NCBI GenBank assembly: GCA_902385655.1 | Contig: CABMGO010000006.1 | Location: 78,499-142,498, forward strand | Length of the DNA stretch: 64,000 nucleotides | Direction of reading: 5' to 3' | Origin: an uncultured archaeon | GTDB taxonomy: Archaea > Nanobdellota > Nanobdellia > Pacearchaeales > GW2011-AR1 | Position numbers and translations under genes: made by a program | Part shown: positions 1 through 64,000 of the stretch, piece after piece | Numbering within the stretch: position 1 is the first letter of the stretch | Layout: each line of letters opens with the position of its first letter | The notes under the pieces: generated by a model | Database searches by the model: none | What the model was told of the DNA's origin: nothing | What the model saw: only the letters and a program-made list of their open reading frames with translations

Positions 1-399
1 TTCTAAATTCATTTGAACAGTATCTTTTGCAACTAAAACTTTTCCAATTATTTTTGCAACATTTCTTGAAGCAGCTTTTTCATCTACTTCAACGAATTTA
101 AGTCTCTTTCCAACAACTTCAAGTCTGTAATTCTTTTTCATTTTTGGAAGACTCAATACGTCGAAAACTTGTACTGGGAATTTAACATCTTGTCTAACCT
201 TTTGATTAACTAACACTTCTTTTCCTAATGTCATCATTCTTACTTCTTTCGCAGTTTGAGCGATTTTCAAAACATCTCTAAGTGCAACTAATACTGGCAT
301 TCCTTCGTTATTTGCATGGCTAGCATTTATGTAATAAACATTCCCCTTTCTAGCTAAAGGCCAGTTCTTGGGCATTGATTGTCTCTTGTTGTGTGGCAT
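1..399 (-). CDS. rps4e: 30S ribosomal protein eS4 (S4e), N-terminal part; gene runs off the window start
   Basis: My own reverse-strand translation from ATG 399-397 gives MPHNKRQSMPKNWPLARKG..PVLVALRDVL..VRQDVKFPVQVFDVLSL..NYRLEVV, an eS4 pattern. It follows uL24 as in archaeal spc operons. Absent from the ORF track because it has no stop in the window. Confidence 0.85.
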   Translation of the reverse strand, partial: MPHNKRQSMPKNWPLARKGNVYYINASHANNEGMPVLVALRDVLKIAQTAKEVRMMTLGKEVLVNQKVRQDVKFPVQVFDVLSLPKMKKNYRLEVVGKRLKFVEVDEKAASRNVAKIIGKVLVAKDTVQMNLE

Positions 400-812
400 T
401 ATTTCTTTTTCTCCTCTGATTTGACTTCTGTTTTTTTAGTTGGAAGTCTGAATTTATCATCAACAATTGATTTTATTTTTAATTTTGAAGGATGGAACCA
501 AGCATTAATCTTTGATCCATCTTTCTTTGTATTCTGAACATTTTCAACTGCAACAACGTTTTCTTTTACATTAACTTCAGTAACTTTTCCAACTTTCTTC
601 TTAAACTTTCCTCTCATAACAACTACTTCATCTCCCTTTCTTACTTCAAGGCTTCTTAGTCCATATTTCTTTCTCAAATCTTTATCAAGAGTTGCAGACA
701 TTTGTTTTTGTCTCAAATGATTTGGTAAATTATGTAAATATTTTCTTTGCTTTCTAGGTTGTTTACTTTCTCTCCATGATGTGTTAAATTCTGATTTCAT
801 TTTAATATACAC
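399..812 (-). CDS. rpl24: 50S ribosomal protein uL24
   Basis: KOW-type sequence RKGDEVVVMRGKFKKKVGKV and N-terminal SKQPRKQRK. Lies between uL14 and eS4. Alternative start MKSEF at 800. Confidence 0.9.
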   Translation of the reverse strand: MYIKMKSEFNTSWRESKQPRKQRKYLHNLPNHLRQKQMSATLDKDLRKKYGLRSLEVRKGDEVVVMRGKFKKKVGKVTEVNVKENVVAVENVQNTKKDGSKINAWFHPSKLKIKSIVDDKFRLPTKKTEVKSEEKKK

Positions 813-1203
813 TCGCAGCCAATTTAGATACTTCTTTCCATCTCTCCTGAATTTCTCTCGCTACTGGTCCCTTTATCTGAGTTCCTTTTGGATTACCTTT
901 ATCATCTTTTAATAAAGCAACTGCATTATCTGTGAAACAAACTCTCTCGCCATTAGGTCTTGCCCATGGTTTCTTTTGTCTGATTACAACTGCATCGAAA
1001 ACTTCTCCCTTCATTTTAGGATCTCCTTTTCTTACAGAAACTTTGACCCAATCTGCTACCTTAACTGGAATTTGTCTTCCTTTTCTTCCTCTTCCGCCCT
1101 TTACCGAAACAATTCTAACAATTCTTGCTCCGCTGTTATCTGCTGCTTCAACTTCGCTTCCAATATTTAATCCTCGTGTTACTCGGCCTGTTATTGCTCT
1201 CAT
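802..1203 (-). CDS. rpl14: 50S ribosomal protein uL14
   Basis: 133-aa protein with EAADNSGAR..VSVKGG..AVVIRQKK, a typical uL14 sequence. Operon order is conserved. Confidence 0.92.
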   Translation of the reverse strand: MRAITGRVTRGLNIGSEVEAADNSGARIVRIVSVKGGRGRKGRQIPVKVADWVKVSVRKGDPKMKGEVFDAVVIRQKKPWARPNGERVCFTDNAVALLKDDKGNPKGTQIKGPVAREIQERWKEVSKLAASVY

Positions 1204-1610
1204 TGTGTTTTCTCCTTCTGCTCCGCAGAGCTGACACCATTTGGTGCAGTTTTACCTCTAATCTTCTTTGTTACAATAAAATGAATTATCTTGCTTAATG
1301 GTCTGCATTCTGAAATTTGTATCCAATCTCCGACATGAACTTCTTCTTTCAAACAGTCTGGTAATCTTGCATGAAGTTTTGTTCTTCTTCTATCAAACCT
1401 TTCATATTTGCTAATGTAACTAACTCTATCAAATTGGATTTTAACTCTTCCAGGAAGTTTATTGATAACTTCTCCTTCGAATGTTCTTCCTCTAAGTTTG
1501 ACAGCTTCTCTTCCGTGAAATGGACAGAATTTATCTGCACAGTTACCACTAGTTTTGCTTTCTTCCTTCTTTGTTGTTTTTATTTTTTCTACCATTTTAT
1601 TTTCGTTCAC
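1200..1610 (-). CDS. rps17: 30S ribosomal protein uS17
   Basis: CxDxxCPFHG motif followed by LRGRTFEGEV and ISECRPLSK. Operon position fits. Confidence 0.9.
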   Translation of the reverse strand: MNENKMVEKIKTTKKEESKTSGNCADKFCPFHGREAVKLRGRTFEGEVINKLPGRVKIQFDRVSYISKYERFDRRRTKLHARLPDCLKEEVHVGDWIQISECRPLSKIIHFIVTKKIRGKTAPNGVSSAEQKEKTQ

Positions 1611-1899
1611 TTATTTGTGAAGCATCAAATCCTGCTTCAACAAGGACTGGCTTAACTTTTGTTAAGTGATTTCCTTGCAATTCAACAATTTTTCCATTGA
1701 CAGTTCCACCGCATGCGAGCTTTGATTTAAGCTTTTTCGCGATTTCTTTTATGTCAACTCCATCGAGACCTGAGACGAGAGTAACAATCTTTCCGAATGT
1801 TCTTTTCTCTGTTCTGATTTCAACTTGTTGTTGGGTCTTTGCGATTTGTTCACAGACACACGCAGCCAAGGGCAATCCGCACTTAGGGCATATATCCAT
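1597..1899 (-). CDS. translation initiation factor aSUI1/aIF1
   Basis: N-terminal CPKCG..CVC zinc knuckle plus SUI1 core (GKIVTLVSGLD, ACGGTV, ELQGNH). Sits between uL29 and uS17, as in many archaea. Confidence 0.85.
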   Translation of the reverse strand: MDICPKCGLPLAACVCEQIAKTQQQVEIRTEKRTFGKIVTLVSGLDGVDIKEIAKKLKSKLACGGTVNGKIVELQGNHLTKVKPVLVEAGFDASQISERK

Positions 1900-1901
1900 G
1901 A

Positions 1902-2111
1902 TTAGTTTGATTTCTCCATTTTCTTATTTTTGTTTTGGAGTGTTAATATTCTTGCAATTTCCCTTTTAATCCTTTGCCTTTTTGCTCCGGACTTTAAAAG
2001 TTCTATTTTTAATTCGGCGATTTTTGCATCGTCGGAAGTTTGTTTTTCTTCCTTCTTTGGTTTTTCAATTTTAGCTGCTTCTTTCATTTTTGTTTTCTTT
2101 TCTTCTACCAT
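1902..2111 (-). CDS. rpl29: 50S ribosomal protein uL29
   Basis: 69-aa basic helical protein (ELKIELLKSGAKRQRIKREIARILT) between uS3 and aSUI1. Confidence 0.8.
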   Translation of the reverse strand: MVEEKKTKMKEAAKIEKPKKEEKQTSDDAKIAELKIELLKSGAKRQRIKREIARILTLQNKNKKMEKSN

Positions 2112-2112
2112 T

Positions 2113-2787
2113 TTATTTCTTTACTTTTTTAGTTGATTTAATTTCTGATTTTGCTTTTTCATCTAAAATATTTTTCTTTATCTGTCCTATTAAATCTTCT
2201 GTAATCGAAATTTCTTCAGGAGTAATTACATTTGGTGCAAGGATTGAAACTTTTATTCCAATAACTCCTTGTTTATCTGCACCGACGCTTTCAGCATAAC
2301 TAACATTGTTAGATTCGTCTCCAGTTTTTCTTAAATAACCATATTTGAATCTCCATGTCTTAGCTCTCTCGCTTGGAAGTCTTCCAGACATTACAAGTTC
2401 AGCCCCTAATGCGCCAGCGCCCTTGATTTTCATCAATGCTTTGTAAGCAACTGCTTTGAATCTCATTGAACCAAATCTTTCAATTGCTAAAGCAATATCA
2501 TCAGCAACTAATTGTGCATCTAATCCTGGCTTAGCAATTTCTGCAATATCTACATGAGGATTTTCCATCTTGAATCTTTTCTTTAAAGTTTCAGTTAATT
2601 TTTCAATTGTTTCTCCCTTTTTACCGATAATCAAACCTGGTTTGTGGGTGGAGATAATAACTTTTTCACCGACGGGAGTATACTCTACTTTTACAGAAGA
2701 AACTTTACCCTTACCAAATTCTCTCTTGATAAACTCTTTAACTCCGTATTCTTCTTTTCTTATTCCAACAAATTTTCTTTCTTCCAT
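2113..2787 (-). CDS. rps3: 30S ribosomal protein uS3
   Basis: KH domain (GLIIGKKGETIEKL) and the uS3 C-domain (GAELVMSGRLPSERAKTWRFKYG). Confidence 0.92.
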   Translation of the reverse strand: MEERKFVGIRKEEYGVKEFIKREFGKGKVSSVKVEYTPVGEKVIISTHKPGLIIGKKGETIEKLTETLKKRFKMENPHVDIAEIAKPGLDAQLVADDIALAIERFGSMRFKAVAYKALMKIKGAGALGAELVMSGRLPSERAKTWRFKYGYLRKTGDESNNVSYAESVGADKQGVIGIKVSILAPNVITPEEISITEDLIGQIKKNILDEKAKSEIKSTKKVKK

Positions 2788-2788
2788 T

Positions 2789-3379
2789 TTATTTTTTTCC
2801 TCCGTACATTCTAGCTTCTAAATGAACATGAGTTCTCTTTCCTTTTCTTCCTTCTCTTTTATAAGGTCTTGAAGCAATATTAGACATAGCGATTGTTATT
2901 TGAGGATTTTCAATTCCATTAACTTCACAGTTTGCTTTTAATTGCTTTACTAACCCGATAAATTCTTTTGTAGCATTCATAGGGAATCTACCGCTTCCGC
3001 CTGCTGTGTGTGGGATTAATGCTCTTCTTCTGTGAGGAATTTCAGCTCCGATCATTGGAACAGCAAGTTTTTTCTGTAATACTAACTCTAACATTTCCAA
3101 AGCTCTTGTAATGCTTTTCCTTCTAATCATTCTACAGATTGCAACAGATTGTTTTGTACTTATTGCCGCAGAAATTAAATTTGCAACAGCAACTTCTTTT
3201 TTGACTTTTTCAACTTTCACCGCAGGTGACTGGACCGACTTGCTCGGTTCTGCAACTTTTGGTTTTTCAGTTTTAGCTTCAACGGATTCTGTTTTTGTTT
3301 CAGCAGGAGCTACTTCTGTCTTTACTTCCTCGACTTTCTTTGCTTTTTTTGCTTTTGGTGCGTTTGTTTGTTCTACCAT
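2789..3379 (-). CDS. rpl22: 50S ribosomal protein uL22 with a ~60-aa Lys/Glu/Ala/Val/Pro-rich N-terminal extension
   Basis: The C-terminal 135 aa have the uL22 pattern (ISTKQSVAICRMIRRKSITRALEMLE..PHRRR..GRFP). The first ~60 aa are low complexity. Confidence 0.88.
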   Translation of the reverse strand: MVEQTNAPKAKKAKKVEEVKTEVAPAETKTESVEAKTEKPKVAEPSKSVQSPAVKVEKVKKEVAVANLISAAISTKQSVAICRMIRRKSITRALEMLELVLQKKLAVPMIGAEIPHRRRALIPHTAGGSGRFPMNATKEFIGLVKQLKANCEVNGIENPQITIAMSNIASRPYKREGRKGKRTHVHLEARMYGGKK

Positions 3380-3383
3380 ATTA

Positions 3384-3797
3384 TTACTTTACAGATGCAG
3401 AAGCTGAGCCTCTTGTTGCTCCAATACCTGCTGCTCCATGTTTAATTGGTTTTCTTGTCAATGTAAACTCTCCTAATCTATGTCCGATCATATCTTCAGT
3501 TATTTTTACCTGAACAAATTCTTTTCCATTATGAACTCCAACAGTCCATCCAATCATTGAAGGAATTATTGGGAATTCTCTCGAATGTGTTTTTGGCATT
3601 TTGTTTTTGGCAATATCGCTCTTTGATTTTTCCAAAAACATTTCGATTGCTTGGAAACTTCTGTTGATTGTTCTCCTCTCTCTTGAAGCAAGATATTTAG
3701 AGAATTCTCTAAGTTCAAGTTTTTTCAGATCTTCTATCTCGATTCCTCTAAATAGTCTTGTCTTTCCGCCCAATGTTATTCTAGTTTCATTTACCAT
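3384..3797 (-). CDS. rps19: 30S ribosomal protein uS19
   Basis: [29 protein letters not shown] motif. Operon order fits. Confidence 0.92.
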
Positions 3798-4501
3798 TAT
3801 TTCTTTGTCCTTCCTGTTCTTCTTGGATGTAAGTGTCCTACTTTTGCACCTGGAGGAGAATTGTTCTTAGCAATCTTACTCTTTGGTCTCTTACCCCTAC
3901 CGCTACCGAATGGATGATCAATAATGTTCATCTTCACAGCAGACGTTCTAGGCCATAATTTATTTCTAGGTTTTTTAATGAACCACATTTTACCAGCTTT
4001 AAGAATTGGTTTTTCCAATCTTCCTTGACCAGCAATTTCGCCGATTGTAACTCTGATTGTAGGTTCAAATATTTTTTCCTGTTTTGAAGGCATCATAACG
4101 ATGACATTCTGATTATTTCCAGGATTGTTCATAACTACTGCAGAGCTTCCAGATGATTTGATCAATCTTCCACCATCATTCGGTCTTAATTCCATATTAA
4201 AAATCTTTGTTCCATTTTCTAAATTTCCTAATGAGCTAATATCGCCATTATTTTTTCCATTGAATGTAATTTTCTGTCCGACATATAATCCTTTAGCTGC
4301 AAAATTATAAATAATTGTTCCATTTCTTGCTCTCAACTTTGCCATCGGCGAGCTGTGTCCTGGTTCTGTAACAAAAGAAACAACTTCATATTCTTGTTCC
4401 AACTTTATTGGATAAGCTGGTTTGTACATATAAGCTCTTCTTCTTACTCTATAAGAAAGACTTCCATGTCCTCTTGCCTGTTGAATAATTCTCTTTCCCA
4501 T
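3797..4501 (-). CDS. rpl2: 50S ribosomal protein uL2
   Basis: 234 aa with [20 protein letters not shown] and [12 protein letters not shown], all uL2 hallmarks. Confidence 0.93.
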
Positions 4502-4752
4502 TATAATACTCCTAATTTAGATGCAACGTCTGCAGCGACGAAATCTTTAGTTAATCTAACATAAGCAATCTTTTTGTTTTTTCTTGTTAGTGTTCTAACA
4601 TTTTCTACTTTTACACTGAATAATTTTTCAACTTCTTGTGCAATTTCTTCTTTTGTATATTTTCTATCTGTTTCAAATGCGATCATATTTTCTGCTTCAA
4701 TCATTCTAACGATTTTTTCTGTTGATTTTATTTTTTGCAATATCATTTCCAA
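4501..4752 (-). CDS. rpl23: 50S ribosomal protein uL23
   Basis: 83 aa with IAFETDRKYTKEEIAQEVEKLFSVKVENVRT, between uL4 and uL2. Confidence 0.88.
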   Translation of the reverse strand: MEMILQKIKSTEKIVRMIEAENMIAFETDRKYTKEEIAQEVEKLFSVKVENVRTLTRKNKKIAYVRLTKDFVAADVASKLGVL

Positions 4753-5525
4753 GTCTCCTGAATTTCTTTTAATGCTTTTTCAGTATAAACTGCAAATCTT
4801 CCTGGCTTTCCATTTGGCGCCAAATCTGCAATTTTTAATTCTTTAGCTTTAACAACTTCAACACCACTTCTGTTCATTTTCTCGTCGGACGAAACAACAA
4901 ACAATAATCCGGCATTTGATCTGTATCTTCTTCCTCTTGATTTTCCGCTTCCTGCTCTAACTTTCTTTTCTTTCAATAATTTCTCAGAAGCTTCTCCGAA
5001 AACTTTATTTAAGAATTCAATAAAATCTTTTGTTTTAGATTTTACAACAGAATCATCAACAATAACTGAAGCATTTGAAACTTTCATAGCATATTTGTCT
5101 TCTAATGATTTAACGTCGAATGTTCCTGCAATAGCAGATGCAAGTGCATATTGTAATTCTTTCTTGTTTACTTTTCTAAATTGATTTTCTTCTGGTCTGT
5201 GTGGATGTGCTCTTCCTCCGCCTCTAGAATAGTTAGCAGATGCTCCAACCCACTGGAAACTTACTCCATGTCTAGACATAATTTTTCTCGGTGCTCTTGA
5301 AATACCTTTTCCGTAAGTTACTTTCCAAGCATGTCTTTTTCTTCTTAAGATACCTGAAGCAGAATAATATCTACCTGCAAAATACATTGTTCCGTATGGT
5401 TGTTCTCTCTTTTGTGCCTCAAAAACTTTAGCAATAACATCTTTTCTTACTTCGCCAGAAACTAGTTTGGGTAATTCAATGCTTCCTTTTTCTTTTCCAG
5501 TTTTGTCGAATAATTTTGCCTTCAT
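4743..5525 (-). CDS. rpl4: 50S ribosomal protein uL4
   Basis: 260 aa with GRYYSASGILRRKRHAWKVTYGKGISRAPR, the archaeal uL4 pattern. Confidence 0.9.
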   Translation of the reverse strand: MKAKLFDKTGKEKGSIELPKLVSGEVRKDVIAKVFEAQKREQPYGTMYFAGRYYSASGILRRKRHAWKVTYGKGISRAPRKIMSRHGVSFQWVGASANYSRGGGRAHPHRPEENQFRKVNKKELQYALASAIAGTFDVKSLEDKYAMKVSNASVIVDDSVVKSKTKDFIEFLNKVFGEASEKLLKEKKVRAGSGKSRGRRYRSNAGLLFVVSSDEKMNRSGVEVVKAKELKIADLAPNGKPGRFAVYTEKALKEIQETWK

Positions 5526-6469
5526 CTTAATTCTAACACCTCTAATTTTTGTTTTACTTGATACTTGCTTGGTCTTAATGGCGTTGTCATTAAAATTGCT
5601 CTTTTCTTTGGACCATGAACAGATCCTTTTAACAATAAATAATCTGCTTTCAAAAATCCATAATGTTTGAATCCGTTCGGATTAACTTTCAATTCTTCTG
5701 CTTTTCCAGTTTTTAAAATTACACTGTTGTAAGCAACTCTTGAGAAGAAACCCATTTGACCTGCTTGTGGTGTAACGAATGTAACTCTTGCTGGATGCCA
5801 TGGGCCTAAAGAACCTGGTCTTCTCTGACCTTTTTCTGTTTTATCTACTTTTAAAGAAATTCCATGTCTTCTAACTGGTCCCATTAATCCTTTACCCTTT
5901 GTAACTGCTCTTATATCCAGTAATCCTTTAGGGAAAACTTCAGAAATGGAAATTGTCTTCCCAATTTTTTCTTTAACAAAATTCAACTTTTGGTCTTTTG
6001 TTCCACCGACAGCAATTTCAATCATATCTGGTGTTTTCTTCAATTCTGTTTTTTTAGCTTCAGTATAAACAATAACTCGAACATCATCGAAATCTGTAAC
6101 TTTTTGTAAATCTTCAACCTTAGAAATCTGTTTTGGAACTCTAACAACTCTCTTCAACTCTTTTTCATTAGCGAACACCATCTCTTTTGAAACAATGCCG
6201 TTTTTGTAAAATCTGACAGAAAAAATTTTCATCTCAGGACATTCCATAACTGTTGCAGGAATAATAATTTTTTTGCCTTTTGTCATAGAATCTGCAGTGT
6301 CATCTTTCGCATAAACAGAAACCATTCCTGCTTTATATCCAATAAAACCCATTAAACCCACCTCATTTTTTTTAATAGCATTCCAATTAACATTTGGAAT
6401 CAATCTTTCCGCTCTCTTTCTTGGCCAGTACTGTAAAGCGCTTGCCTTTGGTTTGTTAATTCTTCCCAT
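5522..6469 (-). CDS. rpl3: 50S ribosomal protein uL3 (first gene of the operon)
   Basis: 315 aa with FIGYKAGM, KGKGLMGPVRRHG and PWHPARV, uL3 motifs. Confidence 0.93.
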   Translation of the reverse strand: MGRINKPKASALQYWPRKRAERLIPNVNWNAIKKNEVGLMGFIGYKAGMVSVYAKDDTADSMTKGKKIIIPATVMECPEMKIFSVRFYKNGIVSKEMVFANEKELKRVVRVPKQISKVEDLQKVTDFDDVRVIVYTEAKKTELKKTPDMIEIAVGGTKDQKLNFVKEKIGKTISISEVFPKGLLDIRAVTKGKGLMGPVRRHGISLKVDKTEKGQRRPGSLGPWHPARVTFVTPQAGQMGFFSRVAYNSVILKTGKAEELKVNPNGFKHYGFLKADYLLLKGSVHGPKKRAILMTTPLRPSKYQVKQKLEVLELR

Positions 6470-6560
6470 TTTGACATATTTTTCGAAACTTTAGTTGAGA
6501 AAAAATGGCAGGTAACAAGCTTTCGTCGAAGACGAATGAAGTGACCGCGTCACTACTTGT

Positions 6561-6603
6561 CGCGTTACCGCTATCGGACAATTTTCTTCGAACAAAGTTC
6601 GAA
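6561..6603 (-). promoter_or_regulatory. conserved leader motif, copy 1 (upstream of uL3)
   Basis: Sense (minus) strand reads TCGAAC-TTT-GTTCGA-N10-CCGATAGCGGT-AAC-GCG, 92-134 nt upstream of the uL3 ATG. The same motif recurs at 37764-37805 upstream of SBDS. Surrounding hairpins: GTGAC-GCG-GTCAC and CGTC-GAA-GACG. Confidence 0.5.
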
Positions 6604-6978
6604 TATTGAAAATTAGTCCTTCCATATTTTTCAATTTCTGTTTATAGAATAAAAACTAGTTCAGTTTTTATTCGGATATTACTCTCGTAATATTAGCGAA
6701 CCAAGTAAAATAAAAATATTTTACTTCGACTACTTAACAGTTAGCAGCTGTTTTTTTCATCCACTGATTTCAACCAAAATCGTGCGTCTAAACATTTAAG
6801 TTTTAAACGATTATAAAAAAGATAGAAAATGACCCTTTATAAACTTTCCTTAGAAAGTTTAGAATTGGAACGTTATCAGACGTTGCTACTTTAAACCATT
6901 CGCTTGTTTACTTTTACAATTTGGTTCTAATACAAACAATCTATATCTTTAAAATGGGCAGTTTCTCAGATTAAAGTC

Positions 6979-7692
6979 ATGGGAAAGACCCTTGCGACCC
7001 TTGCTTTATGTTTAGGCCTAATATGCAATTCTTTTTCTGGTACAGTTCCAGAATATCGTGACGCGAGTCCTGTTTCAGCCATAACAAACAACAATCGCGC
7101 AATAAAGTCAAGCACTTCTGGAAAAGTAGATCTCCCTTTAGGAGTTATCAAGGACTATCTAGCAAAGCCCGTTTTCTCTGGAAAAGTTTTACTTTGTCTT
7201 GGAGAGTCACCTTACTATCCTTATCAGGAGCCAAATGCTGCAGTTTTCTATAATTCTCAGGGACATACTTCTAGATACGAAGTAGTAAGAAGCTCGTCGA
7301 TATCTAACGGATTAGACCAAGTTTCTCGAATTTATGGGAACAGATTTTTTGGAAATTTTGATTCAGTGACTTTTCTAACTCTAAGAGAAAATCAAGACAA
7401 ATCAGTCCAGTACTCGAATGATATGTACGTGATAATTGAAAATCGATTTTTCAATTCCTTCTTTCGAGGGCTTTTGAATTTTCCGCTACTCGGAGACAAG
7501 TTAAAAAAATCTTTTCAAGATGAGCAGGACAATTTTGTAAAAAGTGTAAATCGAGTAGTTTCCCGAGCATCTCAAAGTCCTCAAGCAGCACTAAAAAGTT
7601 TAGAATCATATACTAATGGTCCTGTTAGTTTTAGTCAAGGAGAAATTCAATATTTTAAAGAGAGCTTAGAAAAATTAGATAAGAAAAAATAA
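6979..7692 (+). CDS. hypothetical secreted protein or lipoprotein
   Basis: Long ORF with an N-terminal hydrophobic signal (LATLALCLGLIC). I recognise no family. Confidence 0.6.
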   Translation: MGKTLATLALCLGLICNSFSGTVPEYRDASPVSAITNNNRAIKSSTSGKVDLPLGVIKDYLAKPVFSGKVLLCLGESPYYPYQEPNAAVFYNSQGHTSRYEVVRSSSISNGLDQVSRIYGNRFFGNFDSVTFLTLRENQDKSVQYSNDMYVIIENRFFNSFFRGLLNFPLLGDKLKKSFQDEQDNFVKSVNRVVSRASQSPQAALKSLESYTNGPVSFSQGEIQYFKESLEKLDKKK

Positions 7693-7693
7693 A

Positions 7694-8146
7694 TTATGCA
7701 GTCCATTTCTTGATTGTTCTTCCACCAGCTTCATAAATTCTTGCCCGAGTTTCTTCAACAGTCAGCTTCCTAGATAAATCTAATTCGAGAGGGTTTATTG
7801 AAAAATCTAATCTTACTTCAAATATAGGTCCATTACGAGAAGAAATAAACTCTGCCTCTCCCCAAACTCCTGCTCCAAGTTTTAAGTCCTCTGGAAATGC
7901 TAAAAAAGTGCCTGCACCCATACTGGGTAAAACTTCCTTAAAATAAAAATTCATTCCATTCCCAGTTTCATTTCTCCATCTTTGATATCCTTCTTGAAAA
8001 AATGGTTGATTTGGATTGACGACCTCATAATCTGGAAACCGCGATCTAATCACCTCGATAAGTTTAGCCTCTATAGGAACATCGTAAAAACTTATTGGAT
8101 GTCCAAAATACATCTTTGGTTTTTCTACCATGAAAAATTCATCCAA
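7694..8146 (-). CDS. hypothetical protein
   Basis: 150-aa ORF. I recognise no family confidently. Confidence 0.6.
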   Translation of the reverse strand: MDEFFMVEKPKMYFGHPISFYDVPIEAKLIEVIRSRFPDYEVVNPNQPFFQEGYQRWRNETGNGMNFYFKEVLPSMGAGTFLAFPEDLKLGAGVWGEAEFISSRNGPIFEVRLDFSINPLELDLSRKLTVEETRARIYEAGGRTIKKWTA

Positions 8147-8181
8147 TTTTCATTTATAAGGATTTATATCTTTCAGAACTA

Positions 8182-8931
8182 TTAAGCTTCAAACGGAGCT
8201 TCTCTTTTTTCAATTTTTCCGTCAATATTCAATTCTCTAACTAAAATTCCTTTTCTTTTGCTTTGAGCTCTAACTTCCTCAGGTTTCATTTTTGCAAAAT
8301 CTTTAGGATACATCATATCAGTAATCTTTAACAGATGTTTTATTGAAACTTCTTTAAAATCTTGATTAACATCAAATAAAAATTCCTTTTCAAAAGATTT
8401 ATCTGAAGTTTTAAGAGAACAGAACTCAGCTTTTGGCTCTTTTTGCCCACTTGTAGAGGGTTTAGCAGATTTTGGTGCCTTTGGTTTTATTTTTAATTCA
8501 TAGTCTGGTAGATTAAATGTTAAAGCAAAAAATGCTCGAGGATATTTATTCATTAACTCCAAAATTTGCTTTGAGTCAATTTCTCCAGAAACTTGGTATT
8601 GCTTAACTCCCATGAACTGTTTTATCCCCTTAGAGATTGGAATATCTAATTGAAGTGTAGAAACGATAACTCCTGAAACTGAAACCTTTCCATTTGCTTT
8701 TTCCAAACCCTTTCTAACGAGATAATTAGCGAATTCCGGTCCTGTCTTTACTGAAAGTTTTCCAGCAGATCTTTTACACTCTATGAGATATTTATCTTTG
8801 AAATCTCCTTTCCCAAACTTCAAAAAGTCTCCATGAACTTCGTCGTCAAAATTTTTTTCAAATATTTTTTTAATAATCATACTTATTTCTATAATTTTCC
8901 ATTTATAAATTTTCTCCCTCATTTTTGGCAT
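8182..8931 (-). CDS. hypothetical protein (start possibly at the internal Met, 8880)
   Basis: 249-aa ORF. The family is not recognised. Confidence 0.6.
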   Translation of the reverse strand: MPKMREKIYKWKIIEISMIIKKIFEKNFDDEVHGDFLKFGKGDFKDKYLIECKRSAGKLSVKTGPEFANYLVRKGLEKANGKVSVSGVIVSTLQLDIPISKGIKQFMGVKQYQVSGEIDSKQILELMNKYPRAFFALTFNLPDYELKIKPKAPKSAKPSTSGQKEPKAEFCSLKTSDKSFEKEFLFDVNQDFKEVSIKHLLKITDMMYPKDFAKMKPEEVRAQSKRKGILVRELNIDGKIEKREAPFEA

Positions 8932-8997
8932 TTTTACACGGGAGTCCGTTTATCGCTCCTCGACAACATTTATAAATTGGTTTCTGCAACAAATAAT

Positions 8998-10026
8998 ATG
9001 GTAGAGATGCAATTAGTTAACAAGATAATAGTTTTCTTTCTAATTGCTTCGCTGTTTGTGGCCGGATTTTTTATTTTAAAACCAATTATTCTATCTATTT
9101 TTATTGGGATTCTCTTAGCTTACATTCTCCAGCCCCTTTATGCTCCTATTAAACGAAGAATCAAAAGTCCAAACATTTCTGTTTCCTTATTTCTTATAAT
9201 AATTGTTATAGTTATTGCTGTGCCTCTTTGGTTTTTCTTACCTACATTTATCCGAGAGATATTTGATTCCTACCTTTATATCCAAAAAATTGATATTGCG
9301 AGTGCAGTAGGAAAAATAGTTAGCTTCTTTTTAAGTGATGAAACTGCGAGAGTTTTTTCAACTCAAATTAATGTAGCTATTGCAAAGTTTTTTTCATTCT
9401 CTTTAGCTTCTTCAGGTGCAGGCCTGTCTAACTTCGGAGACATACTTATTCAGGTTAGCGTAGTCTTTTTTACTCTCTATTTTGGACTGAGGGATTCTCA
9501 CAAATTCGGAGCTTACTTTGCAGAGTTGTCTCCCTTTTCAAAATCAACTGGAGAAAAATTCTCAAAAGAGTTTAGAAATATCACAAACTCTATTGTTTTC
9601 GGTCAAGTAGCGACTGGAGTGATTCAAGGACTTTGTCTGGGATTAGCGCTCTGGCTTTTAGGAATACCTAAGTTTATTTTCTTGACAGTTATTGCAATAA
9701 TTGTTTCAATCATTCCTATTATTGGGGCATGGCTAATTTGGCTTCCTACTTCTTTAATTTTAATTGTATCTGGAAGTGTAAGCAAGGGAATAATTTTATT
9801 TTTCTATGGTTTGCTATTTGTTTCAACAATAGACAACATCCTTAGGCCTTTCTTTATTTCTAGGCAATCTAACATAAACATCTTCATAGCTATCCTAGGA
9901 ACTATCGGGGGACTTTACGTTTTCGGATTCATTGGAGTGATTATTGGTCCGTTAATCTTATCTTATCTAATTATCATAATTGAGTTTTACAGACAAGGTA
10001 AATTAAACGAACTTTTTAGAGACTAA
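8998..10026 (+). CDS. AI-2E family (PerM/UPF0118-like) membrane transporter
   Basis: Multi-TM protein with FGQVATGVIQGL..IPIIGAWLIWLP..DNILRPFFIS. The upstream part of ORF 8833.. overlaps the divergent gene, so the start is taken at MVEMQLV (8998). Confidence 0.7.
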   Translation: MVEMQLVNKIIVFFLIASLFVAGFFILKPIILSIFIGILLAYILQPLYAPIKRRIKSPNISVSLFLIIIVIVIAVPLWFFLPTFIREIFDSYLYIQKIDIASAVGKIVSFFLSDETARVFSTQINVAIAKFFSFSLASSGAGLSNFGDILIQVSVVFFTLYFGLRDSHKFGAYFAELSPFSKSTGEKFSKEFRNITNSIVFGQVATGVIQGLCLGLALWLLGIPKFIFLTVIAIIVSIIPIIGAWLIWLPTSLILIVSGSVSKGIILFFYGLLFVSTIDNILRPFFISRQSNINIFIAILGTIGGLYVFGFIGVIIGPLILSYLIIIIEFYRQGKLNELFRD

Positions 10027-10029
10027 TTA

Positions 10030-11508
10030 ATGAGGCTAAAATCAAAAAATTTGAGGTGGATAGCTGGAAGACCAGTTGTAATTCTTACTGAAAAAGCAGC
10101 AAAAAAATTAAACGTTCATGTCGATGACAGAGTAAAAGTTTCTCTTAACAAAAAAAGTATTTATGCTGTTGTAGATCTATTTGAGGGAGTAGTAAGAGAT
10201 GCTGAAATAGGTCTCTCAAAAGAAATTTCTTCTTATCTAAGAACAAAAGGAAATGAAACTCTTGAAATCTCTACTGCTGAAATGTTTCTAGGGGCAAAAA
10301 TAATTAAGAAGAAACTAGACGGAGCTAGTCTAACAAAGGAAGAGATAGTAAAAGTTGTATCTGAAATTACTAATAATAATCTTACAGAAACTGAAATTGC
10401 ATATTTTGTTTCCGCAGAGAAGAATCAAGGTATGACTCTTCAAGAAACAATTTACCTAACTGAAGCAATGATAAATAGCGGGAAACATATTCATTTCAAA
10501 GATAAAATTGTTGCTGACAAACATTGTATTGGAGGTATAGCGGGGAATAGAACGACTCCAATCGTAGTTTCAATTTGTACTGCTGCAGGACTCAAGATGC
10601 CAAAATCCTCTTCAAGAGCAATTACTTCCGCCTCAGGAACCGCAGATGTAATGGAAACGATAGCAAACGTAGAACTTTCTACAGATAAAATAAAAAAAAT
10701 AGTAGACAAAACAAATGGTTGCTTAGTTTGGGGCGGTTCTCTAGGTCTTGCTCCTTCAGATGATAAGATAATTCAGGTAGAAAGAATCCTTAACCTCGAT
10801 GTAGAACCACAACTTCTTGCTTCGATAATTTCTAAGAAGATTTCAGCAGGTTCAAATAGAATTGTAGTTGATATTCCTTATGGCGGCGGTAAAATGAAAA
10901 CCAAGGGAGAAGCAAAAGCACTTGGAGACAAATTCGCAAAAATCGGAAAACATTTTAATGTAAAGTTTAAACCCGTTTACACTGATGGAACTCAACCAAT
11001 CGGAAATGGTTTCGGCCCAGTACTGGAAATGCAAGACGTGCTATCTGTCTTACGGAATGAGCCCGATTGTCCTCAAGATCTAAAGAAAAAATCGTTGTAC
11101 CTCGCTGCCGAAATAATGTCTCTTTGTGGAATATATTTTGCGGGAAGTAAAGCCAAAAAAATTTTGGAATCTGGAGAAGCTTACAAAAAATTTAAGGAAA
11201 TAGTAAATGCACAGAATGAATCAAAAGATTTTGATAAACGAGTGAAATCATTAAGTTTGGCTAAGGTACACTTTCACTACTATTCTCCAAAAAGCGGGAA
11301 GGTTGTAGAAATAAATAATCAGAAGATAAATTCTTTATGCAGAATCCTTGGTACTCCAGAAAACCCTCGAGCAGGTGTTTATCTTCATAGACATCTAGGT
11401 AAAGTAAAAGAAGGCGATGATCTTCTTACTCTTTATTCAGAAAGCGAAGAAAGATTAAAAGACGCAGAGAAATTTTTGTTAGAATATCAACCTATCAAGA
11501 TAGTTTAA
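10030..11508 (+). CDS. deoA: AMP phosphorylase / archaeal thymidine phosphorylase family
   Basis: 492 aa with the N-terminal archaeal extension (RPVVILTEKAAKKLNVHVDDRVKV) and a glycosyltransferase family 3 core (DKHCIGGIAGNRTTP, SSRAITSASGTAD). Confidence 0.8.
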   Translation: MRLKSKNLRWIAGRPVVILTEKAAKKLNVHVDDRVKVSLNKKSIYAVVDLFEGVVRDAEIGLSKEISSYLRTKGNETLEISTAEMFLGAKIIKKKLDGASLTKEEIVKVVSEITNNNLTETEIAYFVSAEKNQGMTLQETIYLTEAMINSGKHIHFKDKIVADKHCIGGIAGNRTTPIVVSICTAAGLKMPKSSSRAITSASGTADVMETIANVELSTDKIKKIVDKTNGCLVWGGSLGLAPSDDKIIQVERILNLDVEPQLLASIISKKISAGSNRIVVDIPYGGGKMKTKGEAKALGDKFAKIGKHFNVKFKPVYTDGTQPIGNGFGPVLEMQDVLSVLRNEPDCPQDLKKKSLYLAAEIMSLCGIYFAGSKAKKILESGEAYKKFKEIVNAQNESKDFDKRVKSLSLAKVHFHYYSPKSGKVVEINNQKINSLCRILGTPENPRAGVYLHRHLGKVKEGDDLLTLYSESEERLKDAEKFLLEYQPIKIV

Positions 11509-12280
11509 TCAACTTGCTTGGTTTTAGTTTTGTCGATAAAGATATTTTTGTTTTCAAATCTTTTCTACTTTTTATAAAATCCTGATGCGTTTTCATGGCA
11601 AGCTCTTGTGTATTGTTATGCTCGCTTATATGTGACAAAACTACTTCTTTCAATTTTTTACTAGCATTTTCAGTTACTCCCGTTGCAGCTTGGTTATTTG
11701 AAAGATGCCCATCATTTCCTCCGACCCACTTTTTCAAAAAGTAAGGATACGGCCCATTTTGTAGCATAACTGGATCATGGTTTGACTCAAGAAAAAGGAC
11801 ATTCGTCTCTGAAATTTCTCTTGCAACATTTTCACATATATGTCCTAAGTCAGTAATTATTGAAGCTTTTTCCTTACCATTTTTTTCTTTTAATGTAAAA
11901 CCTATTGGTTCGACTGCTTTATGGGATTTTAAAAAAGAACTTACTTCAATTCCGGAAATTACATTAGTTTCATTAGCACCAATTGTTTGAACTAATTCCT
12001 CCTTGTTACAAAGGAAACTTGTTTGAACTAGTTTCTTCGTCGCAAAAATTGGAATATTAAATTTTCTAGCAAAAACATATGCACCTTTTTTATGATCTGA
12101 ATGTTCGTGAGTGATAAAAATAGCATTTATTTTTGAAGGATCTTTACATACCAAATTCATTCTTTCCTCTATTTGTTTACAACTAATTCCTGCATCAATT
12201 AAAATGCCTTTATCTTTTTTACCAGCAAAATAACAATTCCCAGAACTTCCAGATGCCAAAGCACAAACCTCCATAATCAA
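11495..12280 (-). CDS. MBL-fold metallo-hydrolase
   Basis: SGSSGNC..ILIDAG..ITHEHSDH metal-binding motif. Confidence 0.75.
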   Translation of the reverse strand: MIMEVCALASGSSGNCYFAGKKDKGILIDAGISCKQIEERMNLVCKDPSKINAIFITHEHSDHKKGAYVFARKFNIPIFATKKLVQTSFLCNKEELVQTIGANETNVISGIEVSSFLKSHKAVEPIGFTLKEKNGKEKASIITDLGHICENVAREISETNVLFLESNHDPVMLQNGPYPYFLKKWVGGNDGHLSNNQAATGVTENASKKLKEVVLSHISEHNNTQELAMKTHQDFIKSRKDLKTKISLSTKLKPSKLIKLS

Positions 12281-12359
12281 GTCAGTCTTTGTTTTATTAA
12301 AAATCTATCTGTGACTCATTTTTCACAACGCTTTAAAATACTCTTTTAGTGTTTATACT

Positions 12360-13184
12360 ATGGACGTTTCGTTAGAAAGGCCTCTTCTTGGAGGAAAAAT
12401 TAATTTTATTGCATATGATTGTCCGGAACAAATAGCCTTGCCAGTACTTGACGAAGCATATACTTTGGGTAAGAAACTAGAGGAAGTATTCAGCCTATAT
12501 TCTTCAACAAGCGAACTATCAAAGTTAAATAAAAAAAGAACTCTCCCAGTTTCAGAAGATCTTTTGTTTGTTATTTCTAAAGCTTTAGAATATTGCAAAC
12601 TGACTAAAGGAGAGTATGATATTTCCTTAGGAAAAAAAATTATTGCAAGAAAAAAAGGAGAAGAAATTGAAGTAAGTTGTTCTTACAAAGATATTTCAAT
12701 AAATGGGAATAAAATCTCTCTGTTAAATCCTGATGTTTTAATTGACCTGGGAAGTATAGCGAAAGGATTTATCGTAGACAAACTAGTTTCTTTTCTAAAA
12801 GAAAAGGGAATAAAAAATGGTTTAGTCAATGCTCGAGGAGATCTAAGAGTTTTTGGAGATATAGAACAACCAATGGGCATACAACATCCTAGAGGCAAAG
12901 AAAAAATAATTCACTCATTTATTTTAAAGAATCAAGCAGTTGCAACTTCGGGGGATTATAATCAATTTATTAAAAAATATGATCAAAGTCATATACTAAA
13001 TAAAAAAGATCTAATCTCTGCAACCGTTTTGGCAAACACTACCATGGAAGCAGATGTTCTTACTAGCGTAGTCTTTCTTCTTGATGAAAAATCTCGAGAA
13101 GATTTCCTAAAGAAAAATAAAACCCTTCGGGTTTTCGCTGTTAACAAAGAATTAAAAATAAAAAAGTACAACAACTTTCCGTAA
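12360..13184 (+). CDS. apbE: FAD:protein FMN transferase (ApbE family)
   Basis: GSIAKGFIVDK..NARGDLRVFG..AVATSGDY pattern of ApbE. Confidence 0.75.
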   Translation: MDVSLERPLLGGKINFIAYDCPEQIALPVLDEAYTLGKKLEEVFSLYSSTSELSKLNKKRTLPVSEDLLFVISKALEYCKLTKGEYDISLGKKIIARKKGEEIEVSCSYKDISINGNKISLLNPDVLIDLGSIAKGFIVDKLVSFLKEKGIKNGLVNARGDLRVFGDIEQPMGIQHPRGKEKIIHSFILKNQAVATSGDYNQFIKKYDQSHILNKKDLISATVLANTTMEADVLTSVVFLLDEKSREDFLKKNKTLRVFAVNKELKIKKYNNFP

Positions 13185-13185
13185 A

Positions 13186-14475
13186 ATGAAAACAAAATTT
13201 ATTGGTCCAATATTGATAGCTGCCTTATCAGTTTTAACTTTTTTAATTTGGTTTCTAGTCAGACAAGGTACTCCAATGTTCGCGGATTATTCAGTCGCAA
13301 CACATAGTCTAGGGCAGATAGCTGGCTTAATTGGCTTGACTTTATTCGCACTTACCTTTGTTTTTACAACAAGACTAAAAATTGTTGAAGACTCTTTCGG
13401 TGGTTTAGACAAAGTGTATCAAGTTCATCATTTACTAGGATCTCTTTCATTTATCTTAATTTTGTTTCACCCTCTTTTATTAGTCATCAAATTTATTCCT
13501 TCTAACTGGCCACTTGCAGCAAAATATCTTTTACCTAGTTCAAGTGTGGCAGTAAACCTTGGAATAACTGCTCTTTTAGCGATGATAATTTTAATTGCAT
13601 TAACAATTTACATTAATTTAAAATATGAAACTTGGAAAGGTTCTCACAGACTTTTCGGATTTGTTTTTATCATCGCATTTTTCCACAGTTTTATGATAAC
13701 CAGTGATATCTCTCGTTACAATCTTCTAAAGTTCTATATGTTGTTTATTTGTGCCTTAGGAATAATTTCTTTTGTCTATGGTTCATTTATTAGACCAAAG
13801 ATAAAAGATTATCCATATAAACTAAAGGACATTAAATCAAGAGGCAATGTAACTATTTTAGAACTAGAACCTATAAACGAAAAGATAGCTTTCAAACCAG
13901 GACAATTTGTGTTCCTTAAAACAAATCCTAAAGAGCAACATCCTTTCACAATTGCATCTTCTCCAGAAGAGAATAATATTGTTCTCATGATAAAATCTTT
14001 AGGAGATTATACTTCTAAGATCAAAGAATTAAAGAAAGGTACTCTAGTTTCGATTGAAGGTCCATATGGAAAAATGTGGGAAGAACTTTCTTCTTCACAA
14101 AAACCTCAAGTTTGGATTGCAGGAGGAATTGGAATAACTCCTTTCTCAAGTTTTGTTTCCCATATAGCAAAAACAAAATCTCTTAAACAAAAAATAGACT
14201 TGTTTTATTGTACTAGTAATAACGGCGAAGCATTCTTATTAGAAACTTTGCTTGAACAAGCTAAGGCGATTCCTAACTTAAGAATACATGATTTTTGTTC
14301 AGCAGACAAGGGAAGAATAGATCTACAAAAAATAGAATCTGTCGTCGGAAAGATAGAAGGAAAGAAATTTGTTCTATGCGGTCCTTTGCCAATGATGGAA
14401 TCAATTTCAAAACAACTAAAACAAAAAGGGTTTTCTAAAAATGACATCCTTTACGAAAATTTTAACTTAAAATGA
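13186..14475 (+). CDS. ferric-reductase-like transmembrane flavocytochrome (NOX/FRE-type, TM domain + FAD + NAD(P) domains)
   Basis: Six TM helices with conserved His pairs, then HPFTIASSP (FAD site) and GGIGITPF (NAD(P) site). Confidence 0.75.
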   Translation: MKTKFIGPILIAALSVLTFLIWFLVRQGTPMFADYSVATHSLGQIAGLIGLTLFALTFVFTTRLKIVEDSFGGLDKVYQVHHLLGSLSFILILFHPLLLVIKFIPSNWPLAAKYLLPSSSVAVNLGITALLAMIILIALTIYINLKYETWKGSHRLFGFVFIIAFFHSFMITSDISRYNLLKFYMLFICALGIISFVYGSFIRPKIKDYPYKLKDIKSRGNVTILELEPINEKIAFKPGQFVFLKTNPKEQHPFTIASSPEENNIVLMIKSLGDYTSKIKELKKGTLVSIEGPYGKMWEELSSSQKPQVWIAGGIGITPFSSFVSHIAKTKSLKQKIDLFYCTSNNGEAFLLETLLEQAKAIPNLRIHDFCSADKGRIDLQKIESVVGKIEGKKFVLCGPLPMMESISKQLKQKGFSKNDILYENFNLK

Positions 14476-14717
14476 AAATAAAAACATTCACAACCGTAGC
14501 TCTTTTAATTTTCTTATTAGTTTCTGCAGCAATAATTTACTTCGGTTTATTCAAAACGCCCTTGCAATCTTCAAACATTCAAGATAACTTGAGTTTAATA
14601 AAAAAAGATGAACAGAATTTAACAGTTACTCCGATTGTCGACCAACAGCCAACTACGACACCAACTCAAACTTCTACACCAGTAATTCGACCTCCAGTTA
14701 GAACAAGCGCATCATGA
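14472..14717 (+). CDS. small membrane-anchored Thr/Pro-rich protein
   Basis: 81-aa ORF with an N-terminal TM helix, overlapping the stop of the upstream reductase gene by 4 nt. Confidence 0.5.
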   Translation: MKIKTFTTVALLIFLLVSAAIIYFGLFKTPLQSSNIQDNLSLIKKDEQNLTVTPIVDQQPTTTPTQTSTPVIRPPVRTSAS

Positions 14718-14733
14718 TTTTAGAAAAAAGAAA

Positions 14734-14835
14734 ACGCCCGGATCCTGCTCACATTTTGCATTTCGCAAATAAATTTCTAAAAAACAGTTTTGCTCAAAGC
14801 GAAATGTTCAAATCGAACTGTTCGATTCTGAAGGA
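14734..14835 (-). repeat. tRNA-trailer cassette (family 1) downstream of tRNA-Ser, ending in a 12-nt re-copy of the tRNA 3' end
   Basis: ACGCCCGGATCC at 14835-14846 recurs at 14734-14745. Between the copies (tRNA sense): hairpin TTCAGAATCGA/TCGATTTGAA, then the core TTCGCTTTGAGCAAA..TTTGCGAAATGCAAAATGTGAGCAG. Confidence 0.85.
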
Positions 14836-14970
14836 CGCCCGGATCCAGAATCGAACTGGAAAAACCTTGCGGTAACCGGTTTGCTTGAGTTCTCGACGAA
14901 CGAGAGCATTGAAAATCGCCGAAGCGATTTACTGTTCAAGACCGGCGCAGTACCATTGTGCCATCCGGGC
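14836..14970 (-). tRNA. tRNA-Ser(UGA) with a 53-nt intron at the canonical 37/38 position (intron 14882-14934)
   Basis: Hand fold: acceptor GCCCGGA/TCCGGGC, 3-bp D stem, anticodon stem CCGGT/ACCGG, loop CTTGAA|A, long variable arm ACC-GCAA-GGT, T arm TCCAG-TTCGATT-CTGGA. The intron 3' end TCAAG pairs with CTTGA of the anticodon loop. Confidence 0.85.
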
Positions 14971-15039
14971 AGGAAAGCATAAAACTGATTAGAATTAATG
15001 CTTTTTAAGATTTGAGGTTTTGAGGAGGACTTAATAATT

Positions 15040-15402
15040 TTAAATTTTTATCCAACCATTAAGAACAAAAATCAGCATTAATCCGAAGAGCACAATAAAT
15101 AACCCAACAAAAATTCTAAATAAGTAACCGAACAAAGTCAACCCTTTTTTTACGGGAGTAACTTTTTCTCGTTTGTCTACTAGGCCTCCTACGTAATATT
15201 CTCGCTCTTTAACTGTAAGAGTAATAATAGACAGTCCAAATAATTCAATGATGAAAAATAAAAAGTATAGGCTTGCCAACTTAAGGTTATCTGGAATAAT
15301 GCTTATTGTAGACGCTAAAAAAAGTATAATTGTCAATATAAATACATAATCATTATTTGCTTTCTGCCATTCAAAATTCATTCTTTCTAATTCTTTACTC
15401 AT
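15040..15402 (-). CDS. hypothetical membrane protein
   Basis: 120-aa ORF with 3-4 predicted TM helices. Confidence 0.55.
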   Translation of the reverse strand: MSKELERMNFEWQKANNDYVFILTIILFLASTISIIPDNLKLASLYFLFFIIELFGLSIITLTVKEREYYVGGLVDKREKVTPVKKGLTLFGYLFRIFVGLFIVLFGLMLIFVLNGWIKI

Positions 15403-15602
15403 AAAATTTCAATAATCCAGGACTATATAAAGGTGCTATTCTAAGAACCTAAAGAATCCTTCCCAAACTATCTTAGCCACATCTTCTGTGTTAGATAGTC
15501 AAAATCCAAGTCAAACTAAATAAGCTCAGTTCATGACTCGGATAAGTCTTAAACAGCAAAGCTAAACTTAACTTCGCTATCCAAGATTAAACAAAACTAT
15601 GT

Positions 15603-15890
15603 TTAACCGAATAATGAAGCTAAGCCTTCAGCTGCCTCAGCTTTTGGCTCTTCTTTCTTCTCTTCCTTTGGTGCTTCTGCTGCTTTGCCGCTTCCAGCTG
15701 CCGGAGCTGCTGCGATAGCTGCATTTGCAAGTTGCTCGTCAATGTTCACACCGTTCAATGAAGCAACAAGGACTTTAACCTTGCTTTCATCTACAGATGC
15801 GCCTGTAGCTACAATAACTTTCTTCACGTTATCTTCGCTAACAGCTTGTCCAAGCTTGTGCAACAAAAGTGCCGCATATATGTATTCCAT
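15603..15890 (-). CDS. rpl12: 50S ribosomal stalk protein P1 (aP1/L12e)
   Basis: [11 protein letters not shown] start, an Ala-rich hinge and the acidic C-terminal EGLASLFG. Confidence 0.92.
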
Positions 15891-15892
15891 TT

Positions 15893-16672
15893 TTATTGGT
15901 TATCTCCAGTTTTAATTAGAGATTTTAATGCATTTTCGTGTGATGCTGCTTTTCCTAAAACAAAAGGTAATGTTTCTTTTGTTACAAAAGGCATGTTTAC
16001 AGCGAATGCTAATGCTTTTGAATACATCGATAAGAAGTCTTTCATGAACTCTTCTTTGTTTATCTTGATTCCAGTATAAACTTTTCCGTTGGAAAATGCT
16101 GCAACTGGTTCAATTCCAATCTTGAATGGGATAATGTTTAACTTTGCTAAAATTGCTGCTCTCTCAGGGGTGATTGGTTCGCCTTTCTTACAAACGATTG
16201 CTCTTGCTTGAATTGCTAATTTACCATTTTCTACTTTAACTTTCAAACCTACTGCAGACAATGCAGAAATATCTGGGCCAGGTATTAAATCTGTTCCGCC
16301 AGCTTCAGCATAAATATCTTCTTCAGGTACTTGTCCTGCCTTTGCTTTTGCAGGTGTTTTAGAATCTGCAAGCATTCCTGAAATAATAAATGCATCTTCA
16401 TCAGAAAATAAAATTGCACAATCAGCACCAACATTCTTTTCTAAATCTTTCAAAGCAGGTATTCCTGCATGTTCTAAAGCAAAATTAACTAATGTTGATT
16501 TAGCGACGATAATTTTACCAACAGCTCTCAAATTCTTTTTAATTTCTTGGAATTGTGCAGCTGGAAGTCCTTTGATAGAAACAATCATAACTGTTTTTTT
16601 CTTCATCAATTCAGTAAGTTCTTTTACTACTTTCTTCTTTGATTCAGAAACATGTGTTTTTGCTGCTACCAT
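15893..16672 (-). CDS. rpl10: 50S ribosomal protein uL10 (P0)
   Basis: 259-aa protein between uL1 and P1 with the uL10 N-domain ([21 protein letters not shown]). Confidence 0.88.
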
Positions 16673-16673
16673 T

Positions 16674-17285
16674 TTATTTGTCTAAATCCACTGGTGCGGA
16701 CATAGTCCATTTTAATTGAATATTTTTTATATTATCTCTCTTGTTTGGAAGCAAGTTCATAAGATCGTTCATAACTGAAGAAATATTTTCTTCAAGTTGT
16801 TTATCAGACATATCTTCTCTTCCTACTGAAAGTTTGATACTCTTTTCTTTGATTCTTAATCTTGTTGTCTTAGACATCTTCTCAATCATTGCTTTGATTG
16901 CAGTGTCATTTTCTTGCATAATAACTCCGCCCTGAGGTGTAGGCATTTTTCCAACCGGACCTAAAACTCTACCGAATTTTGTAGCAACAGCACCCATTAA
17001 TGGAGCAGCAGCAAGGAAAACATCATATCTTTTTGCAAGTCTCTTTATTTGTTTATTATCTTTGTATAATTCAAATTCTTCCTTGACAATTGTGTCAACA
17101 AGAGGTGATTTTTTACTTAAGAATGCACAAATCTTTTTTGCTGGTGGATGTGGTAAAGCCACAAAAGTATTAATCGCTTCTTTTCTCGGATCAATTTTTT
17201 GCAAGTTAATAACTATGTCTAAAGATTGAACAAACTTTCTTTTTTCAGCACTTCTCAATTGTTTTATTGCTTCTGTTGACTTCAT
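16674..17285 (-). CDS. rpl1: 50S ribosomal protein uL1
   Basis: 203 aa with FVQSLDIVINL..FLAAAPLMGAVATKFGRVLGPVGKMP, the uL1 pattern. Confidence 0.9.
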   Translation of the reverse strand: MKSTEAIKQLRSAEKRKFVQSLDIVINLQKIDPRKEAINTFVALPHPPAKKICAFLSKKSPLVDTIVKEEFELYKDNKQIKRLAKRYDVFLAAAPLMGAVATKFGRVLGPVGKMPTPQGGVIMQENDTAIKAMIEKMSKTTRLRIKEKSIKLSVGREDMSDKQLEENISSVMNDLMNLLPNKRDNIKNIQLKWTMSAPVDLDK

Positions 17286-17470
17286 GTTAATATGTAAAGA
17301 CTTTTCCCTACCAAATCTTCAACTTAATGTAAGACTCTCTTGCGAGACGCGTTGGTTATTGGTCTTAGTAAAAATTATCTATTTCTTGGGTTTAAAAACA
17401 CTTCGGTTTATTTTTTCTCCTTTCTTTTTATCACATAAATCCTTTTAAACAGATAAGTTTCTAAACAAAC

Positions 17471-17836
17471 ATGGCACAACTCGTTGCATTACTGTCTAAA
17501 GGCGAAGGAACTTGGGGACAAGTTTCAGGATTGATAAAAAGGGGAGAATGGGAAAAAATAATCGTTATTGGAGACACCTATGCAAAAAATTTTATGGTTG
17601 AGGGTGCGCAATTTGATTTTGTCGAAGCAGATTTAGAAAAACCGCTGGTTGCATTAAAGCAAGAATTAACAACAAAATTGAAACCGAAATTAGACTCCGA
17701 TTTTTCATCAGAAGTTTCTCTTTCTATCGCATCTGGAACAGGAAAAGAACACATGGCTCTTGTCTCGGCACTTTTGGCAATTCCTGTTGGAGTTAGATTC
17801 ACAGCACTAACTAAAGATGGAATAGTATTCTTGTAA
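17471..17836 (+). CDS. hypothetical protein
   Basis: 121-aa ORF. The SGTGKEHMAL segment is faintly Rossmann/CARF-like, but this is not enough to call. Confidence 0.55.
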   Translation: MAQLVALLSKGEGTWGQVSGLIKRGEWEKIIVIGDTYAKNFMVEGAQFDFVEADLEKPLVALKQELTTKLKPKLDSDFSSEVSLSIASGTGKEHMALVSALLAIPVGVRFTALTKDGIVFL

Positions 17837-18097
17837 ATGAAAGATTATTCTCCACAAGTGACTGAAGGAGATAGGAAAGGATTTAACATTGCATGTTATG
17901 GGCTTATTGGGATGGGGGCTGCAACTTTATTGGCACTAGGGGGACTAGCCTACTCAAGCAATACTTTTAGACAAAGGATTTCTCAAGAATTATGGCCTAT
18001 CTCCCCAAGTATAGAAAATAAATTGAATTCAGAAAATATAAATTCTTCGAGTAATGCTAATCTTCAGATGACACAATTACTCCTTCAAACTAATTAA
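17837..18097 (+). CDS. hypothetical small membrane protein
   Basis: 86-aa ORF with one TM helix, abutting the upstream ORF. Confidence 0.45.
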   Translation: MKDYSPQVTEGDRKGFNIACYGLIGMGAATLLALGGLAYSSNTFRQRISQELWPISPSIENKLNSENINSSSNANLQMTQLLLQTN

Positions 18098-18104
18098 AAA
18101 TAAA

Positions 18105-18392
18105 ATGACTTCCGTTAATGCATCTCACATTTTGGTAAAAACTGAAAAAGAAGCTTTAGATATTCTACATCAAATAGTCGCTAAAGAAATTACTTTTGAG
18201 GATGCAGCAAGAAAATATTCTTTTTGTCCATCAAAAAGACAGGGCGGAAGTTTAGGTAACTTCGGAAAAGGAATGATGGTTCAAGAATTCGAAGAAGCAT
18301 GCTTCAGCGATAAAAACAAAGTCGGAGACGTTGTAGGTCCAATAAAAACCCAGTTTGGTTTTCATTTAATAAAAATTAACTCTCGAAATTAA
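18105..18392 (+). CDS. parvulin-type peptidyl-prolyl isomerase
   Basis: ASHILV..CPSKRQGGSLGNFGKGMMVQEFE..FGFHLIK, the PpiC/parvulin pattern. Confidence 0.85.
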   Translation: MTSVNASHILVKTEKEALDILHQIVAKEITFEDAARKYSFCPSKRQGGSLGNFGKGMMVQEFEEACFSDKNKVGDVVGPIKTQFGFHLIKINSRN

Positions 18393-19450
18393 AAAGTTCT
18401 AATCTTCATATCTTTCTTTTCTAATTTTGATAAAACAACAACACAGCTTTTTTTATCAGAAGCAAGTAATTTCCAATTTTTATCAGATTTATTCAATTGA
18501 GTCAAAATTTTTTTCGCATATTTTCTGACTTCGATGAACCATGGCATTTTATCTGTTCCCATTCTATTTCTTGCATACCCTATAGATGTAAATCCCTTTA
18601 CATGCACAAAATCTGGATCGGCTTTTAGAATTAAATTCGTATAATCTCCGACTAGTTCCTCAGTCATGTTGGTTATATCTTTGGCGAACCCCTGGGTTTG
18701 ACTTTGAGCCAACTTGTTCGGCTCTGTTAATTTAAATCTACTATCTTTTCCTGGTTTGACCAATGTTAATCTTATGCATCTTCGACATTTTCCTTTCAAA
18801 TCTCCGACTACTCCAATTGTTTCAGTAAATCTCTCCCAGGCGTCTTTATTGCAAGAATTATGCCATTTAACATAAAGTTCTTTATTCGGTGCATTTGTAG
18901 AAAGTGTTAATTGTGTCGGTAAAGAACTTGCCCCATCTAATTTCCTAATCATTTCAGGATTTTGCCCATTTGTTACTAAAAAAGAAATAGCTTTTCTCTT
19001 CCTTATTTCTCTTAGCATCTCATCAAGTCTCGGATAAATTGTTGGTTCTCCAGAAAGAGAAAATGAATATAAAGAAGGTTCACAAGCTTGTTGAAACTTT
19101 TTCTTATTAACCTTGTCAAGTCCTTTAAAACCCATCATAAGTTTTTTTCTTGCCAAAACAATTTTGTCTAAGATCTCAATTGGGTCATCAACTTTGTCGA
19201 GTTTGTTTCCTAAACTCAACTCAATCGGTCTCCAACAATGAACACATTTATGCTCACACCACATTAACGACGGAGAAAACTGACAGCACCCTGCAGATTT
19301 TATTCCATAGAATTTTTGTTTCCAACAACCTCCCTCCTCCTTAAGTGCTTTCTTTGTCCAATTACAAATTTGAACTCCTGAAGAATTGCCAACAACGGCA
19401 TATTTTTTGTTCTCTAAATCAGATTTGATATCATCAAAATTTCTTTTCAT
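18389..19450 (-). CDS. taw1: radical SAM tRNA 4-demethylwyosine synthase (Taw1/TYW1)
   Basis: CEHKCVHCWR radical-SAM cluster motif, LSGEPTIYPRL, and an upstream extra Cys cluster. Confidence 0.75.
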   Translation of the reverse strand: MKRNFDDIKSDLENKKYAVVGNSSGVQICNWTKKALKEEGGCWKQKFYGIKSAGCCQFSPSLMWCEHKCVHCWRPIELSLGNKLDKVDDPIEILDKIVLARKKLMMGFKGLDKVNKKKFQQACEPSLYSFSLSGEPTIYPRLDEMLREIRKRKAISFLVTNGQNPEMIRKLDGASSLPTQLTLSTNAPNKELYVKWHNSCNKDAWERFTETIGVVGDLKGKCRRCIRLTLVKPGKDSRFKLTEPNKLAQSQTQGFAKDITNMTEELVGDYTNLILKADPDFVHVKGFTSIGYARNRMGTDKMPWFIEVRKYAKKILTQLNKSDKNWKLLASDKKSCVVVLSKLEKKDMKIRTF

Positions 19451-19536
19451 AAATCAAAAAAGAAAATAAAAATTTTTAAAGTTATCTAAGAATAAACTAA
19501 CTCCTAGACCGAAGTAAACATAAGAGCAATCAAGGT

Positions 19537-19626
19537 TTAACCTCTTTTTGCTTTTTTCTTATAGCTTTTTTTCTTGGTCTTCTTTGCAGAAGTTTTTGTT
19601 TTTTTCTTAGCCGCCTTTTTTGCCAC
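19537..19626 (-). CDS. candidate 29-aa lysine-rich micro-ORF (GTG start)
   Basis: My translation: (M)AKKAAKKKTKTSAKKTKKKSYKKKAKRG-stop. GAGGT lies 13 nt upstream, and a TATA-like AAATATATAAAG sits further upstream. Too short for the ORF track. Confidence 0.3.
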   Translation of the reverse strand: MAKKAAKKKTKTSAKKTKKKSYKKKAKRG

Positions 19627-19751
19627 TTTACTTAATTACCTCTTTGTATAAAAAATAATTCATTCTTCTTTATATATTTATCTAAAAAATAATATTTTTC
19701 TGGATAATATTTCAGAGAGTCTCTAATCCAGTACGATTTATCCGTCGATAA

Positions 19752-21173
19752 TTATCTAAGCGCAAAAATCCAAGCAAGAATCATTAAAACAAAAATTAAT
19801 CCAATAAGCCAAGACATTATTCTAAAACCTTTTTTAGCAAACTTTTCAGATTTTTTCTTCTCAATTCCAAGCTTATTTGCAAGACCATATAGCCCCAAGT
19901 AAAAAAATCTGCCTCCGTCAAGAACGCCTAGCGGCAACATATTGAAAAGACCAACGAATAAATTAATCATCATTATCCACCAGAGGAGATTGTACACATA
20001 TAACGTTGCTGAGGGGAGATACTTTTCCTGATAATCTGTAGCGGGATCTTTGAAATCAGTCAGAAATCCAATAACTTTTCCAAATACTCCTCTCGAAACT
20101 TTTTCAGAATTCATAACTCCTAAAAATGCCTTAGACTTATTTACAGGGCTAGAAGACAACTCGACTCGATAACTCTTTTCTTCAGTTCCTATTCTAGTAG
20201 TTATTGAAACTACGTCTCCCGGATTTTTCCCTTGTAAAAATTCAGAAAGATCTTCTCTATCTTTTATTGCAACATTATCAATTTGGACTATAACTCCTTT
20301 AAGTCGAATATTTATCGCAGGAGAGTTTTCATAGAGGACTATTAATTCCAGATTTTGATTTTTAAGGACGTCTGATAAATAACTTGAGTTTCCCGCAAAT
20401 AAATACGTTTTATTCTCACTAGTATATACTTTTGTTAAATTAGTTCCGCCAATCATTTCAAAAGAAGTTATATTTTTTACACTAACTGGAGAATAAGCAT
20501 AATCGCTAAATACATATCCTGCGGGTTGGTATGCTAAAAAGAAAAATCCGACGAGCAACAAGAAAAATATTCCTGCAAACAAAATATTAGCGAAAACTCC
20601 TGCAGCTAAAACTGTCATCTGATTTCTTCTTGATTTTCTAACCAAGTCTTGATCATTTTGTTCTACAAACGCACCAAGTATTGGTCCTAAAAATGCAAAT
20701 CCGGTAGATTTTATTCTCACTTTAAACAATCTCATAAAAATTCCATGTGAGAATTCATGAACTACTGCAACAATTAATAATGCAACTATAAAATATGTAA
20801 AATAAAATGGGGGCATCAAACTCTGCACTCCAAAAATTTGTGGGAAATAAGGTATAAGTGGCATTACTGGTGGTGCTTTTATTATTTGAGTTATCTGTGG
20901 GAAAGCCCAGTAGATGTAAACAGTTTGAATTAACAAAAACAACATAACTCCCATCAAAATCAATCCAAGAAGAATGATTGGATATCTTAATGCATAAAGA
21001 ACTTTAGAATATTTTGAACTAAACTCGTCGATATATTTTACTCCAAGCTGAGTCTTATACAAATACATCCATCCTTCTTTTGTCAAATTCTTTTTTCTAG
21101 AATGAAGAAACCAGAATACCCAAATACAAAAGATAACTAACAAGCTCAAATCAAAAATCATTATCTTGTCCAT
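19752..21173 (-). CDS. site-2 protease family (M50) membrane metalloprotease with a PDZ-like insert
   Basis: HEFSHG zinc motif in a TM helix and a C-terminal NMLPLGVLDGG motif. Confidence 0.8.
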   Translation of the reverse strand: MDKIMIFDLSLLVIFCIWVFWFLHSRKKNLTKEGWMYLYKTQLGVKYIDEFSSKYSKVLYALRYPIILLGLILMGVMLFLLIQTVYIYWAFPQITQIIKAPPVMPLIPYFPQIFGVQSLMPPFYFTYFIVALLIVAVVHEFSHGIFMRLFKVRIKSTGFAFLGPILGAFVEQNDQDLVRKSRRNQMTVLAAGVFANILFAGIFFLLLVGFFFLAYQPAGYVFSDYAYSPVSVKNITSFEMIGGTNLTKVYTSENKTYLFAGNSSYLSDVLKNQNLELIVLYENSPAINIRLKGVIVQIDNVAIKDREDLSEFLQGKNPGDVVSITTRIGTEEKSYRVELSSSPVNKSKAFLGVMNSEKVSRGVFGKVIGFLTDFKDPATDYQEKYLPSATLYVYNLLWWIMMINLFVGLFNMLPLGVLDGGRFFYLGLYGLANKLGIEKKKSEKFAKKGFRIMSWLIGLIFVLMILAWIFALR

Positions 21174-21211
21174 CTCTTATCAATGAGAATTCATTTTATA
21201 AATATAGTCAT

Positions 21212-21679
21212 TTATGACTTTCTCTCTCCGGCTAGTGCAATTATTCTAGTAATTTTTCTTGGCGACCATTCAAGTTCTATTCCGTATTTTCTACAAAGAG
21301 AATCGACGTTTAACCTCGCACCTTCTGGAGTTTTTTCGACATACTGGTTTTCATGGCCGCCTAAAAATTCTTTTATTTCTCGTTCATGTTCTTTTCTTGC
21401 TCCTGGTTGCCAATATCTCGGACTGTAAACCGCTTTCTCAGTCCAGTCTGGATGAGATTCTCTAATTGGTTTTACTCTAGCTTCAAGATCAATGTTTGTA
21501 CAAATTAAATAAATAGATTTACTAAAATCAAAAACGTCTGAAATCAGTTCTCTCGGAGGACAGCCTTTCTTCTTTCCATAATTCGGGCATCCATGTCGAA
21601 AGGACCTCTCTCTTTGTAGACACATATGCTGATATCTGGTAGAAATTTCTAAATCTTCTGGATTTACTCGAATTATCAT
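21212..21679 (-). CDS. Cys-rich metal-binding protein (DUF2284-like, assigned from memory)
   Basis: 155-aa ORF with C..HGCPNYGKKKGCPP. Confidence 0.5.
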   Translation of the reverse strand: MIIRVNPEDLEISTRYQHMCLQRERSFRHGCPNYGKKKGCPPRELISDVFDFSKSIYLICTNIDLEARVKPIRESHPDWTEKAVYSPRYWQPGARKEHEREIKEFLGGHENQYVEKTPEGARLNVDSLCRKYGIELEWSPRKITRIIALAGERKS

Positions 21680-21708
21680 TAACTTCCTATCACACTCTAG
21701 AATTATAA

Positions 21709-21873
21709 TTACTTTTTACGCAATGGTCTAAATGCCTTTGACTTGCATTTTCTACAAGCTACAGTTCCTGAAAGAATTTTTCCAGGTTCAAGTCTCATTT
21801 TTTGATTGCAAACTTTACAAACAAAAATATTTTTGAAAAGTCTATTTTGTGCTGCAGGAATCTTTGTTGCCAT
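21709..21873 (-). CDS. rpl40e: 50S ribosomal protein eL40
   Basis: My translation: MATKIPAAQNRLFKNIFVCKVCNQKMRLEPGKILSGTVACRKCKSKAFRPLRKK, which has a CxxC..CxxC zinc ribbon and eL40 size. Below the ORF-track cutoff. Confidence 0.8.
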   Translation of the reverse strand: MATKIPAAQNRLFKNIFVCKVCNQKMRLEPGKILSGTVACRKCKSKAFRPLRKK

Positions 21874-21875
21874 AA

Positions 21876-22274
21876 TTAATTAGTTAATCCGATTCTTTTA
21901 ATTATTTTTTTACCTTCAACATCCCAATACTCAAGTGTACTTCCATCTGTTATTTGTCCTTTAAATTCTTCTGGGATTGGTAATTCAAAATTTTCAAAAT
22001 TTTCAGCATCCATAACGCTAACATTTTCACCAACTAAAGCCAAAACTTGTGCTTTTCTTTTATCAATCAATGGAACCTCAATTCTCTCTCCACCTGGATA
22101 AACTGCCATCTTTTTCTTCTCACCAATAACTGAAATAGCTTCGAAACGGCATTTACTCGCTCCATGTTTTCCTGTCTTAGAATGGTCTACATTTTTGATA
22201 ACGTAAGCTTCCCCATCAAAGATAGCAAAACTTCCCGGTTTCAATTCATATGCATCAACAATTTTTAATACCAT
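21876..22274 (-). CDS. eif5a: translation initiation factor 5A (aIF5A)
   Basis: Hypusine-site motif SKTGKHGASK, and 132 aa in length. Confidence 0.92.
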   Translation of the reverse strand: MVLKIVDAYELKPGSFAIFDGEAYVIKNVDHSKTGKHGASKCRFEAISVIGEKKKMAVYPGGERIEVPLIDKRKAQVLALVGENVSVMDAENFENFELPIPEEFKGQITDGSTLEYWDVEGKKIIKRIGLTN

Positions 22275-22322
22275 ATAACTACCTCAAAAAATTTTCCTTT
22301 ATAAATTTATGTTTTATTAATT

Positions 22323-22883
22323 CTATTTCCCAAAATCAGAATATCCCCACTTTTTGGTGGCCCGTTGTTCAATTCTCATAAGCTCCTTTATTTCGTCATC
22401 TGTTGCGCTTTCTATAACTAAAAGAGGCCTTCTTTTTCTATGCCCGCTACCACTAATATTCGGGTTGTAATCATTTAACCTATAAAATAAGGAATGTGGC
22501 GATCTAGACAACAGGTTTCTAACATACTCATTTTGAATAATGCTATCAAATTCATGTTCACTAGAAAATCTTCCGAAATACCTTCTTTCATTCTCGCCCA
22601 TACTTGCCAATTTTTCATAATACTGTTGTACTCTTTCTCCATGAACAATTCCTCTTAAGTGTAAAGAAACAATTCTGTCTTTTCTTGCTAGTTTGTAGTC
22701 CTCCGCATTAAAATCAAATTTTACCAGGGGGGAGCTAGCATCAAAATGGGTAGAAGCAATTAATTCTCTCCAGTTTTCTTGAGTTTGTTGAGAAATTTCA
22801 AGTCCGGAAAGATACGGTCTCAATCTTATCTGTCTTACTGCTTCCTCAACCAAAACATCTGGGATACTTCTTCCATCTGCCAT
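22323..22883 (-). CDS. hypothetical protein
   Basis: 186-aa ORF. No family recognised. Confidence 0.55.
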   Translation of the reverse strand: MADGRSIPDVLVEEAVRQIRLRPYLSGLEISQQTQENWRELIASTHFDASSPLVKFDFNAEDYKLARKDRIVSLHLRGIVHGERVQQYYEKLASMGENERRYFGRFSSEHEFDSIIQNEYVRNLLSRSPHSLFYRLNDYNPNISGSGHRKRRPLLVIESATDDEIKELMRIEQRATKKWGYSDFGK

Positions 22884-22973
22884 AACATTAAATGCTGTTT
22901 ATGTTTCTTAAACATTGTTATACTCTGAGATAATCTTACAAAACCTTAAAAACCCCTATTTCCAAAAACCAAT

Positions 22974-23702
22974 ATGGTAACAGTTCAAAAAAATGACTTT
23001 ATTGAATTAGAATTTACTGGAATTGTCAAAGACACTCAGGAAATTTTCGATACTACGAATAAGGACGAAGCAAAAAAAATTGGTATGCAGAACCCTGAAA
23101 AGGTAAAACCTGCAATGCTTTCGGTAGGTAATAGTATGACAGTAAAAGGGCTTGATGCTGACTTATCCGGAAAAGAAGTTGGAAAAGAATATTCTATCGA
23201 ACTAAAAGCAGAAGATGCATTTGGAAAGAGAAATCCTTCAATGGTCAAAATGATTCCATTAAAACTTTTCTTAGAGCAAAGAATTATGCCTGAGAAGGGA
23301 ATGCAACTTTCTCTTGATGGGATGGTTGTAAAAATTGTCTCTGTTTCAGGCGGAAGAGTTTTAGTAGATTTCAATAATCCTCTTTCGGGAAAAACAATTA
23401 TCTACAAATACAAAATCTCAAGAAAGCTTGAAGACCAAAAGGAAAAAATTAATGCACTTCAAGACTTTTTCTTCAGAAAAACTTTTGATTTCGAAGTCAA
23501 AGAAAAAGATTTAATCATGAAAGTTGATAAGAACATGCAGAAGTTTGTTGAGATGATGGCAAAGCCATTTGAAGAAATTCTCGGATTAAAAGTTAAGGTC
23601 GAAGTTTTCGCTTCGACACAAAGTTCAAAAGTCGGAGATGCAAAAGCTGAGCAAGAGATAGTCGAAAAGAAAGAAGAGAAAAAAGAAGAAGCGAAAAAAT
23701 AA
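22974..23702 (+). CDS. FKBP-type peptidyl-prolyl isomerase (long archaeal form)
   Basis: FIELEFTGIVKDTQEIFDTT start, an IF-flap-like insert, LVDFNNPLSGK, and a C-terminal helical domain. Confidence 0.75.
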   Translation: MVTVQKNDFIELEFTGIVKDTQEIFDTTNKDEAKKIGMQNPEKVKPAMLSVGNSMTVKGLDADLSGKEVGKEYSIELKAEDAFGKRNPSMVKMIPLKLFLEQRIMPEKGMQLSLDGMVVKIVSVSGGRVLVDFNNPLSGKTIIYKYKISRKLEDQKEKINALQDFFFRKTFDFEVKEKDLIMKVDKNMQKFVEMMAKPFEEILGLKVKVEVFASTQSSKVGDAKAEQEIVEKKEEKKEEAKK

Positions 23703-23798
23703 TTTTTGCTCCATAAAACCTGGGGTTAAAGAATCTAAAGAATAATTATACACTTCCTCACCTATATTTTTATAAACACAAATTATATGAGTTAGTCA

Positions 23799-24902
23799 AT
23801 GGGAGTGATAGGTGATGAAAATTTCTCCGCGAGATCAGATATAGACAAAGAGCTCGAAGAGATCATAAAAAAGCAAGCGGCAAGAATTAAGATAATCGGA
23901 GTTGGCGGAGCAGGAAATAATTCTATAACAAGGATGAGAGAAGTCGGAATAAAGGGCGGGGAGATCATTGCGATAAATACTGATGCACAAGATTTACTTT
24001 ATACTAACGCAGATAAAAAAATTTTAATCGGAAGAGAAATTTCTAAAGGTCTCGGTGCAGGTTCAAATCCTAGAATTGGTGCAGAAGCCGCAAAAGAACA
24101 AGGCGCAGATATTAAAAAAGCATTAGACAATTCGGATATGGTTTTCATTACTTGCGGTCTGGGGGGTGGAACGGGTACTGGTGCAGCTCCTGTCGTTGCT
24201 GATATGGCAAAAAAAATGGGGGCATTAACTATCGGTGTTGTAACTTTGCCATTCACAGTCGAAGGTAAAAAAAGAATTGAAAATGCTATGGATGGCTTAG
24301 AAAGAATAGAATCTTTAGTGGACACTTTAATTGTAATTCCAAATGATAAACTTTTAGAATTGGCCCCAGATCTTCCTCTACCGACGGCATTTAAAGTTGC
24401 TGACGAAATTTTAACAAATGCTGTTAAAGGAATAACAGAACTTGTAACTCGTTCAGGTTTAGTAAATCTCGACTTTGCTGATATTCGTGCAGTAATGTCA
24501 AATGGCGGAGTTTCATTAATCGGCATGGGAGAATCTGATTCTAATGAAAGAGCAACCGAAGCTGTTGAACGAGCTTTGAATAATCCTCTTCTGGATGTTC
24601 AAATTGAAAATGCTTCGGGCGCATTAATTAACGTCCTAGGTGGAAATGATTTAACCTTAGAAGAATACAAAGTTGTCGTCGGCGCAATTGGGGACAAGCT
24701 TTCTCCCGAAGCAAAAATTATTTCCGGAGCTCAGATTTCAAAAGATCTTGAAGGTTCAATAAAAGTTATGTTAATAATTACTGGAGTAAAATCTCCTCAA
24801 ATTTCTGGAGACAAAAAATCCATAGAACAACAGAAAAAAGATTCTATAGAGGAAGAGTTAGGAATAGAGTATATAGAATCCGACGATGAGACAGTCGACT
24901 AG
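23799..24902 (+). CDS. ftsZ: cell division GTPase FtsZ
   Basis: GVGGAGNN, GLGGGTGTGAAPV (the tubulin signature), and NLDFADI. Confidence 0.95.
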   Translation: MGVIGDENFSARSDIDKELEEIIKKQAARIKIIGVGGAGNNSITRMREVGIKGGEIIAINTDAQDLLYTNADKKILIGREISKGLGAGSNPRIGAEAAKEQGADIKKALDNSDMVFITCGLGGGTGTGAAPVVADMAKKMGALTIGVVTLPFTVEGKKRIENAMDGLERIESLVDTLIVIPNDKLLELAPDLPLPTAFKVADEILTNAVKGITELVTRSGLVNLDFADIRAVMSNGGVSLIGMGESDSNERATEAVERALNNPLLDVQIENASGALINVLGGNDLTLEEYKVVVGAIGDKLSPEAKIISGAQISKDLEGSIKVMLIITGVKSPQISGDKKSIEQQKKDSIEEELGIEYIESDDETVD

Positions 24903-25000
24903 ATTTTGGTTAATGATTGGCTCTCGGAGCAGACGACGAGGAAGAATAATTCTTGTAAACAAAACGGCACACTTAAAAACCCAAAAATACTAATCAAAAT

Positions 25001-25192
25001 ATGGAAGAACAAAAATTGAACTGGAAAACCCGATTGTCTTCAAATTTTCAACAATACAAAAGAGTATGGCGATTATTAAAGAAACCAACAAAGCAGGAAT
25101 TTCTCACAATCGCAAAAGTTTCTGCAATAGGTCTTCTAATCATCGGTGCTTTTGGTTTTGTAATTGCAACAATCATGTCTTTTTTCTTTTAG
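25001..25192 (+). CDS. secE: protein translocase subunit SecE (Sec61 gamma)
   Basis: 63 aa with RLLKKPTKQEF and one C-terminal TM helix, immediately upstream of Spt5 and uL11. Confidence 0.85.
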   Translation: MEEQKLNWKTRLSSNFQQYKRVWRLLKKPTKQEFLTIAKVSAIGLLIIGAFGFVIATIMSFFF

Positions 25193-25275
25193 TTTAAAAA
25201 CGTAAACTTTTTAAAGCGCCCAAAATAACTATTATTAACTAATTCTTAATTTTTTAAGACTTAGTCTGACTAAAC

Positions 25276-25899
25276 ATGGCATTAGGAAACGAAGAATTCG
25301 ATTATCTCGACGACGGAAAAAATGTTTTCGGAGAACTTCCAGAATCAGAGAAACCAAAAATTCAGGTTAAAGTAAAAGAAAAACCAGTCGAAGAACCAAA
25401 ACAAGAAGAGAAAGTTGAAGAGTTTAAAACTGATTCTATTATTTACATTGTTAAAGTTACAACAAATAAAGAACAAAAATCTTTAGAACTTGTTGCTGAC
25501 AAAGTTAACAAGAAAGGAATTAATATTTACGCAGTTGCAAAACCACATGGATTAAGGGGATACATTATCCTCGAAGCTCCGGACAAAGAAAATGCAGAAG
25601 AAGCAGTTTTTAATTTACCTTACATCAAAGGAATTATTCCAAAACAAGTTTCATATGAAGAAATAAAATCTATGATCGAACCAAGAGCTTCTGAAGTTAA
25701 GATTGAAAAGAATGACATTGTAGAAATTATTTCAGATTCTTTCAAGAATGAAAAAGCTAAAGTTATCAGAGTCGATAAAACAAAGGGCGAAGCAGTTGTT
25801 TCTTTGCTTGCAGCAGTTGTTCCAATACCCGTTACTGTAAAATTAGATAATTTGAGAGTTATCAGAAGAGAAGATGAAGCGCAGGGAGGTTCTGCTTAA
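25276..25899 (+). CDS. spt5: transcription elongation factor Spt5 (NusG) with a ~50-aa acidic/basic N-terminal extension
   Basis: NGN domain (IYIVKVTTNKEQ..LRGYIILEA) and KOW domain (NDIVEIISDSFKNEKAKVIRVD). Confidence 0.88.
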   Translation: MALGNEEFDYLDDGKNVFGELPESEKPKIQVKVKEKPVEEPKQEEKVEEFKTDSIIYIVKVTTNKEQKSLELVADKVNKKGINIYAVAKPHGLRGYIILEAPDKENAEEAVFNLPYIKGIIPKQVSYEEIKSMIEPRASEVKIEKNDIVEIISDSFKNEKAKVIRVDKTKGEAVVSLLAAVVPIPVTVKLDNLRVIRREDEAQGGSA

Positions 25900-25937
25900 A
25901 TCGGTAGTTTTAAAAATAAACTCTTTTAAACAAACAC

Positions 25938-26642
25938 ATGGCAACAATAAAACTTTTGGTTGATGGTGGCGCAATGAAGCCAGGACCAGCAATAGCTCAG
26001 CAGTTGGGCCCAATGGGAATTAATATTGGTAAAGTAATCTCCGAAGTAAATACTGCAACTTCTATGTTCAAGGGAATGCAAGTTCCAGTTAATTTGGACG
26101 TTGATGCAAAAACAAAATCATTTACTGTTAAAGTCTTAACACCTTCTGTTTCAGCGTTAATAAAAAAAGAAGCTGGAATTGAATTGGCTTCTGGCGAAAG
26201 AAAAAAATACCAGGTCGGAAATATTTCTATAGAGCAACTTATCTCTGTAACAAATCAAAAGTTTTCATCTATGTTAGCTAAAGACTTCAGAAGTGCATTA
26301 AAATCTGTAATTGGTAGTTGCATGACTATGGGTATTTTAATTGAATCTCAAGATCCAAAAGAATTTTTACAAAACTTAGAAGCAGGCAAATATGATAAAG
26401 AAATTAAAGCTAAAAAAACAGACACTGATCCAAAGAAATTGAAAGAATTAAAGGAATACTTCCAACAAGTTCAAACTAAGCAACAGGCAGCTAAGAAAGC
26501 TGAAGAAGAAGCTAAAGCAGCTGAAGAAGCAGCTAAAGCAGCAGCAGCTACAGCTAAACCTGCAGAAGGCGCAGCAGCAGCTACACCAGCAGCAGCTACA
26601 CCAGCAGCTACAGCAAAACCAGCTGCAGCAGCAAAGAAGTAA
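25938..26642 (+). CDS. rpl11: 50S ribosomal protein uL11 with a ~75-aa Ala/Lys/Glu/Pro-rich C-terminal extension
   Basis: GGAMKPGPAIAQQLGPMGINI uL11 N-domain. The low-complexity tail runs from about aa 157 to 234. Confidence 0.9.
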   Translation: MATIKLLVDGGAMKPGPAIAQQLGPMGINIGKVISEVNTATSMFKGMQVPVNLDVDAKTKSFTVKVLTPSVSALIKKEAGIELASGERKKYQVGNISIEQLISVTNQKFSSMLAKDFRSALKSVIGSCMTMGILIESQDPKEFLQNLEAGKYDKEIKAKKTDTDPKKLKELKEYFQQVQTKQQAAKKAEEEAKAAEEAAKAAAATAKPAEGAAAATPAAATPAATAKPAAAAKK

Positions 26643-26652
26643 CTTTATAAAA
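26643..26652 (+). promoter_or_regulatory. TATA box of tRNA-Pro
   Basis: CTTTATAAAA lies about 25 nt upstream of tRNA position 1. This matches the TTTATAAA-type boxes seen before many genes here. Confidence 0.5.
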
Positions 26653-26674
26653 CTCCAACTCATAAAATGGCTAC

Positions 26675-26745
26675 GGGGGTATGGGGTAGTGGTAGCCTAC
26701 GAGGTTTGGGACTTCGTGATCTCGGTTCGATCCCGAGTACCCCCA
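26675..26745 (+). tRNA. tRNA-Pro(UGG)
   Basis: Hand fold: acceptor GGGGGTA/TACCCCC, anticodon stem CGAGG/CTTCG, loop TTTGGGA, T arm CTCGG-TTCGATC-CCGAG, discriminator A. No encoded CCA. Confidence 0.9.
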
Positions 26746-26864
26746 TTTAGCCAAAAGAAGTCGGCGATCGAACACTCGATCCTGAGCAAAACGCTTCGAG
26801 CAGACAAACTGAAAAGTTTATAACTGCGAGATGTATTTTGTGAACAGAGTACCCCCATTTAGCC
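26746..26864 (+). repeat. tRNA-trailer cassette (family 1) downstream of tRNA-Pro, ending in an 18-nt re-copy of the tRNA 3' end
   Basis: GAGTACCCCCATTTAGCC at 26735-26752 recurs at 26847-26864. Internal hairpin GATCGA-ACAC-TCGATC, then the core ACGCTTCGAGCAG..CTGCGAGATGTATTTTGTGAACAG. Confidence 0.9.
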
Positions 26865-26902
26865 GACGGAAATAAACAAAAACACAAAAACACAAAAACA
26901 CA

Positions 26903-27118
26903 ATGGCAGTAAAAAAGAAAAAAATCGGAGCAGCAGGCCGTCTTGGCGCTGGCTATGGAAAACCAAAAGAAAGATTAAATGTAGTGGAACAAAAGCAAAG
27001 AGTTAAGCAAGTTTGCCCTTTCTGCGGTAAGACTGCAAAGAGAAAAGCTAAAGGAGTTTGGAATTGTAAGAAATGTGGTAAAATCTTTACAGGAGGCACA
27101 TTTTACTTACAAGCTTAA
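26903..27118 (+). CDS. rpl37ae: 50S ribosomal protein eL43 (L37Ae)
   Basis: GAAGRLGAGYG plus a CPFCG..CKKCG zinc ribbon. Confidence 0.9.
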   Translation: MAVKKKKIGAAGRLGAGYGKPKERLNVVEQKQRVKQVCPFCGKTAKRKAKGVWNCKKCGKIFTGGTFYLQA

Positions 27119-27148
27119 ATTTAAATAAGTAAAATTACTAAATCAATT

Positions 27149-27286
27149 ATGGCAATATACAAATGTTTTCAATGCGAAAAAAAGATTAAGTCCGATGAAT
27201 TAGAAAAAAGATTTGTTTGTCCTCATTGCGGTACGAGAATTTTCTATAAGCCAAGAACAAAAATGAAGACAGTTAAGGCAGATTAA
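27149..27286 (+). CDS. rpoP: DNA-directed RNA polymerase subunit P (Rpo12/RpoP)
   Basis: My translation: MAIYKCFQCEKKIKSDELEKRFVCPHCGTRIFYKPRTKMKTVKAD. It has a CxxC..CxxC ribbon and the conserved eL43-RpoP neighbourhood. Confidence 0.8.
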   Translation: MAIYKCFQCEKKIKSDELEKRFVCPHCGTRIFYKPRTKMKTVKAD

Positions 27287-27288
27287 TA

Positions 27289-27756
27289 ATGGTCAAAAAT
27301 AATTCTAAAAAAGATCGTTGCGAAGACTGTGGCGATGAATGCGAGTGTGATGATGATTCCTGTGAATGCGGTCATGATCATTCTCATGAGGAAATGAACA
27401 TGCCTATTAATCCTCAAATGAATTTTGATGCAGATACTCGGGCAGCAATCCAAGAAATTCAAATTCTCGAGCATAATTTTGAACAATTAATGCAACAAAA
27501 ACATTTATTCAATATGGAAATCAGCGAGACAGATTTAGCACTAAAAGAATTAGAATCCTCCTCTGGCGACGTATTTAAGTTAGTCGGGAGCCAAGTTATT
27601 ATAAAAACAACAAAAGAAAAAATTGTAACAGATTTAAATCACAAAAAAGAGTTATTAAATCTGAGAATGAAAAATATGGACTCTCAAGAAAAAGAATTTT
27701 CCGATAGAATTGAAGAGTTACGACAGCAAATTATGAAAAAAATAGGTAAGGCTTAA
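27289..27756 (+). CDS. pfdB: prefoldin beta subunit with an N-terminal Cys/His/Asp-rich segment
   Basis: Coiled-coil/beta-hairpin/coiled-coil layout (QEIQILEHNFEQL..VFKLVGSQVIIKTTKEK..IEELRQQI). The first ~35 aa read CEDCGDECECDDDSCECGHDHSHEE. Confidence 0.75.
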   Translation: MVKNNSKKDRCEDCGDECECDDDSCECGHDHSHEEMNMPINPQMNFDADTRAAIQEIQILEHNFEQLMQQKHLFNMEISETDLALKELESSSGDVFKLVGSQVIIKTTKEKIVTDLNHKKELLNLRMKNMDSQEKEFSDRIEELRQQIMKKIGKA

Positions 27757-27810
27757 TATTCATATTTAATTATAATAATATTTAAATACCCATTCTGTTA
27801 AAATTAAGTT

Positions 27811-28215
27811 ATGGTGATGAATTTTTTCAAGAGATTGAAGAAAAGCGAAGGTGAAGAAGCGGACTCTCCAGATTTCATCCAAATTGATTCTGGTTCAGAG
27901 AAATCTGATTCAAAAGTCCAAGTAAAAACTTTCGTCTTAAAAACCTACGAAGATATAAATCCGATCCTTAATGCACTAAGAGAGGGTTACTCAATTGTTG
28001 TGATCGACATTAAGTCATTGAAGGCAAAGGATGTTATCGAATTGAAACGAGTTGTTTCTAAGGTCAAAAAGACTGTAGAGGCGATTGAAGGTTCAATTGC
28101 AGGTTTCGGAGACAATTGTATTATAGCTACACCTTCCTTTGCAAAGATCCAGAAAGGCGTTGCGGACGTAGCTCCAGCAGCTCCAAGGGATGACATTGAG
28201 AAGTTTGGCTATTAA
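27811..28215 (+). CDS. sepF: cell division protein SepF (archaeal FtsZ anchor)
   Basis: C-terminal SepF/DUF552-like core (KTYEDINPILNALREGYSIVVIDIKSL..IEGSIAGFGDNCIIATP). Confidence 0.7.
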   Translation: MVMNFFKRLKKSEGEEADSPDFIQIDSGSEKSDSKVQVKTFVLKTYEDINPILNALREGYSIVVIDIKSLKAKDVIELKRVVSKVKKTVEAIEGSIAGFGDNCIIATPSFAKIQKGVADVAPAAPRDDIEKFGY

Positions 28216-28280
28216 CAAAATAATTGCTCAAATTTTTATTTAACTTATTTTTTAAACCGTTAATTTTTAGGTTTATTTTT

Positions 28281-28386
28281 CCTCATGCAGAGAGGCTCTG
28301 CAAGAGTCATCCCGAATTTTGGATTTTTTGTGCAGGTGAGGGAGAGGACACTTTAAAATGGCTAGTCTTTAATGCAGGAAAAGTGT
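28281..28386 (+). repeat. family 2 structured repeat, long form, copy 1
   Basis: The first 74 nt are identical to 36887-36960 and the whole 106 nt is near-identical. Hairpins: CCTCATGCA..TGCAGGTGAGG and ACACTTT..AAAGTGT. Confidence 0.9.
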
Positions 28387-28412
28387 TACTCTTATTTGCC
28401 TCTTTCTCACGC

Positions 28413-28781
28413 TTAGACCTTTGAAATACTAAATACTGTCTTTAATGCTACTATAATTGTCGCAGGAACAAACATAACCAAAAGAGCTGATAAAATCGTG
28501 CTCAATGAAGAAAGTATTGGGATATTTGAAACATAAATTAGTGCAGATTGACCGAACCCAGATACAATGACTAGGGCTAACGAGGCTATCAAGAAAGTAA
28601 TCGAATCTCTGTCTCCGGTATTTAAAAAACCAACTATAATCCCTAGAACCATAAGGAACGCGTAAGGGATATTGCTCCCGTACCCTACGACTGTTTTTTG
28701 GAGGATACCCATTATAACTGCAAAAATAACTCCTACAAGGAATGCAAACGCTCCGACGAGATTATCTCTAGATTTTACCAT
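28413..28781 (-). CDS. hypothetical membrane protein
   Basis: 122-aa ORF with 4 TM helices. Confidence 0.6.
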   Translation of the reverse strand: MVKSRDNLVGAFAFLVGVIFAVIMGILQKTVVGYGSNIPYAFLMVLGIIVGFLNTGDRDSITFLIASLALVIVSGFGQSALIYVSNIPILSSLSTILSALLVMFVPATIIVALKTVFSISKV

Positions 28782-28879
28782 ACGCTTTTATGTTATCTCA
28801 TATATATAAATTTTTTTAATAAAACTTTTCTTAAAAAACAGAAAAGTTTATAAAGGTGTAGTAACTCCAGAATTACAAC

Positions 28880-30538
28880 ATGTTAAACACAAACAAGTTC
28901 ATCCTCGGAATTTTAGCAGTTTTACTTGCATTTAGTTTTGCTAGTGCAATGAATGTTTCAACAACTTCTTTAGCGTTAACTGTTAATAATGGCTCTTCAA
29001 GTTCAACTTCATTTACAATCACAAATAACGAAACAGACTTAATTTCAATTTCTATAGGAACAATAACTGGCCTTGGAACATTGACAACTTCTGTTTCAAA
29101 TTCTAGCTTCAATTTATCTGCTGGAGAAAATAAGACAATCACTGTAAATATTACTGCTCCCTCTGCTCAAACAAATAATACTTTTTATGGTAACCTTCCA
29201 ATAACATCTAACGGTTCAAATCCTTCTCTTAATTTAAATTTAACAGTAAATGCTATACAAGTTTTACCAACTCCAGTAATTACTTCTTCAAATTTTTGTA
29301 AATCTGGAAATCAAGGAAATAATCTTTCAATAACAGACTTTAGTATAAATAACAAAGGAGAAGGGGATGACAATGATTGGTACTTAATGGATCAAGTTAA
29401 TATTGATGTAGAAGTCACAAACAACATGGATAAGAGAGCTAATAATGTAGAGGCTGAAATTGGGATATTCTCTGGAGGCGAAGATGTCACAAGTGATTTT
29501 AGTTTTGAAGATAAAAGAATAAGCTTAGGAAGTATTGGTTCAGATAATTCTAAGACTGCAACTTTCACAATCAAGAGTTTACCCGTGGATCTTAACGAGG
29601 GAAGTTACACAATACGTGTAAAAACATATATCTCTGGAAATGAAAATACTGTTTGCGATTCAACATCTGATTCAACAGATGTGACTAATCCCTTCGGTGA
29701 AGGAGTTATTGTAGCAAATGAGGTAGTTGGTACTACTGTTGAAGCTTCTGCCGGAAATGTTTTAGATCAGATAAGCATGGATGCAGTAAATCTTGGATCC
29801 TCTAAAGAAGAAGAGGTTTTAGTAAACATTTACAATAAGGAATTAGGGATAAATCAAAATTATCATCTAAGTAACTTAAGAGCAGGAAGTTCAGAACTTA
29901 TTTATTTCCCAGCTATTGACATTCCAGCCACTGCAATCTCAAAAACATACAAAGTAGACGTAACCACTTACTATAACTATAATGATGGAGATACTACTGA
30001 AGCAGACTCATATGATCAAAATTCTTACGATGATTTAGAAGACAATTATAACACTTTCTCATTTAATATAAAGGTTATCAATGGCCAAACACCAGTTGAT
30101 CCTTCAAGACCAACATTAACTGCAAAGTTAGATAATGACGCAGTGGTAGGTAAACCAATGAATATAACTCTCTCTTTAAAGAACAATGGAGCAGCAAGCA
30201 TGGCTACACTAGTTAGTGTCCAAGATTATGACTCTTGGTCTACATTAGACTCATTAACTCCTTCGACTTTGTTAATCGCGAAGGGTGATACAAAAACAGT
30301 GGTATTAACTCTTGTTCCAACAAAAGACGGACAACAAACATTCAAGATTAATGTTTTATACGATGGAAAAACAATCAGCCAAGATGTAGCAGTTAATGTT
30401 GCAAAGAAAACAGGATTCCTTTCCTCAGTATTTGGTGAAGCTAATTCAACTAGTTACTTGATCACAGGAATTGTAATTCTTGTAGCTCTTATTGTTGTAG
30501 TTCTAGTAGTGAAATTAATTAAGTCCAGAAAGGAATAA
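28880..30538 (+). CDS. secreted, heavily N-glycosylation-sequon-rich surface protein with a C-terminal TM anchor
   Basis: Signal peptide (ILGILAVLLAFSFASA), many N-x-S/T sequons, and a C-terminal TM helix plus KSRKE. The TATA box GTTTATAAAGG lies about 30 nt upstream. Confidence 0.8.
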   Translation: MLNTNKFILGILAVLLAFSFASAMNVSTTSLALTVNNGSSSSTSFTITNNETDLISISIGTITGLGTLTTSVSNSSFNLSAGENKTITVNITAPSAQTNNTFYGNLPITSNGSNPSLNLNLTVNAIQVLPTPVITSSNFCKSGNQGNNLSITDFSINNKGEGDDNDWYLMDQVNIDVEVTNNMDKRANNVEAEIGIFSGGEDVTSDFSFEDKRISLGSIGSDNSKTATFTIKSLPVDLNEGSYTIRVKTYISGNENTVCDSTSDSTDVTNPFGEGVIVANEVVGTTVEASAGNVLDQISMDAVNLGSSKEEEVLVNIYNKELGINQNYHLSNLRAGSSELIYFPAIDIPATAISKTYKVDVTTYYNYNDGDTTEADSYDQNSYDDLEDNYNTFSFNIKVINGQTPVDPSRPTLTAKLDNDAVVGKPMNITLSLKNNGAASMATLVSVQDYDSWSTLDSLTPSTLLIAKGDTKTVVLTLVPTKDGQQTFKINVLYDGKTISQDVAVNVAKKTGFLSSVFGEANSTSYLITGIVILVALIVVVLVVKLIKSRKE

Positions 30539-30570
30539 GCTTTTAACCTTGCTAGTTTATTTGTTATTTA

Positions 30571-31089
30571 ATGAAAGAAATCTATAGCTTAATTTTTAGG
30601 TATGTCCTTATTGTTTTAGCAGGACTAGGAAATCTAACTTTGTTCTATTCTATATTTACTCCACTCACGGTCTATTCTTCTTACTGGCTGTTTTCTTTTC
30701 TAGGAGAAACATTTCTGTTTGGTAATCTGATTCTGTTCAATGGGGTTGCAATTAATTTGGTGGCGGCGTGTATCGCAGGCTCAGCTTATTATCTATTGTT
30801 TATTCTAGTTTTATCGACGGCAAATATGTCTTTCTCAAAAAGATTAAAGGCACTCGTATTATGTTTTGTGTCTCTTTTTGTTCTCAATGTTATAAGAATT
30901 CTGTCTATGGGACTTATTATTCACACAAGTTACTTCTCAACCATTCATTTATTGTTCTGGTATTTTCTCTCAATAATCTTTGTTGTTTTAATTTGGTTTT
31001 CTACAGTAAAACTACTTAAAATTAGATCGATACCTGTTGTTTCAGACTTAGTTTTTTTAATTAAACTTTCTAAATCAAAACATGTTTAA
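30571..31089 (+). CDS. exosortase/archaeosortase-family protein (short, pacearchaeosortase-like)
   Basis: 172-aa polytopic protein with a candidate catalytic Cys in AACIAGS and the N-x-I-R-I motif (LNVIRIL), then His. Adjacent to a TM-anchored surface protein. Confidence 0.5.
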   Translation: MKEIYSLIFRYVLIVLAGLGNLTLFYSIFTPLTVYSSYWLFSFLGETFLFGNLILFNGVAINLVAACIAGSAYYLLFILVLSTANMSFSKRLKALVLCFVSLFVLNVIRILSMGLIIHTSYFSTIHLLFWYFLSIIFVVLIWFSTVKLLKIRSIPVVSDLVFLIKLSKSKHV

Positions 31090-31681
31090 TCAAATCTCGG
31101 AGGTCATAGGTTCCTTGCTTATGAGTTATCCTGCACAAGCAATATCTCTTATTTTTCTTCTTATATTCTGCGAGACAGGACTCGTAGTTACTCCGTTTCT
31201 TCCAGGAGATTCATTACTTTTCATATTAGGTGCGCTCCTCTCTGCGATTAAACTTTGGCAAATAATAGTCCTAATTATTTTCTTGTCCACAGCAGCGATT
31301 TTAGGGAATATTATTAATTATTCTATCGGGAAATACCTCGGGAGCGTTATCTTATCCAAGAAATGGATTAAAAAAGAATATCTAAAAAGAACCGAAAAAT
31401 TTTACAAGAAATATGGTGTAAAAACAATAATTCTATCGAGGTTTATTCCAGTTGTAAGGACTATTGCTCCTTTTGTTGCAGGACTTGGGAAAATGAACGC
31501 TAGAAAGTTTATTCTTTTTAACATTATCGGCGGATTTTTGTGGGTATCTATCTTCATTTTTGGAGGCTATTTCTTTGGTTCGATTCCATTAGTCAAGAAT
31601 AACCTCTCATTATTGATGCTACTGATAATAATTATTTCAATTATACCTGCTCTGATACACTATCTGAAATCTAAATCTTAG
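31082..31681 (+). CDS. DedA/VTT-domain membrane protein
   Basis: FCETGLVVTPFLPGDSLLF..SRFIPVVRTIAPFVAG, the DedA pattern. Confidence 0.8.
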   Translation: MFNQISEVIGSLLMSYPAQAISLIFLLIFCETGLVVTPFLPGDSLLFILGALLSAIKLWQIIVLIIFLSTAAILGNIINYSIGKYLGSVILSKKWIKKEYLKRTEKFYKKYGVKTIILSRFIPVVRTIAPFVAGLGKMNARKFILFNIIGGFLWVSIFIFGGYFFGSIPLVKNNLSLLMLLIIIISIIPALIHYLKSKS

Positions 31682-32327
31682 CCTTGTTTATTTGTGCTAT
31701 CGTTCCAACAACTAATCTTTCCACCGTTTCAATATTCTGACACTCTCCAACTTTGACTATGAAACAGTTATCTTTTTCTCCTTGTTCAATCGACGGTGAA
31801 TTTGATTTCTGTACCATAAACACGGTATGTTCTGCGCTAGCATTATCACAGGTGATATACGACCAATTTTGAGCTTTTGCCATTTCAGAATCGTTAGTAG
31901 CCATGTCTATCTTCTCAACCCATGGGAATGCACTTAAAAATTGGCCCATTAAACTTTGGCCCAGAATTGCACTTTTACAAAAAGTAGCATCTGGCTCAAA
32001 ACTTATACTCACGTTTTTTGAGATACTAATGTTTGCATTTAGGGAGATATTATTTTTTCTAGGATCAGTTCTTAGATACATTTCGTAATAATGTATAAAC
32101 TTTCCTTGATAAATTACTGGAAATGTTCCGTGGTAAAAAGTTACTTTTTCATATTTAGTTTTTTCAAAATTTATTCCTGCATAGCTAAATTTCTCAAATA
32201 ACTGATGATAAATATAGGGAGTAGAGACTAACGCTATTAAAAAAACTACTATTGCAGAAAATACTAGCATTGCCTGTTTATCTAGGGGATTAGTTTCTTT
32301 TTTCTTTACAATTTTTTTTCTAGCCAT
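31671..32327 (-). CDS. hypothetical membrane-anchored extracellular protein
   Basis: 218-aa ORF with an N-terminal TM anchor. Confidence 0.6.
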   Translation of the reverse strand: MARKKIVKKKETNPLDKQAMLVFSAIVVFLIALVSTPYIYHQLFEKFSYAGINFEKTKYEKVTFYHGTFPVIYQGKFIHYYEMYLRTDPRKNNISLNANISISKNVSISFEPDATFCKSAILGQSLMGQFLSAFPWVEKIDMATNDSEMAKAQNWSYITCDNASAEHTVFMVQKSNSPSIEQGEKDNCFIVKVGECQNIETVERLVVGTIAQINKAKI

Positions 32328-32366
32328 AATTTAATCAGTTTAAAATCGTTTATAAGCCTTATGAAA

Positions 32367-32948
32367 CTAAGCGATGTTAAATAATCTGTAAACAAATTTG
32401 TCCGTTGCTACAAAAAAGTCTCCCTTTAAATAAACACACTTATCTTTAACCTCTACTGACGTGTTTGTAGCTTCTTCATATACAATGACATAAGAACTGC
32501 AATCTTTGATCGGCAAATCTTTGTTAACACAATTAGTCTGATTAATTAAGCAGGCTTCTTGAATTTTAGAAGCAATACCCTCGAGAGCAGCAGATAGTGT
32601 GCTTACGGCGATGTTGGAGTTAACTACATAGAGATTATTTCCAGAATAATTTCCTAAAGATGGAAGAATGCTTGAGATAGTTACATTGCTAATATTTTGA
32701 GGAAGGTTTGTAAAATATAATATTTTGTTTCCCAATTGTGTTTGCCAATAATTGTTCCCCTGAGTAAAAACTAGATTTCCATATTGCACTTTTTGAACCT
32801 TACTTGTAGAGCCATCTCTGCTCATTATTGCGTACCCTGCGCTAGACAAAACTATCAAAACCATCATGACAATTCCGAGAATAATCTGATTTCGTTTTTT
32901 CTCCTTTTCAATAGCCTCTTGCGTTTTTATTTTTCTGATCATATACAT
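32367..32948 (-). CDS. hypothetical membrane-anchored extracellular protein
   Basis: 193-aa ORF with an N-terminal TM anchor and N-x-S/T sequons. Confidence 0.6.
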   Translation of the reverse strand: MYMIRKIKTQEAIEKEKKRNQIILGIVMMVLIVLSSAGYAIMSRDGSTSKVQKVQYGNLVFTQGNNYWQTQLGNKILYFTNLPQNISNVTISSILPSLGNYSGNNLYVVNSNIAVSTLSAALEGIASKIQEACLINQTNCVNKDLPIKDCSSYVIVYEEATNTSVEVKDKCVYLKGDFFVATDKFVYRLFNIA

Positions 32949-33025
32949 AAAATCCGTCGGTTATTTATAAATATTTCGAGAGGTCTCTCATACCTTGAAG
33001 AAAAAAAGAAACCAAAAAAAAACCC

Positions 33026-33080
33026 ACACTTTTCCTGCATAACAAACAAGCTATTCCAAAGTGTCCTTCCCTGCGGAAGG
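33026..33080 (-). repeat. family 2 structured repeat, short form
   Basis: The minus strand reads CCTTCCGCAGGGAAGG-ACACTTTGGAATAG..TTATGCAGGAAAAGTGT. This matches the right half of the long form and the short copy at 63444-63498. Confidence 0.8.
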
Positions 33081-33133
33081 AAAAAAGAAAAAAGGGCAAA
33101 GTTCTATTTGTTATTTAAGCGGTGATAGAAAAT

Positions 33134-33200
33134 TTTTCGCTTTGAGCAAATTTACTTTTATTTTAATATTTGCGAAATGCAAAAAATTTTGAAGTTGCAG
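33134..33200 (+). repeat. family 1 core, solo copy (no tRNA attached)
   Basis: TTTTCGCTTTGAGCAAAT..ATTTGCGAAATGCAAAAAATTTTGAAGTTGCAG. Confidence 0.8.
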
Positions 33201-33269
33201 GTCTGCAACTGCGTTTTCTTAGTTACGTGGCTTTTTGCCCAGCTAGTAACTAAAAATCAAAGAAAAAGA

Positions 33270-33304
33270 TAAAAATAAAAAAAAGAAAAAAGGGCAAAAA
33301 GCCC
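33270..33304 (-). terminator. hairpin plus T-run downstream of the S-layer gene
   Basis: The minus strand reads GGGC-TTTTT-GCCC followed by TTTTTTCTTTTTTTT, 12 nt after the stop codon. Confidence 0.65.
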
Positions 33305-33315
33305 TAATTGTTTGT

Positions 33316-35604
33316 TTAAGCTGTGATAGCAGTTGCAGTTGTAGCAGATGTTACTTTCAACTTAGATCCAACAGTAGCATTTACGTTGTTATTAGACAAG
33401 TAAGTTATAGCCTTTGTTGTATCTTCAGCATTGAAACCAGCGACAAGTAAAGCAGTTTTACCGCTTCTTGCGAAAGATTCAATTAAAGCTTCACCGGATT
33501 TGATTCCAGTAGCAGCTGTGAAAGCATCGCCACATAGAGCACCACCAAGTAATTCAGCAGCAACAGTATTTACGCAAGAACCGCCGATAACGACTAAATT
33601 CTTACCAGACGCAGAGGAAACCTCATTGTCATAAACTGTCATTACACCAACACTTGATGCTGATGTACCTGAAGTAACTGTAGCACCTGGAGCTGTTACG
33701 AATACATTTGCATATACTTCGCCTCCATGGTATGTTACTGTAGCAGAACCTTGAGCAGCACTAGGATCGTTTAAAACAACCTTAGTAGCTAACTTGCTAG
33801 AGACATAACCTTCGTAGTCATCTGAGTCTTGTATTCTTAATGTAGGAACACTTACTGCAGAAACATCTGTCTTATTTTCACTATCGATTGAGCTTACTTT
33901 TGTAGTAGCAGTGAAAGAACCGCCTTGAGCAATCTTTCCATCCTCGTTAGCTTCATTGAAGACAAGAGCGAAGTTGTCAGTGTCAACAATATCTGTTGTA
34001 GGTAATGTAATCTTCATACCCTTTGGAGTATATACTGTACTGAAGTTTGTTTTTGTGGAGTCAGCAGTTAAGTTTACCCATCTGTTTGTAGATGTAGCAT
34101 TAACGTCTGATACTGTTAAAACAGTATTTCCAACTTTACAAGTTCTTCCAGCAATTACATCTGTACAAATGTCATTTCCTGTAATTTCATTTGTGATAGT
34201 TACAGAATCAGCATCATTTGAATCAAATCCTGTTGTTGCAGAAAGTAAATAAGTTTCAGCCTCGGAACTTGAGTTCCAAGAAACTACAAACCATTTATTC
34301 TTTGCACTTTCATTGTAAACTAAGTTTGTATCTGTAGAAGTTACTAATACATTATTAGCATCCTTTCCAAGACCCAAAATAGTTCCATTGGATTGATTTA
34401 TGTAGTATAAGTCAAGACTCATAGCACCATCTTTTATTGGAGCTTCAAGTTTGATCTTTTCTCTACCATCAACATTTACTTTTGTTACTTCTTGAGCAGG
34501 CATTGTTATGTCTGCCATTTGAAGATTTACATTTCCAAATAAAGGAACAGTTAAGTTTCCTTGTTCTGGAGTAACGAAAGTATCTTTGTCAACTTTCCAT
34601 GTGAATCCGAATGAGTTCAGAGTAGTTCCAAGGTCAACATTTGCAACCAAGTTTCTCTCTGTATTCTTATCATTGGATTTTACATTTTGTCCGTCTCTAA
34701 GTTCTATTTTACCAGTACCAATACTAAATTCAACTTTGTTAGCGTCCTTTTCTCTAGTAGCTTTGATAACTTCCTTAACACCTATATAACCTCCATCAGA
34801 AAGTTTATATGTGTCTCCTTTTGCAAGGGCCTCAGTTGTTTCTCCGTTGATTACCAACTTAGCAACATCTTCGTTTGAAGAAGTGTATACACTACTTATA
34901 GAAACTTCGTAACTCTTACCACCTGCAGTTAATGTAACTGCACCTCCGTCTGCATCAGTTGCTGTTGCACTTGAAGCAGAATCTAGAAGCACGATTTTAT
35001 TAGCGTCATAGTCAAGGATATAATATGGTTTACCCATCATTGTAATTTCCTTGTCTTTGATTGTGCTATTATTTGGGGCAGTATTGAAACTTAAAGAATA
35101 TGTCATAACTTCATCTCCAGAATTCAAGAAGAATCCCAAAGCTGGTGTGTCTGACTTGTATCCATTATCGCTAAAGTGAGTAAAGTTTAAGTTATCACTT
35201 AAGTCAATAGTTTGTTGATAGTTATATTCTTTATTATCTTTTCCCTTGAAGACTTGATCTGCTAAAAGGTTTGTCAATTCATCTTTCGATAAAGCGATTC
35301 CCATAACAGTCGCAGCTCCTTGGTTTAAGTTGAATTTCTGAGAAGCTCTCTCTATTTTTACAGAATCTCCTCCTGTAACAGTAGCTGTTGTAGCAGCTGT
35401 AGCTGTAGCAGGTGCAAGATTTGCAGTTAAGTCTATTGCAGCTTTCAAATCACTTGAAGCAGCCTTTTGGCCAACAACAAGAGCAACGCCTCCGTCTGTA
35501 AAAGAAGAAGGTGTGAAACTAGCAGCAGCTGCAAAAGCAGCTGTAGAACCTAACATTAAAGCGCTTCCTAATACTGTAGCAACTTTTTTGTAATTAATTT
35601 TCAT
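33316..35604 (-). CDS. S-layer protein (Methanococcales-type N- and C-terminal S-layer domains)
   Basis: Signal peptide, N-terminal GGVALVVGQKAASSDLKAAIDL and C-terminal KNLVVIGGSCVNTVAAELLG..ALLVAGFNAEDTTKA. Strong GGAGGT sits 10 nt before the ATG. Long leader and strong terminator. Confidence 0.8.
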   Translation of the reverse strand: MKINYKKVATVLGSALMLGSTAAFAAAASFTPSSFTDGGVALVVGQKAASSDLKAAIDLTANLAPATATAATTATVTGGDSVKIERASQKFNLNQGAATVMGIALSKDELTNLLADQVFKGKDNKEYNYQQTIDLSDNLNFTHFSDNGYKSDTPALGFFLNSGDEVMTYSLSFNTAPNNSTIKDKEITMMGKPYYILDYDANKIVLLDSASSATATDADGGAVTLTAGGKSYEVSISSVYTSSNEDVAKLVINGETTEALAKGDTYKLSDGGYIGVKEVIKATREKDANKVEFSIGTGKIELRDGQNVKSNDKNTERNLVANVDLGTTLNSFGFTWKVDKDTFVTPEQGNLTVPLFGNVNLQMADITMPAQEVTKVNVDGREKIKLEAPIKDGAMSLDLYYINQSNGTILGLGKDANNVLVTSTDTNLVYNESAKNKWFVVSWNSSSEAETYLLSATTGFDSNDADSVTITNEITGNDICTDVIAGRTCKVGNTVLTVSDVNATSTNRWVNLTADSTKTNFSTVYTPKGMKITLPTTDIVDTDNFALVFNEANEDGKIAQGGSFTATTKVSSIDSENKTDVSAVSVPTLRIQDSDDYEGYVSSKLATKVVLNDPSAAQGSATVTYHGGEVYANVFVTAPGATVTSGTSASSVGVMTVYDNEVSSASGKNLVVIGGSCVNTVAAELLGGALCGDAFTAATGIKSGEALIESFARSGKTALLVAGFNAEDTTKAITYLSNNNVNATVGSKLKVTSATTATAITA

Positions 35605-35945
35605 TTATTATAAACCTCCTTTCAGCACTATCAGATTAGCCACCTTTTTCAAGGCTCCCAAAGGGATTAACTTTCTAATAGTCTGGCCGGATCTCATAAA
35701 TAGGGAATTACGAGTTGTAATCACTAGGCATATTACCTATGTAATATACAAACACTCTAATTCCTGGGCCTTTTTAAACCTTATCGTTCCTAAACCGAAT
35801 AACTTGTTTTTTTAGCTAGTTTATTTATAAAGCTTATTATTTCTTCAATAGGTTTTACATAATTTAGAAAAATTTAAATATATGGTAATACATTCCATAT
35901 ATTATTATTTTTCTCGAGGAAAAAAATAAATAAAAAATAAAAAAA

Positions 35946-36308
35946 ATGGTATCAAAAAAAATAAAAAAATTATATGTAGACATTAACACAGAAGGAGAAG
36001 GTATGATTACTAAAATTTTTGGAAGATCGGATTCAGATGTAAACTATAACTCGGAAGACATAGAATTAATTAGAAAAATCCTTAGTAACGAAAAATCCAA
36101 AATACTTTATGCTCTCAAAAAGAAAAAACCCTCTTCAATTTACTCCCTTTCAAAACTCTTAAAACGAGATTTCAAGTCAGTTTATCAAGATCTCCAAGTT
36201 CTCGAGAGGTTTGGCTTAATCGAGTTCGAGGCAGAAAAGAATGGTGATCGAGAATCTTTACGTCCAGTTTTACTTGTAAACGAGATAAACTTAACAATTA
36301 GAATCTAA
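35946..36308 (+). CDS. winged-helix DNA-binding protein (putative transcriptional regulator)
   Basis: 120 aa with SKILYALKKKKPSSIYSLSKLLKRDFKSVYQDLQVLERFGLIEF, a wHTH pattern. Confidence 0.6.
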   Translation: MVSKKIKKLYVDINTEGEGMITKIFGRSDSDVNYNSEDIELIRKILSNEKSKILYALKKKKPSSIYSLSKLLKRDFKSVYQDLQVLERFGLIEFEAEKNGDRESLRPVLLVNEINLTIRI

Positions 36309-36853
36309 ACTTCAGAGCAGATTCTAAGCTTAACATCCAGCGTCCCATCCGTAACATCCACAAGTTCATCGGCACTTGTAACAATAGCTGAACTTTGATT
36401 ACATACTCCTCTACTCATCCTTAGTTTATTCTGGATATCTGTTTCATCTTCTCCGTTCACCCAATCGATTCTTAACTCATATGCTTTTATCGTTCCAGAA
36501 ACTTGAGGATTTATCAAAAGGTCAGGTAACATTTCGGCCAAAGTCTGGTTGAGATAAGAGCAAGCCATAAGGTTTAGGTTATTGCACTTTTGATTTTCAT
36601 AACAATCTTTTACAACATCCCGGACAGATTCTGAGTATGGCGGATTCACGCTACATTCGCTGGTATAACTCAAAACGCCAGCTAATGCATTACTTGCAGC
36701 ATCACTTTTTATCTCAGTTGGCGTTTGTTTAAGTGAAATTACAACAAATATCATAAGAGCAACAATAACTAAAACAACTATAATCACAAAACCTGCAATC
36801 TCTTGTTGGGCTTTATTGTCTAAAGATAAGATTCTCTTTTTTAAAAAACGCAT
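36305..36853 (-). CDS. type IV pilin-like (class III signal peptide) protein
   Basis: Start taken at MRFLKK (36853). NKAQQEIAGFVIIVVLVIVAL resembles a prepilin-peptidase site plus hydrophobic helix. The longer ORF-track start lies inside repeat 36887-36992. Confidence 0.5.
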   Translation of the reverse strand: MRFLKKRILSLDNKAQQEIAGFVIIVVLVIVALMIFVVISLKQTPTEIKSDAASNALAGVLSYTSECSVNPPYSESVRDVVKDCYENQKCNNLNLMACSYLNQTLAEMLPDLLINPQVSGTIKAYELRIDWVNGEDETDIQNKLRMSRGVCNQSSAIVTSADELVDVTDGTLDVKLRICSEV

Positions 36854-36886
36854 AAAAAAAGAATGTTTTGTAGAATTATAAACCTT

Positions 36887-36992
36887 CCTCATGCAGAGAG
36901 GCTCTGCAAGAGTCATCCCGAATTTTGGATTTTTTGTGCAGGTGAGGGAGAGGACACTTTGAAATGGTTGGTTTTTTATGCAGGAAAAGTGT
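36887..36992 (+). repeat. family 2 structured repeat, long form, copy 2
   Basis: Near-identical to 28281-28386. Confidence 0.9.
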
Positions 36993-37009
36993 AATCTCCT
37001 GTTCGAAAA

Positions 37010-37684
37010 TCACTTTTTTCGAACTTCTTCAGTCAAGGCAGCACCATGTGTAACTGAATTCAATTTGTCATAGAAATCCATAATCAATCCAGCTGGAACG
37101 CCTACAACAATTTCTAAGTCTCCATTAGCAAGCCATTCTTCCTCTTCTTTAAATTCAGAAACAACTCCATATGCTTTTCCAGTAAACTGGGCTGGCAAAG
37201 TAATCTTTATTCTTTTTACTTCAATCTTTATTGGAATAATCTTTTCAATTTGCCTTATTATTTCTGTAATCTGTTTATCAATAGGTTCATTTTTAACATT
37301 TACATTAGCTTCTTTCAAAGCAGTCATTATTCTGTCAGGAGTGTATGGTAATCCTTGCGGAGAAATTGCATTCTTCGCCAAGAAGTCAACAACTTGCTTG
37401 TATTTTCCTTCTTGCATTTTCTTGATATATTCTGCAGGCAAAACAACTTCTCCATTTTGTATAATCTTCAAAGCAATTTCATCAAAATTCTTAGTTCCAA
37501 AATCTAGTTCTAATTCCATTTCTGAAGCTTGCTCACCTGATTTTAAGTTGTGAAAAACTGCACTTGTCAAAACAGCAGAATTTAAACTTCCCTTTCCATT
37601 TTTAACTTTCAAAGCTTCTTCTAAGTCCACTAAGATCTCATATTTCTTTCCTTTTTTTGTAACTCTTGCTTGTGTTTGTGTCAT
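37010..37684 (-). CDS. SBDS-family ribosome maturation protein
   Basis: Start taken at MTQTQARVTKKGKKYEILVD (37684). FYSH-domain pattern, downstream of psmA as in the archaeal exosome/proteasome superoperon. Confidence 0.8.
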   Translation of the reverse strand: MTQTQARVTKKGKKYEILVDLEEALKVKNGKGSLNSAVLTSAVFHNLKSGEQASEMELELDFGTKNFDEIALKIIQNGEVVLPAEYIKKMQEGKYKQVVDFLAKNAISPQGLPYTPDRIMTALKEANVNVKNEPIDKQITEIIRQIEKIIPIKIEVKRIKITLPAQFTGKAYGVVSEFKEEEEWLANGDLEIVVGVPAGLIMDFYDKLNSVTHGAALTEEVRKK

Positions 37685-37763
37685 TTTGACAATCTCCGAA
37701 GGAGTTGGCAAGGTTGCAACTTTTACATAAAGCAAATGAATCGACTTGTTCAATGCCTTATGG

Positions 37764-37805
37764 CGCAACCGCTATCGGGCTTTTTCGGTCGAACTGAAAG
37801 TTCGA
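37764..37805 (-). promoter_or_regulatory. conserved leader motif, copy 2 (upstream of SBDS)
   Basis: Sense strand TCGAAC-TTTCA-GTTCGA-N10-CCGATAGCGGT-T-GCG, 80-121 nt upstream of the SBDS ATG. Matches 6561-6603. Confidence 0.5.
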
Positions 37806-37875
37806 AACTATTCGAAAAACACCCTATCCTCTCCTAAACTATGATTCTTGTATTTATTAAGATTGTTATATTAAA

Positions 37876-38571
37876 TTAGTAATCACTGCCTTTCTTTCTA
37901 ACAAGTTTCTTGTCAGACTTCATTATGCCGATATCAAGTCTGCTCTTCTCAAAATTTTCTGCTTCAACTTCTTTAAATATTTTTAATGCAAGCTTGATTC
38001 CATCCTCACAAGTCATATCGGATTTATATTCTTGCCTTAATCTGTCTTTCATCTTTTCATCATTTTCTCCAATAGCATTTGCCTTGTATTCCCAATAACT
38101 TCCGAAAACGTCTGTTGTAAAAAGTCTTGGAGAGCTATCAAAACCAGCAATCATTAAAGAAACGCCATAAGGTCTTGCTCCGCCATACTGAGTGAACTGT
38201 TGTTTAATATCTGCAACTTCTTTAGTAGTAGACTCAACTGTGATTTCAGAATCATAAGTAACTCTATGTTGTTGCGCAATAACTCTTGCCTTGTCAATCA
38301 AAACTCTAGCGTCTGAAACAATTCCTGCAGCAACGGTCATTATGTGCTCATCAATCTCTGCAATTTTGTTTGTAGAACTTTCAACAACTAATTTATCTTT
38401 TTGTCTTTTATCTGAAACTAAAATAACTCCATCTTTACAAACCATGCCAATACTTGCACTTCCAAGCCTAACTGTTTTGTCAGCATATTCTACTTGTAAA
38501 ATACGTCCCTCTGGAGAAAATGTTTGGGCCGCCCTGTCATATCCCATTGCTTGATGTTGCATGTCTTCCAT
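37876..38571 (-). CDS. psmA: proteasome alpha subunit
   Basis: YDRAAQTFSPEGRILQVEYA N-terminal signature. Confidence 0.92.
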   Translation of the reverse strand: MEDMQHQAMGYDRAAQTFSPEGRILQVEYADKTVRLGSASIGMVCKDGVILVSDKRQKDKLVVESSTNKIAEIDEHIMTVAAGIVSDARVLIDKARVIAQQHRVTYDSEITVESTTKEVADIKQQFTQYGGARPYGVSLMIAGFDSSPRLFTTDVFGSYWEYKANAIGENDEKMKDRLRQEYKSDMTCEDGIKLALKIFKEVEAENFEKSRLDIGIMKSDKKLVRKKGSDY

Positions 38572-38634
38572 TTTTCAATTATGTAGAAATTTTATTAAAA
38601 CTAAATAACCTCTAGAGTTTTTAAGTCTTTGGAA

Positions 38635-38931
38635 TTACAAATCTAGCCCCTTTATCGTTCCAGAAACCTTTTGGATCTTAATTCCTTTCCAAGCAAGTGA
38701 GGCTCGTACATTTTCTAAACTCTCTCGTTTACAACTTCCAATAATTTTCCCGTTCTGACCCGCAGGGCTGACACCCCTGTGTGCAACTTCCAAAAACATA
38801 AAATTTGATTTAGCAAAACCTAAAACTCCGATGTATTCTAAAATTGCCTTTTCAATTTTTTCTTTTTCTTGAGAATTACAAATAAAATATCTCCTATTAT
38901 CTCTTGCGCTTGGAAGAAGCTTTGCTTTCAT
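38635..38931 (-). CDS. RNase P protein component Pop5 (Rpp14-like)
   Basis: 98 aa with LPSARDNRRYF at the start, immediately upstream of psmA as is conserved in archaea. Confidence 0.65.
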   Translation of the reverse strand: MKAKLLPSARDNRRYFICNSQEKEKIEKAILEYIGVLGFAKSNFMFLEVAHRGVSPAGQNGKIIGSCKRESLENVRASLAWKGIKIQKVSGTIKGLDL

Positions 38932-38949
38932 TGAACGCTTTTCTCCATT

Positions 38950-41900
38950 TTATTTGCGTGAAATGAATGAAAATCTCCGCCGAGATTTGCTTTTTTTAGT
39001 GTCATCAATATTCTTGTCCTTTTGACTATAAAATACTTTTCTTTTTAGTATAACTCCCAGAATAACTAATAAAATTAATCCTCCCGCAATCCAATACTTT
39101 TCATAACTCTCTTTTCTGTATTTATTTTCTTCTATCGTCTTTTTCATTTCATCAGTTTTATTTTGACTAGATCCATTCTTTGTAGATTCATCCAGAATTA
39201 TTTTCTCGAATATTTTCTTGAAAGTCAAATTGGCAGTGTTCTTTGTAACATTTTCTAATTTTACTGAGAAGTCATAATACACATCAGAAGTCAGATTCAA
39301 TTTCTTTTCCTGTCCAACATAAATCAAAAAACCAAGTGATTCACTTCTAACTGTCAGATAAGCTGAGTTGTTAGTTATGTTATTTAATTGGATACTATGA
39401 TTTTGATTGTTTACTACAAAACTTCTTCCCTCTCCAATAAGGATTTTTACATTTAATCCTGCTTGCAATTGTTGTTCACTTATCGTCATAATCGTAGCTC
39501 CTCCTCCACCGCCACCTCCACCAGAAGAAGTTTGTTTAACGGGACAACTTCCGCAATCAATTGAACAAGAAGAACAAGTTTCAGACAAACTCGTATTACA
39601 AACTCCATCTCCGCAAAACTGTGCAATTTCTTTTATTCCAGAATTTCTTAAACCGGTTATTTTAAATTTCGTCCCGTTATCAGAGCACGTGTAGTTTTCA
39701 GTCGATCCAGGGCATAATAATCTTTTCTCAGAAGAACTGATATTGCAATAATTAGAAAAATTTCCGAGGCCAACATTCTCCGAGTCTATCAAACAAAACA
39801 ATCCGCTAGACAGAATTTTATCTAAATAAACGGTCTTTATCCAACTCTCATTCTCGCTAAGATTAAGTCCTCTAATTATCATATAAGCAAAAGAACTATC
39901 TAAATTTTCTTTAGTAATATTCAACCCACTCAAGGTATTGCTAGTATTACTTAAATTAAAATTTAATTCTATTACCAAGCTGTTATTAGATTCATTATCA
40001 AAAATTTCTGTTCTGTTTTCTTCAACACTTAGCGAAATATTTATGGGACGATTTAGTAAGTCTGAAGATAAATTCGTTTGGGCATAGCAGTTGTTTGTAT
40101 CATTGTACCAAATTTGAGAATCAGATTGAACTGCTGTCCAATTTGGAACACAAGAGTCGCATGAACTTTCATTAGTTGCATAGTATGTAGTATTTTGGGT
40201 AAATCCACAGTTATTAGAGTCATATTGAATTCTAGAAAGATTATAAAGAATAGTATTATTTGTCAAGCATAAAGAAATATTCCCTAAATTTTGCCAACTT
40301 GTATTTGTTAAATTATCTGTGCATAATGATCTTACTGCAGCATAAACATTTATTCTCGAAAAATTTTGACTATTATTTTGAGGATCAACAACATTTTTTC
40401 CCGTTGTCCATAAAATATTTTCAATTTCTTTTGGGGTTTTTGTCATACCTTTTAATTTAAGATATTGGTTAATTATTGCAATAGCTCCCGAAACATGAGG
40501 TGTTGCCATAGATGTTCCAGACAATTGGCCATATCCATTGTTACAAATTTCTCCAACAATGCATGGACCCGTAGTAGAATTTATGCTCGTGCCCGGGGCG
40601 AATAGTTTCACCATCCAGTTTCTATTTGAAAAAGAAGATATCTCTTCGGGAGTCTTTGTTGAACTTCCCACAGGAATGGCATTTTGTATACATGCTGGAG
40701 AAGAAATCGCAGTATAATTGTTTTCATTTCCCGCCGCAACCACTACTGAAATGTTTTTTGCAACTGCAGAATTTATAGCATTCGTCAACACAGGATCATC
40801 TCCATCACAATAAGTATTACTGTGATATGCTGTAGATCCTATGCTCATACTTATTACCGAAATATTTTCTTCTGAGCTTTTATTTATACACCATTCTATC
40901 CCTGCAGCAATATCTCCCGAATAACCATTTCCACTACTATCTAGTGCCTTAACAGAAATAATTTTACTGGCTGGAGCAACTCCTTTTATACTCCCATTAG
41001 CGGAGACAATTCCAGAAACATGAGTGCCATGGCCATTATCGTCAAAAGGGTTTGGGCCGTAATCAAACATATTCCATCCTCCAATTACTTTTGAGCAATT
41101 ATTCCAATCATATGTTGTATTTGTTGTTCCATTGATCACTTCATCAACATAAAATCCATAGTCCGATACTAGCTGGTCGCTTTTTAATCGAAGATAAATC
41201 ACACTTCCATTTACGCTTGGAGTCCAAAAGTCATTCATCAAACAAGAATAAGTTCCGATAATTTTTCCACTCCCGTCCAAAACATCTAGATAATCATATG
41301 TGCATTCCAAACTTAAATTTTTAAAATGTACTGCAATATGGGAGTAAGAAGATTTGTTTACCTTCCAAGTATAATCAAAATTATTTGTGTAGTTATGGGT
41401 AGATTCCAAAGTATAGTTTTCTGTAGTCCCGTTAAGAGATCTAATAACTGGATCGCATCCTCCAAAATCCGCATGGCTGTAATTTATTCCAGTATCAATA
41501 ACACAAACTGTCTGTCCCTCACCAGTCAAATTTAAACCACCAATTTGAGTTTGCCATATTTTTGTAGCATTTATCAATGGCACAGAATCTTGAAGTAATG
41601 CATGAACTGGTCTGTCTAAATAAATTGATTCAACATTCGCATCTTTTTCTAGGGAATTAATTTCATTCGAGTCTAATTTCGCAGCAAACCCATTAATCGA
41701 TGAAAATTTTTGTTTTACTTTTTTTGTATCAATCTGACCTATTGCCTCGCTTATTACTTTTTCTTTTGTTTTTGCATCAGATTCATTTTTCATTATAACA
41801 ATAACTCTGACAGACTTCTCAGTCTTTAGGGAATCAATTATTTCTTTGTCTACTTTGTCTTTTCCATCAGACATTTTTGCAAAACTCCCACTAGCAAAAA

Positions 41901-41955
41901 AAATTCCAATAAGAAATAATGTAACAAATAAACTTAAAACAAAAACTTTTTTCAT
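38950..41955 (-). CDS. secreted subtilisin-like serine protease (S8) with a CUB-like insert, Cys-rich C-terminal modules, a poly-Gly tract and a TM anchor
   Basis: Signal peptide, I9-like propeptide, catalytic VIDTGI (Asp154), HGTHVSG (His309) and SGTSMATPHVSG. Also CGDGVCN..CSSCSIDCGSCP, G8, then a TM helix and basic tail. Confidence 0.88.
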   Translation of the reverse strand: MKKVFVLSLFVTLFLIGIFFASGSFAKMSDGKDKVDKEIIDSLKTEKSVRVIVIMKNESDAKTKEKVISEAIGQIDTKKVKQKFSSINGFAAKLDSNEINSLEKDANVESIYLDRPVHALLQDSVPLINATKIWQTQIGGLNLTGEGQTVCVIDTGINYSHADFGGCDPVIRSLNGTTENYTLESTHNYTNNFDYTWKVNKSSYSHIAVHFKNLSLECTYDYLDVLDGSGKIIGTYSCLMNDFWTPSVNGSVIYLRLKSDQLVSDYGFYVDEVINGTTNTTYDWNNCSKVIGGWNMFDYGPNPFDDNGHGTHVSGIVSANGSIKGVAPASKIISVKALDSSGNGYSGDIAAGIEWCINKSSEENISVISMSIGSTAYHSNTYCDGDDPVLTNAINSAVAKNISVVVAAGNENNYTAISSPACIQNAIPVGSSTKTPEEISSFSNRNWMVKLFAPGTSINSTTGPCIVGEICNNGYGQLSGTSMATPHVSGAIAIINQYLKLKGMTKTPKEIENILWTTGKNVVDPQNNSQNFSRINVYAAVRSLCTDNLTNTSWQNLGNISLCLTNNTILYNLSRIQYDSNNCGFTQNTTYYATNESSCDSCVPNWTAVQSDSQIWYNDTNNCYAQTNLSSDLLNRPINISLSVEENRTEIFDNESNNSLVIELNFNLSNTSNTLSGLNITKENLDSSFAYMIIRGLNLSENESWIKTVYLDKILSSGLFCLIDSENVGLGNFSNYCNISSSEKRLLCPGSTENYTCSDNGTKFKITGLRNSGIKEIAQFCGDGVCNTSLSETCSSCSIDCGSCPVKQTSSGGGGGGGGATIMTISEQQLQAGLNVKILIGEGRSFVVNNQNHSIQLNNITNNSAYLTVRSESLGFLIYVGQEKKLNLTSDVYYDFSVKLENVTKNTANLTFKKIFEKIILDESTKNGSSQNKTDEMKKTIEENKYRKESYEKYWIAGGLILLVILGVILKRKVFYSQKDKNIDDTKKSKSRRRFSFISRK

Positions 41956-41956
41956 T

Positions 41957-42304
41957 TTATTGATTTAAAACAGCGGAGCATTTTTTATTTATACATTTGC
42001 AACTTCCCTGACCGCAATCAAGACTTCCAGGCACGCAATCTTGAGTACATAATAAATTGCAGACTCCTTTCGATTGAGAGTTAGCACACGTCGTAGGATG
42101 ACAACACTGTGCTGGAACGCAATCTTCATCCGAGACGCAATCAGCACTATTATTCATCTCAAAACTCTGGTTTGGAATTTTAGTTTTGTTTATTATCTCT
42201 TTGGAACTCGCGTTTTGATTTGAAAGTCTAAAATTAATACATGCAATACTTACTAAAATAATCAGCAATAAAATTCCTACAAGCCGTATCGCTCTTTTTT
42301 TCAT
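41957..42304 (-). CDS. small secreted cysteine-rich protein
   Basis: 115 aa with a signal/anchor helix, then a ~60-aa segment with many Cys (CVSDEDCVPAQCCHPTTC..CNLLCTQDCVPGSLDCGQGSCKCINKKC). Its stop lies 1 nt from the subtilase start. Confidence 0.7.
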   Translation of the reverse strand: MKKRAIRLVGILLLIILVSIACINFRLSNQNASSKEIINKTKIPNQSFEMNNSADCVSDEDCVPAQCCHPTTCANSQSKGVCNLLCTQDCVPGSLDCGQGSCKCINKKCSAVLNQ

Positions 42305-42361
42305 AGCATATATAGACGAGACAAGTTTTAAAAACTATTCGCTCCTTAAGAATATAGTAAC

Positions 42362-43702
42362 ATGATAAAAATTCATACTGTCGGAGGTTATTCTGAAGTT
42401 GGTAAAAACATGACTGTCGTAGAATTCGATGAGGATGCTTTCATCTTTGATGAGGGTTTTTTTCTTCCAGCGATAGTAGAACTTCAAGAAAAAGACAGGG
42501 ATGAATTCACATATTCTGAGTCAAAACTGAAACAAATTAAAGCAATTCCAGAAGACTCTTCAATCGAGAGCATTCGTCACAAAGTTTGCGCCCAGTTTGT
42601 AGGCCATGCCCATCTCGATCATGTTGGAGCAATTCCGTATTTATCTGACAAGTACAATGCAACAATTTATGGCACCCCCTATACTTTAGCAGTTTTAGAT
42701 TCTTTACTAAGGGACAGCGATTTAAATTTAAGGAATAACATAAAAACAATTCATCCAAATACTTCTTTTTATGTTCAAGGTAAAAAGAAAAAATATCTTG
42801 TAGAATTTGTGAATATCACTCATTCTACTCCTCAAACAAGTTTAATTGTTTTGCATACAGAAAAAGGAGCCATCATTTATGCGAATGATTTCAAACTAGA
42901 CGATAATCCTGTCCTAGGTGCACGACCGAACTATGAAAAGTTAAAACAGATTGCAAAACAAGGAGTTTATGCAATAATCGTAGATTCTCTTTACTCGGGC
43001 GCAGACAGAAAAACCCCTTCAGAAAAAATTGCAAGAAATCTTTTAGAAGAAGTTATGTTTAGTGTTGACAAGAAAGATTCTGGGATGATAATTACTACTT
43101 TCTCCTCTCACATTGCTCGTCTGAAAAGCATCGTAGAGTTTGGAGAGAGATTAAACAAGCAGCTTGTCTTTCTAGGGAGAAGTTTAAACAAATATTCTTT
43201 CGCTGCTAAAGATGTAGACATTGCTCCCTTCTTGAAGAATATTCATTTTGCAACCTATCGTAGACAAGTAGAGAAGGCATTGCAAAAAGTAGATCGAAGA
43301 AAACAAGATTATATCTTAGTTTGTACTGGACATCAAGGAGAGCCAGGAAGTATTTTAGAAAGAATTTCTCGAGGGAATTTACCTCTTAAATTAAATCACC
43401 AGTATAACATTCTTTTTTCTTCCAGCGTAATTCCTACGGAGGTTAATAAGAAAAATTTTGAAGAAATGGAAACAAAATTGAAAAAGAAAAATGCACGAAT
43501 TTTCAGAGACCTACATGTCTCGGGCCATGGTGGAAAAGAAGACTTGCGAGAACTCCTCCAAATTTTAAACCCCCAACATATTATTCCTTCACATGGAGGA
43601 TTTGATAAAACTGGTCCAATGAGAGATCTTGCAGTTTCTATGGGGTGGAAAGAAAATAAACAAGTTCATCTTATGTCTGACGGAGATGTGCTCGAACTAT
43701 GA
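42362..43702 (+). CDS. rnj: archaeal RNase J (beta-CASP metallo-beta-lactamase ribonuclease)
   Basis: GGYSEVGKNM, HAHLDHVGAIPYL, and beta-CASP motifs through to HVSGHG. Confidence 0.85.
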   Translation: MIKIHTVGGYSEVGKNMTVVEFDEDAFIFDEGFFLPAIVELQEKDRDEFTYSESKLKQIKAIPEDSSIESIRHKVCAQFVGHAHLDHVGAIPYLSDKYNATIYGTPYTLAVLDSLLRDSDLNLRNNIKTIHPNTSFYVQGKKKKYLVEFVNITHSTPQTSLIVLHTEKGAIIYANDFKLDDNPVLGARPNYEKLKQIAKQGVYAIIVDSLYSGADRKTPSEKIARNLLEEVMFSVDKKDSGMIITTFSSHIARLKSIVEFGERLNKQLVFLGRSLNKYSFAAKDVDIAPFLKNIHFATYRRQVEKALQKVDRRKQDYILVCTGHQGEPGSILERISRGNLPLKLNHQYNILFSSSVIPTEVNKKNFEEMETKLKKKNARIFRDLHVSGHGGKEDLRELLQILNPQHIIPSHGGFDKTGPMRDLAVSMGWKENKQVHLMSDGDVLEL

Positions 43703-44010
43703 GTGAGATTTCCGGAATAATTAAAAATGGGATGCAAAGAGGATGGCAGCCAAAAGAAATTTACCAAAGTCTTTTGAACTCTGGATATAATCCTCAAGAA
43801 ATTCAATCTGAAATAAATAAACTCTCGGCTGTTGCTCAACCAGTTCAGCAAGTTTCTTCTCAAGGTAATGGGCAAAAATTAGCTCCCTATCAGATTCCTG
43901 TACCGCAAGAAAAAAAATCTGCTGGAAAAGGATTAATCATTGCACTAGTTATTTTAGCTATTATTGTAGTACTTGGCGGGGCAAGTTTTATTTTGTTTGG
44001 GCCAAAATAA
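43699..44010 (+). CDS. hypothetical tail-anchored membrane protein
   Basis: 103-aa ORF with a soluble N-domain, a Gln-rich linker and a C-terminal TM helix. Confidence 0.55.
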   Translation: MSEISGIIKNGMQRGWQPKEIYQSLLNSGYNPQEIQSEINKLSAVAQPVQQVSSQGNGQKLAPYQIPVPQEKKSAGKGLIIALVILAIIVVLGGASFILFGPK

Positions 44011-44011
44011 C

Positions 44012-44542
44012 ATGTCAATCTATATTCCGGCCGAAGATTCCTTTTTATTCTCTGAATTTTTAAAAGAATATCTTTCAAAAAATAAAGTAAGTTCTTATTT
44101 AGATATGGGCACGGGCTCGGGAATTTTATCAGAAACTGTCTCAGAATTTTTGGACAAAAAAAATATTTTAGCAGTTGATATTGATGAGGAATCTTTTGAA
44201 TTCGTGAAGAATAAAGGATTCAAAGTCTTGCAGTCTAATTTATTTTCAAAAATTTCTAAAAATAAAAAATTTGATTTAATTACTCTCAATGCACCATATC
44301 TTCCCTTAGAAGAAGGAGAATCTAAAGACTCTCAAAGGATTACTACGGGTGGAAAAAAGGGAGATGAAATTTCTTTAAAATTTCTTAAGCAAGCAAAAAC
44401 TCATTTAAACAAAGATGGAAAAATATTTTTATTAATTTCTTCCCTAACTCCTATGAGTAAAATAAAAAAATATTCTCCTAAAGTAGTTGCAGAGAGAAGT
44501 TTATTCATGGAGAAACTTTTTATACTTGAATTCTCAAATTAG
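44012..44542 (+). CDS. HemK/Mtq2-like SAM-dependent methyltransferase
   Basis: Start taken at MSIYIPAEDS. LDMGTGSGIL (motif I) and LNAPYLP (an NPPY variant). Confidence 0.6.
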   Translation: MSIYIPAEDSFLFSEFLKEYLSKNKVSSYLDMGTGSGILSETVSEFLDKKNILAVDIDEESFEFVKNKGFKVLQSNLFSKISKNKKFDLITLNAPYLPLEEGESKDSQRITTGGKKGDEISLKFLKQAKTHLNKDGKIFLLISSLTPMSKIKKYSPKVVAERSLFMEKLFILEFSN

Positions 44543-44545
44543 TCT

Positions 44546-45673
44546 ATGCTATCTTCACAAATTCACAAAAGGATAAATTTCAATTTTGAAGGACAAAAAC
44601 TAATTTTTGATACTTCTCGAATTTTATTCAGTTCAGCACAAGTAGATGAAGGAACAAAAGAACTTCTAAACTCTTTAAGAAAAAATAAAGAAATCAATCC
44701 AAAAAAAATTCTTGATCTTGGTTGCGGTTATGGAGTTATCGGAATTTTTTTAAAAAAACTATTTCCCGATTCAGAGGTCTTATGTGCTGATCGAGACTCC
44801 TTAGCTGTAGAACTTACCAAACACAATGCAAAACTTAACGATGCTAAAATTAAGGCTATTTCTTCTTTAGATTTTCAGCAAATAGATGAAAAACTTGATT
44901 TTATAGCATGTAATTTTCCAGCGAAGCTCGAAGCAAATGGACTAAAGTCTTTTATTTCTCAATCTTCAAATCATTTGAACAAAAAAGGAGTTCTTGCAAT
45001 AGTTGTAGTAAAAGAACTTTCAGAAGATCTTGAAAAGATTATTTCAGAGTTCAATTTAGAAAAAGAAAAAATAAAAATCTCTTTCAAAGAAAAAAAATCA
45101 AGCTATTCCATTTTTCATATTTCTTTTTCACAAGAATTAGAAATCTCAGAAGATTCTTACTCTTTAGAAGACAATTCCATTCAGCTTGGAAAAAAAGTTT
45201 ATTCAATTAAGACGACAAAAGCTCTTCAAGAGTTTGATAGTTTACACTTTAACACAGAATTAATCTTGGACTTTCTACAAGGTCTAACTTTTGAAAATGT
45301 CGCTATAATTGATCCTGGCCAGGGTTTTTCTGCCATTGCATCAACGAATAGAAACTCTTTGGAAAAACTAACCTTAGTTTCAAGAGATTTGCTTCAGTTA
45401 AAAATTTCTTCCGATAATTTAAAGTTAAACAAAATAAACAATGTCGAAATAATTAATCAAGATCTCTACGAAGGCAAATCAGATCTATTAATCTGGTCGG
45501 TTCACGACGAAAACGACACTGAAATAATTGAAAAAATAAAAGTTTATCGAATGAATAATCGAAATATTTTACTCGCGGGGAGAAAAGTCAATCTTCAAAG
45601 AATTCTTAAAAGATTAAACATCAAAATAAAACAGCAATCCGAAAAAGGAAAATACCTTTGCGTTTTGATTTGA
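44546..45673 (+). CDS. class I SAM-dependent methyltransferase (RsmC/RlmG-like, with an extra C-terminal domain)
   Basis: FSSAQVDEGTKELL, ILDLGCGYGVIG and ACNFPAK. Confidence 0.55.
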   Translation: MLSSQIHKRINFNFEGQKLIFDTSRILFSSAQVDEGTKELLNSLRKNKEINPKKILDLGCGYGVIGIFLKKLFPDSEVLCADRDSLAVELTKHNAKLNDAKIKAISSLDFQQIDEKLDFIACNFPAKLEANGLKSFISQSSNHLNKKGVLAIVVVKELSEDLEKIISEFNLEKEKIKISFKEKKSSYSIFHISFSQELEISEDSYSLEDNSIQLGKKVYSIKTTKALQEFDSLHFNTELILDFLQGLTFENVAIIDPGQGFSAIASTNRNSLEKLTLVSRDLLQLKISSDNLKLNKINNVEIINQDLYEGKSDLLIWSVHDENDTEIIEKIKVYRMNNRNILLAGRKVNLQRILKRLNIKIKQQSEKGKYLCVLI

Positions 45674-45699
45674 CGTCGGTAAATTATCTTGTTAAAAAA

Positions 45700-45720
45700 C
45701 CAAACGTTTATAAAGCGCCT
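45700..45720 (+). promoter_or_regulatory. candidate rRNA operon promoter (BRE/TATA)
   Basis: CCAAACGTTTATAAAGCGCC. The TATA form is the one seen before many genes here. Confidence 0.5.
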
Positions 45721-45786
45721 TTTTATCCTCTATTTTATCAATATGATAACTTTGGACAAAAAATCCAAAGCTTCAATAAATTTCAT

Positions 45787-45838
45787 TGAAGCTAGAATGA
45801 GTACTTTATCATCGCATAGAGTATGATGTAAGGCCATT
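45787..45838 (+). other. 16S processing-stem 5' strand
   Basis: TGAAGCTAG..TAAGGCCATT is complementary to AATGGCCTTACTAGCTTCA at 47512-47530. A ~33-nt extra hairpin is bulged from the 5' strand. Confidence 0.7.
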
Positions 45839-46021
45839 TTTAGTTACGTCAATTCTTTTATATTAATACAAACTTTTACGAGTGAAAAAAGTTTTTGTAA
45901 ACTGAAAATGTTTTAAGAGCAATTTTCAGATAGGATAGATCTTGTTTATTCGATATGATTATGATTAATTTTCCTTTCTTATATCGAAGCTGATAATTTG
46001 TAATATTACAATATTAGTTTA

Positions 46022-47463
<1,442 letters not shown>

Positions 47464-47511
47464 AAATTTAAAAAAATTTTAAATTAAATCTTGAAGAATT
47501 ATGTTTTTAGG

Positions 47512-47530
47512 AATGGCCTTACTAGCTTCA
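47512..47530 (+). other. 16S processing-stem 3' strand
   Basis: Complement of 45787-45795 plus 45829-45838. Confidence 0.7.
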
Positions 47531-47610
47531 TTGTATATTTATTTCGTCGATGAAGAAATATCATCGATTAAAAATTCCTGTGCAAGAGGAAGACTCGGCA
47601 CAGAAAAACT

Positions 47611-47681
47611 GGGCCTGTAGTCTAGTAGTAAAATACCTCCCTTGCACGGAGGGGTCTCGGGTGCGATTCCCGACAGGTCCA
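47611..47681 (+). tRNA. tRNA-Ala(UGC) in the 16S-23S spacer
   Basis: Acceptor GGGCCTG/CAGGTCC with G3:U70, anticodon stem CCTCC/GGAGG, loop CTTGCAC, and T arm CTCGG-GTGCGATT-CCCGA region. The D arm is AT-rich and weak. Confidence 0.85.
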
Positions 47682-47797
47682 TTTTGCTACGTCGGGAGAG
47701 CACATGCGATTCCGAAAAATTCGCTTCGAGCAAAAACAAAAGTAAAACAAAATTTACTTTTTTGCGAGATGCAAATTTTGAGCAGACAGGTCCATTT
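47682..47797 (+). repeat. tRNA-trailer cassette (family 1) downstream of tRNA-Ala, ending in a 13-nt re-copy of the tRNA 3' end
   Basis: GACAGGTCCATTT at 47672-47684 recurs at 47785-47797. It has the T-arm-like hairpin TCGGGA..TTCCGA containing TGCGATTCC, then the core TTCGCTTCGAGCAAAAA..TTTTTTGCGAGATGCAAATTTTGAGCAG. Confidence 0.9.
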
Positions 47798-47839
47798 CCG
47801 ACGAGAAATGGAAAATCACAAATCACACTCACTAAAAAA

Positions 47840-47918
47840 ATTTCGCTTCGAGCGGAACAAGATAACTAAAAATTATCTTCCGCGAAATGCAAAATTTTTT
47901 CTAAAATGAGAGAGCAAG
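47840..47918 (+). repeat. family 1 core, solo copy in the ITS
   Basis: ATTTCGCTTCGAGCGGAAC..TCTTCCGCGAAATGCAAAATTTTTTC, followed by the hairpin AGAGCA-AGAAA-TGCTCT. Confidence 0.8.
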
Positions 47919-48032
47919 AAATGCTCTTTAAAAAATAACGTCAAACCATGAAGTTCGTGACGATGCGTTGCGGATGGAGTTCGAGAACACAGTAAAGTTA
48001 GATTCACACGAATCTAATATCATGTTCAATGA

Positions 48033-48054
48033 AGACAGTACAATATAGATTAGT
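48033..48054 (+). other. 23S processing-stem 5' strand
   Basis: AGACAGTACAATATAGATTAGT is the exact reverse complement of 51002-51023. Confidence 0.85.
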
Positions 48055-48073
48055 CTGATAATAACAATAAAAA

Positions 48074-48093
48074 TTTTGCGAATGCAAAATTTG
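48074..48093 (+). repeat. family 1 partial copy (right block only)
   Basis: TTTTGCGAATGCAAAATTTG. Confidence 0.5.
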
Positions 48094-48184
48094 TTTATAA
48101 GAAATTATCGTTTCCCACACATATAGTGTGTGGAGGAAGAAGAAAGAAGATTAAGATCTGTTTTATTTTTATAATAAAACAACT

Positions 48185-50985
<2,801 letters not shown>

Positions 50986-51001
50986 TTAAACTTCAATCTT
51001 C

Positions 51002-51023
51002 ACTAATCTATATTGTACTGTCT
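51002..51023 (+). other. 23S processing-stem 3' strand
   Basis: ACTAATCTATATTGTACTGTCT is the complement of 48033-48054. Confidence 0.85.
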
Positions 51024-51266
51024 TTATCTTGAATTATGAAAGATATTGTTGTATTGTGTTTACAACTTTATCTTGAATTTTTAAAAAATATTTTAATTTT
51101 TTTGAGATTTTATCTTGAAGCATAAAGTATTATGTTTCAATTTATTGAAACTTTTATTTGATCTAAAAATTCTTTAAATCTTAATACATACCTTTTTAAA
51201 GCGATTTATTTTGATTTATTTGTCATAGAAATTAGATTTCTAGTTTTTTATGCAAGGAGAAATAAA

Positions 51267-51620
51267 ATGAACGAATTTGGACAAGACGGAGAAGATTCTG
51301 GTCGATCTCAAGGCGGATTCCGAAGAAGTGGCGGCTTCAATAGAGGCGGTTCACGAGGCGGTTTTGGCGGCGGTAGAGGCGGCGGATTTAGACGTGGTGG
51401 TGGATTCAACCGTGGCGGTTTTGGCGGCGGTAGAGGCGGAGGCTTCAATAGGGGCGGCGGCAATTTCAGAAGAAGGTTCAATGATGGACCTCGAGAAATG
51501 CATCCAGCAAAATGTTCTGAATGTGGTAAGGACTGTGAAGTTCCTTTCAAACCAACAGAAGGAAAACCAGTTTATTGCAAAGAGTGTTTTACAAAGAGAA
51601 GACAAACTGAAATACAATAA
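51267..51620 (+). CDS. RGG/FGG-repeat protein with a C-terminal CxxC-x17-CxxC zinc ribbon
   Basis: GGFRRSGGFNRGGSRGGFGGGRGGGFRRGGGFNRGG repeats, then CSECGKDCEVPFKPTEGKPVYCKEC. Other frames across the repeat are artefacts. Confidence 0.75.
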   Translation: MNEFGQDGEDSGRSQGGFRRSGGFNRGGSRGGFGGGRGGGFRRGGGFNRGGFGGGRGGGFNRGGGNFRRRFNDGPREMHPAKCSECGKDCEVPFKPTEGKPVYCKECFTKRRQTEIQ

Positions 51621-51750
51621 GCATAACTAGGAAACTAGAATTATTATTTTTTTAATTTTTACAAAATAATCTCTAACGCTGATAAGGTGCGGAATGAGAT
51701 TTAAATACAAAAAAAACTTTATATTAAATATGGACAGGAGGATATAAAAC

Positions 51751-52047
51751 ATGAGCAAGAAATTATTCGTCGGAAATTTGTCTTTCAAGGCAGAAGAATC
51801 CGCAATTAAGGAAGCATTTGGCCAATTTGGTGAAGTTACTGAAGTAGCTATCATCAAGGACAAATATTCTGGAAGATCAAAAGGTTTCGGTTTCGTAACT
51901 TTTGCAGATGATGCTGCAGCTGATAAAGCTATAGCAGAAATGCATGAGAAGGAATTCGAAGGCAGAAAGCTTACAGTTAATGAAGCTAAGCCAATGGAAC
52001 CAAGATCTGAAAGACCACAAAGATCTTTCAACAGAAATAGCTATTAA
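51751..52047 (+). CDS. RRM-domain RNA-binding protein
   Basis: RNP-2 LFVGNL and RNP-1 KGFGFVTF, in a 98-aa protein. Confidence 0.88.
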   Translation: MSKKLFVGNLSFKAEESAIKEAFGQFGEVTEVAIIKDKYSGRSKGFGFVTFADDAAADKAIAEMHEKEFEGRKLTVNEAKPMEPRSERPQRSFNRNSY

Positions 52048-52117
52048 TTTAGCTAAATCAAATTTATTATTTTTTTATTTATTATTTAATTCTTTTTGAA
52101 ATTTTTTAAAAAAATTA

Positions 52118-52448
52118 ACCGGGACATAGGCCACTTTCTGTCGGAATTTGGTCTTATTCAAACATTCCGTGTCAACATCAAACTAAGCCTTGGTAATGAA
52201 AAAATCATCTCAACATTTCTGTCTTTGACAACTTCTTCTCAAGTTGCATCAATCAGGGTGATCGTTTCATCGTAATTTAATACGCTCGTCTCTGTATCAG
52301 AGCCCTCGCCTCACGACGGCCGTCTTTCGACGATGATTTTGTCTTTACGAAATCAATCGCAAAGGATGTGCGGACCTTCCTCAGAAACTAGAAATCATTT
52401 TACATTTCTCTGGCTTCTAACCAAGTTTCCGAAATTGACTGTCCCGGT
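52118..52448 (-). ncRNA. rnpB: RNase P RNA
   Basis: The minus strand has a terminal helix ACCGGGACA/TGTCCCGGT, a CR-I-like GAGGAAGGTCCGCAC, and ACAGAAAGTGGCC near the 3' end. It is a relatively GC-rich island of about 330 nt. Confidence 0.85.
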
Positions 52449-52547
52449 ATAAAAATAGAGAAGAAACACGACTTAAAAATGTTTTGTTTTTGGAATTTTT
52501 TCAGCAAAACCAAGAGTTTAAAAATGATTTTTATATAAGATTTTTAT

Positions 52548-52619
52548 GGGTTCGTAGCTCATTGGGAGAGCGTCCGACTGAAGCTCGGTAGGTAGGGAGT
52601 TCGATTCTCCCCGAGCCCA
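52548..52619 (+). tRNA. tRNA-Phe(GAA)
   Basis: Acceptor GGGTTCG/CGAGCCC, D arm GCTC-ATTGGGA-GAGC, anticodon loop CTGAAGC, and T arm GGGAG-TTCGATT-CTCCC. The TATA box GTTTAAAAATG lies about 25 nt upstream. Confidence 0.9.
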
Positions 52620-52734
52620 TTTTCTTGAATCGAACGACCGTAGTAGGGAGCGAAAATTTTACACCGAGAAATTCTTATTTCATTTATTTAATTTAGAGAT
52701 GTGAAATTTGAGTAGATTCTCCCCGAGCCCATTT
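52620..52734 (+). repeat. tRNA-trailer cassette (family 1, divergent) downstream of tRNA-Phe, ending in a 20-nt re-copy of the tRNA 3' end
   Basis: GATTCTCCCCGAGCCCATTT at 52603-52622 recurs at 52715-52734. GAATCGAAC (52627-52635) is antisense to the T loop GTTCGATTC. Core: CACCGAGAAATT..AATTTAGAGATGTGAAATTTGAGTAG. Confidence 0.85.
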
Positions 52735-53393
52735 CATTTTCTGTTCAACTCATAAGAAATTGTATCGACTCTTTTTCCATCGAGAAATTTATCTCCCGGA
52801 ACAATTTTTGTTTTCACAAAATTAAATTTTTCAAGCAATTTTTGAGAAGCAATATTATCTATCAAAACTTTCGCAATTATCTTCTCTACCTTAAGTTCAT
52901 TAAAAGCGTATTCAATAACCTTGGGCACTATTTCCGAAACGTAACCTTTTCTTCTGTATTCCTTCCCAATCCAATAGCCTATTTTGACTTTTCCTCCTGC
53001 AGAGGCGTTCTGCAAGAATGTCGCCGAGAATTGTTTTGAAGTATGCAGGCGAGGGGAGGACACCTGAGGTTGGTGAGAATGCAGGACAGGTGTCGTTTCT
53101 CCCCTCTTCCAGTTATGCAAATCAAGCAAACCAATAACTTCTTTATTTTTTTTCAAAAAAATTGCAAACCTTATCAGTTCCTTATTAGTTTGATTTTCTA
53201 AAATAAGTTTCTCCGCCTCTTTTTTGTTTAGAGGGTATGGGAGATAGTATGTCAAATAACTTAACTCTTTTTCATTCCCATTTTTAACTAAATCATTGAC
53301 ATCTTTCAAAATTGGCTTTCTCAAAATAATTCTCTCACTAACTATCTCTGTTGGAAGAGTTTCTCTGAAATCTATTTTATTTTTTAGTTTCAT
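52734..53393 (-). CDS. GNAT family N-acetyltransferase (RimJ/RimL-like) carrying a 34-codon in-frame insertion of a family 2 repeat
   Basis: IGYWIGKEYRRKGY..IIAKVLIDNIASQKLLEKFNF is the GNAT core. The segment TPVLHSHQPQ..LQNASAGG is encoded by repeat 52992-53093. Confidence 0.8.
   Translation of the reverse strand: MKLKNKIDFRETLPTEIVSERIILRKPILKDVNDLVKNGNEKELSYLTYYLPYPLNKKEAEKLILENQTNKELIRFAIFLKKNKEVIGLLDLHNWKRGETTPVLHSHQPQVSSPRLHTSKQFSATFLQNASAGGKVKIGYWIGKEYRRKGYVSEIVPKVIEYAFNELKVEKIIAKVLIDNIASQKLLEKFNFVKTKIVPGDKFLDGKRVDTISYELNRK
52993..53093 (+). repeat. family 2 structured repeat, long form, divergent subfamily, inside the GNAT ORF
   Basis: CCTCCTGCAGAGGCGTTCTGCAAGAATGTCGCCGAGAATTG..ATGCAGGCGAGGGGAGG-ACACCTG..CAGGTGT. 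The second hairpin shows compensatory changes relative to ACACTTT/AAAGTGT. Confidence 0.8.
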
Positions 53394-53443
53394 ATATTTA
53401 TATTCTCAACAATATTTATAAACCTCCTTAAACTAATGATTTT

Positions 53444-54007
53444 ATGCAAAAAGGTGTCGGTAAAAAAGGAGCGATTGAATTATCTATCGGAACTATCGTA
53501 GTTGTCGTTCTCGCAATGTCTATGTTGATTTTAGGTTTAATGTTAATAAAGGGAATTTTCAGCACATCACAAACTGCTGTAAGTCAAATAGACACTCAAG
53601 TAAAAAATCAAATTTCCAAATTATTTGGAGAAGATAAAAAGTTAGTAGTTTATCCAGATACAAGGATAGTTGATGTTAGACAAGGTAAGATTGAAGGTTT
53701 TGCGATAGGAATAAAGAATCTCCAAGAAGGCACTACTTCCACTTCTAAATTCTCTTACGAAGTTGTAGTCGCAGATCCAGAAGTTAAATCCAAATGCGGA
53801 GTTACTGACAATGAGATTTTAAGTTTAATATCTACAGGAAGAACAGAAACAGAAATTCCTCTAGCTTCCGGAGAAGTTGCAGAACTTCCAGTATTCTTTA
53901 GTACGCAAGTTGGAGATCCTCAATGTAGTGTAAGATTCAGAATCAATGTTCAATTGAACGGCCAAGCGTATGCTTCTGAGATAATGGATGTAAATTTCAA
54001 GGCGTGA
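53444..54007 (+). CDS. type IV pilin-like (class III signal peptide) secreted protein
   Basis: The N-terminus MQKGVGKKGAIELSIGTIVVVVLAMSMLIL resembles archaeal prepilin signals. Confidence 0.55.
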   Translation: MQKGVGKKGAIELSIGTIVVVVLAMSMLILGLMLIKGIFSTSQTAVSQIDTQVKNQISKLFGEDKKLVVYPDTRIVDVRQGKIEGFAIGIKNLQEGTTSTSKFSYEVVVADPEVKSKCGVTDNEILSLISTGRTETEIPLASGEVAELPVFFSTQVGDPQCSVRFRINVQLNGQAYASEIMDVNFKA

Positions 54008-54047
54008 TAATAGTTAAGTCTAAAAATACTTAGTCACTTTTTTTCAC

Positions 54048-54920
54048 ATGGTAAAAATTCTTGCAGTAGGCGATTTTCATGGGAAACTTTCTGAGAAATT
54101 ATTTAATAAGATAGCTAAAATCAAACCCGACTATATTCTTTCACCGGGAGATTTTTGTGGTAATGAGAAACTAGGTAAACTATTTTTCAAATATGTTTAT
54201 GGTAAATCAGAAGATGAAGTCCCTTACAAAATTAAAAAAGAAGTTGTCAAACTTGAGGGTCAAGCATTTAGGAGCGGAGTAGGTATGATTGAAACATTAA
54301 AACGTCTTAAAATTCCAACATTTGCAATCAGAGGAAACTGGGATCCAACCCCCCTTGGTCATGACTTAGTTGGTAAATTAAAAAGAGAAGAGTTAGTCGA
54401 GGTAAGAAAATTCGAAAGAGTTCAAAATAAGTTATTTACCTTCGTAGATCTATTTCAAAAAGAGTTTCCAGAGTTCATCTTAATTGGAGGAGCTTCTTCT
54501 ACTTCTCCTTCAGGATTAAAAATGGACTCTTTAGAAAGAAGGTTAGTGAAAAATGGCTTCAGTGAAGAAGAAGCAAAAGAGTATGTAATTAGCCTAAAAA
54601 AGAATTGGAAGTTTAGACAAAAGCTTTATGAGAAAATTTTTGAAAAAGCGATCTCAATTAAAAAAAGAACGGGGAAGAAAATAATTTTCCTTACTCATAA
54701 TGCTCCCTACAAAACTAGGCTAGATCTAATTAGGCATGGCCCACAAAAAGGTAAACACTACGGATCTTTCCAAGAGCAGCTTCTTATAAAAAAATATCAG
54801 CCAGACATTGTTATTTGTGGCCACATGCATGAAAACTTTGGAAAAGACAAAATCGGCAAATCAATAATTTATAATTCCGGAAGCGCCATGGACGGAAAGT
54901 TTATAACATTAAATATTTAA
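54048..54920 (+). CDS. metallophosphoesterase (calcineurin-like)
   Basis: ILAVGDFHG, GDF, RGNWD and GHMHENFG metal-binding motifs. Confidence 0.75.
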   Translation: MVKILAVGDFHGKLSEKLFNKIAKIKPDYILSPGDFCGNEKLGKLFFKYVYGKSEDEVPYKIKKEVVKLEGQAFRSGVGMIETLKRLKIPTFAIRGNWDPTPLGHDLVGKLKREELVEVRKFERVQNKLFTFVDLFQKEFPEFILIGGASSTSPSGLKMDSLERRLVKNGFSEEEAKEYVISLKKNWKFRQKLYEKIFEKAISIKKRTGKKIIFLTHNAPYKTRLDLIRHGPQKGKHYGSFQEQLLIKKYQPDIVICGHMHENFGKDKIGKSIIYNSGSAMDGKFITLNI

Positions 54921-54928
54921 CAACTTAT

Positions 54929-56296
54929 ATGGCTCTAAAAATTTACAATACTCTAACTAGAAAGAAACAAATTTTCAAACCAATTAGTAAAGAACAAGTA
55001 ACCATGTATAACTGCGGACCTACCGTTTATTGGTATCAACATATTGGGAATTTGAAGGCTTACATTTTTGCGGATTTATTAAGAAGAACTTTAGAATTCG
55101 AAGGATACAAAGTAAAACAAGTCATCAATGTCACAGATGTAGGGCATCTAACTTCAGATGCTGATGAGGGAGAAGATAAAATGGAAAAGGCAGCAAAGAA
55201 AGAAGGAAAGACAGCTCAAGAAATTGCAAAATACTATTTTAGTCTTTTTTTACAAGACTTAGCTAAATTAAATATTGAACTACCAAATATATGGTGTAAG
55301 GCAACAGAACATATAAGTGAGCAAATAGAGTTAATCAAAAGGCTTGAGAAAAATGGTTTTACTTATCGTACATCTGATGGAATTTACTATGATACTTCTA
55401 AGTTTAAGAATTACGGAAAGTTAGCTAGACTCAACATTGAAGGACTTGAGGCAGGAAAAAGAATAGACATGCGTGAAAAAAGGAATCCTACTGACTTTGC
55501 ACTTTGGAAATTTTCTTCATCGCAAGAAGGAAAAAGACAACAGGAATGGGATTCTCCTTGGGGAGTAGGTTTTCCAGGGTGGCATATAGAATGTTCAGCA
55601 ATGTCCATGAAGTATTTGGGAGAAACAATAGATATTCATACTGGTGGCGCAGATCATATTCCTATCCATCATACTAACGAGATTGCCCAATCAGAAGCCG
55701 CAACAGGTAAAAAATTTGTAAATTATTGGATGCACGAAGAATTCTTAACATTCAAGGGAGAAAAAGTTAGCAAAAGCAAAGGAGGATTATTCACTATTTC
55801 TGAGCTAGAAGAAAAAGGTTTCTCTCCATTAGTTTACAGATATTTTCTTCTAAACGGAAGTTACAGAAAACAAATTGATTTCAGTTTGGACATTCTCGAA
55901 AATATAAAAAATTCATACACTCGTCTAAAAAATATTTGTCAAAATTTAGTGGACGACGGACAAATTAACGAAAAATATCTTAAGGAATTTAAGAAGGCAA
56001 TGGAAGATGATTTGAACACTCCTAAAGCACTTGCAGTTTTATGGGAACTAGTTAGAGATGAAAAAGCAAAAGGAAAATATCAAACAGTAAAGAAGATGGA
56101 TGAAGTTTTTGGATTGAAACTCTTGGAAAAAGAAATTTTGGAAATTCCTGAGGAAGTAAACAAACTTGCAGAACAGAGAGCAGAAGCAAAGAAGCAAAAG
56201 AATTACAAACTTGCCGATGAGCTAAGAGAAAAGGTTAATAAACTCGGGTTTTTGATTAATGATACTAAAGAAGGATACGAAATAAAAAAACAATGA
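54929..56296 (+). CDS. cysS: cysteine--tRNA ligase
   Basis: MYNCGPTVYWYQHIGNL (HIGH region), GWHIECSAM, and KVSKSKG (KMSKS). Confidence 0.93.
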   Translation: MALKIYNTLTRKKQIFKPISKEQVTMYNCGPTVYWYQHIGNLKAYIFADLLRRTLEFEGYKVKQVINVTDVGHLTSDADEGEDKMEKAAKKEGKTAQEIAKYYFSLFLQDLAKLNIELPNIWCKATEHISEQIELIKRLEKNGFTYRTSDGIYYDTSKFKNYGKLARLNIEGLEAGKRIDMREKRNPTDFALWKFSSSQEGKRQQEWDSPWGVGFPGWHIECSAMSMKYLGETIDIHTGGADHIPIHHTNEIAQSEAATGKKFVNYWMHEEFLTFKGEKVSKSKGGLFTISELEEKGFSPLVYRYFLLNGSYRKQIDFSLDILENIKNSYTRLKNICQNLVDDGQINEKYLKEFKKAMEDDLNTPKALAVLWELVRDEKAKGKYQTVKKMDEVFGLKLLEKEILEIPEEVNKLAEQRAEAKKQKNYKLADELREKVNKLGFLINDTKEGYEIKKQ

Positions 56297-56703
56297 GCGA
56301 CTGTATATTTTGTCAAATAGTTGAAGGAAAGATCCCAAGTGTAAAAATCTGGGAAGATAATGAGCATATTGCTATCTTAGATGCATTCCCAACAACAGAA
56401 GGGATGGTAGTAGTTATTCCTAAAAAGCATTTTGATTCAAATGTATTTGACATGCCTAGAGTTGAGTACAAAAATTTTATGCTCGCAACAAAAAAAGCTG
56501 CAAAATTTCTCGAAAGAGGATTAAGAGCTGACAAGGTCTTTATGGTCGCAGAAGGTCTTGATGTAAATCATGCACACATTAAGTTATATCCTTATTTTAA
56601 TAAAAGTCCGGTTTTTCCAAATCTTGGGATAAAATCTGGATCAAATAGATCTATTGAAGAATTGAAGAAAGTTGCAACAAAGATTGTACAAAATAACAAG
56701 TAA
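56293..56703 (+). CDS. HIT family hydrolase
   Basis: CIFCQI start and the histidine triad NHAHIKLYP. Confidence 0.85.
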   Translation: MSDCIFCQIVEGKIPSVKIWEDNEHIAILDAFPTTEGMVVVIPKKHFDSNVFDMPRVEYKNFMLATKKAAKFLERGLRADKVFMVAEGLDVNHAHIKLYPYFNKSPVFPNLGIKSGSNRSIEELKKVATKIVQNNK

Positions 56704-56748
56704 TTTTCTATCGGAAAAGATATTTAAACCCGCATCGTTTTAACCAAG

Positions 56749-57216
56749 ATGACAATGAAAAAAGAGATAATAAATTTTATAATATCTTCCAAGAAGAAAG
56801 GCTATGCATCCACTAAGGATATCTTTGTTAAATCTTTAGACGGAGGAAAATCTTGTTTTATTCAAAAAGGAAATTTAGTTTATACTGACACATATTTTGG
56901 AAGTAGGATTGATTGTGGCCAAGAAAGAGTTTACGAAGATGGAAAAGTTATTTGGGTGATGGCTTACAGGGGAGGAATAATTAAACTAGAAGAGTTGCAT
57001 AATGAAGCGTTTAACTTTCTAAAAAAATGTATAAGTAAAATGCCAAAAAATTTTCCCGCTCGCGGGCCCCGCTCTTTAAAAGAAGGACCTTGGAAATACG
57101 AAAATATCTGGAAAGGTACTATAAAAAGTTTTACTGGCGAAGAAAATATTTATTACAATGGAGAAAAAATTTGTTTTCGAAATTATTTGGGCGGTTTAAT
57201 TAAAAACAAAGAATAA
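56749..57216 (+). CDS. hypothetical protein
   Basis: 155-aa ORF. The family is not confidently recognised. Confidence 0.6.
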   Translation: MTMKKEIINFIISSKKKGYASTKDIFVKSLDGGKSCFIQKGNLVYTDTYFGSRIDCGQERVYEDGKVIWVMAYRGGIIKLEELHNEAFNFLKKCISKMPKNFPARGPRSLKEGPWKYENIWKGTIKSFTGEENIYYNGEKICFRNYLGGLIKNKE

Positions 57217-57232
57217 AATTCTGACAAACCAC

Positions 57233-57709
57233 TTAATTTTTCTTTCTTATAAAAAGCTTAGACAATTTTCTGTCAAAAAATCTGTCAACTAAAATAAAGA
57301 AAATAATAGAGATTACTACAAGTAATATCTCTTTCTGAATACCGCTAATTGTTTCCAAGACAGAAGCAAGGCTAAAACTAAAAAAGCCTACCAATATCCA
57401 AATAATTCCGCAAAAAATAAGATTTATTGCTAACTCTATAAAGATAAACTTCCTAAATTTGATATGCTCTCCCAAATACATCATCGCAAGAATTGTTCCT
57501 CCCCAAGTTAGCTTTGCGATAATAACTGCTATACTACTTTGTCTATGAACTAATCTTTTTGCTCTTCTATGGGCAAGATTATAAATTTTCTTTCCCCATT
57601 TTCTACTTCTTAAATATTCTAAAATACCTCTCTTTCCCAAATAAAAAAAGAAGCTGTCTATAACAGTCATAGCCAAAAAAATGGCGACGAGTATACCTCT
57701 CAAATCCAT
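57233..57709 (-). CDS. hypothetical membrane protein
   Basis: 158-aa ORF with 4 TM helices. Confidence 0.6.
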   Translation of the reverse strand: MDLRGILVAIFLAMTVIDSFFFYLGKRGILEYLRSRKWGKKIYNLAHRRAKRLVHRQSSIAVIIAKLTWGGTILAMMYLGEHIKFRKFIFIELAINLIFCGIIWILVGFFSFSLASVLETISGIQKEILLVVISIIFFILVDRFFDRKLSKLFIRKKN

Positions 57710-57749
57710 ATTTTATCGAGGAAAAACAACTTTATAAACTCTTTTCATC

Positions 57750-58412
57750 TTGAAAGTACATGACGAGCAATTCGCTTTGAAGAACAAAATGGAAGAAAAA
57801 AATAAATCTGAAATGCAAATTGCGAGAGAATTTGTATATTACTCTCAAAATGCAGTAACCTCTGGAAATATGATCAAAGACGATCTTATGAAAGCTGGAA
57901 GAATGGACATTGCTATAAATGTTTTAATTTCTGCATTTTTTCTTTCGCATGATGTAAGGAAGGATGTAAAATTGCACTTAATTTTTGAAGGACCTCCAAC
58001 CCCTCCTGTTCACATTTTGATTGAGTATGATGAAGACCTTGCGATTTCGAAAAAAGACGTTGCAGGGTTAATAAAAAGAATTTTGTATAAATGTCCTTCT
58101 GAAAAAGGCAAAACTGTTAAAGCTTTTCCCGGATGTTTTGTAGAAAAAAAATCTTTCGAAGCATTAGTGGATGAATTAGACAAGTCTGGAAAAAATGTTT
58201 TTCTTCTAGATAAGAAAGGAACAGACATCCGAGATCTAAAATTGAATGGAAATGAAGTTTTTGTGCTAGGTGACCAAGATGGTTTTCCCGACAGCAAGAG
58301 GCATCTTTTAAAAAGAATAGACAAAATTACCGTTTCACCTAAAATGCTTTTTGCTTCCCAAGTTTTAACAATAGTACATAATGAAATCGATAGAAAAGAG
58401 ATTTCGCAATAA
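57750..58412 (+). CDS. trmY: tRNA (pseudouridine54-N1)-methyltransferase TrmY (SPOUT, DUF358)
   Basis: REFVYYSQNAVTSG..GRMDIAINVLISAFFLSHDVRKD resembles archaeal TrmY. The true start is probably an internal Met. Confidence 0.65.
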   Translation: MKVHDEQFALKNKMEEKNKSEMQIAREFVYYSQNAVTSGNMIKDDLMKAGRMDIAINVLISAFFLSHDVRKDVKLHLIFEGPPTPPVHILIEYDEDLAISKKDVAGLIKRILYKCPSEKGKTVKAFPGCFVEKKSFEALVDELDKSGKNVFLLDKKGTDIRDLKLNGNEVFVLGDQDGFPDSKRHLLKRIDKITVSPKMLFASQVLTIVHNEIDRKEISQ

Positions 58413-58496
58413 TGTTTCTTGGTTTCCAGGGAGCCTTCTTTTGTAAAGAAGGGAGCCTTGTACACAATAAACTTGATCGACAAGAGATTCAGTAAA

Positions 58497-61070
58497 CTAA
58501 AATTCTATTTTCTTAAAGAAACTTCTTTTTGCAATTTCTGCAGAGGCAAAGTAAACTGTTAAAACTATTGCTATCAAAATCCAAACTCCTGAAGAGAGCG
58601 CAGTAAAATTGAAGATTTGCCTTCCAAATGCCCAAATTGTTATAAGGACACAGAACAATATCGAGATCAAAGAAGACATGAGTAAACTTGTCTTAGGTTT
58701 CCCCAGATAAAATGGAAGCTTAGTCCGAATTGCAAAAACAACAATTATTTCTGAAATAGCAGATTCAACAAACCATGCAGTTCTAAATACCTCCGGGCCT
58801 GCCTTGAATACAAGTAACAATGGAATGATTAGCATTAAATCAAAAAAACTGCTTAAAAGCCCGAAGTAAATCATAAAACGAGACAAGAATTTTATATCCC
58901 AACGTTTAGGTTTTATCAAATACTCTTTATCAACATTATCTGCAGGGAGAGTCAAATTAGGGACATCACTTAAAAAGTTATTCAACAAGATTTGAGAAGG
59001 TAACAGAGGTATAAAATTTAAGAATAGAGACGAAGAAGCAACAGTAAACATATTTCCATAATTTGCACTAATAGTATTCGTTATATATTTCGTAACATTT
59101 CCAAAAGTTTTTCTTCCTTCAACAATTCCATTCCCGAGTACTCTAAGGCTTTTATGCAATAAAATTATTTCTGCAGAATCTTTTGCTATATCTGAGGCAG
59201 TGTTTACTGAAATACCCACGTCTGCTGCTCGAAGCGCCGGAGCATCATTTATTCCGTCGCCTAGAAAACCCACAATATGTCCTTCTCTGTTTAGCACTTT
59301 GACAATTCTATATTTCTGCTCAGGAGTCAACCTTACAAAAACATTACATTCTCGGCAATATTTTTCAAAATTCGCATGATCGAGTTTACTTAATTCTTCG
59401 CCAGAAAAAATTTTACCTTTAATGTTAAATCCTACCTCTGAGCAGATTTTTCTAGTCACAATTTCTCCATCTCCCGTCAAAATTTTCAAAGAAACATTTA
59501 ATTTTTCTAAATTTTCTATAGCTTCTTTAGCAGTTTTTTTTGGGGGATCTATAAAAAGTAGTAAACCACAAAGCACTAAACTCGTTTCGATTTCCTTGCC
59601 TTTTTTAGCATTTATGAAGTTTTTCTCTGCAAGTAGAATTACTTTGTAACCTTCATTTTCATAACTCTCGATTTTACTTTTTATCTTTTTCATCAGAGCG
59701 GAAGAAAGCGCTTGATTTTTTCTTTCAAATTTAACATATTTACAAACTCTTAAAATAGATTCTGGAGCTCCCTTAACTATAAGTCTCAAATGTCGATCCT
59801 TTTCGACGATTACGCTCATTCTTTTTCTTTCAAAGTCAAATTCATTTTCTTCAACAATTTTGTACTGGGCAAATTTTTCTGCTAAGTGATGACTTTTACT
59901 ACTTTCCCATATTGCCGAGTCTATAGGATTATTTGCAGAACTTAGTCTGTCTTTTGCTTTTGCATTACAAAGAAGCCCGTCCAAAATTAATTTTTCTTCT
60001 TTTTCTCCATCAAAATTCAAGCCCTCCATAAAACTCATTTTTCCTTCAGTAAGAGTTCCAGTTTTATCAGAGCAAAGTGTGTCTATATTCCCAAAATCTT
60101 CCATAGACGAAAGTCTTTTTATGATAACACTTTCTTTAGCCATCCTCATTGCACCGCGTGATAGTGCTATTGTTATTATTACTGGAAGAATTTCTGGAGT
60201 AACTCCCACTGCCAAGGCAAGTGCAAACAACAATGAATCCAGAAGGGGTTTTTGTAAAAGTGCATTTGCTAAAAATATAAAGATTGTCATAGAAACAACT
60301 ACTTTCATAAGAAGATTACTAAACTTTCTAATTCCTCTTTGGAATTCTTCCTCCGGAACTTTTTTTTCTATATACTTGGCAGTTTTTCCAAAATAGGTTT
60401 TTTCTCCAGTCTCTACAACAATTCCAACACACTTTCCCTGAACAACCGAGGTGCCCATAAAAATAATATTAGAAAGATTTTGTACAGCAACAGACTTAGT
60501 ACTAATTTGTGAAGTTTCTTTTTCGACTGGGAAAGATTCCCCAGTTAGTGCAGATTCATCAACGGAAAGATTTTCAATTTCAATCAGTCTCAGATCTGCA
60601 GGTACTATATCTCCAACTGAAAGATGAATTATGTCTCCTGGCACAACCTCTCGAGAGTCAATTTCGATAACAGCCCCGTTTCTTATTACTCTTGTTTTTC
60701 TGGCGATATATTTCTTAAGCTCCTGTACAGTTTTTTCAGCTCGATATTCTTGTACAAACCCCAAAAGTCCGCTAACTAGAACTATCAAAAGAATTATCAT
60801 TGACTCAGTCTTGCTACCTAAATAATATGCAGTGATTGCCGCAATTAACAAAATTATCATGAACCAGTTTTTGAGCTGGGACGAAATCAACTGCAGGATA
60901 GTTCTTCCCCTATCTTCAGGAATTGTATTCAACCCGTAAATCTTCTGTCTTTTTGTTGCTTCCTCAGAAGTAAGTCCTTGACTTTCAGAGCTTTCAAAAA
61001 TTTTTACAACTTGGTTTGAAGACGTAGTCCAATAATTTTCTTTACCTTCACTCTCTTCGGAAATCACCAT
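58497..61070 (-). CDS. mgtA: magnesium-translocating P-type ATPase (MgtA-like)
   Basis: DKTGTLT and GDGINDAPAL, plus the MgtA-like C-terminal LLPSQILLNNFLSDV..PADNVDKEYLIKPKRWDIKFLSRFMIYFG. Confidence 0.8.
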   Translation of the reverse strand: MVISEESEGKENYWTTSSNQVVKIFESSESQGLTSEEATKRQKIYGLNTIPEDRGRTILQLISSQLKNWFMIILLIAAITAYYLGSKTESMIILLIVLVSGLLGFVQEYRAEKTVQELKKYIARKTRVIRNGAVIEIDSREVVPGDIIHLSVGDIVPADLRLIEIENLSVDESALTGESFPVEKETSQISTKSVAVQNLSNIIFMGTSVVQGKCVGIVVETGEKTYFGKTAKYIEKKVPEEEFQRGIRKFSNLLMKVVVSMTIFIFLANALLQKPLLDSLLFALALAVGVTPEILPVIITIALSRGAMRMAKESVIIKRLSSMEDFGNIDTLCSDKTGTLTEGKMSFMEGLNFDGEKEEKLILDGLLCNAKAKDRLSSANNPIDSAIWESSKSHHLAEKFAQYKIVEENEFDFERKRMSVIVEKDRHLRLIVKGAPESILRVCKYVKFERKNQALSSALMKKIKSKIESYENEGYKVILLAEKNFINAKKGKEIETSLVLCGLLLFIDPPKKTAKEAIENLEKLNVSLKILTGDGEIVTRKICSEVGFNIKGKIFSGEELSKLDHANFEKYCRECNVFVRLTPEQKYRIVKVLNREGHIVGFLGDGINDAPALRAADVGISVNTASDIAKDSAEIILLHKSLRVLGNGIVEGRKTFGNVTKYITNTISANYGNMFTVASSSLFLNFIPLLPSQILLNNFLSDVPNLTLPADNVDKEYLIKPKRWDIKFLSRFMIYFGLLSSFFDLMLIIPLLLVFKAGPEVFRTAWFVESAISEIIVVFAIRTKLPFYLGKPKTSLLMSSLISILFCVLITIWAFGRQIFNFTALSSGVWILIAIVLTVYFASAEIAKRSFFKKIEF

Positions 61071-61147
61071 AAACAGTATTGCACTTTCTTATTTATATTT
61101 ATTACTAATTTCTAAAATTATTTAAGCACTAGATTATTATCTTTTCA

Positions 61148-61558
61148 ATGGATCAAAGATGGATTTTCCTCTCAAGATGTGCAAGAAAGAAAATTGAGAA
61201 ATTTTCATATTCACTTAGAGAAGAGCTTGGAGATTTCTGGCGTTTTACAGAGTTTGTAGATTTTTCCCCAGCAAGACAACCCTTACCAGATTATTCTTTA
61301 GAAAAATGTTTCAAACAAAAACCAAAAATGCGTGATGTAAAATTAGTGATTGGTCAAGAATTTTTCGACGGACCATCAATACGTCTTGCTTTTCGCCACG
61401 TAAATGTTTGGGCAGATTACATTTCTCCGTATTCAGCCGACAGGTATTCTCTCGTTGAAGGAATATTCCAAAAAGTCTTCGAAGTGCCTCTTATTGATTA
61501 CAAACCTCAACACATAATTACCACAATAAATAAAAACCCTATAAGGTTAATTGTCTAA
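61148..61558 (+). CDS. hypothetical protein
   Basis: 136-aa ORF. No family recognised. Confidence 0.5.
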   Translation: MDQRWIFLSRCARKKIEKFSYSLREELGDFWRFTEFVDFSPARQPLPDYSLEKCFKQKPKMRDVKLVIGQEFFDGPSIRLAFRHVNVWADYISPYSADRYSLVEGIFQKVFEVPLIDYKPQHIITTINKNPIRLIV

Positions 61559-61564
61559 GAAAAA

Positions 61565-61846
61565 ATGGTAAAAATAGGTGGAAAATTTTTAATCAAAGGA
61601 ACAGTTCAAGGAGTTTTCTTTAGAAATTTTTGCAAAGAGTCAGCAGACTCACTTAACTTAAAAGGATATGTAAGAAATTTAGAATCTGGAGAAGTCGAAG
61701 TTTACGCAGAAGGCGACAAGGAAAATTTAGCAAAACTTGAAGCAATTCTGAAACAAGGTCCTCCACATGCTCAGATTAGAGAGTTAAAAATTGAAGAAAA
61801 AAAGTGGTCTGGCGAATTTAAGGATTTCAAAGTTATAAGATTTTAA
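61565..61846 (+). CDS. acyP: acylphosphatase
   Basis: GTVQGVFFRNF..LKGYVRNLESGEVEVYAEG pattern, 93 aa. Confidence 0.85.
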   Translation: MVKIGGKFLIKGTVQGVFFRNFCKESADSLNLKGYVRNLESGEVEVYAEGDKENLAKLEAILKQGPPHAQIRELKIEEKKWSGEFKDFKVIRF

Positions 61847-61863
61847 TCTTTCTTCTCTTCTTT

Positions 61864-61925
61864 CGGGCGTTCTGCAAGAATGTCACCGAGAATTGGCTTG
61901 TTCTTGTGCAAGCGAGGGAAAACTT
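61864..61925 (+). repeat. family 2 repeat fragment (same subfamily as the GNAT insert)
   Basis: GGCGTTCTGCAAGAATGTCACCGAGAATTGG..GTGCAAGCGAGGGAAAAC aligns with 53004-53060. It overlaps the 3' end of ORF 61883-62611. Confidence 0.7.
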
Positions 61926-62611
61926 TCCACAAAATAGTCAATAAAAATATCAATGTCCTTTTCTTCTTCTGCTTCTAACAATTTGTCGTATTCTCCCTTT
62001 AACATATCCTGATCATAACCACCACCAAAAGCATCTTGAGCTTCCTTGTAAAGATAATCCGCAATTTTCCTAGCTCCTTTCCAACCTTCTTTATCATAAC
62101 AGAAAAGAATCTTTTCCATAACATTCTGTTTTCTAAATTCTTCACTATATTTCTTTACTTCAGAGTCAGCATGTTTTTCATATTTTTTACTTACTTCATC
62201 ATCAAATGTAGCCATGACGTATTTTTCTTTGTCTAATGCGGCTTGTTGTACGTGAACCATTTCATGAACGACAATAGGCAAGAGTGCTGGCGCGGAAAGA
62301 AATTCTAAGTCCGCTCTGTTAAAGAAAACAATAATTTCCTTACCTTGAGACTCAGTTCCCGAAACAACATCTGAAAAACTCCATACATCTCGGTCATATG
62401 GCATGCCTCCCTCGCCCCTCTCAAGTAAGAAATGTGAAGCAATTATGTTCAAATTCCACCCCTGCGGAGCTGGGAAAAACCCACAAAGTGTCTTTATATT
62501 GTTCCTAAAGTTATCCTTATTCTTGGTCCAAAAATTAGCTCTGTTGTACTTCAACTCTTGCCTTGCTTTCTTTATTTGCCTAAAAAATCGGTCTATATCT
62601 TTTTGTTCCAT
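61883..62611 (-). CDS. hypothetical HExxH (zincin-like) protein; C-terminus encoded by a repeat fragment
   Basis: VVHEMVHVQQ motif. About the last 13 codons (..SLAQEQANSR) plus the stop lie inside 61864-61925. Confidence 0.6.
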   Translation of the reverse strand: MEQKDIDRFFRQIKKARQELKYNRANFWTKNKDNFRNNIKTLCGFFPAPQGWNLNIIASHFLLERGEGGMPYDRDVWSFSDVVSGTESQGKEIIVFFNRADLEFLSAPALLPIVVHEMVHVQQAALDKEKYVMATFDDEVSKKYEKHADSEVKKYSEEFRKQNVMEKILFCYDKEGWKGARKIADYLYKEAQDAFGGGYDQDMLKGEYDKLLEAEEEKDIDIFIDYFVESFPSLAQEQANSR

Positions 62612-62662
62612 GTTATTACCCTAAAATAGCCAAGAAATCAGACTTTTTAAGCCTTTCAAGGC

Positions 62663-63409
62663 CTAATCTATGCTTTTTTCGTTATGCCTAATCTGTTCCA
62701 AAAGTATTCGTTTTGTCCTTTTTGGGTATTTTCTTGCCAAAAATTCAAGTGCCTCTGCCCTAAAATGTGCGGAATGTGGTTCTGCCCGGCTCATAAACTG
62801 AGTATTTGCACCAGAATCATACTTCCATCCCTTTTTCATAAGCCATCTTTCGTGCAACTCATGAATCAAAACATAAGGGACCTCTTTCTTGTAGACATCA
62901 TCATCTATCCAGATCTCATTTTTTGGTATAAATCTGTAAACAAGTTCATGTCCGCCCTGATTAAAGTCAAGATCAAAAAGGTCACGAACATGGTTTCCCC
63001 TTACAATCCAAATATGCAATTTGTCCGTATACTTTGTTAAAATTCTCTTTTTGTGGATTTTTTTATAAGCTTTCGATGTGTGTATATTTTCTGGAACAGA
63101 AGCAAGATATTTTTGTTTCGATCTTTCTCTCTTCTCAACTTTATTAGCTTCCTTAACTGCTTTTTTATACTGCATTCCCTGTTTTCTAAAATTTCTAAAT
63201 GCTAAAAAATAGTCTATCCAATATCTCGCTTCTTTCTTTCCATTTTCATAATCAATCCAGAATTCATTTTCAGGAATATACTTGCATATTTCTTTATAAC
63301 CAAAATTTGGAAACTGTTTATCTAAATTGTGTCTAATCCAATATCCAGAAACATAAAAAACATCGATGCCAGAAAATGAACCAATTTTTTTCAAATAAGG
63401 CCTCTTCAT
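62663..63409 (-). CDS. hypothetical protein with two tandem copies of a ~60-aa domain, the second ending in HELHE
   Basis: The internal repeat VFYVSGYWIRHNLD..YIPENEFWIDYE..ARYWIDYF aligns with IWIVRGNHVRDLFD..FIPKNEIWIDDD..VPYVLIHELHERW. Confidence 0.6.
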   Translation of the reverse strand: MKRPYLKKIGSFSGIDVFYVSGYWIRHNLDKQFPNFGYKEICKYIPENEFWIDYENGKKEARYWIDYFLAFRNFRKQGMQYKKAVKEANKVEKRERSKQKYLASVPENIHTSKAYKKIHKKRILTKYTDKLHIWIVRGNHVRDLFDLDFNQGGHELVYRFIPKNEIWIDDDVYKKEVPYVLIHELHERWLMKKGWKYDSGANTQFMSRAEPHSAHFRAEALEFLARKYPKRTKRILLEQIRHNEKSID

Positions 63410-63443
63410 GAAATAATAAAATAACCTCTATTTATATTAGTTT

Positions 63444-63498
63444 CCCTCTGCATAGAGGGACACTTTAAAATGGAAGGTCTTCAATGCAGGAAAAGTGT
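63444..63498 (+). repeat. family 2 structured repeat, short form
   Basis: CCCTCTGCATAGAGGG-ACACTTTAAAATGG..CAATGCAGGAAAAGTGT. Confidence 0.8.
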
Positions 63499-63599
63499 GC
63501 ATAGAATTTTTTTCGACTAAAACTTTTATCTAAAATTAATGTCACTAAAAAGTTATAACAATTAGAAAGGTTTTTAAGGTTATTTTTGTTGCGTTTTGT

Positions 63600-64000
63600 A
63601 TGCCGAATTTAGAAAAAACATTAGCAGAAATTGAAGTTCTATCTGGAGAACTATTTCACAGGTATTCCAGCGCGAAAGGCGCAGAGGGTTTTTTCCGATT
63701 TCACAAATCTCTTGATGGAATAAAAAAAGATTCGCAGTTAGTTTACAAAAAATGTACTGAAACTTATCATGCATTAAAGAAAGAAGATTTACTTTCTGCA
63801 AGCTCAGCATTTTCTGAAATGGCTCTGGACGCAAAAAATCTTGCAGATAATTTAAACATTTTTATGCAAACAATATATGGGAACTATAATGGAAATTTGA
63901 AATCATTGGAAGCCAACTCTCAAACTGCTCCCAGAGTCGAAGGTGAAAAGACTCTTTACCAGCTTTTTACAGAAACTCATGACAGTTCTAAAGAGAGTTT
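63600..64000 (+). CDS. hypothetical protein, N-terminal part (runs off the window end)
   Basis: My translation from ATG 63600 is MPNLEKTLAEIEVLSGELFHRYSSAKGAEG.., open to the window end (133 codons). Preferred over the antisense 84-aa ORF 63580-63834. Confidence 0.55.
   Translation, partial: MPNLEKTLAEIEVLSGELFHRYSSAKGAEGFFRFHKSLDGIKKDSQLVYKKCTETYHALKKEDLLSASSAFSEMALDAKNLADNLNIFMQTIYGNYNGNLKSLEANSQTAPRVEGEKTLYQLFTETHDSSKES

Follow-up and report, generated by a model that had tools for sequence, protein, structure and literature searches.

What follows the tRNA-Ser gene in this archaeal DNA: a trailer that serves the tRNA, a spliced insertion, or a repeat element that settled there? The 3' end of a complete, intron-containing tRNA gene is found here a second time a short distance downstream, behind a palindrome and a hairpin. 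The earlier note on this DNA had described this arrangement, and we found every item that it lists in the sequence at the positions it gives. The locus was analyzed within a stretch of 64 kb, referred to below as the window, which is archaeal and has a GC content of ~34%.

The tRNA-Ser Gene and Its Intron

The tRNA-Ser(UGA) gene is located at 14970-14836 on the minus strand, as identified by the Rfam tRNA model, ARAGORN with introns allowed, the cloverleaf fold and the sequence itself. Exon 1 (14970-14935, (-)) carries the anticodon TGA (14938-14936, (-)), and exon 2 (14881-14836, (-)) contains the T-arm (14860-14844, (-)) and ends with the discriminator G14836, CCA not being encoded. The exons are separated by a 53-nt intron at the canonical position 37/38 (14934-14882, (-); ARAGORN with introns, Rfam and pre-tRNA fold). 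The gene is missed by default ARAGORN and by Rfam at gathering thresholds, while permissive filters that tolerate an anticodon-loop insertion give an Rfam tRNA score of 40.6 bits (cut-off 29). ARAGORN with introns allowed does find the gene, labelled as Ala(tgc) with an intron at 35/36, a label that results from the shifted intron call. The long variable arm, the G73 discriminator and the 37/38 intron position identify the gene as Ser(UGA), and together with the cloverleaf and the UGA anticodon they are those of a class II archaeal tRNA-Ser.

The predicted pre-tRNA fold combines a cloverleaf with a 3-nt bulge, a 5-bp CUUGA/UCAAG helix and another 3-nt bulge at the splice sites (z = -3.2). The intron is thus predicted to form a bulge-helix-bulge, with a helix of 5 bp versus the canonical 4. 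It has two small internal hairpins, and the model built for the downstream hairpin (see below) has no match within it. The canonical 53-nt intron described earlier agrees with the Rfam match, the intron position and the predicted fold.

The Cassette Behind tRNA-Ser

Three parts follow each other on the 3' side of the gene: a hairpin in which the T-arm is present once inverted and once direct, a core hairpin of ~65 nt and a 12-nt re-copy of the tRNA 3' end. The 12-mer GGATCCGGGCGT covers, in its first copy (14846-14835, (-)), the end of the T-stem, the acceptor 3' strand, the discriminator and one further nucleotide, and recurs at 14745-14734 (-), where its first G also belongs to the terminal GAGCAG of the core. 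It occurs exactly twice in 64 kb, with 0.02 occurrences expected by chance, and the recurrence noticed earlier is exact. The 89 nt between the two copies are non-coding.

Hairpin 1 (14832-14807, (-); sequence and fold) bears out the near-perfect palindrome of the earlier note, with one unpaired base and its center at A14819. The left arm TTCAGAATCGAAC (14832-14820) is antisense to T-arm positions 53-65, and the right arm GTTCGATTTGAA (14818-14807) represents the T-loop and the T-stem 3' strand in sense orientation, apart from a one-base deletion and a single substitution. This arm also provides the outer GA of the core hairpin (14811-14743, (-); Model R1, 74.1 bits, E = 1.4e-20). This core consists of GA, a 9-bp stem with a C.A mismatch, a U.U, two base pairs, a tandem G.A/A.G, an inner stem-loop and GA-GCAG. 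The right arm is at the same time the proximal part of a second copy of the tRNA 3' region; the ‘12-nt re-copy’ is exact as a 12-mer but only the distal part of this longer copy.

An independent assembly (ENA contig L072) is identical across window positions 15048-14811 and breaks off within the palindrome, as is common for assemblies at repeats. Chance or an assembly artefact is ruled out by shuffles, by this contig and by the recurrence in many metagenome-assembled genomes (MAGs).

Only the second copy is followed by a T-rich run, GTTTTCTTTTTTCT (14734-14721, (-); sequence), as had been observed. The run is peculiar to the tRNA-Ser locus and is likely the oligo-T archaeal terminator of this locus. 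The read-through that had been deduced from it does not generalize: among the 22 tRNAs with a re-copy, the mean longest T-run is 2.6 behind copy 1 and 2.9 behind copy 2, and with T-runs so similar a read-through or terminator design was rejected. A short ORF on the opposite strand (14472-14717, (+)) indeed has its stop codon 16 nt from the re-copy. No record was found for the 81-aa neighbor protein of tRNA-Ser, and a metallo-beta-lactamase protein (11495-12280) scores 32 bits against an RNase Z cut-off of 293, giving no RNase Z assignment. A metagenome search for the orthologous tRNA-Ser locus with its ferric-reductase-like neighbor returned two distant, non-syntenic loci (33-34% identity), both without tRNA and without core, and a presence/absence polymorphism between close relatives could not be shown.

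Structure and Conservation of the Core Hairpin

The recurring unit is a hairpin of ~65 nt with fixed non-Watson-Crick positions and covarying stems. Paired cells amount to 94.6%, compared with 80.9% for shuffles and no more than 54% for slid controls, and double changes are found at 11 of the 16 stem pairs. The C.A, U.U and inner G.A/A.G pairs are invariant in all 36 aligned cores, the inner mismatch columns other than the C.A column 63 having been fixed by the scan pattern itself; the outer G.A/A.G pairs hold in 30-32 of the 36. Wobble pairs comprise 23 G.U and 10 A.C on the given strand. The consensus reads YGAGCA...GYGA, with GA dinucleotides 12 nt apart in two strands that pair with each other. 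YGA is present at the 5' junction in nearly all copies, and its GA may be the element's own. Loci labelled as several different candidate phyla share the primary sequence and the tandem G.A pairs of the core. The tandem G.A/A.G occurs twice, the outer one at the junction with hairpin 1, where a K-junction is a possible fold, and the inner one flanked by regular pairs without a 3-nt bulge.

Such a hairpin might be an RNA in its own right. The main rival to the interpretation given below, which we consider rather unlikely yet well worth weighing, is that the core functions as a small structured RNA. This would be a module that binds protein through its two tandem G.A motifs; it would be made from any host transcript (tRNA trailers, rRNA spacer, mRNA ends) and may act in RNA processing, stability or regulation, its tRNA-derived flanks recording gene duplication only. 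The strong covariation, the mismatches kept across distant MAGs and the excess of G.U over A.C speak for this RNA. The comparisons with known RNAs do not. In Rfam 15, only rRNAs and tRNAs reach the gathering score in the window, and the best matches of a permissive search over the cassette had E-values of 0.9-3.6 and scores far below their cut-offs; no Rfam family matches. The inner motif does not fit a K-turn, as inspection by hand found it without the required bulge in either strand register. The core is no hammerhead or other small ribozyme, as core nucleotides are unfit (e.g., a G at the A14 position) and Rfam is silent.

C/D box sRNAs come closer. Archaeal C/D box sRNA genes occupy many contexts, and tRNA-sRNA co-transcripts have been reported in Nanoarchaeum. 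As the core would be, they are small RNAs with tandem sheared G.A near both ends and in the middle, and they reside behind tRNAs and inside other transcripts, where tRNA 3' processing might release them. They differ in their boxes (RUGAUGA/CUGA) and spacing, with guides of 10-12 nt; in the core the boxes are unmatched, the inner G.A has no 3-nt bulge, and the would-be guides are too short and paired with each other. The search for targets in rRNA or tRNA found none, and complementarity of the core strands to rRNA does not exceed chance.

Other Copies in the Window

Each of the four tRNA genes in the window (Ser, Pro, Ala, and Phe) shows the same build of tRNA plus cassette. The tRNA-Pro build (26675-26864, (+)) consists of the tRNA (26675-26745) and a core (26782-26849; core model), with the 17-nt repeat AGTACCCCCATTTAGCC at 26736-26752 and 26848-26864 (+). 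The tRNA-Ala build lies in the 16S-23S spacer (47610-47797, (+); tRNA 47610-47682, core 47712-47787, core model) and has the 13-nt repeat GACAGGTCCATTT at 47672-47684 and 47785-47797 (+). The tRNA-Phe build (52547-52734, (+); tRNA 52547-52620) contains a diverged core (52650-52717; core model) and the 20-nt repeat GATTCTCCCCGAGCCCATTT at 52603-52622 and 52715-52734 (+). At these loci and in relatives, the YGA of the core belongs to the T-arm in a partial second copy of the 3' region of that tRNA: the T-arm runs on through the 5' flank as far as YGA, and from GA the 3' flank takes up the sequence again and passes the tRNA end. The right arm and the re-copy are thus the two halves of an interrupted second copy, and the left arm is an inverted copy of its proximal half.

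The cassette is not restricted to tRNAs, since the core-model scan placed four of the eight window cores elsewhere. One core without outer GA or re-copy is found in the spacer upstream of the 23S rRNA (47838-47897, (+); 39.6 bits, fold z = -4.2), and an intergenic one also lacks the outer GA (33132-33187, (+); 50.1 bits). A third (57763-57830, (+); core model) is located ~25 nt downstream of a TTTATAAA box, and its loop contains the start codon of a TrmY-like methyltransferase gene. The fourth is a core-like hairpin (23599-23656, (+); core model) in the region coding for the C-terminal tail of an FKBP-type protein (ORF 22974-23702). The eight cores in 64 kb therefore cover five types of context: the 3' flanks of tRNAs, an rRNA spacer, an intergenic region, a gene's 5' end and a coding tail. 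The sense orientation of the cores in the rRNA operon, in the 5' leader and in the coding tail, as well as the TATA-like box ahead of the core at 57763, are further points in favor of a functional RNA.

Judged by eye, the re-copies in the window match at 62 of 62 positions, whereas the right arms carry changes; this hints at constraint or conversion acting on the re-copy. It is conceivable that the tRNA-matched flanks are kept on purpose, in which case the core would be a new functional archaeal RNA class; we consider this improbable. As a cis module, the antisense T-arm piece and the spare 3' strand could toggle the folding or maturation of the pre-tRNA, or the core could be a ribonucleoprotein handle that marks precursors of stable RNAs in reduced genomes. 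Such a purpose is compatible with the data because of the perfect re-copies beside a changed arm, a sense bias among tRNA-linked cores (see below) and the conserved RNA-type mismatches.

Recurrence and Variation in Relatives

Beyond the window, we found 42 core-model matches in 34 MAG loci; the core recurs in ~35 MAG loci of Pacearchaeota, Woesearchaeota, and Nanoarchaeota. With these DPANN loci and all four window tRNAs, the trailer cassette holds as the recurrent unit that had been suspected, and the family is conserved in related genomes, so that the lack of conservation named by the earlier note as part of a refutation is not observed. Re-copies are common without being universal: for 22 of 39 tRNAs, the last 11 nt are found again downstream, and for one of 39 upstream; for the nine tRNAs that were not used to find loci, the downstream figure is four. 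The re-copy is 8-30 nt long, and other hairpin variants occupy the same slot in relatives. Viral contigs yielded a single GC-rich chance match.

The orientation of the core varies. Of the 30 tRNA-linked cores, 26 are in the tRNA sense, again as expected for a functional RNA, and four are inverted. Inverted cores at tRNA-Trp (L016), tRNA-Ile (L048), and tRNA-Arg loci would be antisense in a tRNA transcript and count against that RNA, which also leaves the position of the core at the YGA of a T-arm copy unexplained. The 3' end of the tRNA still recurs downstream at L016 and L048, and the inverted core of L016 sits in the T-loop of the second T-arm copy. At T-loops with palindromic DNA (TTCGAA/TCGA), cores are found in both orientations.

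The same inverted cores bear on a guide RNA, in which the core would be the scaffold and the re-copy a 3' guide matching the tRNA gene, directing a protein to tRNA genes after the model of TnpB omega-RNAs or tRNA-homing CRISPR transposons. The layout resembles this, as a structured scaffold is directly followed by 12-30 nt identical to a nearby ‘empty’ site, which is preceded by a fixed short motif (T-loop TCGA). Read in the sense of an inverted core, however, the tRNA-derived stretch precedes the core on its 5' side. The re-copy is thus oriented with the tRNA and not with a scaffold, which contradicts the model. Re-copy lengths are erratic and re-copies often decayed, some cores have none, and the window ORFs scanned gave no match to an RNA-guided nuclease or a transposase. 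Of all readings weighed here, we give this one the least credence.

Several loci differ from the simple build. Cores form tandem arrays in L012, L053, L057, L023, and L006, orphan 3' tRNA pieces carry a core without an intact tRNA in L049, L045, and L065, and re-copies have decayed by substitutions and indels in L020 (6/24), L009 (4/23), and L023 (4/18). These arrays, orphan pieces, and decayed re-copies are signs of turnover. L065 contains a tRNA-Pro-like gene beside an intact tRNA-Pro; the only T-arm of this gene has a degenerate T-loop and is interrupted by the core. In L012, the place of the intron in a tRNA-Ser is taken by a hairpin of a related variant, with an anticodon-loop repeat flanking it. 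Intron and 3' cassette are therefore not always distinct in the clade, as the earlier note had held them to be, but they are in the tRNA-Ser gene studied here, where the intron is bulge-helix-bulge-like without a core match and the cassette borders have no conserved closing helix.

L012 and L065 would fit an insertion that is spliced out at the RNA level, or a copy 2 that serves as an alternative 3' half, with an endonuclease cutting at both copies and joining the ends, as modelled on the non-canonical introns and split tRNAs of Nanoarchaeota. With the same sequence at both borders, excision would be seamless, and endonucleases of broad specificity are a known trait of DPANN archaea (PMC5829648). 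We nevertheless regard splicing as very unlikely. In every detected case a normal tRNA is already complete with copy 1, copy 2 decays in several lineages, indels included, and the interrupted copy of L065 is degenerate beside its intact counterpart. A bulge-helix-bulge formed by the cassette borders, also one with a GUUC/GAAC central helix, would fit few copies only and not Ser, L013, or L032; the folds of four cassettes gave weak closing pairs that differ per cassette and no bulge-helix-bulge, and on inspection most copies have no pairing between the GARY tail and the 4 nt that precede the 5' GA. The cassette shares with transposed or non-canonical bulge-helix-bulge introns and split tRNAs that they are short, non-coding insertions in several tRNA genes, and a related hairpin variant takes an intron position in L012, but the cassette lies outside a complete tRNA and is found away from tRNAs too.

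Comparison With Mobile Elements

The classic trace of integrase-mediated insertion is a direct repeat of the tRNA 3' part that extends past the gene by a few bases (PMC9897764), and the 12-mers could be attL and attR of a site-specific integration whose element has since been mostly deleted. As in archaeal viruses, plasmids, and islands, an intact tRNA is followed by a distant exact 3' copy that slightly overruns the gene (PMC9897764). The inserts of those elements are 9-23 kb long and include the integrase (PMC9897764), whereas the cassette has ~90 nt, is non-coding and occurs at most tRNAs, with no integrase element between the repeats and no integrase among the window ORFs scanned. In the cassette, the second copy is also broken up by the core and has an inverted piece ahead of it. 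It reaches upstream of the core through the right arm, which an att model does not predict. The same build at four tRNAs in 64 kb and at many MAG tRNAs, each with its own flanks, would not be the work of one integrase, and we attach hardly any probability to this origin.

Other systems match in part. A retroviral-type primer-binding site on the opposite strand was rejected, the CCA complement being absent, and so was an integron attC site, which would have core-site motifs. MITEs are defined by terminal inverted repeats, a target-site duplication of fixed length and many dispersed copies. The core has many copies and is as a whole an imperfect palindrome; only GA is common to both junctions, and the long ‘duplication’ varies between 8 and 30 nt and spans both sides of the insertion, so that a MITE may be considered with reserve. 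The imperfect hairpin with fixed mismatches recalls REP and IS200-IS605-derived elements. Among the 59 ORFs of the window that were scanned against Pfam (most at E <= 1e-5), there is no match to a transposase, an integrase, or an HUH/Y1 enzyme (TnpA or RAYT).

The closest likeness is to REP/REPIN, Rickettsia palindromic elements (RPE), and yeast mitochondrial GC clusters. These are hairpin repeats which, like the core, are short and present in many copies in a small AT-rich genome, lie between genes, in RNA genes and in frame in coding tails, and have covarying stems with fixed mismatches and no coding capacity. To our knowledge, none has been described in a duplicated tRNA 3' segment at a T-loop. 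The core is unrelated to them in sequence and structure (no Rfam match), has no partner enzyme among the window ORFs and is conserved in MAGs of several labelled candidate phyla, where the others are conserved within a species or genus. The GC clusters are described in PMC4478555.

Tentative Interpretation

The re-copy is not a simple target duplication; with the right arm it makes up a second tRNA 3' copy, which the core interrupts at a YGA of the T-arm. We tentatively interpret the cassette, at somewhat less than an even chance, as a DNA-level palindromic repeat element that targets T-loop-like sites. With the same reserve, the tRNA-Ser cassette may be one copy of a lineage-specific palindromic repeat family of DPANN archaea (Pacearchaeota, Woesearchaeota, Nanoarchaeota). 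That the core can be inverted relative to the tRNA points to insertion at the DNA level and not to a designed tRNA trailer. No RNA-level rationale held up, as there is no conserved closing helix, T-run logic, or rRNA target, and the intron, integrase-att, C/D-guide, and RNA-guide readings are not supported.

The element would spread, or have spread formerly, as DNA, probably with a trans-acting enzyme that reads the hairpin, while selection would maintain the intact upstream tRNA. The partial duplication and the inverted segment could be by-products of insertion or repair, e.g., through template switching at the T-arm hairpin. At the tRNA-Ser locus, the cassette would be co-transcribed with the tRNA up to the oligo-T at 14734-14721 and removed by the cut that forms the tRNA 3' end behind G14836, and it would then have no role in making tRNA-Ser. 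The conservation of sequence and G.A pairs, the asymmetry of G.U over A.C and the sense bias count against a DNA repeat and fit selection on RNA. Further points against it are the perfect re-copies beside changed right arms, the scanned window ORFs, which gave no transposase, integrase or HUH/Y1 match, and the presence/absence polymorphism, which could not be shown between close relatives; the origin of the inverted left arm is explained by none of the tested mechanisms.

Significance

The genomes of DPANN archaea are tiny, their tRNA genes are single-copy, and hardly any work has been done on their RNA biology. The repeat family is undescribed and common to many small members of this group; we found no description of a tRNA-trailing core element in the literature. 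It represents a large unannotated feature of DPANN genomes, a structured element at most tRNA 3' flanks, in the rRNA spacer and in some mRNAs. It accounts for assembly breaks such as the end of L072 in the palindrome and can mislead tRNA finders, as with the ARAGORN call of Ser as Ala and the element-bearing insert of L012 called an intron, and the core is a candidate addition to RNA family libraries. If it is a functional RNA, it would be a new RNA family with two tandem G.A motifs, awaiting its protein partner. If it is mobile, it would be a repeat that homes to tRNA T-loop DNA and survives by sparing an intact gene copy, and it would bear on the origin of archaeal tRNA introns, split tRNAs, and partial tRNA genes.

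The tRNA-Ser gene and its 3′ cassette

The gene at 14970-14836 (minus strand) is a tRNA-Ser(UGA) with a 53-nt intron at position 37/38 (14934-14882), as follows from its long variable arm, G73 and the canonical 37/38 intron site. It was missed by ARAGORN in default mode and by the Rfam gathering runs. Once filters are permissive, it reaches 40.6 bits against the Rfam tRNA model (cut-off 29), the anticodon loop being read with an insertion; ARAGORN, when introns are allowed, finds it with the intron displaced by two bases and the label Ala(tgc). The pre-tRNA is predicted to fold as a cloverleaf, in which a CUUGA/UCAAG helix is flanked by 3-nt bulges holding the splice sites.

The window has exactly two occurrences of the 12-mer GGATCCGGGCGT (0.02 expected), as the 3′ end of the tRNA (copy 1, 14846-14835) and as a re-copy (copy 2, 14745-14734). 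Between both lie a near-perfect palindrome, TTCAGAATCGAAC-A-GTTCGATTTGAA (hairpin 1, with arms antisense and sense to the T-arm), and then the core, a hairpin of about 65 nt; together with the re-copy they form the cassette. A T-rich run follows copy 2, and the convergent ORF 14472-14717 has its stop codon 16 nt from the cassette. An independent ENA contig is identical across the tRNA-Ser and ends within the palindrome. Since gene, 12-mer pair, palindrome, T-run, ORF and independent contig were all found, the locus as described in the earlier note is confirmed. Its terminator argument, by which a T-run behind the second copy suggests transcription through the cassette, holds at tRNA-Ser but not beyond it. 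Here a transcript reaching the oligo-T (14734-14721) would include both tRNA and cassette, and a 3′-end cut after G14836 would discard the cassette.

The same build of T-arm-derived hairpin, core and exact 3′-end re-copy is found at tRNA-Pro, tRNA-Ala (in the rRNA spacer) and tRNA-Phe, with re-copies of 17, 13 and 20 nt, respectively. Integrase att sites cannot yield 89-nt inserts at four different tRNAs, which makes this origin of the repeats highly improbable.

The core splits a second copy of the tRNA 3′ region

Junctions were compared by reading at tRNA-Ser, -Pro, -Ala and -Phe and in relatives. On its 5′ side, the core is preceded by continued tRNA T-arm sequence as far as a YGA; on its 3′ side, the sequence restarts at the same GA and proceeds through acceptor strand and discriminator into a few original trailer bases. 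Given this continuity, the tRNA 3′ region is present a second time, split by the core: hairpin 1 contributes the proximal half as its right arm, and the re-copy is the other half. The left arm repeats the proximal half in inverted form. The insertion point is any T-arm GA (in the T-loop in Phe, at the T-stem end in Ser, Pro and Ala), and the copy-2 T-loop often lacks the UU of GUUCGA, having GCGA or GUGA instead. A spliced insertion or an alternative 3′ half is very unlikely: the cassette has no conserved bulge-helix-bulge or closing helix, and the tRNA is always completed by copy 1.

In two relatives' loci, L016 (tRNA-Trp) and L048 (tRNA-Ile), the core is inverted with respect to the tRNA and the re-copy still follows, so the re-copy has the orientation of the tRNA and not that of the core. 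At L016 the inverted core lies within the second T-arm copy, at a palindromic TTCGAA. These inverted cores contradict a scaffold-plus-guide RNA, to which we give hardly any credence. The insertion is best understood as a DNA-level event.

Structure and contexts of the core family

A search of the genome collection with the core pattern gave 69 stretches, about 35 of them from Pacearchaeota, Woesearchaeota or Nanoarchaeota MAGs; the other matches were high-GC bacterial and held no additional trace of the element. Most archaeal matches have a tRNA 5′ of the core, with its 3′ end recurring 3′ of the core. In an alignment of 36 cores, in which the search pattern had fixed some columns but constrained neither the outer nor the inner stem, the proposed hairpin is paired in 94.6% of cells (80.9% in shuffles, at most 54% in slid controls), with both-sided changes at 11 of the 16 pairs. 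The mid-core C.A, U.U and tandem G.A/A.G positions are fixed in 36/36 cores, by the scan pattern itself except for the A of C.A. A second tandem G.A/A.G at the core base occurs in 30-32 of the 36. The motif does not fit a C/D box RNA, its inner tandem G.A does not fit a standard K-turn, and the cassette matched no Rfam family at E-values up to 10. A new functional RNA class is doubtful.

The covariance model finds eight cores in the window, four of them tRNA-linked. Further copies, all on the plus strand, lie in the spacer before the 23S rRNA gene (47838-47897, the second core there), in an intergenic region (33132-33187) and at the 5′ end of a TrmY-like gene (57763-57830), and a core-like hairpin (23599-23656, 36.8 bits) lies in frame in the C-terminal tail of an FKBP-type prolyl isomerase ORF (22974-23702), a location recalling Rickettsia palindromic elements. 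The TrmY-like gene (region 57731-58412, plus strand) matches Pfam PF04013 at 158 bits and NCBIfam TrmY at 157.8 bits, below the cut-off of 183. TrmY is the T-loop pseudouridine-54 N1-methyltransferase. The core begins about 25 nt 3′ of a TTTATAAA box and holds the start codon (ATG) in its loop; it could serve translational control or be merely one more insertion.

The intergenic core has the C-box-like GGTGATAG on its 5′ side and a GC hairpin with a T-run on its 3′ side. The motif AAAAGGGCAAA..TTGTTT.TTTAAGC.GTGATAG appears a second time about 190 nt 3′ of it, and this region (33090-33335, plus strand) could represent a small RNA gene missing from the annotation, or a repeat.

Signs of turnover, and hairpin variants

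Tandem cassettes occur at L012, L053, L057, L023 and L006, and a core with an orphan 3′ tRNA piece but no intact tRNA at L049 and L045. At L065:490-900 (minus strand), two tRNA-Pro units stand in tandem. In the first, probably a pseudogene, the only T-arm is interrupted, the core replaces the T-loop and the 3′ end is present once; the other unit is intact and has a cassette of its own, whose re-copy differs at one base. About half of all re-copies are perfect and the others decayed (30 differences in 462 aligned positions). The terminal 11-mer recurs downstream of 22 of 39 tRNAs and upstream of one; among tRNAs not used for locus finding, it recurs in 4/9.

The slot behind tRNA-Leu and tRNA-Ser genes is also held by other hairpin variants. 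At least two variants, apart from the third one described below, take this position behind tRNAs, with a re-copy after each (L023, L006, L021, L013 and L027, upstream of cores of the R1 model; L042:5960-6035; L013:2372-2460). One is GCGAACAATTTGCTCGAATTTTGC...GCAAAATTTCAGAGTGAATTGCGAGTAG, and the tRNA-Leu type is CTTGCTTGTGAG...CAAGCAGCGAGGATTTTCAATCC. A third core variant, GAACAATTAGGTCTTCGAC...TCGAAGACATAATTGTAAGTAG, lies inside a 93-nt ARAGORN ‘intron’ of a tRNA-Ser (L012:476-649, plus strand), where the anticodon-loop direct repeat TCTAGAAAA stands on both flanks and the insert includes a diverged D-arm copy. At L045:1665-1865 (minus strand), this third variant makes up the 3′ cassette of a tRNA-Ser(cga); the family may therefore also create or occupy tRNA intron positions.

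Genomic setting

The window is archaeal, with 16S (46022-47463; 1442 nt, model 1478 positions) and 23S (48176-50990; only 2815 nt, model 2987 positions) rRNA genes and three intron-less tRNAs found by Rfam; outside the rRNA genes, G+C is close to 34%. Across the whole window, Rfam gave no 5S rRNA hit at its gathering score, and thus none adjoins the rRNA operon. Pfam matches of the scanned ORFs are housekeeping (ribosomal proteins, FtsZ, proteasome, CysRS, tRNA-modification enzymes), with no transposase or integrase among them. The ribosomal protein L11 gene (25938-26642, plus strand) has a long repetitive Ala/Lys/Glu-rich C-terminal extension (repeat family D1), and a treble-clef zinc-finger gene directly after the 23S rRNA (51267-51620, plus strand) carries RGG-type repeats (D2). 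A core at L048:6183-6257 lies directly 3′ of a Lys/Arg/Gly-rich coding-like stretch. A 261-aa metallo-beta-lactamase-fold protein (11495-12280, minus strand; top NCBIfam match RNase Z, 32 bits against a cut-off of 293) and an RNase J-like beta-CASP protein (42362-43702, plus strand) are also encoded; neither can be assigned to tRNA 3′ processing.

A proposed palindromic repeat associated with the tRNA T-arm

We tentatively read the cassette as a small palindromic repeat, an element inserting now or in the past at T-loop-like YGA DNA sites. Selection would keep the intact upstream tRNA, and the partial duplication with its inverted piece would be a by-product of insertion or repair, plausibly through template switching at the T-arm hairpin. 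The data establish the family, its structure, the interrupted second copy, the two orientations and the range of contexts, whereas mobility, an enzyme acting on the element, the source of the duplication and co-transcription are inferred. Our confidence stays below even because no partner enzyme was found among the scanned window ORFs and no filled/empty polymorphism was found, and also because several features fit selection on RNA: the tandem G.A is conserved over MAGs labelled as several candidate phyla, G.U outnumbers A.C in cores (23 vs 10), tRNA-linked cores are oriented 26:4 towards tRNA sense, and re-copies are perfect within the window. A functional protein-binding small RNA would account for the conservation and the sense bias, but it leaves the T-arm insertion site and the inverted copies unexplained, and we consider it rather unlikely.

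In behaviour, the core element comes closest to repeats of the REP, RPE and mitochondrial GC-cluster kinds. There is also a likeness to integrase footprints in the flanks and a superficial one to a C/D sRNA in the RNA, yet on the features examined the element matches none of these in full. Our literature search found no description of it. We rate the core element as belonging among the small structured genomic repeats, with a link to the tRNA T-arm that is unusual and undescribed.

Follow-up and report, generated by a model that had tools for sequence, protein, structure and literature searches.

The tRNA-Pro locus

A tRNA-Pro(TGG) gene is located on the plus strand of the window, the 64-kb stretch of DNA that was analyzed as a whole. 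The sequence GAGTACCCCCATTTAGCC at its 3′ end (positions 26735–26752) recurs exactly at 26847–26864, 112 nt downstream, and the match extends in neither direction. By simple arithmetic, the chance expectation for an exact 18-mer recurrence within 150 nt is ∼2e-9 per site. The coordinates and exactness of this repeat were verified as originally predicted. Only ∼95 nt lie between the repeats, and this interval contains no ORF. The locus is composed of the following parts, where R1 and R2 are the two repeat copies, "anti" is a reverse-complement copy, S′ is a short sense copy, and E is a hairpin element.

26675–26745, plus strand: tRNA-Pro(TGG), the intact host gene (ARAGORN; Rfam tRNA, 60.1 bits)
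26735–26752, plus strand: R1, the first 18-nt copy, covering the T-stem end, the 3′ acceptor strand, the discriminator, and 7 nt of trailer
26761–26773, plus strand: "anti," the T-loop region of tRNA-Pro copied as its reverse complement (TCGGCGATCGAAC), from local alignment against the reverse-complemented tRNA 3′ part
26776–26782, plus strand: S′, a short sense copy of T-loop/T-stem sequence (TCGATCC) that abuts E
26782–26846, plus strand: E, the hairpin (covariance-model match, 58.1 bits, E-value 2.9e-14)
26847–26864, plus strand: R2, an exact re-copy of R1 that runs on into the downstream chromosome (eL43 gene at 26903)

Element E corresponds to the previously noted core, lengthened to its true ends, and its minimum-energy fold is the hairpin supported by covariation (z = −2.5). 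The DNA between R1 and E had been described as an echo of the T arm, GATCGA-ACAC-TCGATC. This sequence is present, but it is better divided into anti and S′, which together form a palindrome (GATCGA/TCGATC). Anti spans the insertion site and lacks E. An inverted repeat said to bracket the cassette (GTCGGC at 26760–26765 and GCCGAC at 26862–26867) also exists, and the tRNA-Ala locus has a similar pair. However, it is not a feature of the family, because sequence conservation ends ∼12 nt after the hairpin and the left arm belongs to the reverse-complement copy of the T arm.

Other copies in the window

A covariance model identifies eight copies of E in the 64-kb window, and seven of these are co-oriented with the adjacent gene. 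The layout at tRNA-Pro does recur, as proposed, after the genes for tRNA-Ser, tRNA-Ala, and tRNA-Phe. The copies other than that at tRNA-Pro are as follows.

14734–14970, minus strand: tRNA-Ser(TGA) locus with the same layout (69.9 bits); tRNA ∼14970–14836, R1 14846–14835, anti 14830–14820, S′ 14820–14811, E 14811–14746, R2 14745–14734; repeat of 12 nt, spacing 101 nt
23599–23653, plus strand: E-derived sequence inside the C-terminal tail of an FKBP-type gene, 22974–23702 (40.8 bits, E-value 3e-9)
33081–33329, plus strand: non-tRNA copy with a mirror layout (60.4 bits); 33081–33128 is a degenerate copy of the 3′ end/terminator region of the minus-strand gene 33316–35604, for which the intact copy is at 33279–33329; E is at 33128–33192, followed at ∼33194–33213 by a short sense-plus-antisense fold-back (TTGCAG-GT-CTGCAACTGC)
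47610–47797, plus strand: tRNA-Ala(TGC) with cassette in the 16S–23S spacer (70.7 bits); tRNA 47610–47682, R1 47672–47684, anti 47691–47697, S′ 47705–47712, E 47712–47784, R2 47785–47797; repeat of 13 nt, spacing 113 nt
47834–47902, plus strand: second E in the rRNA spacer, of the A/T-stem subtype and without a flanking re-copy (57.3 bits)
52547–52734, plus strand: tRNA-Phe(GAA) with cassette and a divergent, family-B-like hairpin (21.9 bits); tRNA 52547–52620, R1 52603–52622, anti 52627–52635, S′ 52643–52650, E-like hairpin 52650–52714, R2 52715–52734; repeat of 20 nt, spacing 112 nt
57763–57828, plus strand: decayed E over the 5′ end and first codons of an RNA-methyltransferase gene, 57750–58412 (55.1 bits)

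The tRNA-Ser(TGA) gene is genuine and carries a 53-nt intron at the canonical position; it escaped a default ARAGORN run and was wrongly called tRNA-Ala under the intron option. The tRNA-Phe core is divergent at 21.9 bits versus 58–71 bits for the other three tRNA cores, and the family-B tail of its cassette (TTTAGAGTGAAGTTTGAGTAG) is also present in contigs L078 and L124. The second spacer copy is kept at the same position in three other contigs (L155, L161, and L166), giving four rRNA operons in all. The original prediction that four of four tRNA genes carry the cassette is true of the window, but on related contigs many tRNA genes are without one.

Pfam matches to transposases, integrases, reverse transcriptases, or Cas1 are absent among the 50 window ORFs scanned. 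Rfam searches returned tRNA and rRNA only, both at the gathering threshold and at E-values of up to 10, and E has no match. The GC-skew profile of the window follows gene strand only.

A conserved hairpin in DPANN archaea

Element E is an imperfect hairpin of 65–95 nt with conserved arms and a loop that varies freely. Its consensus is 5′-C GA RCAATT C GC U UY GA GC-loop-GC GA RA U GC A AATTGY GA G YA. Two tandem G·A motifs are invariant, and the invariant positions comprise G·A/A·G, C·A, and U·U oppositions. Over 16 pairs, 94.9% of cells are paired, and compensatory changes are seen at 11 of the 16. None of 500 shuffles matches this value, and slid controls give 22%–55% pairing. In the lower stem, G·U outnumbers A·C by 33 to 8 (summed over five lower-stem pairs, columns 2–9), indicating that one strand folds.

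Several known motifs were compared with E and rejected. The mismatches of the hairpin are symmetric and 3-nt bulges are absent, so the tandem G·A motifs do not form a k-turn. E shares GA-helix-GAAA with a hammerhead-like core, yet it has no CUGA box, and its Y-R covariation is at odds with this assignment. A C/D or H/ACA guide RNA was dismissed because neither a RUGAUGA/CUGA nor an ACA box occurs in the consensus, Rfam gives no match, and the match to the tRNA is in sense orientation. The RYYYAAC/GTTRRRY motifs of integron attC sites are also absent.

Members of the family occur across Woesearchaeales/Pacearchaeales-type DPANN archaea. A single pattern scan detected E on 112 metagenome contigs; the collected instances number 138, of which 119 are unique. 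Because these loci were gathered with the element's own pattern, the frequencies reported here are biased. At least five archaeal MAG contigs from Woesearchaeota, Pacearchaeota, and Nanoarchaeota also carry E. These include the informative cases (L078, L090, L097, L099, and L100) from a scan of genome contigs with a loose pattern, in which most of the 120 or more matches are chance occurrences in bacteria. Phage, plasmid, and viral-contig collections gave no match to the full element or to single arms. No long or autonomous form, with arms more than 120 nt apart, was present in the fetched loci of up to 15 kb or in viral contigs.

Short repeats can mis-assemble, and a spurious local duplication or chimera might mimic a single locus of this kind. 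However, over 100 independent contigs, drawn from numerous samples and assemblers, share the architecture, and each repeat is specific to its locus. An artefact is therefore scarcely credible.

Organization of tRNA-linked copies

Among the unique tRNA-linked copies, 51 are on the same strand as the tRNA and lie 29–70 nt past it, and 13 are inverted (80% co-oriented). Between them, the associated tRNAs have 26 anticodons and accept 17 types of amino acid. Of the 51 independent copies that adjoin a tRNA in other assemblies, 44 have an exact re-copy of 9 nt or more (median 19 nt), and the direct repeats range from 9 to more than 40 nt across loci.

The order of parts is stereotyped. In tRNA orientation, an intact tRNA with a few trailer bases is followed by anti, S′, E in either orientation, and the re-copy. 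Anti is the reverse complement of ∼12–16 nt spanning the insertion site, without E, whereas S′ is a sense copy of 8–9 nt; both are seen in nearly all of the 51 tRNA-adjacent loci. At 23 of 51 loci their junction is perfectly palindromic over 5 nt or more, compared with 3% of random sites, and the palindrome spacer is 0–2 nt. The distance from anti to E is 8–9 nt in 14 of 27 loci. The distal re-copy starts at the insertion point and matches exactly until slightly beyond the tRNA end. This scaffold is identical in the 13 loci where E is inverted.

These relationships reveal where E inserts. The insertion point is most often in the T-loop at 56/57, and otherwise at positions 62–66, in the anticodon arm, or at 26/27. 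Target sequences (slash, insertion point) are GTTC/R in ∼19 loci and YYC/G in ∼17. The most frequent site is immediately after the GTTC of the T-loop, and positions 62–66, slightly farther on, rank second; both have pyrimidines before them and a purine after them. The junctions are imprecise: the left side has lost one to three pyrimidines, the tail of E is of variable length, and filler bases occur between the duplication and the inverted piece. In most loci, the duplication ends 0–9 nt past the gene end. The duplicated tRNA end contains genomic trailer and no CCA. A T-run, which we take to be a likely archaeal terminator, usually follows the tRNA.

The target is thus an internal point of the tRNA gene rather than its 3′ end, and repeat length is the distance from this point to just past the gene end. 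The earlier proposal of a templated process aimed at tRNA 3′ ends is supported in that the family is recurrent and mainly affects tRNA genes, but it placed the target at the wrong position. Likewise, the host-specific left arm does not serve for recognition; it is a fold-back made of a reverse-complement and a sense copy of the E-free target. Two other readings of the sequence features were discarded. Anti is not a natural feature of tRNA trailers, as it is absent from tRNAs without the cassette. The CGA at the 5′ end of E is not the C56-G57-A58 of the T-loop, since it is also there when the T-loop is TTCAAAT.

The T-loop and anticodon loop are the classic sublocations used by integrases. A miniature integrative element served by a tyrosine recombinase encoded elsewhere would insert at such positions, and the direct repeats would be the identity blocks of attL and attR, extending from a crossover in the symmetric T-loop or anticodon loop to the tRNA end, as in archaeal viruses and islands. 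Indeed, the repeats reach just past the tRNA end and resemble the 44-bp repeats that flank island PYG1 in a tRNA-Gln gene (PMC9897764). However, an element of ∼100 bp without an integrase is found at 17 or more tRNA types, each with its own repeat, so that a separate attP would be needed for each. The imprecise junctions with small deletions, an unhealed insertion without a repeat (see below), and the absence of matches in viral, phage, and plasmid collections also argue against such a recombinase, and an inverted target copy is foreign to att sites. We consider this mechanism improbable, in agreement with the original view that the repeats are not an ordinary integrase att pair.

The interval between the two copies could also be read as a noncanonical tRNA intron. 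The gene would then run from the 5′ part of the tRNA to the second copy, and the intervening DNA would be spliced by a broad-specificity DPANN endonuclease. DPANN-type endonucleases do have relaxed specificity, cutting relaxed motifs at noncanonical positions (PMC3239211), and when the Ala, Phe, and Ser loci are folded to minimum energy, it is the second copy that forms pairs with the 5′ acceptor strand. Nevertheless, the first copy already completes the cloverleaf, the second copy decays, and E occurs inverted, in arrays, and in non-tRNA DNA. In a crude geometric search, a bulge–helix–bulge compatible with splicing of copy 1 to copy 2 was found in 12 of 44 loci and in 12 of 44 shuffled ones. 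An intron is therefore very improbable; the original prediction had set aside a bulge–helix–bulge intron as well, and both the intact upstream cloverleaf and the 13 inverted copies bear this out.

Evidence for mobility

Many tRNA genes on E-bearing contigs have neither E nor anti. The tRNA-His gene is empty in one contig (L129), carries E in sense orientation in two (L183 and L190), and carries inverted E in two more (L100 and L144); the downstream genes differ in this comparison, and no truly isogenic pair of filled and empty loci was recovered. In contig L126, E interrupts the T-loop of the second tRNA-Thr copy itself and no new duplication accompanies it; an empty paralog lies 800 nt away. 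Arrays and differences in copy number are seen in L078, L160, L221, and L124 and between L208 and L211, and the tandem arrays mix different E families. Of 50 distal re-copies, 41 are exact and ∼9–12 are mutated or truncated; the second copy carries a mutation in L078, L099, and L221, for example.

Most copies of E are intergenic, but others reside at protein-gene ends and inside ORFs, so that targeting is not exclusive to tRNA genes. The suggestion of a miniature integrative or retro-type element came close to what these loci show, namely empty sites, both orientations, arrays, distal decay, an unhealed insertion, and protein-gene copies.

We favor the explanation that the tRNA-Pro cassette probably holds a non-autonomous mobile element, E, acting at the DNA level, and that the intact tRNA is kept by duplication of the tRNA 3′ end. 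E would insert into the stem-loops of tRNA genes and occasionally into protein-gene ends. A bare insertion would kill the tRNA, and the copies that persist would be those with a tandem duplication around the insertion point. The duplicated segment would extend from ∼12 nt before this point to a few nucleotides past the gene end, with E in the distal copy. If so, the 18-nt re-copy at tRNA-Pro would be the 3′ end of an E-bearing, nonfunctional copy, and the upstream copy would be the working tRNA. The T-arm echo would represent the junction of the two copies, a snap-back consisting of the reverse complement of the E-free target with a hairpin turn 8–9 nt from E.

An RNA function offers another way to view the same layout. 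E might be a structured small RNA that arises when transcription reads through beyond the tRNA, as in dicistronic tRNA–sRNA units, in which the fold-back and the acceptor-strand copy serve processing, stability, or targeting and are kept by selection and gene conversion rather than created by insertion. The preference for tRNA orientation, the co-orientation of window copies with adjacent genes, the strand-specific and stable folds with G·U favored over A·C and the tandem G·A invariant, the spacer copy kept in four contigs, and the exactness of most re-copies would all be expected of such a trailer RNA. The same scaffold, however, surrounds E in the 13 inverted loci, and a palindrome spacer of 0–2 nt cannot make an RNA hairpin loop. 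About a fifth of re-copies are decayed or truncated, many tRNAs on the same contigs have no cassette, E is found inside ORFs and directly within a T-loop, and arrays combine different E families. Moreover, Rfam gives no match even at the relaxed threshold, and a T-run presumed to terminate transcription usually follows the tRNA. A functional trailer RNA is thus rather unlikely as the whole explanation, and the inverted and decayed copies have weakened the earlier version in which an acceptor-strand mimic defines the RNA end. An RNA-level role could still exist instead of or besides mobility, given the 51:13 orientation bias, the tolerance of G·U with invariant G·A, and the spacer copy in four rRNA operons.

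Possible mechanisms of insertion and duplication

Under the favored DNA-level reading, E may move as a single strand. This could be single-stranded DNA, as for elements of the HUH/IS200–IS91/REPIN type, or RNA followed by reverse transcription. The duplication may then arise via fold-back/templated-insertion repair or strand-displacement synthesis, with subsequent selection for an intact gene. No mobilizing enzyme or autonomous partner was identified among the window ORFs, in the fetched loci, or in viral contigs. A pure strand-displacement model tied to the polarity of E was rejected because it predicts one layout, whereas both occur relative to E.

A retro-type element would use the RNA route throughout. 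E RNA cotranscribed with the tRNA would be reverse transcribed, and integration by target-primed reverse transcription or template switching predicts target duplications of variable length, junctions that are imprecise, and inverted pieces at one of them. The variable repeats (9 to >40 nt), the imprecise junctions with filler between the duplication and the inverted piece, the strand-specific structure with G·U pairs, and the orientation bias toward the direction of transcription are consistent with these expectations. Other observations are not: the duplications are anchored at gene ends instead of being scattered, the inverted piece derives from the target and not from the element, both layouts exist relative to E polarity, and a poly(A) or other 3′ tail is absent. 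In addition, the genomic trailer and missing CCA of the duplicated end indicate that mature tRNA was not the template, and the window ORFs scanned include no Pfam reverse-transcriptase match. We therefore regard a retro-type origin as unlikely. For the same reasons (a sense copy, genomic trailer, and no CCA), the tRNA 3′ end is not a primer-binding site of the retroviral type.

Returning to the DNA-level reading, the duplications are near minimal, ending 0–9 nt past the gene, and so look more programmed than random repair followed by selection would predict. It is conceivable, though we offer this only tentatively, that E is a new single-strand hairpin transposon that homes to the near-universal GTTC/R of T-loops and to other gene-end stem-loops, and that a "self-healing" insertion pathway regenerates the target gene. 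In this pathway, strand displacement or a fold-back would be a programmed step that copies everything between the insertion point and the gene end, and the tRNA would never be lost. In a bolder variant, E and the abutting tRNA copy might act as a scaffold and guide RNA for a trans-acting enzyme.

Relationship to known mobile elements

No published description of E was found in the literature searched, in line with the original statement that no element with this layout is known. These hairpins, which are widespread among DPANN archaea, seem to constitute an undescribed family of mobile elements with tRNA genes as insertion sites. They nonetheless share traits with several established systems.

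Like the REPINs of bacteria, which are RAYT-mobilized REP sequences of ∼100 nt with two inverted arms forming a long imperfect hairpin (PMC3116915), E is a non-autonomous, mostly extragenic hairpin with many copies per genome, conserved mismatches, strand-specific folding, and no adjacent transposase. Unlike REPINs, E is hosted by DPANN archaea and strongly prefers tRNA stem-loops. The 5′ GTAG/CGTC tag is not on both E arms; only the 3′ tail (GAG-YAG) resembles it, and the 5′ end is C-GA-RCAATT. The 64-kb window has no RAYT-type Pfam match. Long target duplications with an inverted junction are, to our knowledge, not a property of REPINs.

Elements of the IS200/IS605 family, such as IS608 and ISDra2 (PMC6006769), and of the IS91 family resemble E in their one-strand hairpins and, at part of the loci, in insertion next to a short specific sequence without a classical target-site duplication, which is also missing from the unhealed tRNA-Thr insertion. 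In contrast to these families, E is a single hairpin rather than distinct left and right ends, one to three target bases are lost, some insertion sites have other sequences, and genes for a TnpA/TnpB or Y2 transposase were not detected. The most frequent E target, GTTC/, presumably equals one of the IS91 target tetranucleotides. We know of no duplication–inversion layout in either family. The strand-specific G·U and G·A features and the E-free inverted target copy would fit mobilization of E by an HUH enzyme via a single-stranded intermediate.

As with larger integrative elements of tRNA genes, complete and partial copies of the tRNA 3′ end flank the insert, and the complete copy is functional. 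Those elements are 9–23 kb, carry an integrase, and use one att site each (PMC9897764), whereas E comprises an insert of only ∼100 bp without an integrase, occupies at least 17 tRNA types, and is accompanied by an inverted target copy. E is also similar to MITEs and foldback elements in being small, non-autonomous, noncoding, and multicopy, with terminal inverted repeats and occasional exaptation into genes. MITE duplications, however, are short and of a fixed length set by the transposase, while the E repeat ends at the gene end; a parent transposon with E ends was not found in the fetched loci or viral contigs. Casposons, which produce a 14–15-bp target-site duplication through the Cas1 casposase, were rejected because of the variable repeat length and the lack of a Cas1 Pfam match in the window.

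Transposition of tRNA introns in Thermoproteales, reportedly described by Fujishima et al. in 2010, places related short sequences at differing tRNA positions, including the T arm. Those introns are spliced at bulge–helix–bulge motifs and interrupt the sole gene copy, whereas E interrupts a pseudo-copy beside an intact gene and can be inverted. Finally, the snap-back templated insertions of alternative end joining and fold-back inversions have been described for Pol-theta repair in eukaryotes and at palindrome-induced breaks. The E junctions are similar to these in having a short reverse-complement copy from within ∼15 nt of the junction, a hairpin turn, and filler bases. We know of no demonstration that archaea make such insertions or that they regularly accompany a transposon.

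Consequences for archaeal genomes

If E is routinely located behind tRNA genes of Woesearchaeales/Pacearchaeales-type DPANN archaea, it would explain tRNA fragments, odd trailers, and miscalled tRNAs in MAGs. The presence or absence of E and the length of arrays could serve as strain-level markers in population genetics. The layout may record how essential genes survive insertion, either through archaeal fold-back/templated-insertion repair or through a transposition chemistry that regenerates its target. The preference for GTTC/R in T-loops would offer a universal safe-harbor logic of biotechnological interest. E would also represent a small mobile DNA that remodels gene ends in very reduced genomes. 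Gene changes related to E include a stop codon for eL43, new N- and C-terminal codons, and the copies in rRNA spacers.

Duplicated tRNA Ends and Their Scaffold

The window is a segment of an archaeal chromosome of low GC content. Apart from an rRNA operon and the tRNA genes, its genes are housekeeping genes (ribosomal proteins, FtsZ/SepF, proteasome, aminoacyl-tRNA synthetase). The original prediction held that each of its four tRNA genes is followed by a re-copy of its own 3′ end, and this holds at all four. Behind tRNA-Pro, GAGTACCCCCATTTAGCC occurs twice and exactly, and the repeats of tRNA-Ala (13 nt, spacing 113), tRNA-Phe (20 nt, spacing 112), and tRNA-Ser (12 nt, spacing 101, minus strand) have the predicted lengths and spacings.

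tRNA and rRNA features of the window
14836–14970, minus strand: tRNA-Ser(TGA), with a 53-nt intron at the canonical 37/38 position
26675–26745: tRNA-Pro(TGG)
26735–26752: GAGTACCCCCATTTAGCC, repeat of the tRNA-Pro 3′ end; exact second copy at 26847–26864
26761–26773: "anti" of the tRNA-Pro cassette
26776–26782: S′ of the tRNA-Pro cassette
46022–47463: 16S rRNA
47610–47682: tRNA-Ala, within the rRNA operon between 16S and 23S
48176–50990: 23S rRNA

Because of its intron, tRNA-Ser(TGA) was missed by ARAGORN under default settings; in intron mode it was miscalled as tRNA-Ala(TGC) with the intron misplaced. Immediately 5′ of tRNA-Pro, the ORF at 25938–26642 has a long low-complexity Ala/Lys/Pro-rich terminal tail (…AAKAAAATAKPAEGAAAATPAAATPAATAKPAAAAKK), and a short tandem repeat, three copies of AAAAACAC at 26871–26902, separates the tRNA-Pro cassette from the start codon of eL43.

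The layout is stereotyped. In tRNA orientation, the order is intact tRNA, trailer, "anti" (a reverse-complement copy of the target), S′ (a short sense copy), the conserved hairpin element E, and the re-copy R2. The natural trailer before "anti" is 0–18 nt long (median ∼5), and extra bases often lie between the end of the duplication and "anti". The latter comprises ∼12–16 nt of the tRNA and crosses the insertion site, with E absent. A turn of 0–2 nt leads to S′, which is 8–9 nt long and palindromic with "anti". Perfect palindrome arms of at least 5 nt are found at 23 of 51 loci, compared with 3% of random positions, and the distance from "anti" to E is 8–9 nt in 14 of 27 loci. The T-arm echo described earlier behind tRNA-Pro is "anti" plus S′ of that cassette. 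R2 begins at the insertion point, extends slightly beyond the end of the tRNA, and is exact and at least 9 nt long in 44 of 51 loci (median 19 nt).

The insertion point is T-loop position 56|57 (...GTTC|R) in ∼19 loci and positions 62–66 (YYC|G) in ∼17; sites further upstream in the tRNA are rarer. At the left junction the target is short of 1–3 pyrimidines, and the E tail is variable (GAG plus 0–3 nt), so junctions are inexact. A bulge–helix–bulge intron fails to explain this arrangement, given the orientation of E and the intact gene upstream; a crude geometric test revealed no enrichment.

Sequence and Fold of the Hairpin Element

Alignment of 96 non-redundant copies, with profiling of their flanks, yields the E consensus 5′-C GA RCAATT C GC U UY GA GC-[variable loop]-GC GA RA U GC A AATTGY GA G YA-3′, and conservation is gone outside this unit. 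E is a single long hairpin: paired cells make up 94.9%, and compensatory changes are seen at 11 of the 16 pairs. None of 500 shuffles matched this level of pairing and covariation, and sliding the partners as a control lowered pairing to 22–55%. Minimum-energy folds predicted for the window copies give the same hairpin; no family resembling E was found in Rfam. Two tandem G·A/A·G motifs, one C·A, and one U·U are essentially invariant. In the lower stem, G·U exceeds A·C by 33 to 8 (summed over five pairs), which points to folding of E on that strand, as ssDNA or RNA.

Evidence for Cassettes as Inserted DNA

E belongs to a hairpin element family whose insertions in tRNA stem-loops follow runs of pyrimidines. 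In surviving copies the target is tandemly duplicated, E lies within the nonfunctional copy, and the target copies meet at a fold-back made of target sequence that is free of E. Many tRNA genes on the cassette-bearing contigs lack both E and "anti". Among the retrieved metagenome and MAG loci (labeled L), near-identical tRNA-His genes are empty (L129) or carry E in sense (L183, L190) or inverted (L100, L144) orientation, and the host-derived scaffold is unchanged when E is inverted.

L078 has three cassettes of two hairpin families, L124 has two hairpins nested end to end, and a single unit distinguishes L208 from L211. After tRNA-Trp in L160 (oriented 2680–3200) there are three perfect 117-nt units and a fourth without E, possibly the footprint of an excision or deletion. 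Where the hairpin is missing, GGGGGTT-TGAGC-CCTCC remains. The distal re-copy decays: it is perfect in 41 of 50 cases and mutated or truncated in the others (e.g., L078, L099, L221). Since the pattern recurs in >100 independent contigs, an assembly artifact is excluded.

In L126 (9604–9860), two tRNA-Thr(GGT) paralogs with near-identical promoters lie 800 nt apart. The cassette-free paralog is intact. The other carries an older, healed family B cassette and a newer E straight in the T-loop (GCGGG|E|GATCC, TTT lost) with no new duplication, and the newer element inactivates this gene copy. An integrase att pair fails on this unhealed insertion, on size, and on the number of targets.

Mirror layouts occur with insertions into a gene's 5′ half. 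Examples are tRNA-Cys with the insertion at 26/27 (L188, L206), a pseudo-tRNA-Cys whose anticodon loop contains E (L097, L202, L210, L216), and, in the window, the E copy at 33128.

Copies in the rRNA Spacer and at Protein Genes

A covariance model identifies eight E copies in the window, four tRNA-linked and four others. Protein-gene ends are also targets.

E copies and E-derived sequences
23599–23653: E-derived sequence in the C-terminal tail of the FKBP-type gene 22974–23702
33128–33192: E between two copies of one gene's 3′ end
47834–47902: second E copy in the rRNA spacer, A/T-stem subtype, no flanking duplication
57763–57828: E-derived sequence over the first codons of the RNA methyltransferase gene 57750–58412
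L226, oriented 1351–1395, minus strand: E

The E-derived sequence at the RNA methyltransferase gene has an ATG in its former loop, and both E-derived sequences look like exaptation into gene ends. In L163, 50-nt gene-end copies flank E on each side. In L226, E abuts the last codons of eL43 and provides its stop codon (…TTT TAT CTC GAG TGA); the orthologous window protein ends in ...FYLQA*. The gene at 33316–35604 (minus strand) has its 3′ end and terminator duplicated around an E copy. This gene and 28880–30538 encode large secreted or S-layer-like proteins with weak Pfam matches or no strong one.

The spacer copy between tRNA-Ala and 23S occupies the identical place in four contigs (the window, L155, L161, L166); it may have become fixed or been domesticated, e.g., for rRNA processing. 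Its conservation, the invariant G·A motifs, and the bias of E toward co-orientation with the tRNA leave some probability to a functional trailer RNA, but this explanation is weakened by inverted E copies, palindromes with no spacer, decay, arrays, and copies within genes.

Possible Mechanism and Related Elements

That the structure is strand-specific and the inverted copy free of E suggests a single-strand intermediate, with E entering only one of the two strands. Such entry would fit the HUH-type logic of IS91 and REPINs. It would likewise fit that of IS200/IS605 (PMC6006769). The alternative to an HUH-type process would be an RNA/RT route, a retro-type variant of the insertion mechanism with another intermediate. 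Among 50 window ORFs scanned, none had a Pfam match to a transposase, integrase, reverse transcriptase, or Cas1, and 16 had no Pfam match.

The duplication might arise by snap-back templated insertion in break repair, which the fold-back and filler resemble, or by displacement synthesis from a nicked target that would regenerate the gene end. The occurrence of both layouts relative to E polarity, together with the one unhealed insertion, argues that healing is at least partly separable from insertion. Selection for an intact gene could act as a filter on the healing step. The proposed mechanism does not account for duplications of such near-minimal extent.

Among known kinds, E comes nearest to REPINs (PMC3116915), MITEs/foldback elements, HUH single-strand transposon derivatives, and the tRNA-integrating islands that leave behind fragments of tRNA (PMC9897764). 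In its general features E matches small mobile DNA of the hairpin type. It has neither the fixed-length duplication typical of MITEs nor the GTAG tag of REPs, and it lacks the integrase that islands require. A literature search found no description of E. We class it with the non-autonomous mobile elements of hairpin form; its choice of target and its duplication–inversion signature are unusual.

Distribution and Further Hairpin Families

One pattern scan of metagenome contigs gave 112 contigs with E. Matches from a looser, earlier scan of species-representative genomes were mostly noise but still included contigs labeled Woesearchaeota, Pacearchaeota, Nanoarchaeota, and "archaeon"; searches of viral contigs, phages, and plasmids gave no matches. 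A same-strand tRNA lies 29–70 nt upstream of 51 of the 119 unique E copies, and a further 13 are inverted downstream of a tRNA. Between them, these tRNA-linked copies represent 26 anticodons and 17 amino-acid types. Of the remaining copies, many adjoin tRNAs missed by ARAGORN or form the second or third cassette of an array.

At least two further hairpin families use the same scaffold (L078, L124, L131, L213, and window 52650–52714; L152, L175, L226). One has the tail ...TTTAGAGTGAAGTTTGAGTAG and another the motif CGAG.TTTAGGTCT..GAC. A single tRNA can carry different families, nested or in tandem.

Follow-up and report, generated by a model that had tools for sequence, protein, structure and literature searches.

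The question raised by this locus is why the rRNA operon of an archaeon should carry, behind an intact spacer tRNA, a second and incomplete version of that tRNA's 3' end, and whether the DNA in between serves the maturation of rRNA or only travels with it. In the window (the whole stretch of 64,000 nucleotides that was analysed) the 16S-23S spacer (16S, 46022-47463; 23S, 48176-50990) houses a tRNA-Ala(TGC) gene, and the two tRNA-Ala repeats are separated by a hairpin, conserved and about 72 nt long, that is here called H1. With a probability that we judge to be a little above even, the segment 47685-47797 is one copy of a non-autonomous hairpin insertion element, H1, that sits within an incomplete second copy of the 3' part of tRNA-Ala and is carried in the spacer as a passenger; selfish mobile DNA is the likeliest identity of H1, ahead of a role in the rRNA-processing apparatus. 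The analysis covered the window and about 0.6 Mb of loci, those with L numbers being metagenome contigs, and the interpretation of the tRNA-Ala cassette given in an earlier note on this DNA is partly supported.

The tRNA-Ala gene has a G3:U70 pair and an unusual T loop with G at position 55, and its T arm (TCGGG-TGCGATT-CCCGA) is identical in the five loci compared. The 13-nt repeat that had been reported after this gene is real: GACAGGTCCATTT is confined to the two copies given in Table 1, and none of 100 shuffled sequences contained two matches. Copy 2 is followed by sequence homologous to the flank of the single tRNA-Ala end in L161, a cassette-free relative. Also borne out is the claim that a short segment echoes the Ala-specific TGCGATT loop: the T-loop piece TGCGATTCC recurs once (two of 100 shuffles reached two or more matches), and in the independent assemblies L155 and L234 the tRNA-like pieces likewise copy this loop. 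The start of the cassette, GTCGGG, had been taken for a sense echo of the 5' strand of the T stem, a reading that does not stand; the stretch GTCGGGAGAGCACA is better described as a decayed version of GTCGGGAATCGCA, the reverse complement of TGCGATTCCCGAC, and clean inverted copies occupy the same site in L155 (GGGAATCGC) and L234 (GGAATCGC).

The outer limits proposed for the cassette are to be revised as well. The motifs CGTCGG (47690-47695) and CCGACG (47798-47803), which were said to bracket it, are present as written but are not conserved in L155 or L234, and the hairpin CCATTTC-CGACGA-GAAATGG described at its end does exist; in L161, however, CCA and then tccgaagaatgg stand immediately 3' of the single tRNA-Ala end, which marks both CCGACG and this hairpin as native tRNA-Ala trailer and not as parts of the cassette. 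A fixed, bracketed module is thus not upheld, its bracket and terminal hairpin being native flank or coincidence. The earlier note had overlooked the central conserved hairpin, which is the element actually repeated, together with a second hairpin further along the spacer.

Table 1. Positions in the window of the spacer tRNA-Ala, of its cassette and of the other hairpin-bearing loci.
Feature	Positions	Strand	Basis and remarks
tRNA-Ala(TGC)	47611-47681	+	ARAGORN; Rfam tRNA 55.8 bits; sequence; T stem 47657-47661 and 47669-47673, T loop 47662-47668, acceptor 3' strand 47674-47680, discriminator A 47681
Direct repeat copy 1, GACAGGTCCATTT	47672-47684	+	T-stem end, acceptor 3' strand, discriminator, TTT
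Inverted copy a' (decayed)	47691-47704	+	tRNA positions about 54-66; reads GTCGGGAGAGCACA
Sense echo La, TGCGATTCC	47705-47713	+	T loop and T-stem 3' strand; left arm of interrupted pseudo-copy; two occurrences in window
H1 hairpin of tRNA-Ala cassette	47712-47784	+	covariance model R1 69.8 bits, E=4e-17; predicted fold
Direct repeat copy 2 (Ra)	47785-47797	+	right arm of pseudo-copy; ancestral tRNA-Ala trailer then follows
Native trailer hairpin CCATTTC-CGACGA-GAAATGG	47792-47811	+	outside inserted element; empty site of L161 has CCAT-CCGAAGA-ATGG directly after the tRNA
Second spacer H1 hairpin	47834-47902	+	R1 57.7 bits; without tRNA-fragment flanks
tRNA-Pro cassette	26675-26864	+	tRNA 26675-26745; inverted copy GATCGAAC 26766-26773; echo TCGATCC 26776-26782; H1 26782-26846; 18-nt repeat GAGTACCCCCATTTAGCC 26735-26752 and 26847-26864
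tRNA-Ser(TGA) cassette	14734-14970	-	intron-bearing tRNA 14836-14970; antisense T loop GAATCGAAC 14820-14828; echo GTTCGATT 14811-14818; H1 14746-14811; 12-nt repeat GGATCCGGGCGT 14835-14846 and 14734-14745
tRNA-Phe cassette	52547-52734	+	tRNA 52547-52620; antisense T loop GAATCGAAC 52627-52635; echo GGGAG; second-family hairpin H2 52650-52714 (R1 26 bits); 20-nt repeat 52603-52622 and 52715-52734
Intergenic H1 hairpin	33128-33192	+	R1 60.9 bits; no tRNA nearby
H1 hairpin forming 5' leader and start of aTrm56-like gene	57763-57828	+	R1 54.3 bits
H1-like hairpin within 3' part of FKBP-type isomerase ORF	23599-23653	+	R1 39.8 bits

Eight hairpins occur in the 64-kb window, and its four tRNAs (Ala, Pro, Ser and Phe) share a single arrangement in which the intact tRNA is followed by an inverted T-arm copy, a short sense echo, the hairpin and a second, identical tRNA 3' end; the cassettes previously noticed at tRNA-Ser and tRNA-Pro are thus confirmed and tRNA-Phe is added to them. 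An antisense T loop like the inverted copy at tRNA-Ala is present at the Ser, Pro and Phe loci and in most metagenome cassettes. The tRNA-like pieces match the cognate tRNA, as had been said of the left arm, but this co-variation would follow from local duplication, direct and inverted, of the neighbouring tRNA around the inserted hairpin and not from a designed echo. A native antisense T-loop hairpin 3' of every tRNA was also considered and rejected, most cassette-free tRNAs having none.

At tRNA-Ala the base of H1 reads c-GA...GA-g and is followed by the helix P1 (AAAATT/AATTTT), a C.A mismatch, GC/GC, a U.U mismatch and, in the upper part, UC/GA pairs, a tandem G.A and the apical stem GCAAAAA.../...TTTTTGC. 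The family as a whole has a base of the form Y-GA...GA-R, made up of a Y-R pair, a symmetric 2x2 tandem G.A loop and a 6-bp helix, with a second tandem G.A higher up and an apical stem that is variable in sequence, yet covarying. Over 62 copies 93% of the cells are paired and 129 double-sided changes were counted against 35 expected, a result equalled by none of 500 shuffles; in P1, G.T wobbles are far commoner than A.C. The lower stem is strongly kept across genomes whose RNase J sequences are only 66-80% identical. Three further kinds of hairpin (H2-H4) are unrelated to H1 in sequence and have in common with it the YGA/GAR base and the flanks of tRNA fragments, H3 showing three consecutive U.G pairs.

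Searches of the window with Rfam 15 gave matches above the gathering threshold to tRNA and rRNA only and none for the hairpin, and at E<=10 no meaningful match was obtained over 47400-48250. Elements of box C/D RNAs (RUGAUGA, CUGA, the 3-nt bulge of a kink-turn), an H/ACA pocket or ACA box and the integron attC cores (RYYYAAC / GTTRRRY) are absent from the H1 consensus, and no gene cassettes adjoin it. Among the candidate identities examined, a kink-turn, box C/D or H/ACA RNA was rejected, the G.A pairs having no 3-nt bulge and the boxes being absent, as was a promoter formed by the apical loop, which is AT-rich and lies about 25 nt ahead of copy 2; many such loops have no TATA-like sequence, and the region covaries as a helix.

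H1 is apparently a widespread hairpin family of tiny DPANN archaea that has so far gone undescribed: a literature search found no description of it, and for one protein encoded in the window no exact database match was found. A 24-position pattern of H1 matched 112 metagenome contigs, 111 of them AT-rich and genuine and one (L177) by chance; the specific H1 pattern had no match on the viral contigs scanned, and on genome contigs the loose pattern GCTTYGAGCN{15,45}GCGARATGYA gave chance matches in GC-rich bacteria only. Ninety of the 116 distinct hairpin contexts lie within 260 nt of a tRNA, and the tRNAs concerned belong to 17 isotypes; 67 of these hairpins are downstream on the same strand, 14 downstream and inverted, and 9 upstream, about 80% being on the same strand as the tRNA. 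The cassette is missing at 19 of the 92 tRNAs in the loci examined. As to the junctions, the direct repeat begins 8-10 nt past the end of the H1 pattern in 42 of 48 cases, and the insertion points fall at -17/-18 in 19 of 48 and from -9 to -14 in 20 of 48. The exact repeat measures at least 13 nt in 45 of 61 cases and at most 8 nt in 8 of 61, the flanking duplication varies from 10 to 33 nt, 1-4 nt of the target are missing, and the junctions reveal no target oligonucleotide in common.

A course of events that could produce such loci is proposed here. The mobile unit would be the hairpin only (about 60-80 nt, bounded by YGA...GARYA), and its tRNA-like flanks would be local target DNA, with TGCGATTCC as the left arm and GACAGGTCCATTT as the right arm, which continues into the former trailer; a third tRNA-like piece, immediately 5' of the left arm, would be the inverted copy of that arm. 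The hairpin may enter exposed loops and junctions of tRNA genes, with hot spots in the T loop (53/57) and at the T-stem/acceptor junction, and an enzyme may be involved; the survivors would be only those events that keep or make an intact tRNA beside the interrupted one, because, as we propose, these single-copy tRNA genes are essential. The expected product would comprise, in order, an intact tRNA, a short spacer, the inverted copy, the echo, the hairpin and the exact 3'-end repeat, and recombination between the direct repeats could then lead to tandem arrays or to precise loss. The cassette lies inside the interval bounded by the 16S and 23S processing stems and is therefore expected in the primary rRNA transcript, a location that agrees with what the earlier note had deduced; it would be transcribed in the spacer as a passenger, with RNase P and RNase Z freeing tRNA-Ala at copy 1 and the cassette RNA being discarded. 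An origin of copy 2 by reverse transcription of a mature tRNA, at which a start about position 58 had hinted, was rejected because copy 2 continues into the genomic trailer and not into CCA.

Some observations sit uneasily with an insertion element. The 40 ORFs of the window yielded no transposase, integrase or other recombinase, and H1 shows neither a regular short target-site duplication nor classical terminal inverted repeats. The inverted copy beside the echo fits no known transposition chemistry, and for so small a genome a cassette at all four tRNAs of the window is a heavy load if the element is purely selfish.

The tRNA-Ala cassette is dispensable. Among close relatives with the same tRNA-Ala it is present in L155 and L234, absent from L161, where an empty site with homologous flank is seen, and reduced to a decayed remnant in L236; comparison of spacers across relatives thus reveals polymorphism, while the T-arm-like segment is still tRNA-derived when more taxa are added and the repeat is found in other assemblies. 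Deletion alone could give such presence and absence of cassettes. Tandem arrays are seen in L160 and L221 (three units each) and also in L124, L174, L197, and L208. In L126 a full-length tRNA-Thr, promoter included, has its T loop split by H1 770 nt from the intact copy, in L128 two hairpins, one in inverted orientation, accompany a pseudo-tRNA-Cys that is nearly complete, and L188 has a pseudo-copy without hairpin. The pseudo-copies carry mismatches and lack 1-4 nt (for instance T54-C56) and can therefore give rise to no functional tRNA. A search for units of kb size between distant tRNA repeats gave, apart from the 770-nt unit of L126, which contains a GNAT gene, only a handful of short cases. 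The mean similarity of apical loops is 0.157 for different tRNAs of the same sample, 0.007 for the same tRNA in different samples and -0.016 for the background, where a sample is not a genome and likeness within it could stem from gene conversion instead of transposition; in L155 the Ala hairpin closely resembles an orphan hairpin 400 nt off.

That H1 is instead a functional RNA module in tRNA 3' trailers and the rRNA spacer appears unlikely. The hairpin would then be a site for a host protein, and the antisense (a') and sense (Ra) pieces would pair with their own tRNA, pre-tRNA or gene; roles in controlling the 3' processing, folding, modification or turnover of the tRNA, or as a tRNA-specific guide or decoy, are possible. 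Such a module is suggested by the covarying helix with its conserved non-canonical pairs, by the asymmetry between G.U and A.C, which indicates a sense strand, and the consecutive U.G pairs of H3, by the 67 of 90 tRNA-linked hairpins found downstream on the tRNA strand, and by the lower stem kept in distant relatives. In the predicted minimum-energy fold at tRNA-Ala the acceptor 5' strand pairs with copy 2, and copy 2 tracks the acceptor-stem differences of orthologous tRNAs (Lys, L141/L168; His, L183/L190), which points the same way. At tRNA-Ser a T run is absent after copy 1 and strong after copy 2, and its cassette is therefore probably co-transcribed. Conservation of the lower stem, strand agreement of about 80% and strand-specific wobble asymmetry would fit a functional RNA as well as an insertion element. 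Nevertheless, the cassette is absent from L161, decayed in L236 and missing from 19 of 92 tRNAs; of the tRNA-linked hairpins 14 have the inverted orientation downstream and 9 lie upstream, and others are found in an ORF or an mRNA leader; unrelated hairpin sequences occupy the same slot, the arms decay, hairpins are more similar within a sample than at orthologous tRNAs, identical units form tandem arrays, and Rfam offers no match, all of which argues against a conserved function for the RNA.

Viruses or plasmids that recombined at the T loop or the 3' part of tRNA genes might also have left loci of this kind, as attL/attR scars that deletions reduced to about 100 nt including a hairpin of the att region; we regard this history as very unlikely. 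Direct repeats of tRNA 3' ends around foreign DNA beside an intact tRNA are what such integration classically leaves behind (PMC9897764, PMC3293823), and at H1 loci, too, direct repeats of a tRNA segment flank the insert, an intact tRNA being completed by one of them and the other remaining as an orphan 3' segment. The repeats tend to start in the T loop, which is known as a sublocation of crossover (Williams 2002 as cited in PMC9897764), the ancestral trailer follows the orphan copy, and inversions of tRNA genes are associated with both. However, one hairpin family is found at 17 isotypes or more, whereas an integrase and its attP are specific for one tRNA, and the H1 insert is non-coding and only about 100 nt long, with no kb-sized element between the repeats save the one GNAT gene of L126. 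The window encodes no integrase among its 40 ORFs and the hairpin is on no viral contig; it splits the pseudo-copy with 1-4 nt lost and does not adjoin an att core that is intact, is found also far from tRNAs and in 5'-end versions, and is accompanied by an inverted copy that integration leaves unexplained. An unusual intron or alternative 3' exon, in which a splicing endonuclease would remove the hairpin or the inter-repeat DNA and copy 2 would be the mature 3' end, is hardly credible. The mature sequence would be identical under either repeat, the minimum-energy fold takes copy 2 for the acceptor stem, and the insertion points resemble the non-canonical tRNA intron positions known in some archaea. 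Yet by inspection no bulge-helix-bulge (two 3-nt bulges, 4-bp helix) can be drawn at the hairpin base, which has a symmetric 2x2 G.A loop and a Y-R pair, joining of the arms would remove T54-C56 or 1-3 other essential residues, upstream of the cassette stands a whole tRNA that already has a 3' end, H1 shows no relationship to the canonical introns of these tRNAs, and inverted hairpins exist. The mobile non-canonical tRNA introns and disrupted tRNA genes of Thermoproteales (PMC3293823, PMC4033280) are similar cases in that short inserts related to each other occur, as with H1, at numerous positions across many tRNA genes of a single lineage, with tRNA fragments near; those introns interrupt the functional gene itself and are excised at a bulge-helix-bulge, whereas H1 lies in a dead copy, leaves the gene uninterrupted and has no such motif.

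The insertion-element reading of H1 finds its nearest parallels among small non-autonomous repeats. Like MITEs and REP/BIME sequences, H1 is small, non-coding, hairpin-forming, multi-copy and polymorphic for presence and absence, with several families sharing their ends and with copies alike within a genome; dispersed copies with insertion polymorphism, as in MITEs, are found. Unlike MITEs, which have terminal inverted repeats and a fixed short target duplication, H1 has arms that pair and termini that are direct YGARYA sequences forming sheared G.A pairs, and it differs from both groups in its extreme preference for tRNA genes and its long, variable target duplication. With the ends of IS200/IS605 elements (PATEs) and with attC sites it shares a hairpin that is imperfect, keeps its mismatches and varies in its terminal part, as well as strand-specific pairing in which G.T is tolerated and boundaries at a fixed distance from the hairpin foot. 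These systems differ from H1 in having TTAC/TCAA-type sites or a GTTRRRY core, and in showing neither a target duplication of tens of bases nor inverted copies; PATEs and REP/RAYT elements, moreover, have subterminal hairpins that a Y1 HUH transposase recognises and insert 3' of a fixed tetra- or pentanucleotide. No Y1 transposase was found among the 40 ORFs of the window and no IntI was seen. Bolder, and in our estimate unlikely, is the view that the hairpins are a new class of archaeal mobile element which recognises folded tRNA genes or transcripts and duplicates its target as a safe landing site, the cassette RNA, with antisense and sense pieces of the tRNA gene flanking a protein-binding hairpin, serving as a programmable guide, either in re-insertion (homing) or in some host function exerted on the tRNA.

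Most tRNA genes of a large uncultured group of DPANN Nanoarchaeota would carry a hairpin element and a dead partial copy of themselves, with consequences for annotation such as false partial tRNAs, ambiguous tRNA 3' ends and the labelling of rRNA spacers. These loci would offer a natural system in which to study how insertion elements can settle in essential single-copy genes while the host survives, and H1 elements may explain inversions of tRNA genes and local rearrangements in streamlined genomes. A protein partner dedicated to the hairpin, should there be one, would be either a new structure-directed recombination system or a new tRNA-linked RNA-binding factor. The spacer cassette at tRNA-Ala provides no evidence for an unusual pathway of rRNA maturation.

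As regards the second, orphan hairpin of the spacer, comparison by eye of filled and empty sites points to a possible duplication of AAAT, ambiguous in its A-rich flank; this hairpin is missing from L236 and is kept in L155, L161 and L166.

The tRNA-Ala gene of the 16S–23S spacer is followed by a cassette consisting of an inverted copy of its T arm, a short sense echo, a hairpin (H1) and a copy of the tRNA 3' end. The direct repeat and the T-arm echo that the earlier note had described were both confirmed: the 13-nt sequence GACAGGTCCATTT occurs exactly twice, at 47672–47684 and 47785–47797 (two matches in 0 of 100 shuffles), and TGCGATTCC has two occurrences, at 47662–47670 in the tRNA and at 47705–47713. 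The T arm of this tRNA (TCGGG/TGCGATT/CCCGA; T loop at 47662–47668) has G in place of the usual U55, a residue near-universal in tRNA T loops, and is unchanged across five independent loci (the window and the metagenome loci L155, L161, L234 and L236). In two other metagenome loci (L128, L206) the T loop of tRNA-Cys reads TGCAATT. The inverted copy of the Ala cassette is decayed (GTCGGGAGAGCACA vs. GTCGGGAATCGCA, the latter being the reverse complement of TGCGATTCCCGAC); clean inverted copies stand at the equivalent place in L155 (GGGAATCGC) and L234 (GGAATCGC). Helices bracketing the 16S (about 45790–45840 paired with 47513–47530) and the 23S (about 48030–48055 paired with 51000–51024) enclose the region between them, so that, judging from position, 47600–47930 should belong to the primary rRNA transcript.

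The presence of such a cassette at tRNA-Ser and tRNA-Pro, noted earlier, also held, and tRNA-Phe has one too. Their common order is intact tRNA, a gap ranging from a few bases to some tens, the T-loop region copied in inverted orientation (GATCGAAC, GAATCGAAC at the Pro, Phe and Ser loci), a short sense echo, the hairpin and the tRNA 3'-end copy. This last copy is exact and begins right after the GARYA end of the hairpin (18 nt in Pro, 20 nt in Phe, 12 nt in Ser). The tRNA-Ser(TGA) gene (14836–14970, minus strand) contains an intron at 37/38, about 52 nt long. ARAGORN with default settings and Rfam at the gathering threshold both fail to detect this gene, and ARAGORN with the intron option mislabels it tRNA-Ala.

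H1 (about 72 nt, 47712–47784) occupies the cassette center and was not singled out in the earlier note. At its base a Y-R pair is followed by a symmetric tandem G.A loop and then by a 6-bp helix (RYAATT/AATTRY). Above this helix come a C.A mismatch, G-C and C-G pairs, a U.U mismatch, next U-A and Y-R pairs, and a second tandem G.A; the apical helix on top has a constant GC/GC start beyond which sequence and length vary. Across 62 distinct copies, gathered with a pattern fixing the lower stem so that conservation of those positions is partly by construction, 93% of cells are paired. Double-sided changes affect 12 of 17 pairs (129 such cells vs. 35 expected), and none of the shuffles or slid registers approaches these values. 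The motif TTCGCTTYGA...GARATGCAAA is still retained in copies found by the covariance model without the pattern (Pro, 57763, 23599). In the variable part of the stem G.T pairs greatly outnumber A.C, which argues for a single folding strand, the one shown, as RNA or single-stranded DNA. No Rfam family matches H1.

The covariance model has eight matches in the window, four of them tRNA-linked; the one at tRNA-Phe, a member of a second family, has a weak score. In the region of the aTrm56-like gene (57731–57830) a TATA-like CTTTATAAAC lies ~25 nt upstream of H1 and the ATG (57789) falls inside the apical loop. Upstream of the 23S by ~80 nt, GCGAATGCAAAATTTG (48067–48097) gives a weak partial match to the 3' half of H1, which at 12 bits and E about 0.75 is not significant.

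Coordinates of the rRNA operon features and of H1 matches in the window
Feature	Position	Basis or location
16S rRNA	46022–47463	
tRNA-Ala(TGC)	47611–47681	16S–23S spacer
23S rRNA	48176–50990	
Second spacer H1 copy	47834–47902	covariance model
Intergenic H1 copy	33128–33192	covariance model
H1 forming 5' leader and start of aTrm56-like (PF04013) gene	57763–57828	covariance model
H1-like hairpin (39.8 bits) in 3' part of FKBP-type isomerase ORF (22974–23702), right before Lys/Glu-rich tail	23599–23653	covariance model

A search of metagenome and viral contigs for the lower stem of H1, using a 24-position pattern, matched 112 contigs in metagenomes of lakes, groundwater and sediments and no viral contig. 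Their G+C is 28–42%, with the sole exception of a chance match (L177); that of the window, AT-rich archaeal DNA, is 35%, and homologs of its RNase J are labelled Nanoarchaeota or Nanoarchaeia archaeon by source records. Among 116 distinct contexts the hairpin lies downstream of a tRNA on the same strand in 67, downstream but inverted in 14 and upstream, flanked by copies of the tRNA 5' part, in nine; in 26 no tRNA was detected within 260 nt. Seventeen isotypes are involved, and 19 of the 92 tRNAs of these loci have neither repeat nor hairpin. The direct repeat starts 8–10 nt past the pattern end in 42 of 48 cases, and at −17/−18 from the tRNA end (the T loop) in 19 or at −9 to −14 (the T-stem/acceptor junction) in 20, all Ser, Pro and Ala cases among the latter. 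Left and right arms are contiguous in the tRNA save for 1–4 absent bases, which are present in the inverted copy. Of 61 exact repeats, 45 measure at least 13 nt and eight are no longer than 8 nt: the arms decay. Hairpins unrelated to H1 with the same YGA...GAR base fill the same slot in the pseudo-copies of other tRNAs (L131, L204, L124, L175, L226, L152, L151, L146). They make up at least three families (H2–H4), e.g., cGAgtgGTTTAGGTCTYGAC...CAAGACCTGGRC..GAgya, and one has three consecutive U.G pairs.

The four relatives compared at the Ala locus have an identical tRNA-Ala and differ in what follows it. The cassette of L234 (RNase J 74% identical) is orthologous and its apical stem similar; the cassette hairpin of L155 closely resembles the second spacer hairpin of its own locus, 400 nt downstream; L236 keeps a decayed remnant and has no second spacer hairpin. 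L161 has no cassette, and after its single tRNA-Ala end comes tccgaagaatgg, a homolog of the window flank after the second copy (tttccgacgagaaatgg); the CCGACG motif and the CCATTTC...GAAATGG hairpin, described in the earlier note, are thus native trailer. On the evidence of these differences, the Ala cassette is dispensable and dynamic. At tRNA-Phe, which adjoins the same GNAT gene in the window (52547–52620), L236 (19712–19783) and L161 (6976–7049), the window has an H2-family hairpin with 3' fragments, L236 has H1 with 5' fragments and L161 has none; the tRNA is oriented oppositely in the window and in the two relatives, the genomes being otherwise syntenic. Elsewhere, turnover is likewise evident: whole units form tandem arrays (three copies each in L160 and L221), a near-complete pseudo-tRNA-Cys contains two hairpins, one inverted (L128), and a hairpin-free pseudo-copy occurs (L188). 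In L126 (8793–9860) tRNA-Thr is duplicated with its promoter, one copy intact and the other, 770 nt apart, full-length but with H1 interrupting its T loop; the two are separated by a GNAT-like ORF, and a second unit with an H2-type hairpin follows the interrupted copy.

Apical loops were scored for similarity by sample and tRNA, a sample not being equal to a genome. Different tRNAs of the same sample gave a mean of 0.157 (11.7% above 0.5), the same tRNA in different samples 0.007 (2.7%) and the background −0.016 (0.3%); similar loops were found between Asn and His and between Ser and Phe in one assembly, and between Leu and Ser in another. Likeness within a sample thus exceeds likeness at the same tRNA, which points to transposition or gene conversion having copied hairpins from locus to locus. 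Such a pattern does not fit cassettes that were each inherited vertically from ancient times.

In the simplest account, which we favor with some reserve, the hairpin would be a small non-autonomous element with tRNA genes as its insertion targets. Its tRNA-like flanks would be target DNA, and the intact tRNA beside the interrupted copy would reflect target duplication, either as part of insertion or repair or as a precondition that selection imposes, these tRNA genes being single-copy and essential. Both arrays and clean losses could arise when the direct repeats recombine. The spacer cassette would then be a passenger transcribed with the pre-rRNA, tRNA-Ala being presumably excised at its intact copy by RNase P and RNase Z, as in established archaeal tRNA processing. 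Several points weigh against an insertion element: no transposase, integrase or other partner enzyme was identified among the 40 window ORFs scanned, a housekeeping set (ribosomal proteins, FtsZ, NusG, CysRS, proteasome subunit, S-layer protein); an inverted copy beside an echo is without known precedent in mechanism; conservation of the lower stem extends to fairly distant genomes; hairpins linked to a tRNA lie mostly on its strand; and all four window tRNAs are occupied. These weaknesses keep alive the reading of the cassettes as functional RNA, which we nevertheless consider rather unlikely.

Partial tRNA copies beside intact genes are the well-known attL/attR products of integrating viruses, plasmids and islands, and the T loop is among their preferred crossover places (PMC9897764; PMC3293823). 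H1 cassettes share this outward signature but lack the defining features, since neither an element nor an integrase is present and a single hairpin family occurs at 17 isotypes; scars of larger integrated elements are accordingly a poor fit and quite improbable. An intron or alternative exon fits the data poorly too and is very improbable, the arms being unable to reconstitute a T loop, which counts against a spare-exon role. In its size, copy number and polymorphism H1 is similar to MITEs or REP-like repeats, but without their usual ends and short target duplication. Like the folded single-strand recombination sites of IS200/IS605 ends and integron attC, it is an imperfect, strand-specific hairpin, but it has none of their motifs. 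No description of the family was found in the literature, whose coverage was incomplete, so that this is absence of evidence and not proof of novelty.

In relatives, the part of the 16S–23S spacer that separates the Ala cassette from the second hairpin contains small ORFs of about 50–80 aa (L155, about 590–800; L166; L234, about 17735–17890 and 17950–18190), one of them preceded by a conserved segment, cggcgaaaaacaaaatgttttttgtcgagag. Downstream of the S-layer gene an A-rich motif, AAAAAATAAAAAAAAGAAAAAAGGGCAAAAA (window, about 33060–33085 and 33265–33300; also L233, L234 and L236), is kept in four genomes and partly repeated within the window.
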